Position numbers and translations under genes: made by a program
Shown here: positions 1-64,000 of the stretch, in pieces
Layout: each line of letters starts with the position of its first letter
Position numbering within the stretch: the stretch's first letter is position 1
The notes under the pieces: model-generated
Seen by the model: the letters and a program-made list of their open reading frames with translations, nothing else
The model's database searches: none
What the model was told of the DNA's origin: nothing
Source: Gracilinanus agilis
Lineage: Eukaryota
DNA length: 64,000 nucleotides
Assembly (NCBI RefSeq): GCF_016433145.1
Contig: NC_058131.1
Coordinates: 528,880,264-528,944,263 of the forward strand
Direction: 5' to 3'

Positions 1-360
1 TCCCCTTTCTTCTCTCCTCCACTCCCTTTTTTTCCTCTTCTCTTTTTCTCTTCCTTTCTCCCCTTCTTCTCCCTAATCTTTCTCCTTCTCCCTCTTCTCT
101 TCCTTCTCCTCTCTTCCTCATTCCTCTTTTCTCTACTCTTTCCTCTTCCTCTCTTCCTTTTCCATCCCTTCTTCCTACCTTCTTCTCCCTCCTCCCTTTC
201 TTTCCCCTCCTCTTTTCCTCTTTCCTTCCCCTCTTGACCCCATTTCTCATTCCCCAGCTTCCCCCTCCCTCCATATTCCTTTTTTTCCCTCTCCCCCAGC
301 TCTCCCCACTATCCCTTCTTCCCCTTTCCTTCTTCCTTTCATTTCCTTCCTTACCTATCT
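1..360. repeat. C/T-only low-complexity tract; poly-T at ~417-442
   Basis: Near-pure polypyrimidine on the plus strand. Confidence 0.9.
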
Positions 361-2069
361 TGAGAGCCCTTGTTAGAAGGACATTTTCCTACTTGCACTG
401 AACCCATCCTCAGGGCTTTTTTTTTTTTTTTTTTTTTTTTTTGTCTGTAAAAGATCCAAGCAGTTAGTCAACAATCCTTTATTAAGCCATTAGTGCGTTC
501 CAGGCTGGGGATAAAGAAAGACAAAAGCACTGCCCCTGCCCTTTGAAAGCTCCCATTCTAACGGGGCAGCAACATGGCAATGACTGATACTATTGAGGGT
601 ATATAAAGGTAATATTAGAGGGAAAGGATGGGTAGAGATTGCTGTCTGAAGGCAGGATTTAAGCTTGAAGGAAGCCGGAGGCAGAAATGAGGGAGGTGAA
701 CATCCTAGGCATGGGAGACAATGAGTACCAAGGTGGGAGATGGAGTATGGTGTGTGAGGAACAGCCTGTAGGTCACTGTGACTAGGTCATAGTTGAGGAA
801 GAATAGTAGAGTGTAATAGGGCCAAGTTATAAAGAATTTTAAATTCCAAACAGAGGACTTTATATTTGATCCTGAAGGCAATAGGGAGCCAGTGAAATTT
901 ATCAAGTATGGGATTTGACCCACATTGTTAACATCCTGTTAAAAATATTTCAGTAGCATCCAACTCTTGCATTCAAGGCCTTCTCCAATATGGCCCCAAC
1001 CCTTCTTTCCAAGCAGCCTATTGGAATGTGTCTGCCTGCCAACCCTTCCATTTCTACTCTAAGATCTTCAGCCTCCATCTATTGAAATCCTGCATGTCTC
1101 AAATGCCTTCTTCAGGAAGTCTTTCTTCTGTTTTTATTAATGAGATATGATTTCTGAACTATCACAGCATTTTGTATCTTTCTTATGGTTATCATATTTA
1201 TATACTGTCTTGATTTAAATTTATGTTTTCCTAAACTTCAATATTAGATTATTAGATTGTAAGCCCATCGGAGGCAGGACCTCTCTTTTACTAATCCCTG
1301 AATCCTTCTACATGGTAGGGCATCAAATAGTTGTTGAATTGCATTGGAAGAAAGTGTCTGGGGTTCATCAGAGAGAAACCAGCCCCATTTCCCATGTTGA
1401 AACCATGGCCTTATGGCCTGTATCATTAGTTTTCCTTTGCCATTTGGTTTGAGGAAGGAAGAGTAGAAAGGAGGAAGGGGGAGAGGAAATGAAGGAAAGA
1501 AAAACTAAATAGCATTCATTAAACATTGTACTAAGTGGAATGCTTCCTTCTCCTTCATCTCTGCCTCCTGGCTTCCTTCACATCCAAGGTAAAAACAGGC
1601 TAGCTTCTACTGGAAACCTTTCTTGATTCCTTCTTTATTTTAACGCTTTCTGTCTTTTGATTATTTCCTATCTATCCTGTACAATTCGTATATAATTTGT
1701 ATATAATTGTTTGTACAGAATTTTTTGCATATTTTCTCTCCTATTAGAATGTGAGCTTCTCTAGGGCAGAGACCATTTTTTGCCATAGCATAGTCCCTGT
1801 CATGTGGTGGGTACTTGATAAATATTTATTGAGTGAGTATGATTACAAAAGAAAGATGGTCCCTGACCTCAAGGAACCCATATTGGATTGTGGAGAAACT
1901 ATAGATATAAAGAAGTGGTGCCCAAGGAAGGAAGTTTTGGTTTGGGGAGTCACAGGGATGATGAATTGCTTCATAGGGTAGGTGACATGCTCTTTCCAGA
2001 AGCAATGATAGCAATAATTTGATTACTGTGCCCACAGGAGGTAGGTAGGTGAGGAGATACACTGCAAGA

Positions 2070-2277
2070 GGGGAAACTAGGTAGCTTAATGGATAGAGTA
2101 CCAGGTCTAGAGACCTGTTCCTAAAGATAAGAGGTTTAAATTTAGTCTCAGATGCTTCCTACTTGTGTGACCCTGGGCAAGTCACTTAACCCCATTGCCT
2201 AGCCCTTATTGTTGTTCTGCCTTAGAATGTGTACTTGGTATTGATTCTAAGACAGAAGGTAAAGGTTTAAAAAAAAA
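2070..2277 (+). mobile_element. Marsupial SINE1/MAR-type element with TSD GATACACTGCA (2056-2066 / 2281-2291)
   Basis: tRNA-like head, GTGACCCTGGGCAAGTCACTTAACC core, GGTAAAGGTTTAAAA tail. Confidence 0.85.
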
Positions 2278-3404
2278 GATGATACACTGCAGAGGTGTGC
2301 AGATATATGGGATGTGATTCAAGGTCTGAGCTGGAGTCAGCTAGTTATTGTGGGCTGCATGAATTGGCACTCATCCATTAATCAAGATAAATCAGGCTCA
2401 GGGCAGAAATTTCAAAGCTGAGTTGATCAGTGAGCTTGGTTTCTGGAGGTCTGGTCCAGGAAGATTTGGGAGGGCAGAAGGGACAAGATGGACTGAGTGG
2501 ACAGCTGGATGGGAAGGTGAAACGTCTGTTAGCCAGACTGGAGCAGAAAAGGTAAAGCCTATATCCTCTGTATTTCTTCTGGTTTGAGTAGTAATAATGG
2601 TGTTTATAACAATGATCAGAGCCTTACCAGATTTCTCATTTACATCTCCAGTGCCTAACACATAGTAGGAACTTAGTAAAACTTTATCATATTGTCATTG
2701 TATTGTGCCTCCTTGCAGATGACTCCCATCTGTTTATGCAGCCCTGAAATCTCCCATCTCCAGGCCTGGTGCTCTATCAACTGAACCACCTCGCTGCCTC
2801 TTATCTCACTCTTTTAAAATGTTCTCTGTATTTACTACTTGTTTGCTGTTCATCACCCTCTATAGGTTTCTCAGATGTATGTCAATAGGCCTTACTTCCA
2901 GGCCTTTTGACTCTCTTTTCACCCTGAAAGTGGCCCATGCTTTTGAAATAGAGAGGCTACAACGGGTAGTTCCCCTCCTGAGGCTCATCATTTTATTATC
3001 AAGTGCTCATGCTGATGTCCCAAGCAGTTTCTTTCTGAAAGAAAGAAGTGCTATCATGATATTTTAAATTTGTACTGTGTTTAACAGGTTTTCAAAGTAT
3101 TCTCAGGCATGTTTTCTTAGCTTATCCTTACCACATCAGGACAGGGGCTGTTACTCTTATTTGAAAAATAAGAGACTAGAAACTGAGAGACTCTTTGCTA
3201 TAACTGTGACAGGGCCTGGAACTCAGGCCTTCTGATTGCTGAAATATAAGTAGATAATCTACTTCCAGCAATTTTCTCTCTTCTAATCCATCTTTTTTTT
3301 TCTTAAACCCTTATCTTCTTTTTATTTATAAAACATTTTTCCCATGGTTACCTGATTCATGTTCTATCCTCCCCCCTCCCAGAGTGGATAAGCAATTCCA
3401 TTGT

Positions 3405-3597
3405 AACCCTTACCTTCTGCCTTAGAATCGATATTAAGTATTGGTTCCAAGGCAAAAGAGTAGTAAGAGCTAGGCAACTGGGGCTTAGTGACTTGCCCAG
3501 GATGATACAGTTAGGAAGTATCTGAGGCCAGATTTGAATGCAGGTCTTCCCATTTTCAGGTCTCGCTCTCAATGCACTGAGCCACCTAGCTGCTTCC
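3405..3597 (-). mobile_element. SINE1/MAR-type element
   Basis: Reverse complement of the same family sequence. Confidence 0.85.
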
Positions 3598-4973
3598 TAA
3601 TCTATCTTTTAAACGACTGTCAGATGAATCTTTTATATCAAAGAGATGGATTTGAAGTGGAAAATGACCAATAGAACAGAAGCTTCTTACTGACAAGTAC
3701 TAATTTATTTTTGTTTCACAAGTCCCCAAACCTGTCAAAGTGCTCACCATGCTCTCTGCTTAGTAGGCAATTAATAAATGCTAATTGATTGATTCAGAGG
3801 CCATCCAGTCCCTAATTTTGTAGGTAAAAAAACCAATCTATTCATGTCACTCTTCTTGTTCAGAAATCTTCAGCTGCTCTCTGTTACCTACTACTTTGTA
3901 AAATTCAGATTCCTCTGCAGGGGATTTGAGGCCTTCCTCAATCCGGCACCACCTTGATCTTATGCTTTTCTCTTCCCTATACTCTGCATTCCAGCCAGAC
4001 TGGACCATTCCCAGTCCTTTGAGCATCCACATGCTTCACTGTCATGCCTCATGCCTGGCGTGCCCCTCCTCTCTTTAGCTTCGGAATTCCTGCCTGTCCT
4101 TTAAAGCCTCGACTCCAATGTCATCTCCTCCCTGAAGCCTTCCTTCTGCCTTCTGGGTGGGAATGACTCTTCCCCGTAAAGCCCAAGAAGCAAGGACTTG
4201 GTTTTGTAACTTTTTAATATTCTTACCATGTGGTAGTATGAACTCTCCACCCTCCCCTGGCCTTCTACAAGGAAAGAAAGGGAAAGAAAGGGAATAAGCA
4301 TTTTTACAGTGCCTGCTGTGTGCTGGGGCACTGTGCTCAGCTGGCTCTCTGTCTTTGTCTATCTCTCTCTTTGACTCTCTTCATCTCTTTCTCTGCCTCT
4401 GCCTCACTGTCTCCTTCTCTTGACAATTATCTCCTTTGAGCCCAATCAGGGGTGGGATGGGGAAAGAAAAAGTCCTAATAGCCTTTAAATTAAAAAAAAT
4501 GTTTTTAATGTTGAATAGGAAGCTACTTCTAAACTCACCCTTATCTGCAGAGAGGCATGAGGGCAGAGTGGGCAGAGCCAGCCTTGGCATCAGGACTTGG
4601 AACTGAGTCTTGCCTTTGACACATCCTGGTTGTGTGATGTAGGCAGTGCCTGTCTGCACTGATGGAGAGAGGTCCTACTCTGGAAGCCATACATATTGGT
4701 GAAGTCAGAGAGACCAGAACCTGGAAGCTAAATTATTACAATTCTCTCTTGCTCGCTGGATCCAAACATGGATCCAAGCATAAGCCATAAGCCCATAAAG
4801 CTATAGGATTTGGGCTGAGTCGGTTAATATTTAAGATAGATTAATATTTGTTGAATATGATTTTATTTCAGCTAAGGAAAATAACTGGAAAAGAGATTCC
4901 TTTCTTAGTAATTGTCTTTCTGTTGAGCTAACTTTCCTAACAACCAACATTATTGATCTGGAAAAGACATCTA

Positions 4974-5203
4974 GGGGTAGCTGGCTTAGTGGATTGAGAT
5001 CCAGGCCTAGAGATGGGAGGTCCTGGGTTCAAATACAGCCTCAGACACTTCCCAGCTGTGTGTCCCTGGACAAGTCACATAATTGCAATGGCCTTACCAC
5101 TCTTCTGTCTTGGAACAGATACTTAGTATCTATTCTAAGACAGAAGGTAAAAGGTTTTTTTGTTGTTTGTGTTTATTTAAAAAAAAAAAAAAGGAAGAAA
5201 AAA
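4974..5203 (+). mobile_element. SINE1-type element with TSD AAAAGACATC (4962-4971 / 5204-5213)
   Basis: Family core, A-rich tail and flanking direct repeat. Confidence 0.88.
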
Positions 5204-7411
5204 AAAAGACATCCCAGGTTTCTCTATAATCTGTTTTTCCAAGCAAGGCCTGGGCTTCTGAATCTGTGTGGTCTATTCCCTGTCAATAGTAACATCAAGT
5301 ACTGGTATTGATTTCTTCTTCTGAACAATTAGGGTTGAGATATTCTCTACCTTCCCCAGGTTTAAGAGAGAAAAAATCAACTCCCAAAAGGCACAAAGGG
5401 TCATGATTACTAACTGTTCCCATTTCTCAAACCCAGTGGTTTGCTAATTGTTTTTTTCCCTCGTGCTGATTCATCAAGGCATGGTTCAACTATTACCTGT
5501 CATAAAACAAGAGCAGGCCCCATGCCTGTTTTCCTTATCTGCTCCTCATCTGTCTGGTCTTTGAAAACTGAACCTAGTGATTTGGACTCCTTACGTACCA
5601 CCCCCAGCTTTCATTGCATGGGAAGCCAGCGGCCGGCCCCTCAACAAGGACCTCTTCTCTTTAGAACGCCTTTCCCCGAAGGATCCCAAACTGCCTGGCC
5701 TTCCTTAATGATGGTTATTTTATATTCTTTGAACCCTTTGGCACTTGACTTTGGGGGATGAGTCAGCTGTTTGCTTGAGATAGGAGGTGAAACTGAGAAC
5801 AGGTGAACTGTCAAAGACATTAAAGTTGGCCTGGGGCCGAGCCCAAGAGGGTGCCCAGGAATCTCTGCTCCCTGCCCTGTCCTGCTCTCAGGGGACGCCG
5901 CCAGGTTCTAACAGAACCAGTTGTGGGTCTTGTTGGGCCAGCGGAGCCTAGGAAGGAGGGGCTGGGTGTCTGCAGGATTCCCTAATCCTCTCCAAGATGC
6001 CTGTCTGTAGAAGGGCAGGTCAGGCACTAAATTCAGTTGTGATTCACAGACATCCTCAGGTTGAAGCGTTTCCTTCCCTGGGTTCAGAGGGCAGAGTGAC
6101 TTTAGAGAGCATCTAGTCCAATGCCCTTATAATGCAGATGTGAAAACTGAGGCCAAGGAAGTCGAGATTTGCTCACAAGGTCCCCATAGGTGATTAGCAG
6201 AACATTCTCTGACCCTAGAATTCAACTCCAAATACCCCCTGTCAGGGAAGAGGAGAGAACTGGACTTGGACTCAAGAGCTTGGTTCCAGGCCTGCCCCAG
6301 ACACTTACCCGTGATGGGTGGATAATTCTGGGCAAGTCACTTAACCTCCGATCTTCAGTTTCCTCATTGCCCACATTCCAATAATGATCATACTCAAGTA
6401 CCTACTTCACCAGCTTATTGTGCTCATCAGGGGAGATAAGCAATGTCAAGTGCATTCCAAACTTTAAAATGCTGCAGATGTCTGCTTAAGAAACATTTTC
6501 ACACAGACCACTGGTTTCTAATCAGGAAATGTGAATCGTAGGAAAGGGAAGTTAGAAAATAGATGTAAGCTTTTGAAGGACCAGACTGATGCTTTATATT
6601 TCTTTTTTTTTTTTTTAAATAGCCTTTAGGGCTTTAAGGTTTGCAGAGCATTTTATATATGTTATCTCATTTGATCCTCACAACAAGCCAGGGTAGGTAC
6701 TCTTGTTATCATCCCCATTTTACAGATGAAAAAAATGGAGGCACTTGGGTTGAGTGACTTGTCCAGGATCACATTATGGTCATTATGGGTCTTAGGTCAG
6801 ATTTGAACTTGTTTTTTTTTTATCCACCGGGCCATTTAGCTGTCTCTCCAATCATCTCTTTCAAAAATGACTTCAATGCATAGAGCATTTTCATAAAGTA
6901 TGCTCAAGAAATACATGTTAGAAAAAAAATAAAGGATGTTTGCACAAGAGACCTTTTAGTTTTTTAAGCTCCTCCTGTGGCCAAGGCGGCTAATGCAGGC
7001 TGGGGAGCACTTAGAACTTGGTCAGACATTGAGGGGGGGGTCATTCCCTGCATTCCAGGGCACCACTAGTCAGCCTGACCTTTGTCCTGCCACTGGACAC
7101 CAGTGTTTCGGGAAGAGGGAGGCTGATGACTCCTGGGCAACTTTGAACTTTGTCCAAATTCACAAGCAAGTCAGGCTGTCCCCTCATGATGTCACTGGTC
7201 TCTTCAGAAACCAAGGACAGACAACTGTGTGCCAGGCACTGGGGCTCTCCTCAGACGGTTTACCTTTTAGATTAGGTGGTGATTGGGTGGGCTAGTGAGG
7301 GATGGACCCGGAAGGAGGAAGATTCCAGGCTGAATCCCCTGCAGACAGACCTTTCCTGGACTGTGTCACCAGAGGAAAGGCCCTTCATCCATTTCAGTCT
7401 TGTTGATTTAT

Positions 7412-8193
7412 TTTTTAAGACCCTTCCTTTCTGTCTTAGAATCCAAGGCAGAAGAGCAGTAAGAGATAGGCAGTGAAGATTAAGTGACTTGCCCAGGGTC
7501 ACACAGCTGGGAAGTGTCTGAGAATCTCCCAACTCCAGGCCACCTCGCTGCCCCTCTCAGCCTAATTTAAAATGACAATGAAAATAACACAGTCATGGGG
7601 ATGTCATGAGGATAAAATAAGATAACATGTAAAACACTTTGCAAATCTTAAAACACTGTATAAATGTTAGTTATTATTTACAGCTGAGAGTATATGCAAA
7701 CCAAAAATGACATAATTTCTTTTTGTGGGGAGAAGGCCCTGCTGGGTGATGGTGATATCAGGGAAGGCTCTCTGTGAGAGATGGAACTTCAGCTGAGTTT
7801 GGAAGGAAGTGAGGGATGCCGAGAAGCTAAAGGGAGGTGGGAGAGGACATCCCAAAAGTGGGGGCAAACTGTGAGAATGTAATGTTGTCTGTGGGTCGAG
7901 ACTTTGAGTTCCCTGGAAAATAGCTGAGGTGTCTGGCTTAGCAGCACAGAGCATAGAGACTGGGCCTGGAATCAGAAAGACTCCTCTTCCTGAGTTCAAA
8001 TCCGACCTCAGACACTTCCTAGCTGTGTGTCCCTGGCCAAGTCACTTATCCTGGTTTGCCTAGACCTTGCTTTTCTGTCTTAGGGTTGTTACTAAGAAAT
8101 AAAGGTTTAAAAAAAGAAAAGAAAAGAAAATAGCTGAGTTTATAAAGACTTAGGAAGAAGAGTTAGGACTTAAGTCTAAGAATTTGGACCTGT

Positions 8194-8224
<31 letters not shown>

Positions 8225-9822
8225 TTTAAATTGAAAAAGTCTTCAGATGCAAGTGGCAAAGGAAAAGAAAAGATTTTCAGGGTAGACCATAAAGGAAATG
8301 TGAAAATAGGGAAGGATCCTAATATTATCTTTTTTTTAAGCCCTTACCTTCTTTCTTAGAATAGATAGTAAATATCAGTTCCAAGGCAGGAAGGGCTAGG
8401 CCATAGGGTTCAATGACTTGCCCAGGGTCACCCAGCTATGAAGTGTCTGAGACCACATTTGAACCCAGGACCTCCCATTTCCAGGCCTGGCTCTCTATCC
8501 ACAGAATCACCGGGCTGCCCCAAATCCTTCCACTATTAAAAAAAAAAAAAATCATCACCTTTAGCATTTTAATGTGGCTGCTTCCTCTGCTCTGGAGAGC
8601 CATAAGGTCATGGTGGGGCCCATGGGGACCTCTGACTTCTCTGCCATTTTTAAGTTCTGCCACTTAGATGTAGCCATTCTCGTGGGCCCATGCTTTGAGG
8701 CTCCTTCCTTTTTTGGCGTGCTCCAGAAAGTCCTTAATCATAACTAATAGGAAAGATTGTCAAGAATTTTACTGGCAGGGTGGCTATTGAAATGCTAATG
8801 AGGAGCAAAGTCTTGATTCTGCCCCAGCAGACACTGGAAGCCTCTCAGAGGCCTCTGCTTAATGAAGACCATTGTGGAGAGTTGTGTTTACTGCAGGAGA
8901 AATACTCATTTAGAGCAGCAGGCCCAGTGGGAGGCCGGCTAAAGCTGGGCATCCCCTGTGCCACACAAAGCTCCAGACCCCGGGCCACCTGGCTGAGAGC
9001 ACGAGCTGCCCTTGGGAGGCTGGCACACTGCATGGCTCTCCCCCAGGGCCAGGGCAGCAGCTGATGCTGGGAGCCACTTGTTATGTAGGACAACACGCCT
9101 GGCCCCCACGACCCTGTCCTTCAGGGCCCCCAGAAGCCATTGAGTGTTGACTTAGTTCCAATCTGGAATGTTCTAGTGCTTCCGGGGGTGAGGGAGAGCA
9201 GGTTTTCATTTTGTTCAAAGCCTTTGGGGCTGTGCCAGGGCTCTTGGAGCAGAATTTATTATCTGTCTGTCTATTTATTAAAAATCCTTACCTTCTATCC
9301 TAGTATCAAGTCCAAGACAGAAGAGCGGTAAGGGCTAGATTATTAGAATTAAGTGACTCACCCAGGCTCACACAGCTAGGAAGTGTCTAGGGTCAGATTT
9401 GAACCCAGGACCTTCCTGTTCCAGGCCTATCCACTGTACTACCTAGCTGTCTCCAGAGCAGAATTTAAACCATCCCTTATCTCCACTATTGGATTGAAAT
9501 CACTTGGGGCCAAGATAGATCAGAGCAAAACCCCTCCACTTTTTTCACTCCCTTTTGATCAGGTGTCAGATCACCTTCAAGCTAGGGTGAGGGTCACTAT
9601 TTGCCCCATCCACATGCAGCTTTTTTTTTTTTTTTTTAAGCCTTTCCCTTCTGTCTTAAAATCAATACTGAATATCAGTTCCAAGGCAGAAGAGCAGTAA
9701 GGTTTAGGCATTGGGGATTAAGTGACTTATCCAGGGTCACACAGCTAGGCAGTGTCTGAGACCAGATTCAAACCTAGGACCTCCTATCTCTAGACCTGGC
9801 ACTTGATTCACTGGCTGCCTCC
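7412..9822. mobile_element. Cluster of five SINE1/MAR copies (~7412-7556 -, 7930-8115 +, 8330-8522 -, 9278-9452 -, 9621-9822 -)
   Basis: Each carries the AAGTGACTTGCCCAGGGTCACACAGCT core or its complement. Confidence 0.8.
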
Positions 9823-10076
9823 AACATTCATCTTAATGCTAGTTTTCTGAGAAAAATGCTCAGCTCTGAATGCTGAGGGAGCAGAGAGTTCCCAGGCCAG
9901 AGACTAACCTCAAGCTGCCCCAGCCCTGAGTCTGACGTCTTCCCTGTCACAGATACTGGTATCTCCCTTCTGAGATTACCTTATATCTGCTTTGTAGTAT
10001 CTTATTTATTTATAGTTATTTACATATTATTTCAGGCCGCTAGGTGGGACAGTGGAGTCAAGACGACCTGAGTTCT

Positions 10077-10507
10077 TTTTATTTATGTATTCATTCATTC
10101 ATTCATTCATTCATTTATTTAGAATATTTTTCCAGGGTTCCATGATTCATGATTTTTCCTTCCCCTCTCCCGGAGCTGACAAGCAATTCCACTGGGTTAT
10201 CCATGCATCACTGTTCAAAACTTATTTCCATGTTATTCATTTCTGTAGTGGAGCAATCTTTTAACATCAAAACCTTAATCATGTCCCCATCAAACCCTGT
10301 GATCAAGCAAATGTTTTTCTTCTCCCACAGTTTCTGCTCCCACAGTTCTTCCTCAGGATGTAGATAGCATTCTTTCTCATAAGTCCCTCAGAATTGTCCT
10401 GGGTCATTGCATTGCTGCTAGTAGAGAAGTCAGTTACATTCGATTGTGCCACAGTGTATCAGTCTCTGTGTACAATGTTCTCCTGGTTCTGCTCCTTTCG
10501 CTCTGAA
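10077..10507 (-). mobile_element. 5'-truncated L1 3' end inserted into a MIR/MAR element; TSD GACCTGAGTTCT (10065-10076 / 10508-10519), (ATTC)n tail
   Basis: The host SINE resumes exactly after the second TSD; the sequence is similar to the L1 pieces at 11050-11715 and 39320-39810. Confidence 0.8.
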
Positions 10508-11049
10508 GACCTGAGTTCTAATGTGGCCTCAGACACTTCCTAGCTGTGTGACCCTGGGATTAAGTTAAACACTTAACCCTGTTTGCCTCCATTTCCTCAT
10601 CTTTAAATTGAGCCCGAGAAGGAAATGGCTATCCTCTCCAGTACCTTTGCCAAGAAAACCCCAAATGGGGTTAGGAAGAGCCAGACATGACTGAGCAGCA
10701 ACATGTTATTCCCCCCATTAGAATACAAGTTTCTTGAAGGCCACCACTGAATTTTTGCTTTTCTTTGTGTCCTCACTCCTTAGCTTAGGACTTGGTCCTG
10801 AACTAAGGGCTTATTAAATGTTCATTGATTGACTTGCTGTGGGTTGTTGGTTGGAAGGCTTCTCTCTAGGGGACTGAGGAAAAATTGGACTTGGTTTAAG
10901 TAAGTCAGAAATACTCAATGACTTAAAAAAAAAAACAACCTAGGCCTGAGCACCCTTCTTGGGCAAATGTTGGTGATGTCAAGGTTTTAAGAGTTCTAAG
11001 GGGTGGAACCAGGAAGTGGCCTATTTTTTTGAGGTAGAAAATAATTTTT

Positions 11050-11715
11050 TAAAGTTATTTTAAACTTTGTTTAAAATTTTTTCCATGGTCACATGTCTTA
11101 TGTTGTCTCCCATCCCTCTTCCCTCAATGAGTTGACAAGCAATTCCACCGGATTATATATATATTATCACTCAAAATCTATTTCCATATTATTCATTTTT
11201 GTAATAGTCTTTTAAAACCAAAACCCCAAATCACATCCCTATATAAACAAGTGATAAATCATGTTTTCTTCTGCATTTCTGCTCCCACAGTTCTTTCTCC
11301 CAATGTGGATAGTGTTCTTTCTCATAAGTCCCTTGGAATTGTCCTGGATTGTCGCATCGCTATTAGTAGCAGAGTCAGTTACATTTGATTGTCCCACAGT
11401 TTCAGTTACTGCATACAGTGTTCTCCTGGCTCTGCTCATCTCACTGCATCAGTTCATGTAAGTCTTTCCAGCTCTTTCTGAAATCCTCCAGTTCATCATT
11501 CCTTAGAGCACAATAGTCACCATCATATACCACAATTTGTTCAGCCGTTTTCCAATTGAGGGACATCCCCTCATTTTCCAATTTTTTGCACCATAAAAAG
11601 TGCAGCTATAAATATTTTTGTGCAAACAAATCATTTCCCTTTTTTTTTTATCTCTTTGAGATACAAACCTAGTAGTGGTACGGCTGGATCAAGAGCATGC
11701 TTTCCTTTAAAGTCC
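11050..11715 (-). mobile_element. L1 3'-end fragment
   Basis: Shares long blocks with 10120-10500 (GACAAGCAATTCCAC, CCCACAGTTCTT, GTCCTGGATTGT). Confidence 0.75.
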
Positions 11716-13230
11716 TTTGGGTATAATAGAAAATAAAATGTCTACAGTATAGGTTATTCCCAAAGAAGACTAAGGTGAATGGCCATCTGGACTAAAATAA
11801 AAATAGTTCCTATTTATATAACACAAGAACCAGTGGATAATAGGCAGTACAAATATTTTACAAATGGAGAAACTGACAGTAATATAGCTGATAAATGGTG
11901 AAGTTAAAATTTGAACTCGGGTCTTCTGACTCTAAATGTAGTGTGGATTCCCCCCCCCCCCTTATTGCACTCCCCATCTTTTCAGTTAGAGAGACCTTGT
12001 AAGATCAGTAGGTTTATCTGTTTACCTTTAAACCAGTGAATGTCTAAACCATCTGACATGGGACTAATGGAAGCACCACAACTTCCCTCAGTCCCCCAGT
12101 CCAGTGTTCCATTACATCAGCATTTAAGAGGGAGAAGGTTAACAAACAAATGGGTAGCCTGTGTGTAACACTGGCATCCTGGAGCCGTGAGACTTTGAGG
12201 AAGGCTTCCAGCGGGCAGAGAAGACCCTCTGGAGGATTGATGGGTCATGGACAAGAATCACGGAGGAGGAGGCTTGGCTGGCTGAGTCTGGGTCAGTAAT
12301 TGGAGGAAGTATTCACACTAATAAGATCAGGTACCCTTCGGAGAGCAAAGCAGAGGCAGAGAGGAAATTATTCTTTTCCTCTTGCCCTGCTTAAAAGGAA
12401 CTTTTGTCCTGATCTTTCTTTGATATGGTTTTTTCATTCATTACTTTTCATTCATACCTATTGTATGGGGTTATTAAATGTTCTATTTTCAGCTTCATAC
12501 TAGGGATTCATTTTAGGCCTTTAAAAAAAACTTGTTTTTTAAAAAACCCTTACCTTCTGTTTTAGTATCAATCCTAAGAGAGAAGAGTAGCAAGGGCTAA
12601 AGCAATGAGGGTTAAATGACTTGCCCGGGATCACATACCTAGGAAGTGTCTGAGATCAGATTTGAACCCAGGTCCTCCTGACTCCAGGCCTGGCACTCCA
12701 GCTACTGTACTTTTTCTTTTATATAAATGGATGAGGCTAGGGCTGCTGCTTATAGCTGTGGCAGGTTACTGAAGCTCAGATTCTCCACGATGGCATTCCA
12801 TCTTCCAGATTGGGTCTTTGCATTGACTTTCACCATGTCTGGCATATACCCCTTGTCAAGTCATCCTCATCTGTCTGTTGGTAAACATTTGTGTAGTGCC
12901 TACTAGGTGGTAAGTGCTGAGGAGTCCTTGGCCTCCTGAGGTTTCTGCCTTGTGCCCCATCCTGAGAGAGAGAATCTGGGAGGCGCTCACCAAGGGCCAC
13001 TCTGGTCCATCAAAAGGTGAAGGGCCGGGGGACTGAGGGCGACTAAGCAGCAGCAGCAGAGAGGGAGAGAATGATGAAAGCCAGGGGGAAACCCTCTCAT
13101 CCTTCAAGACCCACTTCAAACGCTCTATTCCACCTGACTCTTGCCGCTGAGACAGCTTCCTTACAAATTGCTTCATTACTAATACATATGAAAACATAGA
13201 CGTGTATACGTACATAAATATGTCGTCTGC

Positions 13231-13963
13231 TGTAATGGAAAAGATGCAAGAGAGGCTTTTGCTCTTGCAGAGGGCCAACTGAAAACTTCTGGCAGTTAGA
13301 AGCCTTAGAATTTTGAGAGGAGTCAGTTGATTCCTGATGCTTGAACAGAGCGGAAGGACTAACTAGAGCTCTGCTTTGACTTTCGGTTTTGCTTTTGGCC
13401 TGTGCTTTGTCTCTGGACAATTTGAACCTAGCTAATTTCTCTGGACCTCTCCCTGACCTTCTCCATATTATTTCCCTGTTTTCCCTGCCTGTTTTCCTGG
13501 GGCTCTAGGGGGCAGGGTGGCTTTTGGGTTTTTAGTGAATAGACTTTGTGGATTTAGTTTCCTCAATAGGCAAGTAGGACATCCTTGAATTCAAACTACC
13601 CCTTTAGAATACCCTCTATCTTAAAAGCAGCCAAATCTTCCCTGACTGAGAGAAGCAGGTCCTCTCCCAGTCTAACCCATTCCTGTGACCCTCCCCCATC
13701 TTGAGTTTCTCCCTAGTGGCTGTCAGAAACCCCAAACCCCTCTCTCCTTCCTGACCAACCCTGAACGTTAATAAATCCCTTTGTTACCTAATCAAACCCC
13801 CTGGAGAATCATTGTGTTGAAGAATTAGGCAAGGGTTGAAGGGGAAGGAATTATTCTCTTTATTTCCTGAGGGAAACTGGAGGCATCCATCTTGGGAGGA
13901 AGTAGTTGCCCAACACTTCCTCCTGAATCCCTTCAGTTTCATTGATAGGCCTAATTTTCCACA
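13231..13963 (+). mobile_element. Solo-LTR-like element interrupting an L2 3' end
   Basis: Begins TGTAATGGAAAA and ends TTTTCCACA; TTAAAA at 13621, AATAAA at 13770-13775; L2 sequence on both sides. No convincing TSD. Confidence 0.45.
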
Positions 13964-14230
13964 AAGATAGCATCTAGGGGAAGATGATTTTGTTTTTTGG
14001 GTGTTAACTGTAGGTTGCCTGTGTTGATTTTGGCTCCTACTAGTTTGGAGGGCAAAATTTTTCACCTCTTCAATTTCTTTCTTGCGTTTTGCCTCCCCAG
14101 AACTATAGAAGAGTTCCTTGAAATTAGGGATCAGTTTGTTCCTAATCATTGTATCCCCAGAGCCTAGCACAGTTCCTCACAAAGTACTTAATAAACACTT
14201 ATTGATTGGTTGAATGGATTTCCTCTATAC

Positions 14231-15046
14231 TGTAAGAAATACAGAAATCTCTGGGCCAGCATTCTGTGCTGAAGAGCCAAACTTTAATTGTTGCACATAG
14301 AAGCTGGATGTCTCACCATGCCCAGCCTATGACAAAGACCCCATTTAGATGTTCAACAATGTGTTTTATAAGTTTTTTGACAGTTAATTAGCATAAGGCC
14401 TTCACAAGGCAGAAGGCACATAGTATGTTCAGAAATATTCTATAGAGTTTGGTAACAAGATTTTGGAACATTTGCTAGGAAGTTGTAAGTTCCAATACAG
14501 AGTTAAGATAAGACAATTTAATTAATCCTCCAGAACTCTCATACTACTTCTGGGAGGGGTTAGATCAGAGTAACCTCTCTTGGCCATAATACTCTGGGGA
14601 CCCTCTACTTGGCAGAAATCTTCACAAGATCAGACCAATACCTAGACATGTCACGGTTGTGTACCTATGATCTCATCAGGCCAGCTGTCCACTGACCATT
14701 CCAAATGAACCCAGCTCTTCCTTCATGGCTTCAACTTCTCTAGAAAACTACATAGACATGAAATTTTTATTCCTCCAACAGAAGCTTCTTAATATTGTTA
14801 GTTGCTATAATATTCTAATATACCAAATGATATCCTTTCTAACACTGTGGTTAATAGTCTATTATAATTAATATCTTATATACAATTAGTCTAATAACTT
14901 GGTCTAACTCTTCCTAAAAATCATAGTTGTAGTTACCTACCTAAAAGATTATGTATGTGATCACTTGGTTTATGATCTATACTATAAAAGCTATTAAAAT
15001 TATTTTTCTTTTCACTATTTCCTTGCCTCTTCTTTCCCATTTTACA
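14231..15046 (-). mobile_element. Second solo-LTR-like element, minus strand
   Basis: TGTAA...TTACA termini; minus-strand TATAAAA at 14364-14370, ATTAAA at 14283-14288, then a short U5-like tail. No TSD found. Confidence 0.45.
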
Positions 15047-15056
15047 ATTGAGTGAG

Positions 15057-15207
15057 GCCTCTAGAGAAAGAACTGTGGAAGTAGAAATCCAGAAGAAAAC
15101 ATATGACTTATCATTTGTTTGTATGAGTGTGTCATTTGGAGTTGTGCTTTGAAAAGATTATTACAAAAATGAACACTGTGGAAATAGAATTTGAGTGATA
15201 ATTCATG
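15057..15207 (+). mobile_element. Short L1 3' fragment with 14-bp TSD TACAATTGAGTGAG (15043-15056 / 15208-15221)
   Basis: AGAGAAAGAACTGTGG..AGAAGAAAACATATGA block shared with the L1 at 39600; exact flanking duplication. Confidence 0.75.
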
Positions 15208-15720
15208 TACAATTGAGTGAGACTCTGTCTGGTAAAAGTGGGGGCAGCACAAATGAGAGGGCTTCTTTTGTAGCAGGCTCCTTTTCAATCCAGGAAAAGT
15301 TCAGCTTCCCATGTTCGTTTTCTCTCTAAATTTCACTGCTCTTTTGGATTCCCTTCACTTTAAAATCTTGTGTTCTAGAAGCTTATTTATTTACTTTTAG
15401 AAAAAAAATAACAGGCTTATCCTAACTAAATTAGTGGAGTTTTTTTAAAATGATATTTTTGTAGAGTTATTTGCACACAAACACATTTCCCATCATTACC
15501 TCTACCTTCTTTAAAAGGATACACCTTTGGGGGAGGATACACCATAGTTGGACCAAATGTTGTACAAAGCACCATGCTCCTCAGCATTCCTTCATTCTGA
15601 AACTACTTTTAAATGCCTTCCCCTCCCACCCCCCCACCCCCGAATTCATGCTTTGTCTGCTACAATAGCTATTTTCCCTCATCAGCTTTTCTCTTCCTTA
15701 CAGTATTTAAAACTAACTAA

Positions 15721-15920
15721 AGGGGGCAGCTGGGTAGCTCAGTGGATTGAGAGTCAGGCCTAGAGACAGGAGGTCCTAGGTTCAATCTGGCCTCAGACAC
15801 TTCCCAGCTATGTGACCCTGGGCAAGTCACTTGACCCCCATTGCCCACCCTTACCACTCTTCCACCTAGGAGCCAATACACAGAAGTTAAGGATTTAAAA
15901 AGTATATAAATAAAATAAAT
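15721..15920 (+). mobile_element. Young SINE copy, short-tail subfamily (also seen at 52938-53133, minus strand)
   Basis: Near-consensus head GGGGGCAGCTGGGTAGCTCAGTGGATTGAGAG; tail CCACTCTTCCACC..AATACACAGAAGTTAAGG lacks the segment found in other copies. Confidence 0.85.
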
Positions 15921-16986
15921 AAAATTAACTAAAATTGCTGTTGCCAAAATCATACTTTCTTTTGATTTACTATTTGATTCTGATTGTTGTGTTAGATTTG
16001 ATGGCAAGAGATGGAAAGAAAGATTATGGCATTCAGACAGGAAAAGAGGGAAAAATGAATTTGTAGGACAATAATAGGAAGATGATTGGGTGCATTGGGG
16101 AGGCTTTCACTCATTAATGCAGTATCTTGGACTGTGCTTCTGTACCCTAGAAAAAGGTTTCATAGTGTGGGACCTACAGAAGGATCAATGTGGGAAAGAG
16201 TCAGGGTCTATGTTAGGAAGGAAGGAAGAAAGGAGGAAGGTTCTTTGTGAGAGGAGAGAAAGAAGGGGGCAGGGAAGAGGCATTTTGAAGTTGAACAAAG
16301 TATAGATTAGGAACAAAAGAGAGTCAATGTGGACTAGAGGCTTACCAAAGAATAGGTGGTAGTTAACCATAGTTGGGAATGTGTCCAAGGCCTAGTGCTA
16401 AGTCACTTCTCAGAAATCTTTCTGGAGGGTGGGACCAGTCACTCCATTATGCTTCAGTAACTATCAGGAAATCCCTCAATTCTTTGAGGGATGATTTCCT
16501 AAGACTCTAGCTAGCAGGAAAGATGGCTAATGAAGCAACCAATTTGGAATGAGGCAGATACCCTGAGCATGGACCTTTTAAAAAACATTTATTGGTATCT
16601 TTTATTTTTATATTGTATTAATTTCCAACTCTAACCCCCTCTTCTCTATGTAGAGAGCCATCCCCTATCACAAAGAATAAAAAAGAAGAGAAAAAAAAGT
16701 TTTGAAAATCTAATCAAGTCTGACAATATAGCTAGTATTCCCCACCTATCTGAAAAGAAGGAAAGGAGATGCATTTTCTTACCTCTTTAGGACCCAGTTG
16801 GTCATCTAATTACACTGCTTTGAGTTTAGGGTTTGGGTTTTTGTTGTTATTTATTTGTTCTTTCCATCAACATCACTGTAGCCATTATATAGATTGTTTT
16901 TCTGGTTCACAACAACCCTTTCTAAACACATTTCTTTGTGTGTTCTATCTTCTTCTGAAATGAAACTCTAAATTAAAGTTGTTACT

Positions 16987-17715
16987 GGGGAAGCCAGGTT
17001 GATCCACCTGGATAAAGCCCCAGGCTTGGAGTCTGGAGGTCCTGTGTTAAAATCTGGCCTCAGACACTTCCAGCAGTGTGACCCTGGGCAAGTCACTTAA
17101 CCCTCACTGCCTAGCCCTTACCGCTCATCTGCCTTGGAACCAATGCTCAGTATCCTTTCTAAGATGAAAGGTAAGGGCTTCTTAAAGGAAAAAAAAAAAA
17201 AGAATTGTTACTTAGGATTATTGTTTCTGTAGGAACCCAACAGTAAAGTCAGTCACCTGAATCCCAGCAGATGTGACTGGCCTTTGGTTTAAAGCCTTGG
17301 CCACAAGCATGCTGCTCTGTGTCCCCCAGCAGGTGGCACCAGAACCCCAACCCTGTCTCTAAGTCCTTTTACCCTCCTTTTATACAGATGCGTTGTCTGT
17401 AGAGTTCTACCCTAGCACTGGAGAGGAGAGCCAGCTCTGGGCATCCTCAGCACCCTCTGTGAACGGTACGGTGGCACCGGTACTTCCTGAAAGGCCACTC
17501 TACCTAGCTATCTGCCTCGAAAGTATTCCTTCTGCACTGAAGTATTCTTTTTTCTTCTTTAAATCCTTCCCTTCTGCAGAAGGGTGGTAAGGGCTAGGCA
17601 GGGGAGGTTAAGTGACTTGTCCAAGGTCACGCAGGAAGTGTCTGAAGCCAGATTTGAGCCCAGGATCTTCTGACTTGGCCATGGCTCTGTATCCACTGAG
17701 CCACTTAGCTGTCCC
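16987..17715. mobile_element. Inverted SINE pair (16987-17200 +, 17560-17715 -)
   Basis: Family core in opposite orientations, ~360 nt apart. Confidence 0.8.
17326..17339 (+). promoter_or_regulatory. CTCF core motif CCAGCAGGTGGCAC
   Basis: Exact fit to the CCASYAGRKGGCRS consensus, in non-repetitive sequence ~580 nt upstream of DNAJC17 exon 2. Confidence 0.6.
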
Positions 17716-17917
17716 AAGGCTTTTGCCTTCTTGGTTTTAGGTTTCTGTTGTGACTATGCAGAGAGGATATTCTTTATACAGAAACTAGAACTTTCTTTTT
17801 TTGGGTGGCAGGAGATTCCTCAAGCATGCTTCCACCAAACCTTAGCAGAACTAAAAGTTTCTCCGAGGGGTTGTAAGCTCGCTCTGTGAACAGATAACTG
17901 TCTTTTGGCTCTTTCAG

Positions 17918-17987
17918 GTGAAGAAGGCGTATCGACAAAAGGCCCTCACCTGCCATCCAGACAAAAATCCAGACAATCCCCAAGCAG
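17918..17987 (+). CDS. DNAJC17: DNAJC17 exon 2 (70 nt, HPD motif)
   Basis: ctttcag|GTGAAG...GCAG|gtgag; [23 protein letters not shown]. Confidence 0.96.
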
Positions 17988-20900
17988 GTGAGACTATCTG
18001 GGCAGGAGGAAAAGGGGCAACAGTGTTCAGCCTTGGCTCTTTGAATCTGGGGAGCCGAGAGCAAGGATGCCACATGTGGGCTGCTAGGCCTGGACCCACA
18101 GTTAGCATTTCTGTGGTGCTAAACCAGGCTGTCTCCTATGGAACTCCTGTGTCTTAAGAATTCACACTTTCCCCATGATAAGAATTTCTGATTATTCTTC
18201 AAATATTTCTTCATTCTCTGGTCAGGTATTAGTCAAAAAATGTTTATTTTCTAAGTAACCAGGCATAGTGTTAGATACTGGGATGCAAGCACAAAGAACA
18301 AAACCGTCCCTGCCAGCAAGGAGCCAATGGAAGATACAAAGACATATGAACATAGGAAGGTTAAATATTGAGTTAATAAATACAAATATATTCAAAGTTA
18401 AATACAGGATAGTTTAGGAGGGAGGGCACTGGTGTTGGGGGGAGTTAGGAAAGCCCTCATGCCTTTGATGGTGCTTAGGCTTCATTTTTTCCTAAACCTT
18501 TATTTTCTGTCTTAGAATCGATATCAAGTGTCAGGAAGAGGGTAAAAAACCTAGGCACCTGGGATTAAGTGACTTTGTCGAGGGTCACACAGCTAGTAAG
18601 TATCTGAGGTCAGATTTGAATCCAGGGCCTCCTGCCTCCAGGCCTGGCTCTTAATCCACTAAGCCACCTAGCTGCCTCATAAGCTTCAGTTTAAAGGAAG
18701 CAAAGAACTCGATGAGTCAGAGGTGAGGATGAAGACCGTTTGAGATATGGAGAAGGAAGATGGAGTGTTGTATATGAGGAAAAGAAAGCCGATTAGCTGG
18801 AACAAGGAGTTAGAAAAAGGGTGGTGATATCAGAGGCATTGGAAAGGTTGTTTGGAGCCAGGTTAGAGAGGGCTGTTTAAACAGCCTACAACAGAGGCCT
18901 TATCCCAGAGGAGTTTATATTTATTCCTAGCGACACTAGGGAGTCCTCAATGCAACTTGGAATTGATCAATAAGGAAATGACATAGTTAGGTCTGTGTTT
19001 TAAGGAAAATGTACTTGGTCAAAGCATGTGAGATAGATTATAGAGTGGTGAGAGCATTGAGACAGAGAAACTAACAGGGGAGCCATTGCCATCGTCCAGG
19101 CAAAAAGGAATGAGAGTTGTGTGACTCAAGAGATGGGGTGGAATTCAAAAGCTGTTGTGGTAGAAGGGGTAGGATCTGGCAACTGGTTGAATATGTGAAG
19201 AGTCCAGGATAACAGTGAAATTAGGAACCATGGGATTGGAAGGAGAATGGTGCTTTCGTCAGGAAGAACAAAGTTTTTGGGGAAAAGTTTTGAGTTTTGG
19301 ACACATTGAGTTTAAGATGTCTCTCTGACATCTAGTTAGCAATGTTCCCTAGAGAATTGTTAATGTGGGCCTGAAGCTCAGAAGAGAGACTGAGACTACC
19401 TAAAAATATCTATGAATCTTCTGCATAGAGATAAGAGTTAAATCCATGGACACTGCTAAAGTTTGAGACAGAATGTGAGGACAGAGCCATGGAGCCAACC
19501 GAAGACTGGTCCATCAAGTAGAAAACAAGCAGAGAGTTGTATCATAAAAACCCATAAAGGTGGAAGTATCAAGGAAAGAGGGTGGGTCAGCAGGATCAAA
19601 TGCAGCAGAGAGATTAAGGAAAGATCCTCAGACTTGGCAAATAAGAGAGAGATCAGTGATAACTTTGGATAGAGTAGTGTCAGCTGAGTCAGGATCCAGA
19701 TTGGGACTGCAAAGACTTGAGGAGTGAGAGAGAGTGAGGGGGAAACAGCGTTTAAAAGGAGTTTGGTTGGGAAAGGAAGGAGAGTTTGAAGATGATAGCT
19801 GGAAAGGATGGTAGGGTGTAGATACAGTGAAGGCATTTTTAAAGGATAGGGATGTAGGTATCAATACTGGGCTGGGCTTCCTCCAGCTTTTACCAAATTT
19901 AACTTCAGTTTTCTCTTTTTTTTTTTTCCCTATGCTCAGCTGAGCTCTTCCACCAGCTTTCCCAGGCCTTGGAGGTACTAACAGATGCTGCGGCCCGGGT
20001 AAGGACTTCTCCACTTTTTATAAGCTGCTTTCACCATTAGGAACCATTTCTTCTTTACCTCTCCTCCTGCATGCCCTCCCTGACCTGATTGTCCCCCAGC
20101 CTTAGTCTCATATTTCTTTACAAGGGGTACAATCCCTCCTCTCTGTTTGCTTGTGCCCCAAGCACTTTGCCATCTGGGTCCCCAGGGCTTCGGGGTATAA
20201 GTTCTCTAGCCTTGTTGAGGCAATGGGAGGGGGAGAGAATGTGATGAGGGACTTACACAATCTTAGAATTGGGAGAATTCTCAGTGGGACTTCAGAGGTC
20301 TTCATAATGGCAAAGTTGTACCTCAGTAAGACTCAGAGGTTAGTCTGAGTTCTTTTTCTCTGACCGATATTCTACTCTTCTCTTTTGTCCTTGCCAGGCA
20401 GCGTACGACAAGGTCAGGAAAGCCAAGAAGCAGGCGGCTGAGAGGACTCAGAAACTTGATGAGAGAAGAAAGAAAGTGAAGCTTGGTATGGAGAGCAGGA
20501 GGGGGGCATTGTCCAGCTCAGGTTTTGTTTCCCTGCTGCCCATATCCATTTGTTCCCTCCCTTTTCATCTGGGAGCTCCATTTCCAACAATGCAGAGAGT
20601 CTCTAACTTGAGCTCATCTTGTTCAGCCCATACTTGAGCCAAGAATCCCTTTTCAACCTACCCAGCAAGTGGCCACCAACCCAGAGCCACTTAGCTAAGT
20701 TTCCAAGCAGGGACCCAGCCTTGTCCATCCTGGGAATCTGGAGCTCTTCTTTTCATTCAGTCCTACCCAGAACCTTCTCAATAGTCTTACCCTGAACAAT
20801 CCTTAGGAGTACATAAGCATCCTTTACTCTCCCTCCTACCTATTTTCTGGAGGTAGGAAACACTGGTTTTGGACCTTCATGAGACATCACATTTATCATT

Positions 20901-23900
20901 TTCATTCATACCTTGAGAGTGAGCATTGGGAGCTGAGATTCCTGCCTTGGATCTCATTCATTGTTTGGGATTAGTGAGTTTTAGAAAGCAAATCCCCTGC
21001 TATCTCGAGTAAGTAAAATGAGAGATGCCAGATGAATATGGTGTAAGGAGGGCAGGGGACATCGCCAGGCCTGAGAGATCTCTTACGGCATTAATTGAGT
21101 TTGGGGAGGTGGAGAGTTTCATCTTGAAAGCCAAGGAGGGTTGTGGGGATGGGGTTAATGTCATCTACCAAGTCTGACAACTTATTGAGCAGCACATAGG
21201 GCCAAGCCCCAAGTTAATACAAATTAAAACCATGGAGGGAAATGAGAGTGAGCCTGGGAGGAGAAGAAAATGGAATCAGAGCCAGTTCCCAAATAATCTC
21301 TTACAAAAACCACAGGGCCAGAGACCAAGAGTTCCACCCACTGCCAACCTTTGCCATCTAGACTGAGCTGTCCTGGTGTTGACACATGCACCCACATGTA
21401 CCCTTTGTCCCTGATTCTAGAGAACCAGCTTGGGTGCTGTGAGTTTTCTAGGCTCTTCAGTCTGGCTCTATTTCAGTACTCTGAATCCAAGCGATGGAAA
21501 GAGGGCTTCTATAAAGGGGCTTAGTAAATGTGAATTGAAGTAAAAATAAACTCAATCCTAAGCAGTCCCTTTGGATCTGAGTCTTTCTTAGAGATTTTGG
21601 AGATGGGGAGAGAGAGGCCACGTGTCGAGCCAGTTGGGGCCATGGAGGCAGGTGGGCAGCAGTAACACAGAGTGTTGAATTCACTTCTCATGGCCAACAG
21701 CAACCTGGATTGCTTTCCTCCCCAGATCTTGAGGCCCGAGAGAGGCAAGCCCAGGCACAAGGGAGTGAGGTAGAGGAGGATAGTCGAAGTACCAGGACAT
21801 TAGAACAAGAGGTAAGCCTCGGCTCCTTCTCCATGCTTTCTCCTGGTGGTCTCAAGGAGCCTCCCACACCCCTGCCCTAGGATTAGGCCAACTTGAGCCT
21901 GGTTGGCATTGTACTATTTTTACTATAATTGTAGCGTGACCTCACCTTTCTGTCCTACTTGGCAGATTGCACGCCTACGAGAAGAGGGCTCCCGGCAACT
22001 GGAAGAACAACAGAGGATGATCCAGGAGCAGATACGCCAAGAACGAGAACAGAGATTAAGAGGTAAAAAAATGTTCAGATCTTGAGGCAGCCCAGGGCCA
22101 CTGCTTGGTGGTGTTACATCATTAGAGGGTAAAACCATCTGGGATAAGTTTGGGGAGGGCTCAATAGGAAACTGAGTGAACTGTGAACCCGGTGACTTTT
22201 GCTCCTTTCCTCACACTAGATCCCCATCTATCACCAGTTCTTTGCTCTTGTTTTTACACTCCTTGCCACCTTAGTCCTGAACAAAAGTGTCTTGTCCCGA
22301 TGGCTGAACTCCAGGGGGGAAAACCACCATTGCAGTCTGGGGCCCTTGGGTTCTCCGGTGAGCTTTCACTCTGCCATGGAGGAAATGTGTGGTTTGCTGG
22401 TGTGTGTCCCGCATCAGAGCCCTCTACTACCATGGTCTTCTCCTGTCCTCATAGAGACTTCTGTTGGGCTACTTCTAGCAGATGGAGAAACCCATCCTCC
22501 TTTTCTCCTCATTTTCCCCAGTTGCAGTGGCTGGTGTCTCTGGGAGGATGGATTTGCTTCTTTTTGTAAAAGTTCCTCTTCTGGAATAGATGCTGGCTTT
22601 AGTCAGCTCTGAGCACAAGCCTAAGGCTTTGTCCTCTTTGGAAAGATCTCCTTCTCCCTCCGTTCTCTACCCTCTCTCTTTTGCCAATCTTTCTAGGAAA
22701 GACAGAAAATCCTGAAGGCAAAGGAACACCGAAACTGAAGGTGAGACCCTGCTGGAGCCCCTGGGGATCATCCCTCGGCAGGTACTTGCCAGCAGGAGAA
22801 AATTTCCCCGCAGCTAAGGGTGCTCTGGCCTGGGGAAGGTGGAGCATTTGGGAGAGTTGGGATCTCCTGTTTGTGTTGTAAAACTTTCCTTCTTGACCAC
22901 TATATCCAAATTCTTCCTGAAGCTTAGAGGTACTTTCTTTTCTTTTTAAGACTCTCACCCTCTGTCTTAGTATTCATTCTAATTCAGAAGAACTGCAAGG
23001 ACCAGGCAGTTAGGATTGAGTGACTTGCCCAGGGTCATACAGCCAGGCAGTGCCTGAGGCCAGATTTGAAAGCCAGGTCCTCCTGACTTCATGCCTGTCT
23101 CTATACACTGTGCTTCTGAGCTGCAGAGGAGCTAATTCTTTTAGTTCTGCCCTTGAAATGCTCCCTTCAGTCCAGGGAAGTATTAGGCAGAGAATTGTCA
23201 GAGAATGTCTTTCTCTGGCCTGAAAAATCCCTTGCTTCCAGGAAGGCATTCCTTGGTATTTGCCTCCCCTTTGCAGTTTGGGCTGAGCCCCTCTTGCTTG
23301 CACGTTATTGAAGGGAGGCAGTGGTAATAGCTGCTAAATCCGGCAATCCCCAAGAGATGCCTGGTGCAAGTGGCCCCTGAAGTGTTTGACATTCACTCAC
23401 TGCTCTCTTTGCAGCTGAAATGGAAGTGTAAAAAAGAAGACGAGACAAAAGGCGGCTACTCCAAGGATGTCCTCTTGAGGATTCTACAGAAGGTCTGTCC
23501 CGGCTCTGTCCCCTTCACCTTCGTCTGTGGCTGCTGTCCGGTCCTGGGGGGCCTGGCCTTGCACCGGGCTCTCTGACTGCCTCTGCCCGTCCGGGCTCTG
23601 GGTTCCGCTCTCATTTTGGCCCTTCTCGGCCCTGCTCGTCTTTTCTAATGAGGATGCGCAGTGGGCGTGCTGGTCGCTGCCCGCTGAAGCCCTGCTGACC
23701 AGAGGAAGCTTGTAGATATCAGACTCGGCTGTGCAGGGGCCTCCTGGGACCCACCTGAATGCAGCTCCCTCTTCTCATCCTAAGGCAGCTTTTTATTGGC
23801 TGTCCTTGAGAAACCAAGCCTGCATCTCCATTCTTCTGCTGCCCTTTTCTACTCCCTGTCGCTCTCCCATACAGCCCCAGCAGCCAGTGTTCTTTGGCTC

Positions 23901-26900
23901 TGCCATGCCATAGCCAAGCTTCCTGCTCATAAAGGATTCTCGAGCCATGGCGGACCAGGGTCTTAAACAGAACACAGGACTCAGCCCCGTCTTTACAGTC
24001 CCTTCTGGGAGGGACAAGTCACAATTTCATCCTAGGCAGCAGCTCTAGTGTGTCTTTTCTTTAAATCCTTACCTTCTGTCTTGAAATCAACACCATAGAT
24101 TGGTTGCAAGTTAGACGAGCAGTCAGGGCTCAGAAGTGTCTGAAGTCAGATTTGAACCCAGGACCTCCCCTCCCTAGGCCCAGCTCTCAATCCACTGAGC
24201 CCCCCAGCCGCTTCTAGTGTGTCTCTTCTATTCAAACAGTCTGACCCAGGGGGTAAGCTAGTGGGTGACCCAGAGTCTCTCTTTGCCCCCACAGTATGGT
24301 GAAGTGCTCAACCTGGTCATCTCCAGTAAGAAGACGGGGAGTGCTGTAGTGGAATTTGCTTCCGTCAAGGCTGCCGTGAGTACCAGAGTCTGGAGGTGCA
24401 GTTAAATCACAGGAGGCCTGGGAACCCCTTTGGGACAAACTTATATGACCCTGTGGACCCTGTAACCAGGAGGGTTCAGAATAATGCCTAGTCAAGGCTC
24501 AGGTTCCTCGGAGGAGTCTCCTTCTGCTTAGCTAGATTTCTTCTCTTGGATAGTGGGAGATGCTCAATTCTATATAGAGGCAGAGCCATGAAAATACTTT
24601 TTTGTAAAACCTTTACCTTCTGTCTTAGACTCTGTACTAAGTATCAGTTCCAAAGCAGAACAGCGGTAAGGACTAGGCGTCAAGTGACTTGCCCAGGGTC
24701 ACACAGCTAAGAAATGTCTGGGGTCAGATTTGAACTTGGGGCCTCCCATCTCCAGGCCTGGTTCTCAATTCACTGAGCCACCCAGCTGCCCCCAAGAGAA
24801 TATACTTAGTCTGATTTGTAAAAATATGGTATAAGTGCTACAAATGAGACAGTTTTTGTTGACTATACCAGGACCTTCCTTTTTTCTGCCACTTCTAAGA
24901 GCCATTGCATGTTTCTCTCCACACCCTTATACCCCTGCTCCTTCCTTAGGGTCAAATAACATTCGGTCTACTTTTTTTGAAGGTCATTCTATTCAGACCT
25001 CTGCACAAAGGGCTGGGACCTTGGCCCACCACTTGTTAAAGGTTATCTGGCAATTCTGAGGGACTTAGGACCTCCTGAGAAAGAACTGTTGGAGTCGGAA
25101 TTGAGATGGAAGCATTTTTCGCTCCTTTATTTGGGTTTATGTTTTCAGAGTTTTGGTTTTATAAGATTATTGAGGGGGCATCTGGGTGGCTCAGTGAATT
25201 GAGAACAGGCCCAGAGACAGGAGGTCTTGGGTTCAAATTTGACCTCAGACACTTCCCAGCTGTGTGACCCTGGGCAAGTCACTTAACCCCCATTGTCTAC
25301 CCCTTACCACTCTTTTGCCTTAGAACCAATACACCATATTCTAAAGTGGAGGGTAAGGGTTTTAAAAAAAAGTTAAAAAGAAAAGATTATTCACAAAAAT
25401 GAACAATATGGATATATATTTTGTGTAACAACTCAGATTGAATCGCCTGCCAGCATTGGGAAGGGAAAGGGAAGGGTGGGAGGGAGATAAGTTCAATCAT
25501 ATCATATAGGAAAACTTACATGAGAATTTGTTATTACATGTAGTTGGTAAAAAAAATTAAATACGTTTTTTTAAGAAAGGTTGTCTGGGCTTAAATGGTA
25601 GCACAAGACCAGCAATCTTGTCTCTGTTCCTGAGTTGGTTAGATGGTGTAACAACATGGTCAAACTATTGCCTTGGGCAGGTGCTGGCTGTCAAGAATGA
25701 AGTGGGCCTCGTCAATAACCCCCTGAAGATCTCCTGGCTGGAGGGTCAGCCACAGGGAACAGTGAGCACCGATGGCACCAGCTACTCTGGATTGCCACAG
25801 GTAGGAAGGCACCAGGAACCACGGGCACACCTTCCCCAGGGTCTAGGAAGCTTCCTGGGGAAAAAAGGGGGAAGCAGCTGCTCAGACTTTCCTCAGGGGC
25901 CTTTTCTTATCGGAATGAAGTTCCCTCAGGGAGAACGATGCAGACTGGGATGGATGGTCTTTTAGTACTTAAATTTTTTTTCTCCTTCCATGGTTTTCCA
26001 ATAGGTTTGGTTTCTATTTTTGTGTGTTTTTTACTGTATATAATTATTAGTACAGTAATGTCATATGATATACAAATATTATTGGAGATTATTCACTGTT
26101 CATTTTTCTTGGACATTATAGGCCAGTGGTTTCTAAACTTTTCCAATCATGGACCCCTAATGATAAAAAATTCTTTGTTCATGCTCTCCCCATTAATATA
26201 TTTACTTACAAATTATATACATGTATCACTGTACCAATAATTATATATTTTATATCTATTAAACTTGCATAAATCTAGAATTTTAAAAGGATGAGATGAC
26301 AATGAAATAATGTTTCATCTAGTGCCAATAGTGAGCCACTGGAGCTTATTGAGTAGGGAAAGAATCTGGTCATATCTGCACTTTTAGAAAATTGCTTTGG
26401 CAAGTGTGGGGAGGATGAGATTAGAGAGGGGAGAAAATTGAGGCAGAAAAACCAATTAGGCAGTAATTGCAGAAGTCTAGATGAGAGGTGATGGAGGTCT
26501 AAAACTAGGGTAGTGGCTGTGTAGTAGAGAGGAGGGGATAGATGTGAGAGATGCTGTGGAGTGAGAAAATGACAATCAGGATTTGGTAGTGGTTATTAGA
26601 TATGTGGGATGAAGGAGTAAGAAGGTGCCTGAAGTTATGAACCTGGATGACTGGAAGGATGGTCATCATATGACTTTATCAGTCATAGGGAAGTTTGGAA
26701 GAAGGTTGGTTTTGGTGAAAAGATAATGTAATAAAACAGGCAGCTGGGTGGTTCAGTGGATAGAGCACCAGACCTAGAGATGGAAGGTCATGGGTTCGCC
26801 TTGGACACTTCCTAGCTGCATGACCCTGAGCAAGTTACTTAACCCTCATTGCCTGGCCCTTACCATTCTTCTGCCTTGGTAGTAATACTTGGTATCAATT

Positions 26901-29900
26901 CTAAAGAGCTAAGGTCTGGGTTTTTTTAAAAAAAGAAAGATAACATCAAAAGATCTTCAATGAAGATGACAACCAGTTCATGCTTGCTCATCCCATAATG
27001 AAAAAGGGGGCACTTAGGATATTTACATCACAGCCATCAGGTGGCCTGGGTATAGGAAGAGGCATGCTGGGGTAAGACAGGTTTCCTCACCAGGGGCAAG
27101 AGCTGGCTTAGGTGCATTGGGAGTGGTTAGGTTCTAACTGTCCTGAAGGGCTGACTCCCCATTCAGAGGGGCATGTTGGGAGCTTTCATAATGGAGGCAG
27201 TGGGAGAAGTTGGGGAACATTAGGGGATAAAGCTGAGTGGTTTGTTTGGGGTTATTTCTGGGGATCCTGCCATCGGTACATAGGGCTGCTTCTCTCTGGC
27301 TTATCTGCTCAGAGGAATGGCGGTAGCACCTGCGCCTTAGGTCTGGTGCTTCTGGGAGGGAGCAGAAATCTTAGGGAATCTTTTCTCTTCCTCTTCCTCC
27401 TCCGTCTTGTGAAGAATCCAAACTTTTTGGTCTCAGGACACCTTTATTTTCTAAAAAATGACTAAGGACCTTCTCCTTCGGGTTGTGTGGGTTATGGCTA
27501 TTGATATTTACCATATTAGGAATTAAAACAACTTCTTATTATTATGAAATAGTTTTGACTTCAAGAGGCTCTAGACCACATTTTGAAAACCATTGCTTTA
27601 GAGGAATAAACTGACTTCTGGGCAGAAGATAAGGTTCCTTCCCCTGGCACCTCCCCAGCTAACCAGATGTGCAAGGGATCCAGGAGGGAATTTGGACTCT
27701 CCCTCCTGCTTCCCCAACACTTGCTCTTGGGAGGAAGCCAAAGAACTTTCATTGTGCTCTTGTGGTTGCCTCGGTGTTATGGTGCTATGGTTCTCTCGTT
27801 CTAGAAATCTACTGCTTCCCTCCCATGTTTAATATAGGGAATGAAACCTGTCCATCAGGTGCTAGGGTGCGAATATCTGGACATGGGGAGATGCCTCAGG
27901 AATTTGGGATGGGTGAGGAAATAGTAAGAAGAGGAGAAAGATTGTCCCTAACCCTTGGTGCCCCCTGAGCTCTACCCTGGTGAGTGGAGGGCTTGTGCCC
28001 CTCAGTATGTTGGCACCAGAGGCCCTCCCCCTTAGGCAGCCCTAGGTCAGTTACCTCTGCTGCCCATGACCAACCCAGCAGTGAGAGGGCTGATTCTGTG
28101 CAGTCCTAGACACCCACAGGGACTTGTGAGAAGCAAAGAATTGGTTCTTAAGACAATCCTAGGGTCCTTCCACAAAGGGACGTTATTCTCTTACTTGTAA
28201 GTCTTTGATGTGGCAATAGTGTCCATTTTTATTATTTTTGGCATACACAGAGAGGCCTCTTGGCTTAGGGCACTGGTGTGAAAGCTAACAAGACAAGAGA
28301 AGTTATTTAGATTTACATTTTCTTCTGCTTTCATAAGCTTTGAAGAAGTCATTTTAGGGTCAGTCCAGCTTTAGAGTCTCTTGTTCTAATTCCCCAACCA
28401 CAGCCCAAGGACTGTGTTTTGTTGCCCAATCCAAGGAGCCTGTTTAAGCTGGCAGGTATCCTCCTGAAGGACTTTTCTGGTGATGGGTCTAGGCAGGACA
28501 GGTGCTGGCAGCTTCTCAGTCCTCGCTGGGCACCGTGAGATCATCTGTAGCTCTGCCAAGTGCCAGCCAAGAGTCTGTCGTCACTCCCTCTATTCGGGGC
28601 TGTGATGAGAGAATTCTTCCTTCCCCCCATCTCTTCTAGACCCTGGCAAGAAAGTGTGAATCCCTTCCTCTCCCCTTAATTTCTGCTGAATTTCCCCAGT
28701 GCTTCTAGGGAGCCTTGTGCCAGGTGCTTTGATCTAGCGTCTGTAGCCGCTGATCCTAAGCTCCTCATTCTCAGGGTTGCCCACAGTATCTTCTGCTCTG
28801 AGTCTGATTTGGTGTCTCTGGTGCCACCACCCAGACCTTCCCATCTCGCCCTCTAGACCCTGACACTCATCGCTGTGGCTGAGCTCCTGTTCTAGGATGA
28901 GCTGTTCTCCCCATTTCTTTTCATCTTCCCACCCTCAGTCTGACTCGCTTTCTGCTCTGACTTCAGAGCCACCTTTCTTCTCCAGATCTGCATACCTGCT
29001 GCTTCACCCAGTCCTTGGCTCATTACCCCTTCCCGTTCACATCAGCTCTCCCCAGAGGCTACTCTGGCCCCATACCTCTGTGGGCCTCCCTCTGCCACAT
29101 TCCTGCTGTGTCTCCCACTTGCTGCCTCTGCCAGCCTCTTCCCTGCTGGCTGCCTGCCTGGTCCGGCCTTGTGGCCATAAGGAGCTGTTTCCCTCCATCC
29201 TCCTGTCCAGGAAGTCATTCCCCACTTGTCCTACTGCACCCTGTGAGAGGAGGAGTCTGTGATGAGGCTCGAGCTGGTTCTTATCCCTCCTCCTGCCCTT
29301 CTTACCTCTTCCACTAAATGGGGATAAAGCTCACACTCAGCCTTTGGCAGTCAACAGTTCGGCCATCTCCCCTTGATTTCATCTCTTCCACCCCCCACCC
29401 CTACCCCTCGCACCCCATTCAGGCCCATGGGTCCCTGGGAAATTGCTCTCTCAGGATCTGCAGGACTTCCTCAAGAAGCGATATCCCCAGGTCCACTTTG
29501 AAGGAGAAGAAGGGGTCAGTGACGTCGGTGGGTGCCCCCTGGAGGGGCCTGGCGTCCAGGGAGTCGTCCTCTGAATACTCGTGCAGCGTTCCAGCCAGGG
29601 AGATAGCGGAGGGCAGGGTGGCCGAGTAGGCAGCCGCGTATGCAGGGGAGGGCTCCAGAATGTTGGGACAACTGCTGCTCTCGCGGTAGAGGCGCGGGGG
29701 TTTGGGTGGTGCCAGCAGCGTGGATCTGGGCTGCTCGTCCCCCCACAGGGGCAGGCGGCGGCCGTCCGGCCTTCCCCTCAGCTCCCGGATGACCTCCCGG
29801 TTACTGTATTCCTCATGGTCTCCCCCGGCAGTGCTGGCCTGGCTGAGCACGCTGCCTTGCCGTCGGAGTCGCCGGGGCCTCCCAAGGCTCAGACGTTTGA

Positions 29901-32900
29901 AGAAAGAGTTGTTGCGGAAGGATCCTTTCCGCCATGTCTCCATGGGCCTGAGAAAAGTGGGCCACCGTGGCTGCTCTTGGGAGGCCTCTTGGCCCACAGG
30001 TAGATGGACTCCCAGAGGTTCCGAGGCATGGGAGACAATGTGGGACTGTGGGCAGGACCCCAAGACCGCCTGGGTTTCCTGCTTGAGCCCCTGTGACTCT
30101 GTCCAGTCCAGGATTCCTGCCAGGGCACTGGAGAGCAGACGAGCCACCAAAAGTTGTAGGAAGATGCCCCACTGAGGAGAGGACAGAGCTGGGAGCCCCT
30201 GATAGGGAGCCACTTGGGCCCTTGAGATCCCAAGAGAGAAGACCCAGAGGGAAAAAGGCACTTACTGGAGTGAGAGCTTCTTGGGAAGGACAGGAACACC
30301 CTGGTGTGCTCCCCTGTGTGGGCAGGCCCCAGCCTGAAGGGCACCGTGTCGGGTCCCTGCTCCGTCTCTTCTCTCCTCTTCTCCCATCCAGCAGGTGCGG
30401 GGCTGCTCTCGCTCTGAGGCTGGTGCCTCCCAGGTTCTGATTAGTGGTTTGGCTGCTTGGGCTGGTGTGTGGCAGCCTCGGAGTGTTTTTGTTTTCAGCT
30501 GACTCAGTCAGGTGGGAAGCTGGGTTTCATGCTTTTGGGTAATTGCAGCATCCACATGTAGGGACTGGGGCAGCCGCTCCCGCCAACGCCCAGGGCCAGT
30601 AGTAGGGAGCTAGAAATTCCTCTGGAGGCCTTCCAGCAGGTGAGGCCAGGGCAGCCCTGCTTTATATATCGCTGTGTTGTTTCCATTCTCAGGATTGATC
30701 AGTGGCTTCATGGGGGAAAGCCTGACTTCTGGGTCCCCTGCCAGGAGTACGGGGAGTACAAGGAAGGTAGGGGTTAACTGAAAGGTAAAAGTGTGGCCTG
30801 ATTGTTGGAGGACGAGGAGGGACTTGTTACTAGTGTTAGTGACTCATCATAGCCTGGTGCCAAGCCTTCATTAGCCTGGGCCCACAGACACGGATGGCGG
30901 GAAGGAAGGCAGAAGTGTTAGCGGGAGAGACGAGCTCAGCTCCAGCCCCTGGAGAATTTTCAGATTGAGGGATGGGGGAGAGGAGGGACTCTCTCCACCC
31001 TGCAGGCTTAAGGATATGACCTGGCCTCGTCTTCAGTCTAACATCCTGCCCAGCTGGATCTTAACTTGAATTTTTCCCCGACTCCACTGACAAGACAGGT
31101 TCTGTCAGCATTCTTCGAAGGAAGACACTTCCTTCCTCTGCATTTTACTAAAGAAGCTTTCAGAGGTGGCTTCCTGATAGCAGCAGAGCTAGAATGAGGA
31201 AACAAGATCCCAAGTTAGAATCTGGGACTCTGGGGCAAGATGAACATTTTCAAGTCTTTCCCTTCAAGCTGCCTTGGCCTAGAAACCAAGCTGTCATTTT
31301 GTTGCTCACGGCGTGTGGTGGTTTGTCGGGCCTGATGGTCTCACTGGGCAGCACGTTATCAGTTCTATGTTTAACTATTGGATCTTATTGTCTAGTGGTT
31401 GTGGGCCACAGGACAGCAGGACTAGAAAATGAACCGTAGAAAGTCTGGCCAGGACAGTGGTTCTTCTGGGAGCTGTTATCAGAGGGGGTGGGAAAATCAA
31501 GGTGCAGCCTTCCAGGGCTGGCTCTCAGAAGCCTAGGAGTTAGGCCAGAAGTTATCCCTTACTCACCCTGCACCTCAGCCCAGGTGTGCCTTCCTCCATT
31601 TCCCATGGAACATTGTTCCCTAGTTTTCTGTTTCCTTCAGTAGCAATCTGGCTCTTTGATGTCCACAGGATGGCTTCTTAACAGCATCTTTGCCCAGGTA
31701 GAGGCTGATGGGGCCCTCTGAGCTCTGTGCTGTGGTGTTCTGGAGGGCCGATGATAGAGGGGATTCTCATTCTTTGAAATGGTGATTCTGATCAGATCCC
31801 TCCCACCCCCTGCTGGAGGTGGGAGCAGAACTACTTCAACAGCCCCAAGGGAGGTGGTGCTGTAAATTGTGCTTTGCACCTTTCAGGTGTGGAGTTGTTG
31901 GCTCAGGTAGTTTAATTCCCAAGTTCCACCATCCCCCTGGCCCACTGAGACAGTTCACTATTATGAGCCTGGCATTCATTAAGCCAGCAGAGCCCTGCCC
32001 TGCACTATGTTGAGGAAATGAACCGGACCCATAGTTGTTTTCCTCTCTTGGGTGGAGCTTGTTTCAGAATTTGTTTAAGTTGGGGTGAGCCTTCTTTCCT
32101 TTTTTGCTTCTGCACCCTCACCTGGACACTAATCTAAAAGGCCCAAATGAAGTCCTCTTGGGAAGAAGGGTAACTCTGAAAAAGATGTGGCGTGGAGCAG
32201 GGCCCTCACTGAAGTCTAGAAGGTACCAGATCCCCCTGGCCCCAGAGCCAGCCTCAGGCACACCTTAACCCAGACGATGGCCAGGGTCTTGGCATATTCA
32301 AAGAAGCTGTCTTGACAGTGTATAGTAATAATACAACTTCAGTTTAAATTGCAAAGGGGACCGCTGTGACAGAAGTACAGAGCTCGTAGAGAGAAGGGAT
32401 GAATAAAAGGAATTAGTATATTAAGGGAATGAATAGCAAGTGGTAAAGGCTGGGCTGAGTATGGGAGAATTCCACTCATTAAAAGGAGAAACTGGAACTG
32501 ACTGCACATAGTGATGGGGTACAAGGAAGGGAATAGCTGGGGAAGATCACTGGGTGTATTTCAGCTGGCTTAGAGGGGCAGGAGGCAGGAAGCTTGTTCC
32601 CACAGTTTGGTTTAGAGGTGAGGCTCTTCTGTAATCTCTGCCGAAGACACAGCCACTATGAGAGGTGACTGGTGGACTCGGGATAAACCCCAAAGGCCTA
32701 GGGGAAGAGCCCGGCCACTTCTCATTTCACAGGCATCCTGGATGCTCCTTCTCTCTTTGTCCATTAGGGAAATGGGTTCTTGGCTGGGACCCAGGGGGCT
32801 CACCCTCCAGCTCCAACCAGGCTCGGCCTTGGGCCTTTCTGGGAAGGAGGTCATGCTGGACCTGGTGGTTGCCGCCCCTAACCCTGTCTCCTCTGTGTCC

Positions 32901-33028
32901 CACAGGGCTCCGTGCTGTCAGAGAGGGACTACGAGAGCCTCGTCATGATGCGCATGCGTCAGGCCGCAGAGCGGCAGCAGCTGATCGAGCAGATGCAGAG
33001 GGAGGATGAGGAGGGCCTGCCCACATAG
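17918..33028 (+). CDS. DNAJC17: DnaJ homolog subfamily C member 17 (J domain + RRM), coding exons 2-11; exon 1 lies outside the window
   Basis: Ten GT-AG exons join in phase: 17918-17987, 19940-19998, 20398-20485, 21726-21811, 21966-22062, 22697-22740, 23415-23492, 24295-24375, 25681-25800, 32906-33028. They translate to [23 protein letters not shown]...[35 protein letters not shown], with the J-domain HPD motif. This matches human DNAJC17 as recalled. Confidence 0.97.
18235..19860 (-). mobile_element. Long L2 LINE remnant in DNAJC17 intron 2, with a SINE inserted at ~18490-18678
   Basis: L2 3' terminus near 18235. Minus-strand translations [14 protein letters not shown] and [19 protein letters not shown] resemble the L2/CR1 RT segment STETALxKVTNDL...LDLSAAFDTVDH. 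Confidence 0.75.
19940..19998 (+). CDS. DNAJC17: DNAJC17 exon 3 (59 nt)
   Basis: ctcag|CTGAG...CGG|gtaagg; [20 protein letters not shown]. Confidence 0.96.
20398..20485 (+). CDS. DNAJC17: DNAJC17 exon 4 (88 nt)
   Basis: gccag|GCAGCG...CTTG|gtatgg; [29 protein letters not shown]. Confidence 0.96.
21726..21811 (+). CDS. DNAJC17: DNAJC17 exon 5 (86 nt)
   Basis: cccag|ATCTT...GAG|gtaagc; [29 protein letters not shown]. Confidence 0.95.
21966..22062 (+). CDS. DNAJC17: DNAJC17 exon 6 (97 nt)
   Basis: ggcag|ATTGCA...AGAG|gtaaaa; [32 protein letters not shown]. Confidence 0.95.
22697..22740 (+). CDS. DNAJC17: DNAJC17 exon 7 (44 nt)
   Basis: tctag|GAAAG...AAG|gtgaga; [15 protein letters not shown]. 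Confidence 0.95.
23415..23492 (+). CDS. DNAJC17: DNAJC17 exon 8 (78 nt)
   Basis: tgcag|CTGAAA...AAG|gtctgt (weak donor); [26 protein letters not shown]. Confidence 0.95.
24295..24375 (+). CDS. DNAJC17: DNAJC17 exon 9 (81 nt, RRM)
   Basis: cacag|TATGGT...GCC|gtgagt; [27 protein letters not shown]. Confidence 0.96.
25681..25800 (+). CDS. DNAJC17: DNAJC17 exon 10 (120 nt)
   Basis: gggcag|GTGCTG...CAG|gtagga; [40 protein letters not shown]. Confidence 0.93.
28228..28233 (-). terminator. Probable C15orf62 polyadenylation signal (AATAAA on the minus strand)
   Basis: tttatt on the plus strand; the first such hexamer I found downstream of the stop, implying a ~1.2-kb 3' UTR. Confidence 0.55.
29419..29943 (-). 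CDS. C15orf62: C15orf62 ortholog, 174 aa, single coding exon, nested antisense in DNAJC17 intron 10
   Basis: ATG at 29943 gives [54 protein letters not shown]...[18 protein letters not shown]...[29 protein letters not shown], closely matching human C15orf62 as recalled. The ORF-track start at 30261 is a GTG directly after an in-frame TAA. Confidence 0.93.
   Translation of the reverse strand: METWRKGSFRNNSFFKRLSLGRPRRLRRQGSVLSQASTAGGDHEEYSNREVIRELRGRPDGRRLPLWGDEQPRSTLLAPPKPPRLYRESSSCPNILEPSPAYAAAYSATLPSAISLAGTLHEYSEDDSLDARPLQGAPTDVTDPFFSFKVDLGISLLEEVLQILREQFPRDPWA
30661..30668 (-). promoter_or_regulatory. TATA box (TATATAAA) of C15orf62; AP-1 TGACTCA sites at 30500-30506 and 30840-30846
   Basis: Minus-strand GATATATAAAG followed by GC-rich sequence, ~720 nt upstream of the ATG; predicts a TSS near 30635. 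Confidence 0.6.
32906..33028 (+). CDS. DNAJC17: DNAJC17 exon 11 (last coding exon, TAG stop)
   Basis: cacag|GGCTCC...ACATAG; [40 protein letters not shown]. Confidence 0.96.
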
Positions 33029-33093
33029 CCCCGCAGAACCCAGCCCCTCTTCCCCTCCTCCCTCCTTCTCCCTTTTCTTAAATTAATACTTAA

Positions 33094-33099
33094 AATAAA
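33094..33099 (+). terminator. DNAJC17 polyadenylation signal AATAAA
   Basis: First AATAAA after the stop, 66 nt downstream, in an AT-rich context. Confidence 0.75.
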
Positions 33100-33318
33100 T
33101 TTTTTTAGAAAGAAACCGATTGTATCCGACATAAGTGACTGGCAGGAAGATGGTATAAGCGGAACTTGTCCTTATTTCTGAACTCTACCCATAGGCCTCC
33201 ATCCATGCTGAGGCTTCCTCTCTGACAGCCAGGAGGGCAGCTGGAGGAGAAAGTGCCCGGGGGTGAAAGAGAGAGAACCCTGGGCCAGGCCTGAGGAGCA
33301 GCCGCTCAGCACAGTTCT

Positions 33319-33324
33319 TTATTG
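33319..33324 (-). terminator. GCHFR polyadenylation signal (AATAAA on the minus strand)
   Basis: tttatt on the plus strand, ~250 nt downstream of the GCHFR stop. Confidence 0.7.
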
Positions 33325-33571
33325 GCTCAGGCTAGCTTACAGTTTGACCCTGGGACCCCACCAGCCCGCTCCATTTCATGGTTGGGGAAATCTAGGATTA
33401 GATGCGTGCCCTCCCTGCCCCCCCTCGCCCTGGGACATTCCTTCTCCCTCTAGGAAGGCTCCCCTACTGGCATGGTGGGGCCCAAGCAGGCAGGGTGGCC
33501 TCTGTCCCTGTGGGCAGCAGCTTGGGCCAGGGAGCCCCGACGAGGCAGGGGGATGGCCGGCTGGGCCGCAG

Positions 33572-33695
33572 CTACTCCTTGTGCAGGCACCACACGAGGG
33601 TCTGGCCCACGCCTGTCATGCTCACCACGCGATAGCCCCGGGCCTCCAGTTTGTTCAGAACGATTCGGGGCGGGTCGTTGACACAGTACTCCCAA
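33572..33695 (-). CDS. GCHFR: GCHFR exon 3 coding part
   Basis: ccacag|TTGGGAG...GAGTAG on the minus strand. Confidence 0.96.
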
Positions 33696-36161
33696 CTGTG
33701 GAGAGACGGGGAGTGAGGGGAGCGTGAGGCGGGGCAGGAAAGGGGCTGGTGCCCTCCTACCCCGGGGCCTAGCGCTGAATCGCCAGCGTCTGTTTGCCTC
33801 TTCTTGTCTGTCGGAATGCTCAACTCCCTATCATCAAGTTTGGACTTCTGAGCAGATTAAAGGACTCCACTTGGAGCTGGGTTGCTCGGGGCAAAGGAGT
33901 CATTCTAGCAGCAACCCTCAGAGCTCTGGAGCCATGGGCTGGGATCTGCTCTTGTCCTCTCTTCCCTGGACTCCGCCAGCGTTGGGCAGCTAAGTGGCAC
34001 TGGATAGATCACCGCATTGGGAAGGTTCGTCATGATGAGTTCAAATCTGGCCTCGGACACTAGTTTCGTGACCCTGGGCAAGTCACTTAACCCTTAAACC
34101 TGTGTGCCTCAGTTTCCTCATCTTTCAAATGGCAAACTGCTCCCCTATCTTTGCCAAGAAAACTTCAAATGGGGTCACGACTCAAAAGGACTGACTCGCC
34201 AGGATTTAGAGCCAAGGGTCTCTTCCCCTTCCTTGCAGCTCTGGCTGGAGAGGGCGCTAAGCCTTTGGGAAGAAAGCTGTCTTGACAGGCTGTAGATGAC
34301 AATATTAGGCAAAGCACAGAGGAAGTGGTCAGCTCATTTAGAGGAGAAAAGCCTCGCATTGGGGCTTTGCAGCCTGTGGGATTTGTTCTTGGCATGAATT
34401 CTTTCTCTTCAGAAAGAACCTCTTCCCCCTGGTTTCCACATCTCACAGAGGAGACCAGGCTGAGAGAGAAGCCAGTTAGGTGCCATAGTGAGAAAACACA
34501 CAAGAGGGAGAGTTTTAGGTCAGAAACTGGTTTCCGGAGCCCTCATGCTAGGGGAATTTGCACAGATTTGCCCTGCACTTCCTACTGGTGGCGGGGCTTT
34601 GTGAGGCGAAAGTGGTGCTAGCGGGTGTTAGTGTCCAAGGTGGATCTGACCGGTGGCTGAAAGACTGCTGGAGCTGACCAGGGAAAGGAAGGCCATCTGG
34701 GCAGCTAATTTCCTATGCTACCCCTCTAGAGTGACACGATGTGGAGGAGAGGGAGGACCCAGCGTTGTCCCCTCTACTTACAAATGGTTTCCCAGCATAT
34801 TCCTCTTTGTGGCCCCCAAGTACTGCATCAGCTCCTCGTCAGAGAACTCATCTCCCACCATTGTGGGACCCACCTCCTGAAACAGGGAAGCCAGAAAGGG
34901 GTCACCCCTCTTCCTCCTCCCTTTGTATCTCTCTTGGCCCCACCAATGGTGGGGGGCTGAATGAACTCTCTTCCACTGGAAGAGCTGGCAGGATGGAGTT
35001 AATGCCCGCAGGGGTGTCAGGCCACAATAAAATGAGAGGGAGGAGGCCGATCAAAGAGGGGGACAGGAATGACCAGATTGGGTCACAGGCCAGTGACAGG
35101 CCCTTCCTGGCCCCTTTCATCTCGACCTCAACCATCTGGCATAGCCAGGTAATTAACACGATCGCCCCAGGGCACTGCCAGGGCCTCTCCGAGCCGTGGG
35201 GCCACCCCTTCATCCTCTTCATTCTGGGAGGCTTGTACCTCCTAGTGGGAGGAATTGAGGGCTCCGGAGCAAGCTGCTGGAGACACACCCCCTCTCCGAC
35301 TTCCCAAGGAGCCGCTTGCGGGCCGCGGCGGCTGTGTGTAGCGCTTCTAGTGCTGTATGTGTGTCTGGCTGGCCGGGACTGTCCGGTGCTGTGTGTAGCT
35401 AGAGTTCTGATTGTGTGTGTGTCTCCGGAGGCTCCGTGACTCCGGCCGGCCGGGAGGGACGGCGTGTGGCTCTCGGTGTGTGCAAGTGTGGACGCCCGAG
35501 TAAGTGTATACGCAGCGTCTGCCAGTGGTAGTAAATGACTCTACTGCTCATTTAAAGCCAAGGCGATGGCTTTACGCAGCCCCGAGAGTCTCTTCTGTCC
35601 CAACTCCGTGCATCCGCCCTGTTCTTTTTTCCTAAAGCGCTTGCGCGGGTAGTCAGGTATCACCCGGCTTTTACCTGTGGCTGTGACCGGAGCGGGTAGT
35701 GTCCCCCTGTGGATTCGGAGGCAGGTCTAGCCCGGGCAGATCAACAGACTTCTGGCCCTTCCCTCCAGGGGGTGGGGCTGATGCCCAGAAAAGTCCTGCC
35801 CCATGGACTGAGAGCCAGGTCGAAAGGCCTGTGTCTACCGGGGCAGAAGGACCCAAGTGGCCACCTGGCTACTCTGGGGGAGGGAAGGGGAGGAAATCTG
35901 GCTGGTCTCCAACTCCGGCTCCCAGCTTGGGGGAGCTTCTGCCTCTCGTGGGGCGGGACTGGGAGTTGTAGCTGCGGCGGTAAGAGCGCAAGAAGGAAAC
36001 CCGTGGCGTGGAGACCCGCGTGAGCCCAAGCTGGGTAGCACAAGAGAGCATCCTACCCCACCCCCACCCCCAATCTCGGAGCGGGTCAGCGCTGGCCCGG
36101 GTGCTAGGGAGGAGGAGATACTCACCATGCGGATCTGGGTACTAATGAGCATGTACGGCAT
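33572..36161 (-). CDS. GCHFR: GTP cyclohydrolase I feedback regulatory protein, 84 aa, 3 exons
   Basis: Exons 36161-36126 (36 nt), 34876-34782 (95 nt) and 33695-33572 (124 nt) total 255 nt: MPYMLISTQIRM/EVGPTMVGDEFSDEELMQYLGATKRNMLGNHF/WEYCVNDPPRIVLNKLEARGYRVVSMTGVGQTLVWCLHKE*. All introns are GT-AG. Confidence 0.97.
34030..34210 (+). mobile_element. MIR/MAR1-type SINE in GCHFR intron 2
   Basis: GAGTTCAAATCTGGCCTC...GCAAGTCACTTAACC...CCTCAGTTTCCTCATCT...GCCAAGAAAAC..AAATGGGGTCACG. Confidence 0.75.
34782..34876 (-). CDS. GCHFR: GCHFR exon 2
   Basis: tttcag|GAGGTG...CATTT|gtaagt on the minus strand. Confidence 0.96.
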
Positions 36162-36600
36162 GGTCCCTAGGTACCGCCCAGCTCCACTCGGGGGGCTTGG
36201 CGATCTCGGTCTCGAGTTCCGATCTCCGGACAACTCGGCGCTGGGAGTCAACGAGTCCCTCCCGACCGGAGACTCGACTCGGGGTCCCCTGCGTCCTACA
36301 GTCCCGTTACTCCAGCTCTGCCTCTGGGAGGTGCCGCCCCGGGTCTAGACAAATCCCAGGAAGACCGTCTGGTAACCGTCTGGCCAATCAGAAGCTGGCC
36401 CGTCCTGTGACGCGGTTCCGATCGCTCCCCAAAATTTCGAGGGACGGACCTCGATTTCGGGGCCAGGGCAGGCAGTGAGGACCTTGACCTCCTCACTGGA
36501 ATGGCCAGCCCTCACCTCACTCCCTATCCCGGCTGGCTCAGCTTTGCCCGAATCAGGGCTTCGAACTTCCGAGTCTTTTATAAAATGTTTCTCTTAGAAC
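35250..36600 (-). promoter_or_regulatory. GCHFR CpG island / promoter; CCAAT box at 36384-36388, CRE-like TGACGC near 36408
   Basis: Visibly dense CpG over exon 1 and intron 1 in an otherwise CpG-poor window; GGCCAATCAG motif. Confidence 0.75.
36126..36161 (-). CDS. GCHFR: GCHFR exon 1 coding part
   Basis: GGGACC ATG CCG TAC...CGC ATG|gtgag; MPYMLISTQIRM. Confidence 0.96.
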
Positions 36601-36668
36601 AGTTGAAGCTCTTCAACCCCCTCACCTCTCCTGGACATTCATTCTATGACTATTTTTAGAGTCTCAAT

Positions 36669-36885
36669 GGGGGCATCGAGGTGACTCAGTTGATCGAGAG
36701 CCTGGAAATAGGAGGTCCTGGGTTCAAATCTAACCTCAGACATTTCCTAGCTGTGTGACCCTGGGCAAGTCACTTAACTCCCATTGCCTAGCCCTTACCA
36801 TCTTCTGCCTTGGAACCAACACACAGTATTGGTTCTAAGATGGAAGGTAAGGGTTTTAATAAACAAACAAACAAACAAATAAATG
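36669..36885 (+). mobile_element. SINE1-type element with (CAAA)n tail upstream of GCHFR
   Basis: Family core and tail. Confidence 0.85.
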
Positions 36886-36989
36886 ATCCTTGATTCAACT
36901 ATTCTTTAGATCTCTTGAGTCTGCATGGATACCAATGGGAGTAGGGAAGCTGGTTATCCCTTCTCGCAGGAGGAGCAGACCTCCTTTTC

Positions 36990-37320
36990 TACTCATAGCT
37001 ATCTCTCTTGTGATTTTTACCTTGTTCATTTTATTTTCCTCCCTTTTTTCTTTTTTAATTAGGTCATTTAAGGGCTTACCAATTAAAAAAAATCTTTTCA
37101 AAGATTCAGCTTTGAATTTTATCAGTCATATAATCTTGTTTTTATTTCAATTCATCTATTTCTTCTTTTAGTTTCAAGATTTCCTCTTTTGTGCTTACTT
37201 GGGATTTATTTGTTGATTTATTCGTGTTTTTTAATTGAAAATTCAGTTTATTAATCAATCATTTTTTTTCTGTGTTGTTAATGTATGTTAGCAGAGATCT
37301 ATTTTTCCTCCTCAGGACTC
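36990..37320 (-). mobile_element. Degenerate L1 ORF2 fragment
   Basis: Minus-strand IGKPLNDLIKKEKREENKMNKVK resembles L1 ORF2 IDKPLANLIKKKREENQINKI. Confidence 0.6.
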
Positions 37321-38161
37321 ATGCATCTCTCTTATGACATTACCAGACTTCTATCTCTATTAATTATAGTTCCCAGATCAGATATTATTTTTTTCCATTT
37401 CTTTGGGTAGAACAATCAATTAGTCAAATATTTAATGAGTTCCTATTACATGCAAGGCACCTTTACCTTTATAGGAGAAGATAAGGGATATAGGGAAGTA
37501 TCCCTGCCTTCTAGGGTTTATAATCTATTTGAAGAGAGAGCTACATCTACATATTTTTTAGTCTGTTTTATAGTGGGTCCACACTAAGAATAGATTTCAG
37601 AGGTTCAAGGACTTGGTTCAGAAGAAATTACATCTTTGTTTCCACTAATCTTTATTTTCTATTGCAATTCTAATGTGTCTTGTTTTATACATTAAAAAAA
37701 CAAAAACTTACCTTCTGCCTTAGAATCAACCCCCTATATTGCTTCCAAGTCAGAAAAGCAGTAAGGGCTAGGCAATGGGGGTTAAACTAGGATGTGTCTG
37801 GGGTCAGATTTGAATCCATGACCTCCTGTCTCTATTTTATACATTACAAAAAACATATACAAAAAAAATTATTTCTAGAAGAGGCCCAAAGATTTCATCA
37901 GATTTCCAAAGGGTCTGTGACATAAAGAAAGTTAAGAACCATAGATGTATTATGAGTCAGCAAACATTTATTAAACACCTACTAGATGCCAGGTACTGAG
38001 GTTCAACTCTAGGGATTCAAAGAAAGACAAAAGACAATCCTTGCCCTCAAAGAACTCACAAGTTTGGAACTACAAAGAGTATATAGAATACATTAGAGGT
38101 ACAACAGAAGGCAGGAATTAAATGGAATCAGTTAAGCCCCCCTGTAGAAGGTAGGATTTTA

Positions 38162-38399
38162 TTTTATTTTATTTTATTTTATTTTATTTTATTTTATTTT
38201 CCTAAAACCCTTACCTTCCGTCTTGGAGTCAATGCTGTGTATTGGCTCCAAGGCAGAAGAGTGGTAAGGGTAGGCAATGGGGGTCAAGTGACTTGCCCAG
38301 GGTCACACAGCTGGGAAGTGTCTGAGGCCAGATTTGGAACCTAGGACCTCCCATCTCTAGGCCTGGCTCTCAATCCATTGAGCTACCCAGCTTCCCCCA
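38162..38399 (-). mobile_element. Youngest-looking SINE1 copy, (TTTTA)n tail, 14-bp TSD AAGGTAGGATTTTA (38148-38161 / 38400-38413), inserted in L2
   Basis: Near-consensus body, homogeneous tail and perfect TSD. Confidence 0.9.
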
Positions 38400-39205
38400 A
38401 AGGTAGGATTTTAACTGGGACCTGAAGTCAGAAAAGTCTTGAGGCCAAGATAAGGAGAAAGAGCAGACTGTGGATGGGGGTGAAAATAGCTGGGATTGGG
38501 AGATGGAGTCTCTTAACTTGAGGAACAGTCAGCAATGCAGTGTCATCATTTTAAAGGGTATGTGGTGAGGGAAATATAAGGTATAAGGAGATTGGAAAGG
38601 CAGGTGGAGGCTAGGTTATGAAGGACTTTGAATGTCAAAAAGAGCATTTTTTATTTGCTTCTGGAAGCAACAGTTTACTAAAGTTTATTGAGTAGGGGAC
38701 TTGATCAGACCAGTGTTTTAGGAGAATCACTTTAGTGGCTGAATGGAAGATGGATCGGAGTGGGGGCACTCACCATCAGACGATTGCAGAAACTAAGGCA
38801 CAAGGTGTTAAGGACCTGCCCTAGAGTGGTGGCAGTGTCAGAGGAGAGAAGGGGCAAAGATGCTGCAAAGGTGAAATCAAACTTTGGTAACAGATTGCCT
38901 ATGAGTCTGTTCTAGCAATATAAGGCAGTATACAAATGACAAATGAAAACTATAAAGTAATGCACTATAAATAAGCCTATTCTTTATCATACTAATCTCC
39001 ACAGCAGCAACAAACGCCTTTCTACATATTTTCAAAGTCAATGATGACCCAACTCTAAGGTTGTTTAGATCTGACTGATTGTTTAATCACATATTCCTAC
39101 AATCTTCTTTTCCTTTCACCTTTGAAGAAATTGGCTCCTCTCTCATCAGTCCATTCTAAAATTTAATATGTACTTGCACTTTATGACTAGGTGCTATACA
39201 CAAAA

Positions 39206-39208
<3 letters not shown>

Positions 39209-39273
<65 letters not shown>

Positions 39274-39282
39274 GTCTCTCTC
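39209..39282. repeat. (TC)n microsatellite, 29 perfect units at 39209-39266
   Basis: Counted directly. Confidence 0.95.
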
Positions 39283-39319
39283 CCCCTTCTCAGCCCCAGG
39301 GTGACAAAAAAAAAAGTTT

Positions 39320-39810
39320 TAAAAAACAGCCTCTGGTGTCCATTGCTTGGGGAATGGCTGAATAAATTATAGTACCTGGTGGTGATGGAATACTATTGTG
39401 CTGAAAGGAATAATGAACTGGAGGAATTCCATGTGAACTGGAACAACCTCCAGGAATTGATGCAGAGTAAAGGAGCAGAACCAGGAAAACATTATACACA
39501 GAGACTGATACATCGACCGTAATGGACTTCTCTACTAGCAGCAATGCAATGACTCAGGACAATCCAGAGGAACTTAGGAGAAAGAACATTATCCACATCT
39601 AGAGAAAGAACTGTGGGAGCAGAAATGCAGAAGAAAAACATATGATCAATCACGTGGTTTGAGGTTTTGGTGTTAAAAGAGCACTCCACCACAAATATGA
39701 AATAGGTATTGAACAACAATGCATGTATAACCCAGTGGAACTACTTATCAGCCCTGGGATGGCGGGGGAGGGAAGAGGGGAGAAAAAATATTCTAAATAA
39801 ATTATTTTTT
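39320..39810 (+). mobile_element. L1 ORF2 C-terminus / 3' UTR fragment
   Basis: GGAATGGCTGAATAAATT...GGAATACTATTGTGCTGAAAGGAATAATGAACTGGAGG, the typical end of L1 ORF2. Confidence 0.8.
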
Positions 39811-42800
39811 TAAAAACTGCTCTCAAGGAGCTCACCTTCTATTGGGGGGAGACAATATGAAAACAATCATGTACAAACAAGATACATACTGGATAAATTG
39901 GAAATAATCAGACAAGGGAAAGCACTAGAATTATGCCGGATCAGGAGATGCTTCCTGTGGAAGGTGGGATTTTAGTTGGGACCTGAAGGAAGTTAGAGAA
40001 CCAGGAAGCAAAGGAAGAACAGAATTGTAGGCCTGAGGGATAGCCAATAAAAATGCCCAAAGTCAGGAAATGGTGTATCTTGTGGCAGGATTGAAGTATA
40101 AATAGGGGGCTGGTAGGTGACTCAGTCGATAGAGAGTCAAGTTTAGAGAAGGGAGGTCCTGGGTTCAAATTTGCCCTTAGACACTTCCTAACTTTGTGAC
40201 TCTGGGCAAGACATTTGACCCCATTTGCCTAGCCCTTACTGTTCTTCTGCCTTAGAACCAATACTTAGTATCAATTCTAAGACAGAAGATATGGGATTAA
40301 AAAAAAGAAGATATATAAAGGAGTAGAGGGGAAGGATATATGATGAATAAAAATAATACCCGCCTTCAAGGGCCTAATCAGATGATATCCACAGGAATAA
40401 ATATAATGCAAATCAAAATAGTAGAAAGTATTATGAGAGCAATATTAGTACAAAGAGGTAGATATTGGAAAGGGGGAAAGAATACAGAGAAATGATTGAT
40501 AACTCCAAGGTTGTAAGAATATATTGTCTCTCCCAGAAACAGTCAATGAGATGAGGTTTCAAGCTCCACATATTGGAATCCAGGGAGGAGGCAGAGTTTT
40601 GTTCCCATAACCCATTGGCTTGGGGTAGCACTCAAATGCTAGCCTTAAGTCTATTAGCCAGTAGCTTTGCTCTGGAGAAAACTAAGGAGGGAGATATTTG
40701 CAGACAGCATTTACCTCCAGGCAGCTGGCCTTGCTGTGTCTGGCAGAGTAGGTGTGCAGATGCAGAACCAGATAGAAGGCTCTGTCCCAAACCATCCTGC
40801 ATCCCCTCCACTCCCACCCTCCATCCCTCTACCCCCCACTCCACACCACCTCTGTTCCATTTCTGCTGCCAGATACCATCTTTAATATCCGGGAGGGAAA
40901 TGAATTCCCCTGCTCTGTCTGCCCATCTGGCCTCACCTAAAGCAGAGAAAGAATTATGGAAAATGAGGAAGCTCAGAGACTGCTCATGTGAGGCGAGGAG
41001 GAATAATCCACACTCCTCCCTTCCTGCTTTTTATTAGATTCCCCTGAAAGTGCCATCTCAGGAACCTATTTCTTCTCTAACTGGGGCAGTCACAGCGAAG
41101 GGAGCAGCTTAGTTTCTGCTCCATCCTCAACACCATAAAAATAATACCTTACACTAACTGCCTTCTCCTCGACTGGTTCTAACAAGAGCTCTGGGAAGTA
41201 AGTGCGGTAGGGCAGGTCTCCTTATCCCCATTTTACAGATGTGGCTCAGAGGGGTTATGTGACTTATCAGCCAGTAAGTGGTAGAGCCCAGGCCTTGTGA
41301 CTTGTAGAAAGGACTCTAGACCTGAGCCCTAAAGGACTTGGATTCCAATTTGAGCCCTGCCACTTACTGTATAAGCTTTTCTTTAAGCCTCAGTTTCCTC
41401 ATTTGAAAAACAGGATAATAGTATTGCTTACCTAAGCAAGGTTCTTGTTAGTGTAATACCTGTGTCAGAGAGTTCTCAGATGACACGCCAAAGACTTGGG
41501 TACACATCAGGGAATTTCTCACCTATCCAGTTTGATTCATTACCCCCATTCAGAAAATCAGGGACCCTCAGTATATTATAATACCTACTGAGCTGCCACT
41601 TGTTTGCCTTGCAAGGACAAAATCCAAAGAATAAAAATGTTATTTACAAGTTAAGAAAAATAAATAGAGTAGTGAGAACCCATGGAAAATATCGACAGTT
41701 GCCAATGAGTAAACCTTTGCCCGGAGATCTGAACAGCCTCATCTTCTTACAGTCCTGCACTGAACAGGACTTCCAGAAAGCATTACCTCTTCTACATCAG
41801 GGTAGTGCCTAAGGTCCCTCTCGACAACTTCCAGCAGGTGGTGCTTTATTCTCTTCTCAGTTCCCAGCTGATCATAGGGTCCATCAACTATTCTTCAGCC
41901 CCAGAGTTACTTACCTCTTTGCCTGTTACTGTCCACAGCATCTAGCCGGTGGGGGTCATTGAGAGCCTTTTTTCCCCAAGAGAAGCATTTCTATTCTTGA
42001 GCAGGGAGAGGGAAGGAGAGAGGCAGATAGAGGAGGGGAGAAGAGGGGAGGAGAGGAGAAGCATATTGTAGAACAAACATCAGCCCCAGATTGACCAAGC
42101 TCTGAAGCCTCTCTCCCCACTATGCTTGTGTCTGCTAACTTCTAGCCTTACACAAGATTATCCAGCTGTTAGGAACATAAATCTAAACCCATCTTTGAAC
42201 AGTCCTGCATCAATAACTCTAGGTTGGATGAGGGCAAATCTATAGTCTGACATTCCTCTTTTCACCCTAGCAGGGCATCTGCAGCCTGTATCAATACCTT
42301 TTTTCTGACCTAGAAGCTTTAAAACAAAACAAAAACAAAAAAACAACAAAAAACCAAAACCAACGAAAACCCAACAACAATAAACCATTTCCTTTGTCCC
42401 TCTAGATTTGTGAATTCTCCTGGGACTGATCCCAAGCTACCTAGAGGGGCTTGCTGAGGCATCCAGGGTTGAGAGGAGCCCAGCAGCATCCACCAGAGGT
42501 GTAAAAATTCTGTCTCTGCCATAGGAGAATCAAGTGAGACCTCATTAATAAAGAGTTATAAATTGTGAAATTCCATTTCATCAAAGGCCCTGGGGAAGGA
42601 CAGGGGCAGGCACAAGGCCTGAGCTTGAGGTCAACATTGAGGCATACTGGGGATAAGGCAACTCAGGGTCACTGGGAGACAAGGTCAGAACCAACCACCT
42701 CTTCTCTTCTTTAAAAAAAAAAATTAATTTATTTCAAAACCCTTACCTTCTATTTTAGAATCGATACTAAGCATCAGCTCCAAAGCAGAAGTTGTGGAAT

Positions 42801-43399
42801 GAGTAGGCAATTAGGATTAAGTGACTTGCCCAGGGCCACACAGCTGGGAAGTGTCTAAAGTTAGATTTGAACCCAGTACCTCCAGGGTCTGCTCTCTCCT
42901 CTATGTTACAGGTTTATATCTGTTATTTTCAAAGGTTTTTTAATCCTTTAAAAGTTTAAATTCTAAAATTCAGATAGTACAGGTATTATCACCCTCATTT
43001 TATAGGAGAAGAATCTAAGGCTTAGAGAAATAGAGTGACTTGTCCTTGGTCAGCAAGCCTGGCACTGGGATCCAGGTCTTTTGAGGCCAAGATATGGCAG
43101 AGTTCGCCAGATTTCTCAAGAATTAGGCAGAAGCAAAACAGACTTTTGAGAAGGGGGGTGGGGATGGAGGAAGAGAGGAGAAGGAAGAGAAGGATAAAAA
43201 GAAAATAAGACCACTTGTATACTTGATAGCACGTTGCTTGCCTTCTCAATGGGAGGAAGAGGAGCTGGAGAGAGAAGAGAATTTAGAACTCAAAATGTAA
43301 AAAAAAGGAATATTTTTAAAAATGTCATTAGCCAGAGGAAACAGGGGTTCCATCCCCTGACACCCTTTCCCTCTCCACGTTCAATTCCTTTTTCTCTCT

Positions 43400-44170
43400 C
43401 CCTTCTCCTATCCCGGTTCTCCTTTCCTCTCCTCCCCTCGGGGCTTAACCATGGGCCACGCCCCCTAAGGGCATCGAGGGCGGGGCTTCTGGCTAAACGT
43501 CATCTCTCCGCGCCGCTGTTGCCACCCTCAGGTGGATGGGTCCGATGGTCGGGGAGGTGGAAGGAGGTGGAGGGTCCTCTCCGTGACTTCGTTCCCTTGG
43601 GACTTTGACCAGAGGGTGACCACGGCGGGTGCTATGGTGGCTTGAGGCCGGGTAAGGGTACTGGAGGCCCCGGCTCTGGGTTTGTTCTTCCTGGGGGCAC
43701 CTGGAGGATGGGCCGGGGTCGGGGCCGCTGCTGGGTGGGCTCCTTGGAGACGGCGGACCGGGCCGGGCTGCGGGCCCTGGGAGTAACCTGGGGCTCCGTG
43801 GTTGGGGGCGGCGGCTCGCCCCTCACCCACCCTTGCCCCCGCTCTGCAGGTGCAGCATGTCTAGACCAGGGGTCCTGGGCGGCGCTCGCTCCGGGCTTGG
43901 ATTGGTGCTCGGGGCCGCCGCAGGCCTTGGGCTCCTCTGCGCCTTCTACATCCACCGGAGGAAACGGACCCAGGGCCATGGCGGGAACTGGAACACGTCC
44001 AACTCCCTGGGCTACACCCGCACCCCGGAGCCTCACCGCCAGGGTAGGCGCACCCCACCCCACCCCGGGCACTGCCCCATGCTTCACCCCCAAGAGCCTT
44101 TAGCCTTTGGGAGCCAGCCACCTGTTGAGGTTCCTCCGCTGTCACCTGGGGTCAGGCATGGCCGGGATGG
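43400..44170 (+). promoter_or_regulatory. RMDN3 CpG island / promoter; GC boxes at 43456-43465 and 43478-43486; non-coding first exon with candidate donors after 43531 and 43651
   Basis: CpG-dense; CCACGCCCCC and GGGCGGGGC; acceptor ctgcag|GTGCAGC-ATG at 43850. Confidence 0.75.
43857..44043 (+). CDS. RMDN3: RMDN3 first coding exon (187 nt coding; TM anchor)
   Basis: [37 protein letters not shown]...HRQ G|gtaggc. Confidence 0.95.
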
Positions 44171-47100
44171 CCAAGGGAGGACTAGAGGTCCTGATTGTTT
44201 GACATGCTTGGGAAAAGTCTTGAAAAGTATTCGGTGTTCCAAGAGCAGAGTTAAACCTGGTTCTAAAGCTTTATTTTTTTATTTTATTTTAATTTTTTAA
44301 CATTATCTATTTTTAGCATTCATTTGAAAATTTTTTGAGTTCTGAATTCTCTTCCTTCTCTCCTCCCCACGTGTTAAGAAGACAAGAAATGTGATATCAA
44401 TAGTAAAAATGTGAAATTATGCAAAACATTTCCTTATTAGCCATGTTGAAAAAAAAAAAACCCAGGAGAAAAATAAAGTGAAAAAATTTATGCTTCAATT
44501 GGCATTTAGACTCCGTCAGTTCTTTCTCTGGAGGGGGATAGCATTTTTCATCTTTCTCTAGTTTTAAACCTAAAAGACCGACCATATTTATTGGAGTCAT
44601 ATATTTGTGAAGTGCTTTTTGTTTATCAGGCCCTGACCTGATGAGTGGGGTGAAGGAAAGGAAAAGGATTCCTAGATTTATTCCCATTGTACAAGTATAA
44701 ATAAGAGGCCAAGAAAGGAAGTGTGGGGAGGGGTTGACACAATTGGTCCTAAATACATGCTTAATGGTTTAGATTGAACATAGTATATCTGTTATGTAAC
44801 ATACCTGTCAGTAGCCAGAGTAGTGCCAGTTGCTGGTCCCATGATTTTTAATCCCTTTGTCAAAGCCTCTGGTGTACTTTGCTGGCTTCCTCCTTCTTCA
44901 GGTGGGAAAAGGTGAGGAAAGATTGACCTTTAATCTTCTTTCCCTCATAACCCTGCAAAAGTAGGATGATGAAAAGATTACTTAGTTTTCACTGTTGGTT
45001 TTGGCAACAAGTATTATGGTGTTTCAGGTTGCAGTTTGATGCTGTGTAGGTGTATGTTAAAGGAGGAGGAAAGCTCAGAAAAAAGAAGAGTGGGCTTTGT
45101 AGGTATTAAAACCAATCCTTATTTTTAATTCAAATTTATCAGAGAATGTTAGTGCAGAGTGAGACTTTGGGGAATCACCAATCCAGCTTTCTTTACAAAT
45201 GAGGCTTTTAAGGCCCAGAGAGGTTGTAACTTTCTTGAAGTCACATAGCTAGCTTAGTGGCAGAACTTGTCCCAGACAGGTATTTTGTGATTTTTCTACT
45301 ACCTAATGCTGTCTCTATATTTAAGAGGAATTAAAGTTTTACTAAGCATTTTATTTTCTTATTAATCTTGTTTTGAGGCTTGATAGATTGGCCTACTTTG
45401 CAGACAGAGTAACTAAGGGCAGTGTGTTGTAAAGGAGATATTAGCTTTGGAGTCAGGATACTTGTGTTGGAATCCTCACTCATTAGCTGCACAGTCACAC
45501 AAGTTACTTCTCTCCAGATCTTAGTTTTCTCATTAAAAAAAAAAAAAGCGTTTATTATAAAAGCTTGGGGCTGTCTAGATTATTTAGTAAGGCACCTTTC
45601 AGTTCTTATGAACTTCCTAAGGTTTTTCTGGGAGTCAGTTTGACATTTTAGACATTAGGACTAGTTTTCTACCATGGTTCTTTGATGAAGTTTAGGAAAT
45701 TCTCTGCTCTGAATTGCTTTAGAACCCTGGCACGTGAGTGCAAGAACTGCCCTAAATTGCTTGCTTTTCTTTGTCAGCAAATACGTTCCCTGTGGGGTAA
45801 AAAGTGTCCATATTTTTTACAGAACCCAAAGGCTTGGGATGCTCTTCCCTCTGCTGGGGTTTGAGGGTATTACATTACAAGACAGAGGTTATTGCTGTTC
45901 ACTTAGCTAAGCGTCAGGGCTGATAAAGTACAAATAGCCCTTCTTGATATTGGTTAGTTAAGTTTTCAGAGCACTTTATATCCTATTATAGGGAAAGGTA
46001 TCAGACCTTATTAACAGTACCAGATCTGTTTTAGATGTATTAAGTGGGGAAAAGTATTAGAAACCCCCAGAGTATGATCTTGTAATATATTTGGTAGCAG
46101 GTTATTACAGAGTGGTAAGCTTAGACTTACTACAGGCATTTTGGAACAACAGCCTGTGGTCTGCCATTAGGAGGGCTGTTTCTATGCTGTAGTTTGGAGA
46201 ACTGTGGCCGATGGCCAAGGTATCTTTGTCACCCAACATTCCTGAGCACTGCTGAGCATATTGTGTAACCTATAAGCTTCCTAGATTGCTAGTAATGCAG
46301 GGTTTATTTCTAGCTGTGTTGCACCTTGCCATACTGGTTTCTTTTTTGTTCTAGCATCTGGCACCCCAGCAGTCAGAGCAATACATTTACTCATCCAAGT
46401 GTGTATTAAGTAGTTTGGAATTTGCATCAACCTCTATTGTAATCCTGAAGTTAATTTTGTGGGCTCTGTGATAGCATCTTAACCCATAGGGTTGGCAAGG
46501 GATCTCTTCAGTGCATCTTTTTTTTTTCTGTAGCTGCCTCTTTTCTCCTTGGCTGTGTGACCTCTCTGGAAGTGAGAAGGAATAGGGCTTTTGATTTTCT
46601 TGGCTAAGAAATTTGGTTCTCATTATACAAAGTGATGGTAAGAATTTGTACCCTTATGCAGCCTCCTCCTACTCATATGAGATAAACTAGACATTTAGAT
46701 TTGAAGAGAACCAGAGATGGTATGATACTAGAGATATACAGGACATGTTATTGGTACTCTGAGAAAATATTTTTCTCTTGCAAAGCACTTGTCATGTCAT
46801 CAGGGTACTTGACTCTTGTATGGATCTATGTCATCACTATTAGAGATACAAGACAATTGTTAGGTTCACTGCTGAAGACTAGTAGTTTATTGGAGCAAAG
46901 TTATCTTACTTGGGCAAGAAAATATGAAAACTTTCTTGTCCCATTCCAGACTGAACTTTGTCTTCTCTTTACTATGCTTTAGTGATGCTCTTGCGGGCAG
47001 CACCAGGGGAGGCTGGTGATGCTATGTCTATTCCCAGCATGCCAAGGGAGAAGCAAGAGGAGGTGTTGGATCGCCTGGACTTTGTGTTGAGCAGCCTTAC

Positions 47101-50100
47101 TGAACTTCGGCATGAGGTGGAAGAACTGAGAAATAGTCTTCGGGGTCTTGCTGGAGAGATTGTGGGGGAGGTCAAGTGAGTACTAGATGGCTGACATTGC
47201 CAGGCAGCTCCTTTGGTTTTTGTTGCCTGTGCTAGGGCATGTTTCTTTTCTTTTCTTTTTCTCAAAGAACTTCTAATCCAGGATTAGAGTAGCACTCTGG
47301 GTTGGGCATTTGGGGACCTAGGTTTTGTTTTGTTTTGTTTTTTAAACCAGTTGATCTGTTTACATAAAATCCTGAATGGGCATTTAGCAAAAATCCCACT
47401 CCATTTACCAACCCAGGATAGTCCATGTAAGCTTGGAGTCATTAGAATAGACTACCCTTGAGAAAAGGGGAGCTGTTGAACTCATTCTCTTACAAGCATA
47501 GGTTTTTGGGACAGGCCTTTAGTGTATGTTGGTTGTTCTCTTCTCTCATTCTCCAAGAGTAGTAGTATGGGTAAAATAAATGTGGGTGGGATCCAGAATG
47601 GCTCCTACTTTGCAGGTCTCAAATGGAAGAAAACCAAAGAGTGACTCGGAGGAGAAGGTTTCCATTCAACAGGGAAAGAAGTGATTCCACTGCATCCAGC
47701 TCCATCTACTTCACTGCAAACTCTGGAACAGCTCTTACAGAAGGAGAGAGTGAGGGAGGGTGAGTCATGCGCTCCTAGACATAGGTAGGAGAGTCCATGG
47801 CACCCTAGCTGTGGTCTGCTGACAGTTTTAGTCACAAATCAGAGTTTTTAGGGACCATACAAGAATATACTTCTCAGGTTACTTTTGGCGGGGATGGGGA
47901 AACAAGTTTTATTGATGCTCTCCTAAAAACCTTGTTGTCACTTCCCAGAGACTCCCTTTCATCAAGACCTACTTTGTTACCAAAAAGTCCAAAAAAACCA
48001 GTTAGTGGGGGCAGCTAAGTGGCTCAGTGGATTGAGAACCAGGCCTAGAGGGTGGGGTATACTGTCCTGGTTTCAAATATGGCCTCAGACACTTCCTAGT
48101 TTTGTGTCCCTGGTCAAGTTACTTATCCCCCATTGCCTAGCCCTTACCTGTCTTCTGCCTCAGAATCAATATGTAATATTGATTCTAAGACAGAAGATAA
48201 AGGTAAAAAAAAAATAGTTAAGCAAAACAAATCACCAAATTGACCATTTCTGAAAATGTATTTTAGTTCTTATTCTACACTCCTCTACCTAGAGGTGACT
48301 GACATACTTTACAATCTTCTAAAGTTATGATTGGTCATTGAATTGATCTGAATTTTGAAGTCTTTAAATGTTTTTCCTTTTCATTATTGTGGTCATGGTT
48401 TAATTTTTTTCTCCTAGTTCTTCATTTGTTCACATACAAATCTTCCCAAATTTCTATAAATTCTTTCTATTCATAATTTCCTGTGGTGCCACAGTATCGC
48501 AGGTTAACATTTTATAATACCATACATGTGTCCCTTTCTCTGTGAATCAAAACTTCTTTCCATAGAAGACTTCACTGTGTTACCTTAACACTTTGTAGTG
48601 ACCAAAACTTATTCCTTTGGGATCTGGAGCAGTAGTACCTATTCATATGTTACATTGAGCCAAATTATAGGCAATACAGTGCACTGGGAAATAGCAGAGA
48701 GGCTAACAACTCTTTCTCCCGACTCATTCAAGGCTTAAAAAAAAGCAAACCATCATGTGGTTTGTGCAGCTAGGTGTCACAGTGGATCGAGCATGAGATT
48801 TGGAGTCAGGAAGATCTGATTCTGCCTCAGATAGACTCTGGGCAAGCCTTATAACCTCTTTCAGCCTCCTTTTCCTCATCTGTAAAGTAGAGATAATAGT
48901 ACCTACTTCACAGAGTTGTTTTGAGGATCAAATTAAGATCACATATAAAACACTTTGCAACCTTTAAAGCATTTTAAAACCTTAAATGGATGATGAAGGT
49001 GATAATGTTATGGATGCTTTAGTCCTAAAGATCAGGCCTGAATTTTGTGTCATGAAAAACCTTGAAGGTTTTTAAACCTTAATTAGATGATGATGGTGTG
49101 GACACTTAAGTCCTCAGGGCCAGTTCTAAATTTTGTGTCCTCTTTTCTTAGATTTGATATGGTTAATAGTAGAATCTGTCTTTGGTTCTTGCCCAATCTG
49201 GCAGTCCCGGTGGCCTACATTCAGTCTTGGAACGAACAGCCTCTTTTCTTTTGTGGCCTTTAATGATCTAAATTAAATTATGTTATGAACTTAATATTAA
49301 ACATCAGTATAACCAGTTAGACTTGCTTTGTAACTATTTACATTTAGATGAATTCTGACCCATAAATTATTGTAACATTTTAGTTGCTCCAGGATTTTTA
49401 TTGTTCATTCTCGTTCATATAACATTTTTAAATGTTGAACTTAAAGCACAAATAAAAATTTCCATATACATTGTAGAATAGGAAAAAAAGGAAGGTACAT
49501 GAGATTGTAAGTCTGCTTTTCTTTTGCTTTTCTTTTAAAATAATAAATTTAACATGTAACTTTCAAAGCTGTCCTGTTTGTGATTCTTTCTAATCTTCTG
49601 TTCTCTTCTGTACATTAAAAAAATACTTCAATGGCTCTGTTTTTCTTCATTATGGACTATCCCATCCCTAATTCCTCTCTCTTTCTCACTCCCCTTTCCC
49701 CAGTCCAACATAAATTGGAAAAATAAGAAGAAAAAAACTCTTGTAACAAATATGTAGTCAAGCAAAAAACAAAACAAAACTTCCTACTTTGGCTATCTGA
49801 AAATGTCAGTAACATTTATTAAGGACCTACTAAGTGCCAGACACTGTGCCAAGTGCCAGGGATACAGAGAAAGACAGAAAACAACTCATGCCCTCAAGGA
49901 GCCCAACAGTCTTAATGAAATGTATGTGGATAGCATTTTTCATTATCTTATCTTTTGGAATCTCAGTCATTGCATTGATTAAAGTTCTTAAGTTTTGTTT
50001 TTTAAACCCTTACCTTCTGTCTTAGAACTGATGTTAAAAAAAAAAATTGGACACCAGTTAAAAAGTTTTGCCAAGAAATTAGGAAAGAGTAAAATACAAA

Positions 50101-53100
50101 TTAAACAAGTCACTAGACTGGTCTTTTTTTCTTTCCTTTCTTCTTCTCTTCCTTTCTTTTTAAAAAACCCTGACCTTCCATCTTAGAATCAATTCTGTCT
50201 ATTAGTTCTAAGGCTCTTCTGCCTTAGAACTAATAAACAGAATTGTGGTTAGGGCTTGAAAGTGGGGATTAAGTGACTTGCCCAAGGCTACATAGATAGT
50301 AAGTATCTGAGGTCATATTTGAACCCAGGGCCTTCCATCTCCAGCCTGAATCTCAGTCCACTGAGCCACTTCGCTGCCCCCAAATTTGGTCTTTCTTACC
50401 CATTCTCTTGTTCGACTCTATCACTAGAGTTAGTAGCTTCTTTCTAGTTTTCTTCTGGAGCCTATGTGGGTAAGAAAAAAAGCTTGTGGGGAGTAAATCT
50501 CAGCAGTCCATTCTTGGAAAAAAATAGGTACTTGTGATGGAGGCCACTGCTCTTTGAGGAGTTCAAGAAACTTTTATCTATAAAAAATCATGTTTTCAAT
50601 GTCCTAGATTCCATTTGTTGGGAGCAGACTGATGGACAAAAGAGACAACAGGATGATGCCAACTTTCCTTTGCCCCCTTTCATGTCATACTAATGTTGGT
50701 ATCTGGGGTGATTTTTTTTTAAAGGCATCTGAAACATATTTTTAATGGCTTGAGCTGCCATTGTCTTGACAGACCCTTGTCATTTTCTATTTGTTGCCAT
50801 GATTGATTAAACTATACTTGTGACTGTGCCCTGAAGGTCTAGAGAGGTAGCCCTTCTTGCTTTGGTTGTTTGCCTAACACATCTGGATCATAACATGCTA
50901 CATGTTAGAAAATTAGTTTCTCTCTAGCACAGGCAGTAGATTAGAAAGAGCAAGGGATTTAGAAAATGGAAATCTCAGGTTTGAATTATGCCTCTATTAC
51001 TGTGTAACTCTGTGGCTTTAGGCAAGTCACTTAACCTTTCGACATTTCCACATCTGAAAAATGGGATCATACCTATACTACCTCTCTCACAGGGTTGTTG
51101 TACCAAAGTGCTTTATAAACTACAAAATAACATACAAATGGTATTCTAAATTTTTGTTATGTCAAATCACATTCTTGACAATAAAGATTAAAAATCTCTG
51201 GTGGACAATAGTAATGTATATTGTAATTTCCAAACTGCTTAGGGTACATAAGTGTTTTGGTGAGAAAGGAGGATTAATTATTTGGGAGTTTTGGTTTTAT
51301 AAGAGTATTCTTTTACAACATGGAAATGTTTTGCATGATAATACATGCATGACCCAGATTAAGTTGCTTACCATCCATCTCTGGGAAGGAGGAGGGAAGG
51401 GAACAAGGGAGACAATGTAGGTCTTATAACTTAAGAAAACTTATATGGAAAATTGTTATTACATATAATTGGTAAGATAAAATATCTTTAAAAAAAGGAG
51501 GAAGGAGGCTTAACGAGAGTGGAGTTGGACTGTGATGGTGGGGAAAACCTACAGATACAAATGCGAAGTTAGGTCCTAGAATTGAGTCATTTGGGAATTA
51601 ATAATCAAAGGTTGTCGATTCCAGGTAGGAAGAGTTAGCAGAGGGTCCTGACCAGCTGCTGAAAAATAAAGTCTTTTTTCTTCCAGTATCAAAAAATGTT
51701 AAGTGGCACAAAGTTGGATGATCAGAGAACTGGTTCCAAGAAACATTCTGTCATGAGTAATGTGAGGCTGGGGTAGCAGAGCCAGAGAGCCCATGTTGTG
51801 CATTTTGTTGACAATTGGAACCATGCCAAGAAAGCACAGCTCTGCCAAGAGTTCAGAAAATGGAATTTGGAACACCTAATGATGATTGTAAAAAGCTTTA
51901 CAAATAATTGCTTATTCTAAAGTCAATAAAAGTCAAAGTGGTTTACAAATTAGAATTATAGGAGAAAGATGACCAAAGGCCAAGGACATATTTACAGTGG
52001 CCTATCCCTTGGTAGCTGTCCAGGTGAGTTAACTGGTGTACCCTATGGTAGTAAATTTACCCTCAGGGAGTAGAGTCTCTCTATTGGCAGGAGTCCTTCT
52101 ATTGAGGGAAAATGTGGCTCTCTTGGAATTAGTTTGAATTGTTAGCAAGATGGCTGACCCTTTGGCTTATAGAATAAATTGGTCATTTGAAGCCAATGTG
52201 GTTTGATTTTTGGCCTGATATCCAAGGCAGTGGTCAGGAAGTGCTTCTACCAGTCGATGTACTTGGGCTGAAAGGGAGACTCTGGTGAGCAATTTCTTTC
52301 TTGGGATAGACCACAAACTTATGAATGACTTTGAATAATGAGAGCCAAGGGAAGATCCTTAGATATTATACATCATTTTTTCCTGTAAAGGGAATTGAGA
52401 GGATTTACTTAGATCATTTTAATCCTTCAAAAATGAACTCTTGTTGGTTCTAGGAATAATCGGGAAGGTAAGAGAGAAGTAGACTTACCCAGTGGTGGAC
52501 AGTAAGTGCATATTCATGGGCACTGCTAACCAGACTGCTTAAGTTCTTCTGTCTATTGAAATTCTATTTTTTCTTCAAGGCTATACTCAGATTTCATGTT
52601 TTCCATGAAGTCTTCCCAGATGATTCCAGTGTGAAGTGCTTTCCTGCCTCTGAACTTTGTAGCAGTTTATATCGCTTTTATGACATTAGCCATATTCTGA
52701 CTCTTACAAGTATCCCTTCCACATTGCAGGGGTAAGGGGTCAGTGCCCCCACAATCAGGAAAATGTGCATAAAATGTTTTGGCCTTCCCTTCTTAGCAGA
52801 AAAGATGTCTGAATTTTTTCTTTTTCTTTTATGGGATGTTTATAGTACTTCATATGAATTTATGAGTTACTAACATTTTTAAGATAGCTTTATATTTCTA
52901 GCCTTTGTGTGTCATCTGTTGGCTTTCATTTTTTTTTTTGTTTTGTTTTTATATTTTTAAACCTTTAACTTCTATGTATTAGTTCTTTGGTGGAAGAGTG
53001 GTAAGGGTAGGCAATGGGGGTCAAGTGACTTGCCTAAGGTCACACAGCTGGGAAGTGTCTGAGGCCAGATTTGAAACTAGGACCTCCTGTCTCTAGGCCT

Positions 53101-56100
53101 GGCTCTCAATCCACTGAGCTACCCAGCTGCCCATTGGCTTTCATTTTTTTTTGCAAAGGTTAATTTCTTATTTATTTTAATTTTAAAAAAGAAATTGTGT
53201 ATATTTATGGTATTAAAAGCTAAAACATGTTGATATCATACAATATTATGCATATATTTTATGCATTTCTGAGTTTTGAAATATTTTCTGTGTTGTCTGC
53301 TGGCTTTTGCCTGTCATCTGTGACTTCTGCAAAACTCCCCCATTTAATTTCTTATGCCAACTCAGGATATTATTGAAACATGATGGGGAAAGTTATGATG
53401 TGGAAGGATATCTGTATTTAGTTATTTTTGTACTTAGATTATCTCTCCTATTATGTTGAAAGCTTCTTGAGGGCAGGAACTGTGTCTTCATCATCTATCA
53501 CTGACAACGCTATATAGCATCTAGCATATAATAGATTTCCTTTTTTAAAAAATTGTAAACCTTTACCTTTTGTCTTAGAATCAGTAGCAAGTATTGATTT
53601 CAAATCAGAAGAACTAAAAGGGCCAGGCAATGGAGGTTAAATGACTTGCCCAGGGTCACACAGCTAGAAAATGTCTGAGCTATATTTGAACCCAGAACCT
53701 CCCAACTCCAGGCCTAGCTCTCTATCCTCTGAGCCAACCTAGTTTCCCCTACACAGTTGATTCTTGGTAATTATCTGTTAAGTGAATTGTTTTCTGTTGC
53801 TCAGGGTTCTTTAGTCTGCAGAACATGAATTTTAGGAGCTTTCATCACAAAGAAAATTATGGAGACAGGGCAGTACACCCAGAAAGTATTTTAATTTCCA
53901 CAGCGCTGATGTGACTAGTGAGACACTCCAGATTAAGCTGCTTTGTCCCAAAAAGTTCCCTTTATTTCCCAGGTAGTTACAGAAGCCTAAAGAAGAGGGC
54001 AGATATAGGAAGGAAGGAAGGAAGGAAGACCTTTTGTGTAAAACCTTATTGTACATTCAATCAAAGGCCCAAGAGGTATCATAAGGGACTTGGATATTGC
54101 CAAGTGTGCAGTAAGTGACAATGACAATGGCCTGTATGTAGTATCTATCAGAGACAGAATTGTTCCAAGAACACTAGTACTATTCTTGGTCTTCGGGGGC
54201 ACATAGAGACTGGTGTCAGCTGTTTGCTTTGCCGCTGTTTAACAAAATCCTGTGAAATTTCTCTTTCCAAAACCTTAGTATTTCTGACAAAAGTCTTTTG
54301 AGTTTCTCAAATTGCTTTTACTCATATGTAAACCCAGGCTGGTCTGGGCTCTCAATTCTAGCTTCGAAAGGAACTGAATATTTTGAGGTCTCTGGCATTG
54401 TTGGGACCTTACGGCCTTTCTTGACCTCTTGTTTTCCTGAATTCTTGTTTTCTTCAGATACGGTATGTCCCAGAAGCCAGTGTTTTCAAAACAGGCAGAG
54501 ACCATAATGGATTGTAGCATTTCATGACTTCCTGAATTTGAGAAAGTTAGCTCCTGGGTCAAGGTTGTTGAGATCCTGTTCATGGCTGTGACTCCATTCT
54601 CTGAGCACATGAGGAAACATGAACTTATATGCATCAGCTGGGTGGCCCCATCTTTTCACTAGGAGGATGCAGTCTCTAGGCTGCGCAGAAAGTTTATTGT
54701 CATAGTGACTATAGTCCAGGCCTGAATGTACCTAGATTATAGGGTGACAATTATGGAAGCAGTTGAACAAAGCTACTAACTACTGGGAGGGGTCTCAGAG
54801 TAATAGCTAATAGCATTTATATAATGCTTTCTTTTATATTTAGGTAGCCAACCGCCTCCACAGGGAAAGGATGGGTACATTTTCTCCTGCCTATTTAAAA
54901 CTCGGTCACCTATTCCCTTGCCCACCAAGGTGTTAATTTTAGAGACATATCTGCCTCTGATCTGCCGAATAAGGTGTTAGCACCTCTGAGGACAGTGTAT
55001 TCTCAGAGGGTTGTTTCCTGTATCCAATTAGTTGTCAGGGCCTGTAATTTTTACATCTCCTAAATCCTCCTCTTTCTCATCTCCTCTGACACTGCCAGCA
55101 CCCTTCATTGTCTCATGACTGGACTATCGCTGCTGGCTAATCTCTTGCTTCAAGCTTCTCCCCACTCTAGTCCACCTTCTCAGCTGTCAAACCAATATTC
55201 ACAAAGCATGGATCTCGTGTGTCAGCCCACCATCCAGTAAACTGTGGTGGTTCCTTATTGCCTCTAGGGTTAAATGTTAGATATTGGGCTTTTAAACCTG
55301 ATCCCTTCCTACCTTTTATGACTTCTTCCATTTTACTCCTCCTAAATACCCTGCAGTGCAGTGATACCAGCCTCCTTGTTGTTCTGTGCACATAGTGCTC
55401 CACCTCCCCCCTCTGGGACTTTTTTATTGGCTGCCTTTTAGCCTGGAACTCTGACTCTCGTCTCCACTTCTCAGCTTTCCTCAGGTCTCAGCCAAAGTGC
55501 AACTTTCTGCAAGAAGCCTTTTCCAGTCCTCTTTAATTTTCAGGTCTTCCCTCTGAAACTAGCCCCGGTTTATCCTCTGTAATATATTAAAACAAACAAA
55601 CAAACAAAAAAAACCCTTTACTTTCTGTCTTAGAATCAATACTAAGCATTAGTTTCAGGGCAGAAATGGGATAAGGGCTAGGCAGGTAGGATTAAGTGAC
55701 TTGCTCAGGGTCACACAGCTAAGAAGTGTTTGAAGCGAGACTTGAACCCAGTTCCTCCCAAACTTCAGACCTGGCTTTCTGTCTCCTGAGCCACCTGCTT
55801 GTCCTTATCCTGTATATGTCTAGCTATGTGTATGTGGTCTCTCCTGTTAGACTGGGAGCCCCTTCAGAGAAGGGACTGTTCTTTTCCCCCAGACTTGGCA
55901 CATGCCTGGCACATAATGGGCATTTTAGTACTTTTTTTTTTTTTAAACCCTTACCTTCCGTCATTGGCTCCAAGGCAGGAAGAATGATAAGGGTAGGCAA
56001 TAGGGGTCAAGTGACTTGCCCAGGAGCTGGGAAGTGTCTTGAGACCAGATTTGAACCTAGGACCTCCCGTCTCTAGGTCTGGCTCTCAATCCACTGAGTA

Positions 56101-59100
56101 ACTCAGCTTCCCCCGCATTTTAGTACTTTTTGACTGACTCTTCAGCAGTATTAGACATGAGATGCAGTAACTGTCCTTTTGGGGCATCCATTTCAGTGGG
56201 ACCTGGGGCACCTGTCTGCCTGAGGGACGTTGTCTAGTATGCTTTCTACTCTAGGTACACGACAGCCAATGCAGAGTCGGATTATGACTGGGAGACAGAA
56301 AAGGAAAGTGAGGAGGAGGAAGACGACGAAGTGAGCTGTGAGACAGTGAAGACAGGACGGCGGGACTCCGAGGACGAGGATTCCCCACAGCTGCCGGTGG
56401 ACTCTGCAGGTGGAGAGGATCTGGTCCTGCTGCTGCGGCAGGCAGATGAGCTGCATCAGGGCAACAAGCAGAACAAGCAGGAGGGCTTCCAGCGGCTCCT
56501 CAACAACAAACTAGTGGTAATGGTCCCTCCCCTCCCCGTCCTCTCTGGCCCCTGCCTCAGAGGGGCTGTGATGGAGGGCAGCCAGGCATGGGTAGTTCAG
56601 AAGGCGAGGTGTCCCCATATCAGGTGGGAGTCACAGTCAGAAATCCACTTCCAAGTGGGCTGAGCTGTCTGTGGTGGAAGTTGGGGTGGGGTGGAGACAT
56701 ACATGACTCATGTCCCCTCCTCCTGGAGCTTGCCCATCCCTTTTCACCTTAGCTTTCAGAAAGAAGAGGAGATTCTCACGTCTTCAGGTCTGGTACATAT
56801 GTGGTGCCTGAGAAAGCAGCTCTTTTTTTTTTTTAAATCCTTGCCTTCTGTTTTAGATTCAGTTCTAAGTATCTCTTCCAAGGCAGATAAATAGTAAGGG
56901 CTAGGCAATTGGGGTTAAGTGACTTGCCCAGGGTCACACAGCTAGGAAGTGTCTGAGGCCAGATTGGAACCCAAGACCTCTTCTCTCCAGAACTGGTGCT
57001 CTGTCCATTGTCCTACCCAGTAGCCCTTGGAAACAGTTCTTTTAAAAAAGCCCCAAACTGAAAAATGGGTAAAAAAGAAAAATAAGTGAAAAGTTTCCGC
57101 CATTCAGCAGGTGGAAAAAATTGTTAAAAAAATCTGGCATGCTTCTTTTGCCCTTAGTCCTCTGCTCCTTTCTGTGCCGTCTCCTGCCTCAGCATCTAGA
57201 GTCCAAGCTTCAGCCTTCTTGCTCCATTTGAAGAAAGATTAAAATACTAGCTAAAGAGGGCATTCTGAATCAAATTCCCCAGAAAATTACTATTCAGAGA
57301 AGAGTAATGAAACCAAAACACTCCATGAGAATACCAGGCTAAAATGCCACGCTGGTGCCTGGCATGGTCTCAGTTTCCCTGCCTCTGGCTTAGGCCTGGG
57401 ACCAGCAGCACTGGGTCTCTGTAGGCTGTTCTCTCCTGGGCCCCTGGACACCGTGCAGCGTTACAGGTTTGGAAAGACAGAGCTTCCATTTTGGGGTGGG
57501 AGGGTGAGGACCAGAATCAGCACTTTGAGATTTGGCCTTTTGGGATCATTAGCAAAATATTTAGCTAAAGGCATCCTCCATTTCATTAGCCCTGCCTGGG
57601 TTTGACACCCTCTTCCAGGGATCTCTGGGGAGAAAATGTCCTCCTTGTAGGGTACTACCTAGACCTTGTTAAGTACCATTTCTACCCCTCACCTGTTGAG
57701 GATGGTCCCATCAGGTAAGGGTTGTTGTGACATAGGCTTGGCAGCTCTGTGGCCTCATTTCTCACCCCCATCATAAGTGTCTCATGGCAGCTGGAGCAGG
57801 GGATCCCTCACCCAGGATGCAGCTCAAGAACTGCTTTCAACTCTTCTGTTCCATTCACAGTACGGAAGTCGACAAGATTTTCTGTGGCGCCTGGCCCGGG
57901 CCTACAGTGACATGTGTGATCTCTCCGAGGGGACAAATGAGAAAAAGTCGTACGCCCAGAGTGGTGAGCGCTTGCTTGGCTATGGAGGGGAAAGAAGGCT
58001 GACCTTGGGGGGTGCACTCAGAGCTGGAAGACTTCTAGGCTAATGCCTTTATCTGACTCAGGAGAGAAGTGAAGCCCAGAGAAGCTATAAGTTGCTCAGG
58101 GTCACACCAATAAGTAGGTGGCATGGCCTAACTGCAGGCCAGGCCTTCTGATCCTAAATCCAGTGAGCTTTCTGGCCCAAAGGACTGTGTCAGCAAGCAC
58201 ACTTGTGGTGCAGCCTGGCTGGCACCCATGAGGGCTCTCAGGATTTCAGGGAGCATGAGGCCAGCAGAGAGTTCAGCCGCTTCGGACCCTGCTTTCTGCC
58301 CCTGAGATGGTGGCAGTGCCTTGCGGGTAGCTGTCTTTAGTACCTGCATGTGGCACACATGAGCCAAACATTTCTGGAATACTGTTCTAAAAACAAATTT
58401 GGCTCCCCTATCATCATAGGCTTAGAGCTGGAGCAGGCCTCCCCCCCATTTTACAGTTGCAGAACCAGCATTCAAACTCAGGTCCTTTGAGTCCATGTTT
58501 AGTGCTCTTTCCCCCCATACCATTGCTTCTTCTATCCTTATATGTCTCCTGTCAAGTCCCTTCCTAGTCTTTAAATTCCACCTTAATGTTGTAAAATTCC
58601 AACTTAATGGAATCTTAACATGTTCCAATGTTACCTCTTTTTTTTTTTTTTTAAACCTTTTCCTTCCATCTTAGAATCAATCCTGTGTATTGGTTCCAGA
58701 GCAGAAGAGTGGTACAGGCTAGGCAATGGGGGTTAAGTGACTTGGCCAGGGTCACACAGCTAAGTGTCTGAGGCCATATTTGAATCCAGGACCTTCCATC
58801 TCTGGGCCTGGCTCTCAATCCACTGAGCCACCTTGCTGCCCCCACTCTTTTAATAATACTTTTCCTGATTCCCCCCACCCCTACCCTTCCTCTTACTTTT
58901 TGTATCTCTCCTCCCCACTGACATGAGAGAATTCACTCACTGATGCACTTTAGGTTCAGGTTTTCTAGTTATCAGATCTGTTGTTAATTATATCTTTCTA
59001 ATGGACTGTGACCTCCATAATGACAGGGCCAGTTCTTATCTAAACTGTATTAGTCAGTGCCCAAAGTGGGAGTGTGATAGTTATTTCAAATTCACTTTAA

Positions 59101-62100
59101 ACTTTATAAAATGCTCTCCTCACAATGTCAGGAGGAACAGCGGTTAGTGCAAGCATTGTCCCATTTTTACAGGAGTGATAAAAGTGACTCTCCTTAGACC
59201 AGGAAGCCCCTCTGGTATCCCAGTGGTGGCATTATGGGATCATAGATTTAGAGCTGGAAAGGGACCTGTGGGGCCATCAAATCCAGCTCCTCATTTTACA
59301 TTTGGGGAAACTGAGGCTGGGGAGGGTTAAGTGACTGCCTAGAGTTACACAATAAGTGTCTGAAGCAGCATTTGAACTTGGGGCTTCCTGCACTATCTAC
59401 TCTGCTGCCTCAATTCTGGAACTAGTAGACTTGCCAGAAGGGATAAGAAGATTTTTTACTTAGTATAATAATACGGAAAAGCATTCTAACAATTATACCC
59501 ATCTCATAGTAGAACAGATTGCTTTAAGTGATAGTGAATTCATTTCTCTTGTCACAGTGGAGCTGGACTAGGGAGAAGAAGGCCCAGGTCTTCAAATGAG
59601 GGCCTGGTGACTGTTTGCTAAGGATGCTGTGGAGGGATTCAAATTTAGTGTGGATTAGGTGACCTCTTTACCTATTTGAACTACAGGTCTGTAGTTCTGT
59701 GTTGCTGCCTCTGTGTACCCAGGATCCATCCAACAAGACTTTCTGCAAAATCCTCTGCCCTTGGGAGCAGGGGAGCTTCCCCACCCAGAATCTCAGTTCT
59801 GGGTTACTCCTTGTAGGGTGATCACTCTCAGTACCAGCCATTTGTTGAGGGTGCTCTAAATCCTGGGCTTGAAGGGAATCTTACGGGACACATTGTTATG
59901 TTATCTCGTCTTTAGACAGGCCTCTGCTTGTGTGGTAGGAAGAAAATGTCTCCTGGAGGCTCTCTTTGATAATATAGGTCTGTAGAGTACCTGCAGGGCA
60001 ACATTTAGAGCATTAATTCTCTTATTTTTAAACCCTTGCCTTTTGTCTTAGTATGAATGCTAAGGTTTGGGGGGGTTAAGTGACTTGCCCAGGAACAAAC
60101 AGCTAGGAAGTGTCTGAGGTCAGATTCAAACTCAGGTCCTCCATGCGTAGTACTCTATGCATTGTGCTACCTGGCTGCCCCTTGACCTGCCACTTCTTAA
60201 CTGGCTCCACACTTGGGTATCAAAAAATAAGGATTAGAGCAGACAGCCTTCTTTTCCTGCTCTTTTCAAAGAGGGCTTTGATGGGCTTTGAGTGGGAAAG
60301 AATCCTTTTCCAAATATTGTTAACTTCTGGCATTATCTTTGATCTTTTAGGAAAAGAAGAAGCAGAGGCCGCCCTGGAGAAAGGGGATGACAGTGCTGAG
60401 TCTCACCAGTGGTAAATGGTGGCCTTGTGGGTCTCCAGGGGGAGGCTTTAGGGCTCCGGCTCAGCCAGCTTTCCCTGCATTCTAGAAGGCACTCTCACTT
60501 CTTTTCTTGGCAATGCCCAGAGGCGTTAGGAGAGCTTTTCTTTAGCCTCCTATTCAGCCCCTTGTGAAACCAGAAGGATCTGCTTCATTGGAGCAAGGCT
60601 GTTTGTGCAGGATGGTGCCTGGAGATGAGATCCAAAAACCCAGCACAGTATAGATGAGGGTCAGTGGGGTGGGCAGGGTAAGCGTGGCCAATGGCTGCAC
60701 TGCTTTGGCTAAGCTACAGTGAGGGGCCTGGAGTCCAGGGTGCAGTCTTGGCTGATGGACTTTGCCTTTTGCTCAGCTTGGGTGGGGACATCTGTCCATG
60801 AACTTAGGACACAGTGAATAGTACTGCCAAGTCTGATGGTTAGATGAGATAGATTCTTTTATTGGCATAAAAAAAAAATTAGCCCTATTTGTGACCTCAT
60901 GAGGCAAAGCCCTCGTGGCTGTCCCAGGGCAGAGCTAAGTCAGAAATTCACTGTCCTGGGAGTTCTGGGCCAGAGTTCCTAGTTTCAGTGAAAACATTCT
61001 TGTCATTTATTTTTGTTTCTTGCTTTTCCTATCATCCATCCCTTGGGCCGTCTGTGTGTCTGGGACGGGGATGGAGGGGGACAGGGTTTAACCAGCTCTT
61101 GGTGAACTTCTTGTTTAGCTTTTGGTTCTTGGGAACCGGGGAACCACTGTTCTTTTTTTCATGAGGAGAGCAGGTTTGCAGGCTGTCTTTGCACAGTTGC
61201 TCACAGTAAGCACTGACAATAGTAAGTACTGATTAGTATCTTTGCTCTGATCAAATTGGCCTTCTTACTGGTCCTCACACATAATACACTATTCTGGAGT
61301 CTTTGCCTTTGCACAGGCCATATATTCTGGGAATGCACCCATCCTTAGTGCTGCCTCTTAGAATCCCAAGTTTCCTTTGAAGCTCAATTCAGGCATCACC
61401 TTCAGTTAAGACCTTTCCTGATCTTTACTTTCATCAGATCTTTCCATGCCTTATGGTGGAACTCATTCTAGATCTTGTACTTTTGGGGGCAGCTAGGTAC
61501 TTCAATGGATTGAGAGCCTGGAGATGGGAGGTCCTGAGTTCAAATTTAACCTCAGACACTTCCTAGCTGTGTGACCCTGGGCAAGTCACTTAACCTTCAC
61601 TGCCTAGCCCTTACTGCTCTTCAACTGTGGAACTAAGACTTTGTATTGATTCTAAGACAGAAGATAAGGGTTTAAAAAAAAAAAAGATCTTGTACTTTTT
61701 CCCTTAGTTTCTATAACATTTGGTTGGTCTTTCCCTGAGTAGTTTCTGAGACCTGTACTTTAGCTGGTACTAACTTGAAACCCTGCTAATCTTAAATTAT
61801 TTCTTCTGTCCATCATCCATCTGTGTAGAGCCACACATATGTGTATATATACATATACATGTATACATACTTATGTCTCAATCTATGCAGACATATACGT
61901 GTGTGTACATCTTAAATATAGGGTAGAGATTTTTTTCACAAATGAGAGTCAACAAACATAATCATTCCCACATACTCAGGTTAGAAAAAGAAGATTGCAG
62001 ATGAAACTGAATTTATATATAGGGTGTCAACAGAGTCTTAGTGTGGCATTAAGCTTAGCACCTTATGTTCAGTTTGCCATGCTATCTGATGGTACCGACA

Positions 62101-63785
62101 CTGCCCTGCTCGCAGTGTCTCCTTCTAAACTTGCATTTTGTTAAAAACTGTTGTGAGAATACTTTTTTATACATCGCTGTTATTATCCCTGGTCTTCCTG
62201 CCCTCCATAAAAGCCCTCCCTTATAAAAAATAAGTATAATCGCATTAAAACAAAGTTATGTGAATTGGCCAAAGCTGAAAATTTATGTCTCACTCGGCCC
62301 CTTTAGTCATCAACTCTCAAAGTGTGCAGGAGTCACGATTGATCACTGCACTGATAAAAAGTCCTTTTCCTTTCAGGATTTTGGCCAGCTTGTCAATTGT
62401 CCTCCAGGTTCTGCTCTCATCACTCTGCATCAGTTTGTAGAAATCCTCCCAGGCTTCTCTGAAACTGTCCCTTTAATTTCTTAGGGAAAAAAAATAATCT
62501 AATATTCTTATTATACAGTTTGTTCAGCCATTCCCCAGTTGATGGCACCTATTTTACACATATTTATCTTCTGTCTTAGGCCCTTTGGGGTCTGGTGACT
62601 GCTGAATTAAAGGCTATATACCCAGTCAAGAGATTTTTTTTGAGTTGGTTCTAGCTTTTCAACAAAATTCTTAAGGGCAGAGGATGTGTAGTTTGAGGCA
62701 GATGTGTAGTGTGAGGGCTCTCAAGAGAGCCAGGGAGCAAGGTCTAGAAAACCCTGCTGGGCCCTTTGCATGGAGATATCCCCTTTGGATCTAAGCTTGG
62801 CCTCAGATCCTGAGCTCACTGTTGTCTCCTTGGTAGGTATGCGGTGCTGTGTGGTCAGCTGGCTGAGCATGAAGGCATTCAGAGGCGTATCCAGAGTGGC
62901 TATATCTTCAAGGTGAGAAGTAGCTCCTCTGCCCCTCTCTGGAACTGGCACCTGAGGGAGGTCTCAGCTGCCTTCCTGCCTCTTCACATGTCCGCCCCGA
63001 TTCCTCAGAGTGGCCCTCTTTTTTCTGCTTTTTCCCTCCCCAGGATCATGTGGACAGAGCTATTGCCCTCCAGCCAGACAATCCCAAGTCTCACTTCCTC
63101 CTTGGAAGGTGGTGCTACCAGGTGAGCCCCATCCTTATGCCTTCAGTCACCTCAGGAAGCAGTAGCTTGGGCCATTTGAGTTACTCGGGAGTCTGTAGAA
63201 CGGTGGCAAAAATGGAATGAATGAAAGCATTGGCCGCATGTTTGGCATAATGATTTTAGGATTTTAGAAGCAAAAGGGAACATGGGTAAGGGGTAATGAG
63301 TGCATGTCTGTGCTTGCAGTGAGGTGGGATTTTAATATTTCTTTTGGCCCTGACAGTCTTGTCCCTGCCTAGCTCAGTTTTAATTTTCTGTTTTGGTGGC
63401 AGGTATCTCATCTGACTTGGCTAGAGAAAAAGACTGCTGGAGCCCTGTTTGAGAGCCCTCCCAGTGCTACGGTCCATGATGCTCTCCAGAGCTTTCTGAA
63501 GGTATCACGGGAAGGGAAGAGATCAGAGGAAGAGGGCAAAAAGGCTGGTAGCAGGTGTGAAAGATTCTACTAAAATGCAGGAAATGCATGGCCTTGTTCT
63601 GAGCTGTTGGCTTCTGAGGGGTTTGGGGAGGGATCCCGAGGCTTCCCTGGCATCTTGGAGATTTGGCTTGAAGCTGTCTTCTGGAGGGCCAAATCCACCC
63701 TGCTGTTTACCCATCTGTCTCCCCTCTTAAGGCAGAAGAACTGAGTCCTGGGTTTTCCAAAGCTGGAAGGGTCTACATCTCCAAG
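43857..63785 (+). CDS. RMDN3: Regulator of microtubule dynamics 3 (PTPIP51/FAM82A2), first ten coding exons; 3' exons lie beyond the window
   Basis: In-phase GT-AG exons: 43857-44043, 46983-47175, 47616-47759, 56255-56516, 57861-57963, 60351-60411, 62837-62912, 63044-63121, 63403-63501, 63732-63785. They encode an N-terminal TM anchor, a coiled coil (LDRLDFVL...EIVGEV), an FFAT region and TPRs ([27 protein letters not shown]). Confidence 0.97.
46983..47175 (+). CDS. RMDN3: RMDN3 exon, 193 nt (coiled coil)
   Basis: tttag|TGATG...GTCAA|gtgagt; [13 protein letters not shown]...[12 protein letters not shown]. Confidence 0.95.
47616..47759 (+). CDS. RMDN3: RMDN3 exon, 144 nt (FFAT-like region)
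   Basis: tgcag|GTCTC...GGAGG|gtgagt; [48 protein letters not shown]. Confidence 0.95.
48972..49139 (+). repeat. Diverged two-copy tandem duplication (48972-49051 and 49069-49139)
   Basis: TTTAAAACCTTAAATGGATGATGA...AGTCCTAAAG...AATTTTGTGTC versus TTTAAACCTTAATTAGATGATGA...AGTCCTCAGG...AATTTTGTGTC. Confidence 0.8.
52707..53414. mobile_element. Non-autonomous Tc1/mariner (Tigger-like) element with TA TSD, carrying a nested SINE at 52938-53133
   Basis: TA-CAAGTATCCCTTCCACAT ... ATGTGGAAGGATATCTG-TA imperfect TIRs; it splits an L2 3' end. Confidence 0.7.
55937..56114 (-). mobile_element. SINE1 copy with 17-bp TSD GCATTTTAGTACTTTTT (55920-55936 / 56115-56131)
   Basis: Family core plus exact flanking duplication, 140 nt upstream of an RMDN3 exon. 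Confidence 0.85.
56255..56516 (+). CDS. RMDN3: RMDN3 exon, 262 nt
   Basis: ctag|GTACACG...CTAGTG|gtaatg; [32 protein letters not shown]...[11 protein letters not shown]...LLNNKLV. Confidence 0.95.
57861..57963 (+). CDS. RMDN3: RMDN3 exon, 103 nt
   Basis: cacag|TACGGA...AGTG|gtgagc; [34 protein letters not shown]. Confidence 0.96.
60351..60411 (+). CDS. RMDN3: RMDN3 exon, 61 nt
   Basis: tttag|GAAAAG...CAGTG|gtaaat; [21 protein letters not shown]. Confidence 0.95.
61485..61684 (+). mobile_element. SINE1 copy with 15-bp TSD AGATCTTGTACTTTT (61470-61484 / 61685-61699)
   Basis: Family core, poly-A tail and exact duplication. Confidence 0.88.
62837..62912 (+). CDS. RMDN3: RMDN3 exon, 76 nt
   Basis: ggtag|GTATGCG...AAG|gtgaga; [25 protein letters not shown]. 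Confidence 0.95.
63044..63121 (+). CDS. RMDN3: RMDN3 exon, 78 nt
   Basis: cccag|GATCAT...CAG|gtgagc; [26 protein letters not shown]. Confidence 0.96.
63403..63501 (+). CDS. RMDN3: RMDN3 exon, 99 nt
   Basis: ggcag|GTATCT...AAG|gtatca; [33 protein letters not shown]. Confidence 0.95.
63732..63785 (+). CDS. RMDN3: RMDN3 exon, 54 nt
   Basis: cttaag|GCAGAA...AAG|gtatgt; [18 protein letters not shown]. Confidence 0.95.
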
Positions 63786-64000
63786 GTATGTGTATGTTTA
63801 AAAACATTTGGTGCCTTTTGCCTTACACGACACTCACTGGGGGGAACCTTTCCTCATAACCAAACAGTTAAGCACAAGTCGTTTTGAAGTGACCCATCCT
63901 GGCCACATATACAATTTCCTGTCCTGATAGTAGCTTGCCTCTACCATTAGGAGGTCAGTCTGTCATTTTCACTTCTCTATTGATTCATGATTCAGATTTC

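Follow-up and report, generated by a model that had tools for sequence, protein, structure and literature searches.

A conserved donor-like motif and a species-private upstream ATG in the probably non-coding leader of C15orf62 in Gracilinanus agilis

What looks like a hidden N-terminal extension of C15orf62 in the marsupial Gracilinanus agilis appears to be a coincidence in a non-coding leader, because the ATG that would open it occurs in one species and its frame is not kept in relatives. We hold with high confidence that the leader is non-coding, that the upstream ATG is private to the species and that the 174-aa product is the conserved protein. On this reading the conserved product would start at 29943, with all sequence upstream of it serving as non-coding leader, and the sole constrained element of that variable leader would be a donor-like motif, CCA/GTAAGTG, at 30266/30265 (the slash marks the putative exon-intron border). 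Positions refer to the window, the whole 64,000-nt stretch of G. agilis DNA that was analysed.

The C15orf62 gene and its product

29419..29943, minus strand: coding sequence of the C15orf62 orthologue, a single coding exon translated into 174 aa plus stop, BORG_CEP family

Family profile, full-length similarity and genomic setting all identify this gene as C15orf62. A Pfam scan of the 174-aa product places BORG_CEP (PF14957) above the gathering score, at 26.5 bits for residues 121-164 where 25 is required; the margin is narrow, and of the profile the C-terminal part alone is matched. The product is 95% identical to those of Dromiciops and Petaurus over 100% of its length, and 79-87% identical to eutherian homologues. 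Its coding sequence is nested antisense within an intron of DNAJC17, as it is in other species; in rabbit and in all marsupials examined, the strand opposite C15orf62 carries a DnaJ gene that extends across the locus. All 12 annotated marsupial orthologues in the protein collection are 174 aa long. The sole longer marsupial protein there is a 280-aa ORF read off an unspliced Monodelphis RNA contig, and the collection holds no spliced or N-terminally extended marsupial C15orf62 product. We take C15orf62 to be a single-exon gene in annotation; by its titles and abstracts, the literature on it consists of gene lists that nowhere address gene structure or isoforms.

The upstream ATG and its reading frame

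30392..30668, minus strand: conserved promoter-like block, with TATATAAAG at 30668-30660 and the AP-1 site TGACTGAGTCAGCT at 30510-30497
30262..30387, minus strand: upstream open reading frame (uORF) of 41 codons, in Gracilinanus only, with its ATG at 30387-30385 and its TAA at 30264-30262 inside the donor motif
30027..30029, minus strand: out-of-frame leader ATG, present among the species compared only in the two didelphids

An earlier note on this DNA had proposed that a 318-nt intron hidden in the leader turns the uORF into an in-frame N-terminal extension, and its description of the letters proved accurate: the ATG at 30387, the TAA, the donor, the acceptor, the 318 nt, the 216-aa product and the ATG at 30029 were all verified, and the minus-strand frame from 30507 to 29419 is open except for a single stop, the TAA at 30264-30262. 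The interval 30265-29948 is 318 nt long, a multiple of three, and 122 nt joined to 4 nt make 42 codons which, with the 174 of the main frame, predict a fusion of 216 aa. In unspliced RNA, ATG 30387 would open the 41-codon uORF; position -3 of this ATG is T and position +4 is G, and Pfam gives no match to the 41-aa peptide. The ORF that begins at ATG 30029 runs for 46 codons and overlaps the main ATG in Gracilinanus, and for 5 codons in Monodelphis.

We reject the open leader frame as coding evidence, given that the three minus-strand frames of the 564-nt leader contain 1, 3 and 0 stops and that 12% of dinucleotide shuffles leave at most one stop in the main frame (P = 0.12), while 34% do so in some frame. 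With stops this scarce in every frame of the leader, a coincidental in-frame join is easily obtained, and the join across the 318-nt GT...AG interval would be a coincidence of this kind. A depletion of upstream ATGs, considered as a sign that the interval stays in the mature mRNA, was dropped as non-significant against dinucleotide shuffles in every species.

Comparison of the leader across ten therians (seven marsupials plus rabbit, pangolin and Mastomys) bears directly on whether the extension is coding. ATG 30387 has no homologue in any of the six other marsupials or in rabbit, the site reading ACG in Monodelphis and GTG, GTA or a deletion elsewhere, and an in-phase leader ATG is lacking in every species compared with Gracilinanus, among them pangolin and Mastomys. 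The frame is likewise lost: between ATG and donor, Monodelphis differs from Gracilinanus by indels of 10, 8 and 18 nt, ~33 nt are inserted in Australidelphians, and Dromiciops, koala and tammar have an in-phase TGA 11 codons ahead of the donor. The five marsupials in which the acceptor AG persists have donor-to-acceptor intervals of 318, 318, 298, 339 and 308 nt, a distance of 0, 1 or 2 modulo 3 depending on species. Neither start codon nor frame is conserved, and relatives have no extended product in the protein collection. The earlier note had itself listed such losses in other marsupials as refuting its model, and the alignments show the ATG, the frame and the acceptor each lost there; the upstream in-frame ATG, claimed to begin an N-terminal extension, would instead be a recent one, private to Gracilinanus agilis.

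Eutherian orthologues have in-frame leader ORFs of their own, non-homologous and reaching 207 aa in rat, 190 in rabbit, 213-225 in Bison and 217 in bat. Since these ORFs are many and non-homologous, N-terminal leader extensions seem to arise often without being conserved. The case resembles lineage-specific mammalian upstream ATGs and uORFs, both in its single-species ATG of weak context with a short ORF ending before the main start and in the frequent turnover of in-frame leader ORFs among C15orf62 orthologues; we see no notable difference from them, the uORF stop here happening to be the TAA of GTAAGT. With N-terminal proteoforms produced by alternative 5' splicing it shares that removal of 318 nt would, on paper, join an upstream ATG in frame, whereas known functional proteoforms keep start and frame across species and Gracilinanus's nearest relative has lost both.

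Upstream of the uORF, the promoter-like block has a column identity of ~0.7-1.0 (mostly at least 0.85) across the seven marsupials, and over 197 nt it is ~76% identical to rabbit, where the AP-1 site stands at an equal distance from the ATG; the AP-1 site is found in pangolin and Mastomys too. Conservation drops sharply at 30391, which puts ATG 30387 4 nt beyond the block edge. Because conservation falls 4 nt upstream of this ATG, transcription may start at or after it.

The donor-like motif and candidate acceptors

30253..30276, minus strand: conserved island CTCTCACTCCA/GTAAGTGC, resembling a 5' splice site, with GT at 30265-30264
29948..29962, minus strand: acceptor of the 318-nt interval, TTTTCTCAG/GCCC, a pyrimidine tract and AG at 29949-29948, exon start 29947
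30172..30190, minus strand: alternative acceptor GCTCTGTCCTCTCCTCAG/TGGG, AG at 30173-30172, exon start 30171, giving a 94-nt intron

In the window the donor motif reads CTCCA/GTAAGT, with the exon end at 30266 and the uORF TAA within it. Amid a poorly conserved leader, CCA/GTAAGTG is unchanged in seven of seven marsupials, and mean pairwise column identity in the island is 0.93 and 0.83 versus 0.3-0.6 in its flanks. The eutherian form is GTAAGTG in rabbit and pangolin and GTGAGTA in Mastomys; each of the ten therians examined thereby has GTRAGT, at 296-343 nt before the main ATG, the sole hexamer change being A to G at +3 in Mastomys. The motif agrees perfectly with the 5' splice-site consensus on its intron side and departs from it on the exon side, CCA. 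In every species the site ranks as the best donor of the leader by a rough consensus matrix, whose splice-site scores are usable for ranking only. The window contains 26 copies of GTAAGT where 22.7 are expected, and on sequence comparison it is through cross-species conservation alone that the motif exceeds chance. Its presence in all ten therians points to either a real 5' splice site or a U1-binding site. Action of the island on the DNAJC17 strand is unlikely to account for conservation in both groups, the reverse-complement GGA/GTGAGA being present in marsupials and absent from eutherians.

Because the motif is kept in marsupials and eutherians alike, the leader plausibly contains a real 5' splice site, and we lean towards regarding it as the true donor of a 5'UTR intron that is removed facultatively; what probability remains would go to a role outside splicing, whether in binding U1 snRNP or as an element at the DNA level. 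Of the hidden intron proposed earlier, the donor half is supported, with the motif kept in 10 of 10 therians, and the ATG, the frame, the acceptor and the extended product are not.

The acceptor side is less constrained. At the end of the 318-nt interval the minus strand reads CCCACTTTTCTCAG/GCCC followed by the main ATG at 29943. The AG, at -5/-4 from that ATG, is kept in five of seven marsupials, lost in Sarcophilus (CGG), Macrotis (TGG), rabbit (GGG) and pangolin (CGG) and displaced in Mastomys, and overall is missing at the homologous position in five of the ten species; murids echo an ATG-adjacent acceptor in CTCTCAG/GAGCTCC ATG. Besides lacking this conservation, the site ranks third in Gracilinanus. 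The acceptor of the 94-nt intron has the top score in Gracilinanus, Monodelphis, Dromiciops and koala and lies at the beginning of a conserved island (30187-30131), and most species have a homologous or neighbouring pyrimidine tract and AG 79-108 nt downstream of the donor; an acceptor at 30129-30128, giving a 138-nt intron, ranks second in Gracilinanus. If the leader is spliced, 30173-30172 would be the best-scoring candidate acceptor, 30129-30128 the second and 29949-29948 the third, and use of 29949-29948, given splicing, is doubtful. The sequences themselves show the pattern of conservation, the loss of ATG, frame and acceptor in relatives and RNA contigs without splicing; what the donor does, where transcription starts and which acceptor is used are features that we infer.

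Alternative readings and their meaning

A facultative intron has to be weighed against a leader that is never spliced, a substantial minority possibility in our estimation, in which GTRAGT and the ~30 nt after it would act as a U1 snRNP site or a DNA-level regulatory site; a U1 site could support transcription or suppress premature polyadenylation of this single-exon gene. All 28 contigs from four species (one Monodelphis, seven rabbit, ten pangolin and ten Mastomys) lack a leader junction, which agrees with this alternative, but their non-splicing is weak evidence because they were chosen for the longest flanks, favouring DNAJC17 pre-mRNA or intron-retaining assemblies, and come from samples that may not express C15orf62. 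A canonical junction between DNAJC17 exons marks the Monodelphis contig as RNA-derived, and this contig follows the genome without a break across the proposed intron; the rabbit contigs are colinear with their genome, and those of pangolin and Mastomys were compared only among themselves. Of the contigs, four from rabbit and one from pangolin stop at DNAJC17 exon boundaries and none stops at the GTRAGT of C15orf62, and ORFs in 41 rat contigs read through the ATG-adjacent region. A never-spliced leader also fits the absence of an acceptor at a fixed conserved position, conservation that continues ~30 nt past the hexamer and the invariance of the non-consensus exon-side CCA. Splicing, by contrast, would account for the A to G change at +3 in Mastomys, precisely the change that a 5' splice site tolerates, and for the pyrimidine tract and AG found 79-108 nt downstream in most species; furthermore, a single rat protein is represented by two curated RefSeq records (NP_001386775 and NP_001386776), which hints at 5'UTR transcript variants. 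BORG/CDC42EP relatives usually carry a non-coding first exon, and this too speaks for an intron. Like their 5'UTR introns, C15orf62 has a donor-like motif that precedes a single coding exon by 300-340 nt and is set below a conserved promoter-like block and a short variable segment, and its product matches BORG_CEP; unlike those introns, it has no junction in the 28 contigs and an unconserved acceptor position. The resemblance to unspliced U1 snRNP sites (telescripting, promoter-proximal stimulation) is an inferential one, through the conserved GTRAGT and a leader that appears unspliced in every assembly examined. Poly(A) signals at contig ends, considered as a means of separating mRNA from pre-mRNA, were uninformative on C15orf62 expression, the ends being DNAJC17 exon boundaries or low-complexity breaks, and a search of 29000-31200 for known RNA families gave two sub-threshold lncRNA matches (21.5 and 12.2 bits, the gathering score being 90).

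Readings that retain a coding extension are far less probable. It is very unlikely that the 318-nt intron is real and regulated in G. agilis alone, yielding a 216-aa protein whose acidic start alters localisation: the arithmetic is exact, the donor motif is conserved, an AG with a pyrimidine tract is found in Gracilinanus and four other marsupials, and splicing would also delete the out-of-frame ATG 30029, but the acceptor comes third after those of the 94-nt and 138-nt introns, a pyrimidine stands at -3 of the upstream ATG, the extension is unconserved even in Monodelphis, whose RNA contig, that of the closest relative, is unspliced, no extended marsupial protein is in the collection and the transcription start may sit at or after the ATG, conservation falling 4 nt upstream. 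We give a marginally slimmer chance to an unannotated 5'UTR intron, with donor and ~30 nt conserved across marsupials and eutherians, to which a new exon 1 ATG in G. agilis would have added a 216-aa splice form. As for a missed ancient coding exon, conserved and unannotated in all marsupials, the open frame that would favour it is limited to the two didelphids; the missing start codon, non-3n indels, in-phase stops in three species, unconserved frame and a 41-aa peptide without a Pfam match leave it practically no probability, and we consider it refuted by the alignments. The splice switch that had been suggested to set both the amount and the location of the protein found no support, with ATG, frame and acceptor lost in relatives.

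For the preferred reading, a species-private ATG in a non-coding leader, the consequence is that an unsupported isoform model is removed for a poorly studied BORG-like protein. In-frame upstream ATGs turn over in mammalian C15orf62 leaders, which advises caution before such ORFs are called isoforms; were the spliced 216-aa form of G. agilis true, it would be a snapshot of an N-terminal extension being born. The lead that an intron or a U1 site offers is ordinary leader biology: the conserved motif resembling a 5' splice site may mark a 5'UTR intron missing from annotation or a U1 site that works without splicing, with a possible effect on the amount of C15orf62 protein in either case.

A putative intron in the C15orf62 leader

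C15orf62 is housed in a DNAJC17 intron in antisense orientation, and its 174-aa product matches the Pfam BORG_CEP family marginally, though above threshold (26.5 bits, cut-off 25), and is 95% identical to the Dromiciops and Petaurus proteins that NCBI names 'C15orf62 homolog, mitochondrial'; at the level of the locus, Monodelphis and Gracilinanus share only ~87% identity. The earlier note proposed that a hidden 318-nt intron in the leader (the non-coding stretch upstream of the main ATG), once removed, fuses an upstream ATG in frame to the main ORF. A base-level check of the minus strand recovered every feature it listed:

30387, minus strand: upstream ATG
From 30387, minus strand: upstream ORF of 41 codons, stop TAA at 30264-30262
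Exon start 29947, minus strand: proposed acceptor TTTTCTCAG|GCCC, right upstream of the main ATG
29943-29419, minus strand: main ORF, 174 aa

The TAA falls within the donor-like CCA|GTAAGT, which lies 318 nt from the proposed acceptor, and joining the two sites gives 42 + 174 = 216 codons. For one sequence taken by itself, none of these features is unexpected. The three sense frames of the 564-nt leader hold 1, 3 and 0 stops, so few that a random upstream ATG would be in frame and open with a chance that we estimate from the stop and shuffle counts at ~1/4; the main frame is equally open in 12% of dinucleotide-preserving shuffles, and the window contains 26 copies of GTAAGT, with 22.7 expected.

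Loss of the ATG, frame and acceptor across mammals

We aligned the leaders of seven marsupials (Gracilinanus, Monodelphis, Dromiciops, Sarcophilus, koala, tammar and bilby) with those of the rabbit genome and of assembled contigs from rabbit, pangolin and a Mastomys-like rodent. The ATG at 30387 occurs in Gracilinanus only among the marsupials, its position being occupied by ACG in Monodelphis, GTG in Dromiciops and GTA in koala and bilby and deleted in Sarcophilus and tammar, and an in-phase ATG is absent from all the eutherians examined (rabbit, pangolin, Mastomys-like rodent). Between this position and the donor, Monodelphis differs from Gracilinanus by indels of 10, 8 and 18 nt and australidelphians carry a ~33 nt insertion; in Dromiciops, koala and tammar a TGA lies in phase 11 codons upstream of the donor. 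The acceptor AG, at -5/-4, is replaced in Sarcophilus (CGG), bilby (TGG), rabbit (GGG) and pangolin (CGG), and the five marsupials that keep it have donor-acceptor distances of 318, 318, 298, 339 and 308 nt (0, 0, 1, 0 and 2 mod 3). The ATG is lost in all six other marsupials, and the frame and the acceptor in some of them, the very loss that the earlier note had named as refuting its model.

Each of the 12 named marsupial orthologues has 174 aa. Their 90% cluster contains just one further member, a 280-aa ORF encoded on a Logan contig (L002, run SRR12097547) with 99.8% identity to the Monodelphis genome. A canonical DNAJC17 junction (AAG|GTGTGT ... CACAG|GG) spanning 1.9 kb links the first 27 nt of this contig to the rest, so the contig is RNA-derived, and it is colinear with the genome across the proposed donor, intron and acceptor. 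Seven rabbit contigs are likewise colinear with the rabbit genome; the ends of four of them, and of one from pangolin, fall precisely on a DNAJC17 exon boundary. Real junctions thus did cause breaks in the assembly, but no such break occurs at the C15orf62 donor in these rabbit and pangolin contigs. The ten contigs from pangolin and the ten Mastomys-like ones show mutual colinearity, by contig-to-contig comparison only. As evidence against splicing these unspliced contigs are weak, since those examined had the most flanking DNA, which favours pre-mRNA, C15orf62 may not be expressed in the samples, and the RNA comes from Monodelphis, rabbit, pangolin and the Mastomys-like rodent, not Gracilinanus.

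Eutherians offer a parallel. Rat (207 aa, found on 41 Logan contigs), rabbit (190 aa), murids (181 aa), Bison (213-225 aa) and a bat (217 aa) carry in-frame N-terminal leader ORFs of unrelated sequence, with non-homologous extensions of 6-39 codons (orthologue proteins P0074, P0017, P0129-P0131 and P0147); where a check was possible, these ORFs follow the unspliced leader colinearly. 'Extensions' of this kind come up again and again without being conserved, and Gracilinanus is one more case. The 216-aa isoform, and the splice switch built on it, are unsupported, with a private ATG, a frame and acceptor that are not kept, and marsupial orthologues of 174 aa.

Separately, two curated rat RefSeq records (NP_001386775.1 and NP_001386776.1, P0070, Rattus norvegicus) share one identical 175-aa sequence, implying two transcript variants whose differences lie beyond the coding sequence; the pair is a lead, hinting at a real alternative 5'UTR. 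Four Logan proteins, P0038, P0039, P0041 and P0068, resemble the human orthologue. At the other end of the protein, predicted isoforms P0022, P0026, P0107, P0108 and P0128 (Bos, Kogia, Saccopteryx, Sus) diverge directly past ...REQFP, consistent with a putative donor made up of the eutherian codons AGT GAG; the marsupial codons at this point, AGG GAC, provide no such donor.

A conserved donor-like motif and its possible partners

The donor-like motif itself is kept. It sits in an island at 30276-30253 (identity 0.93 and 0.83 in the marsupial profile), reads CCA|GTAAGTG unchanged in six marsupials and GCA|GTAAGTG in tammar, and recurs as TCC|GTAAGTG in rabbit, CCA|GTAAGTG in pangolin and CCT|GTGAGTA in the Mastomys-like rodent, lying 296-343 nt upstream of the main ATG in every species with ~30 nt of conserved sequence downstream. 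Within the hexamer only +3 varies, from A to G, and at this position 5' splice sites accept either purine. The conserved GT is the top-scoring leader donor in 10 of 10 species, by a rough consensus matrix valid for ranking only. On this conservation we read the motif as a probable 5' splice site or U1 binding site, and lean slightly towards its actually being spliced.

For the case that it is spliced, the same matrix ranks the proposed acceptor third in Gracilinanus:

Exon start 30171, minus strand: acceptor 1, GCTCTGTCCTCTCCTCAG|T, intron 94 nt, score 6.1
Exon start 30127, minus strand: acceptor 2, intron 138 nt, score 4.4
Exon start 29947, minus strand: acceptor 3, the site of the earlier note, intron 318 nt, score 4.2

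A pyrimidine tract and AG lie 79-108 nt downstream of the donor in most species. Removal of the 94-nt intron would give no protein extension from the Gracilinanus upstream ATG, which would instead open a ~135-codon ORF that runs across the main ATG in another frame as far as a stop at 29889. A second conserved island (30131-30187, minus strand; identity 0.69-0.89 save one window at 0.49) lies within the proposed intron and opens with the alternative acceptor of the 94-nt intron, CTCCTCAG|TGGG; Sarcophilus and bilby are without its AG, yet retain TTTCAG ~28 nt further on.

Upstream, a conserved 270-nt block (30392-30668, minus strand; 30665-30392 in the identity profile) starts with TATATAAAG (30668-30660), contains an AP-2-like GCCCTGGGC and an AP-1 site TGACTGAGTCAGCT (30510-30497), and shows identity of ~0.7-1.0, mostly at least 0.85, among seven marsupials and ~76% to rabbit. 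Identity drops abruptly to 0.3-0.7 at 30391, 4 nt upstream of the upstream ATG. The block is probably the C15orf62 promoter or first exon.

On the opposite strand, DNAJC17 exons flank the nested gene (~25680-25745, ~30744-30915 and ~32907-32975, plus strand). An RNA contig proves the Monodelphis DNAJC17 donor GGCAGAAG|GTGTGT; the Gracilinanus sequence at 30908-30922 (plus strand) is GGCAGAAGTGTTAGC, 3 bases shorter, which requires a one-base shift of the homologous donor. In reverse complement (plus strand 30259-30276), the 18-mer conserved in marsupials is CACTTACTGGA|GTGAGAG and so is donor-like on the DNAJC17 strand as well, a resemblance that eutherians do not share.

What remains of interest would be the conserved donor-like motif, a modest lead; the case of the C15orf62 leader is otherwise one of ordinary leader biology.
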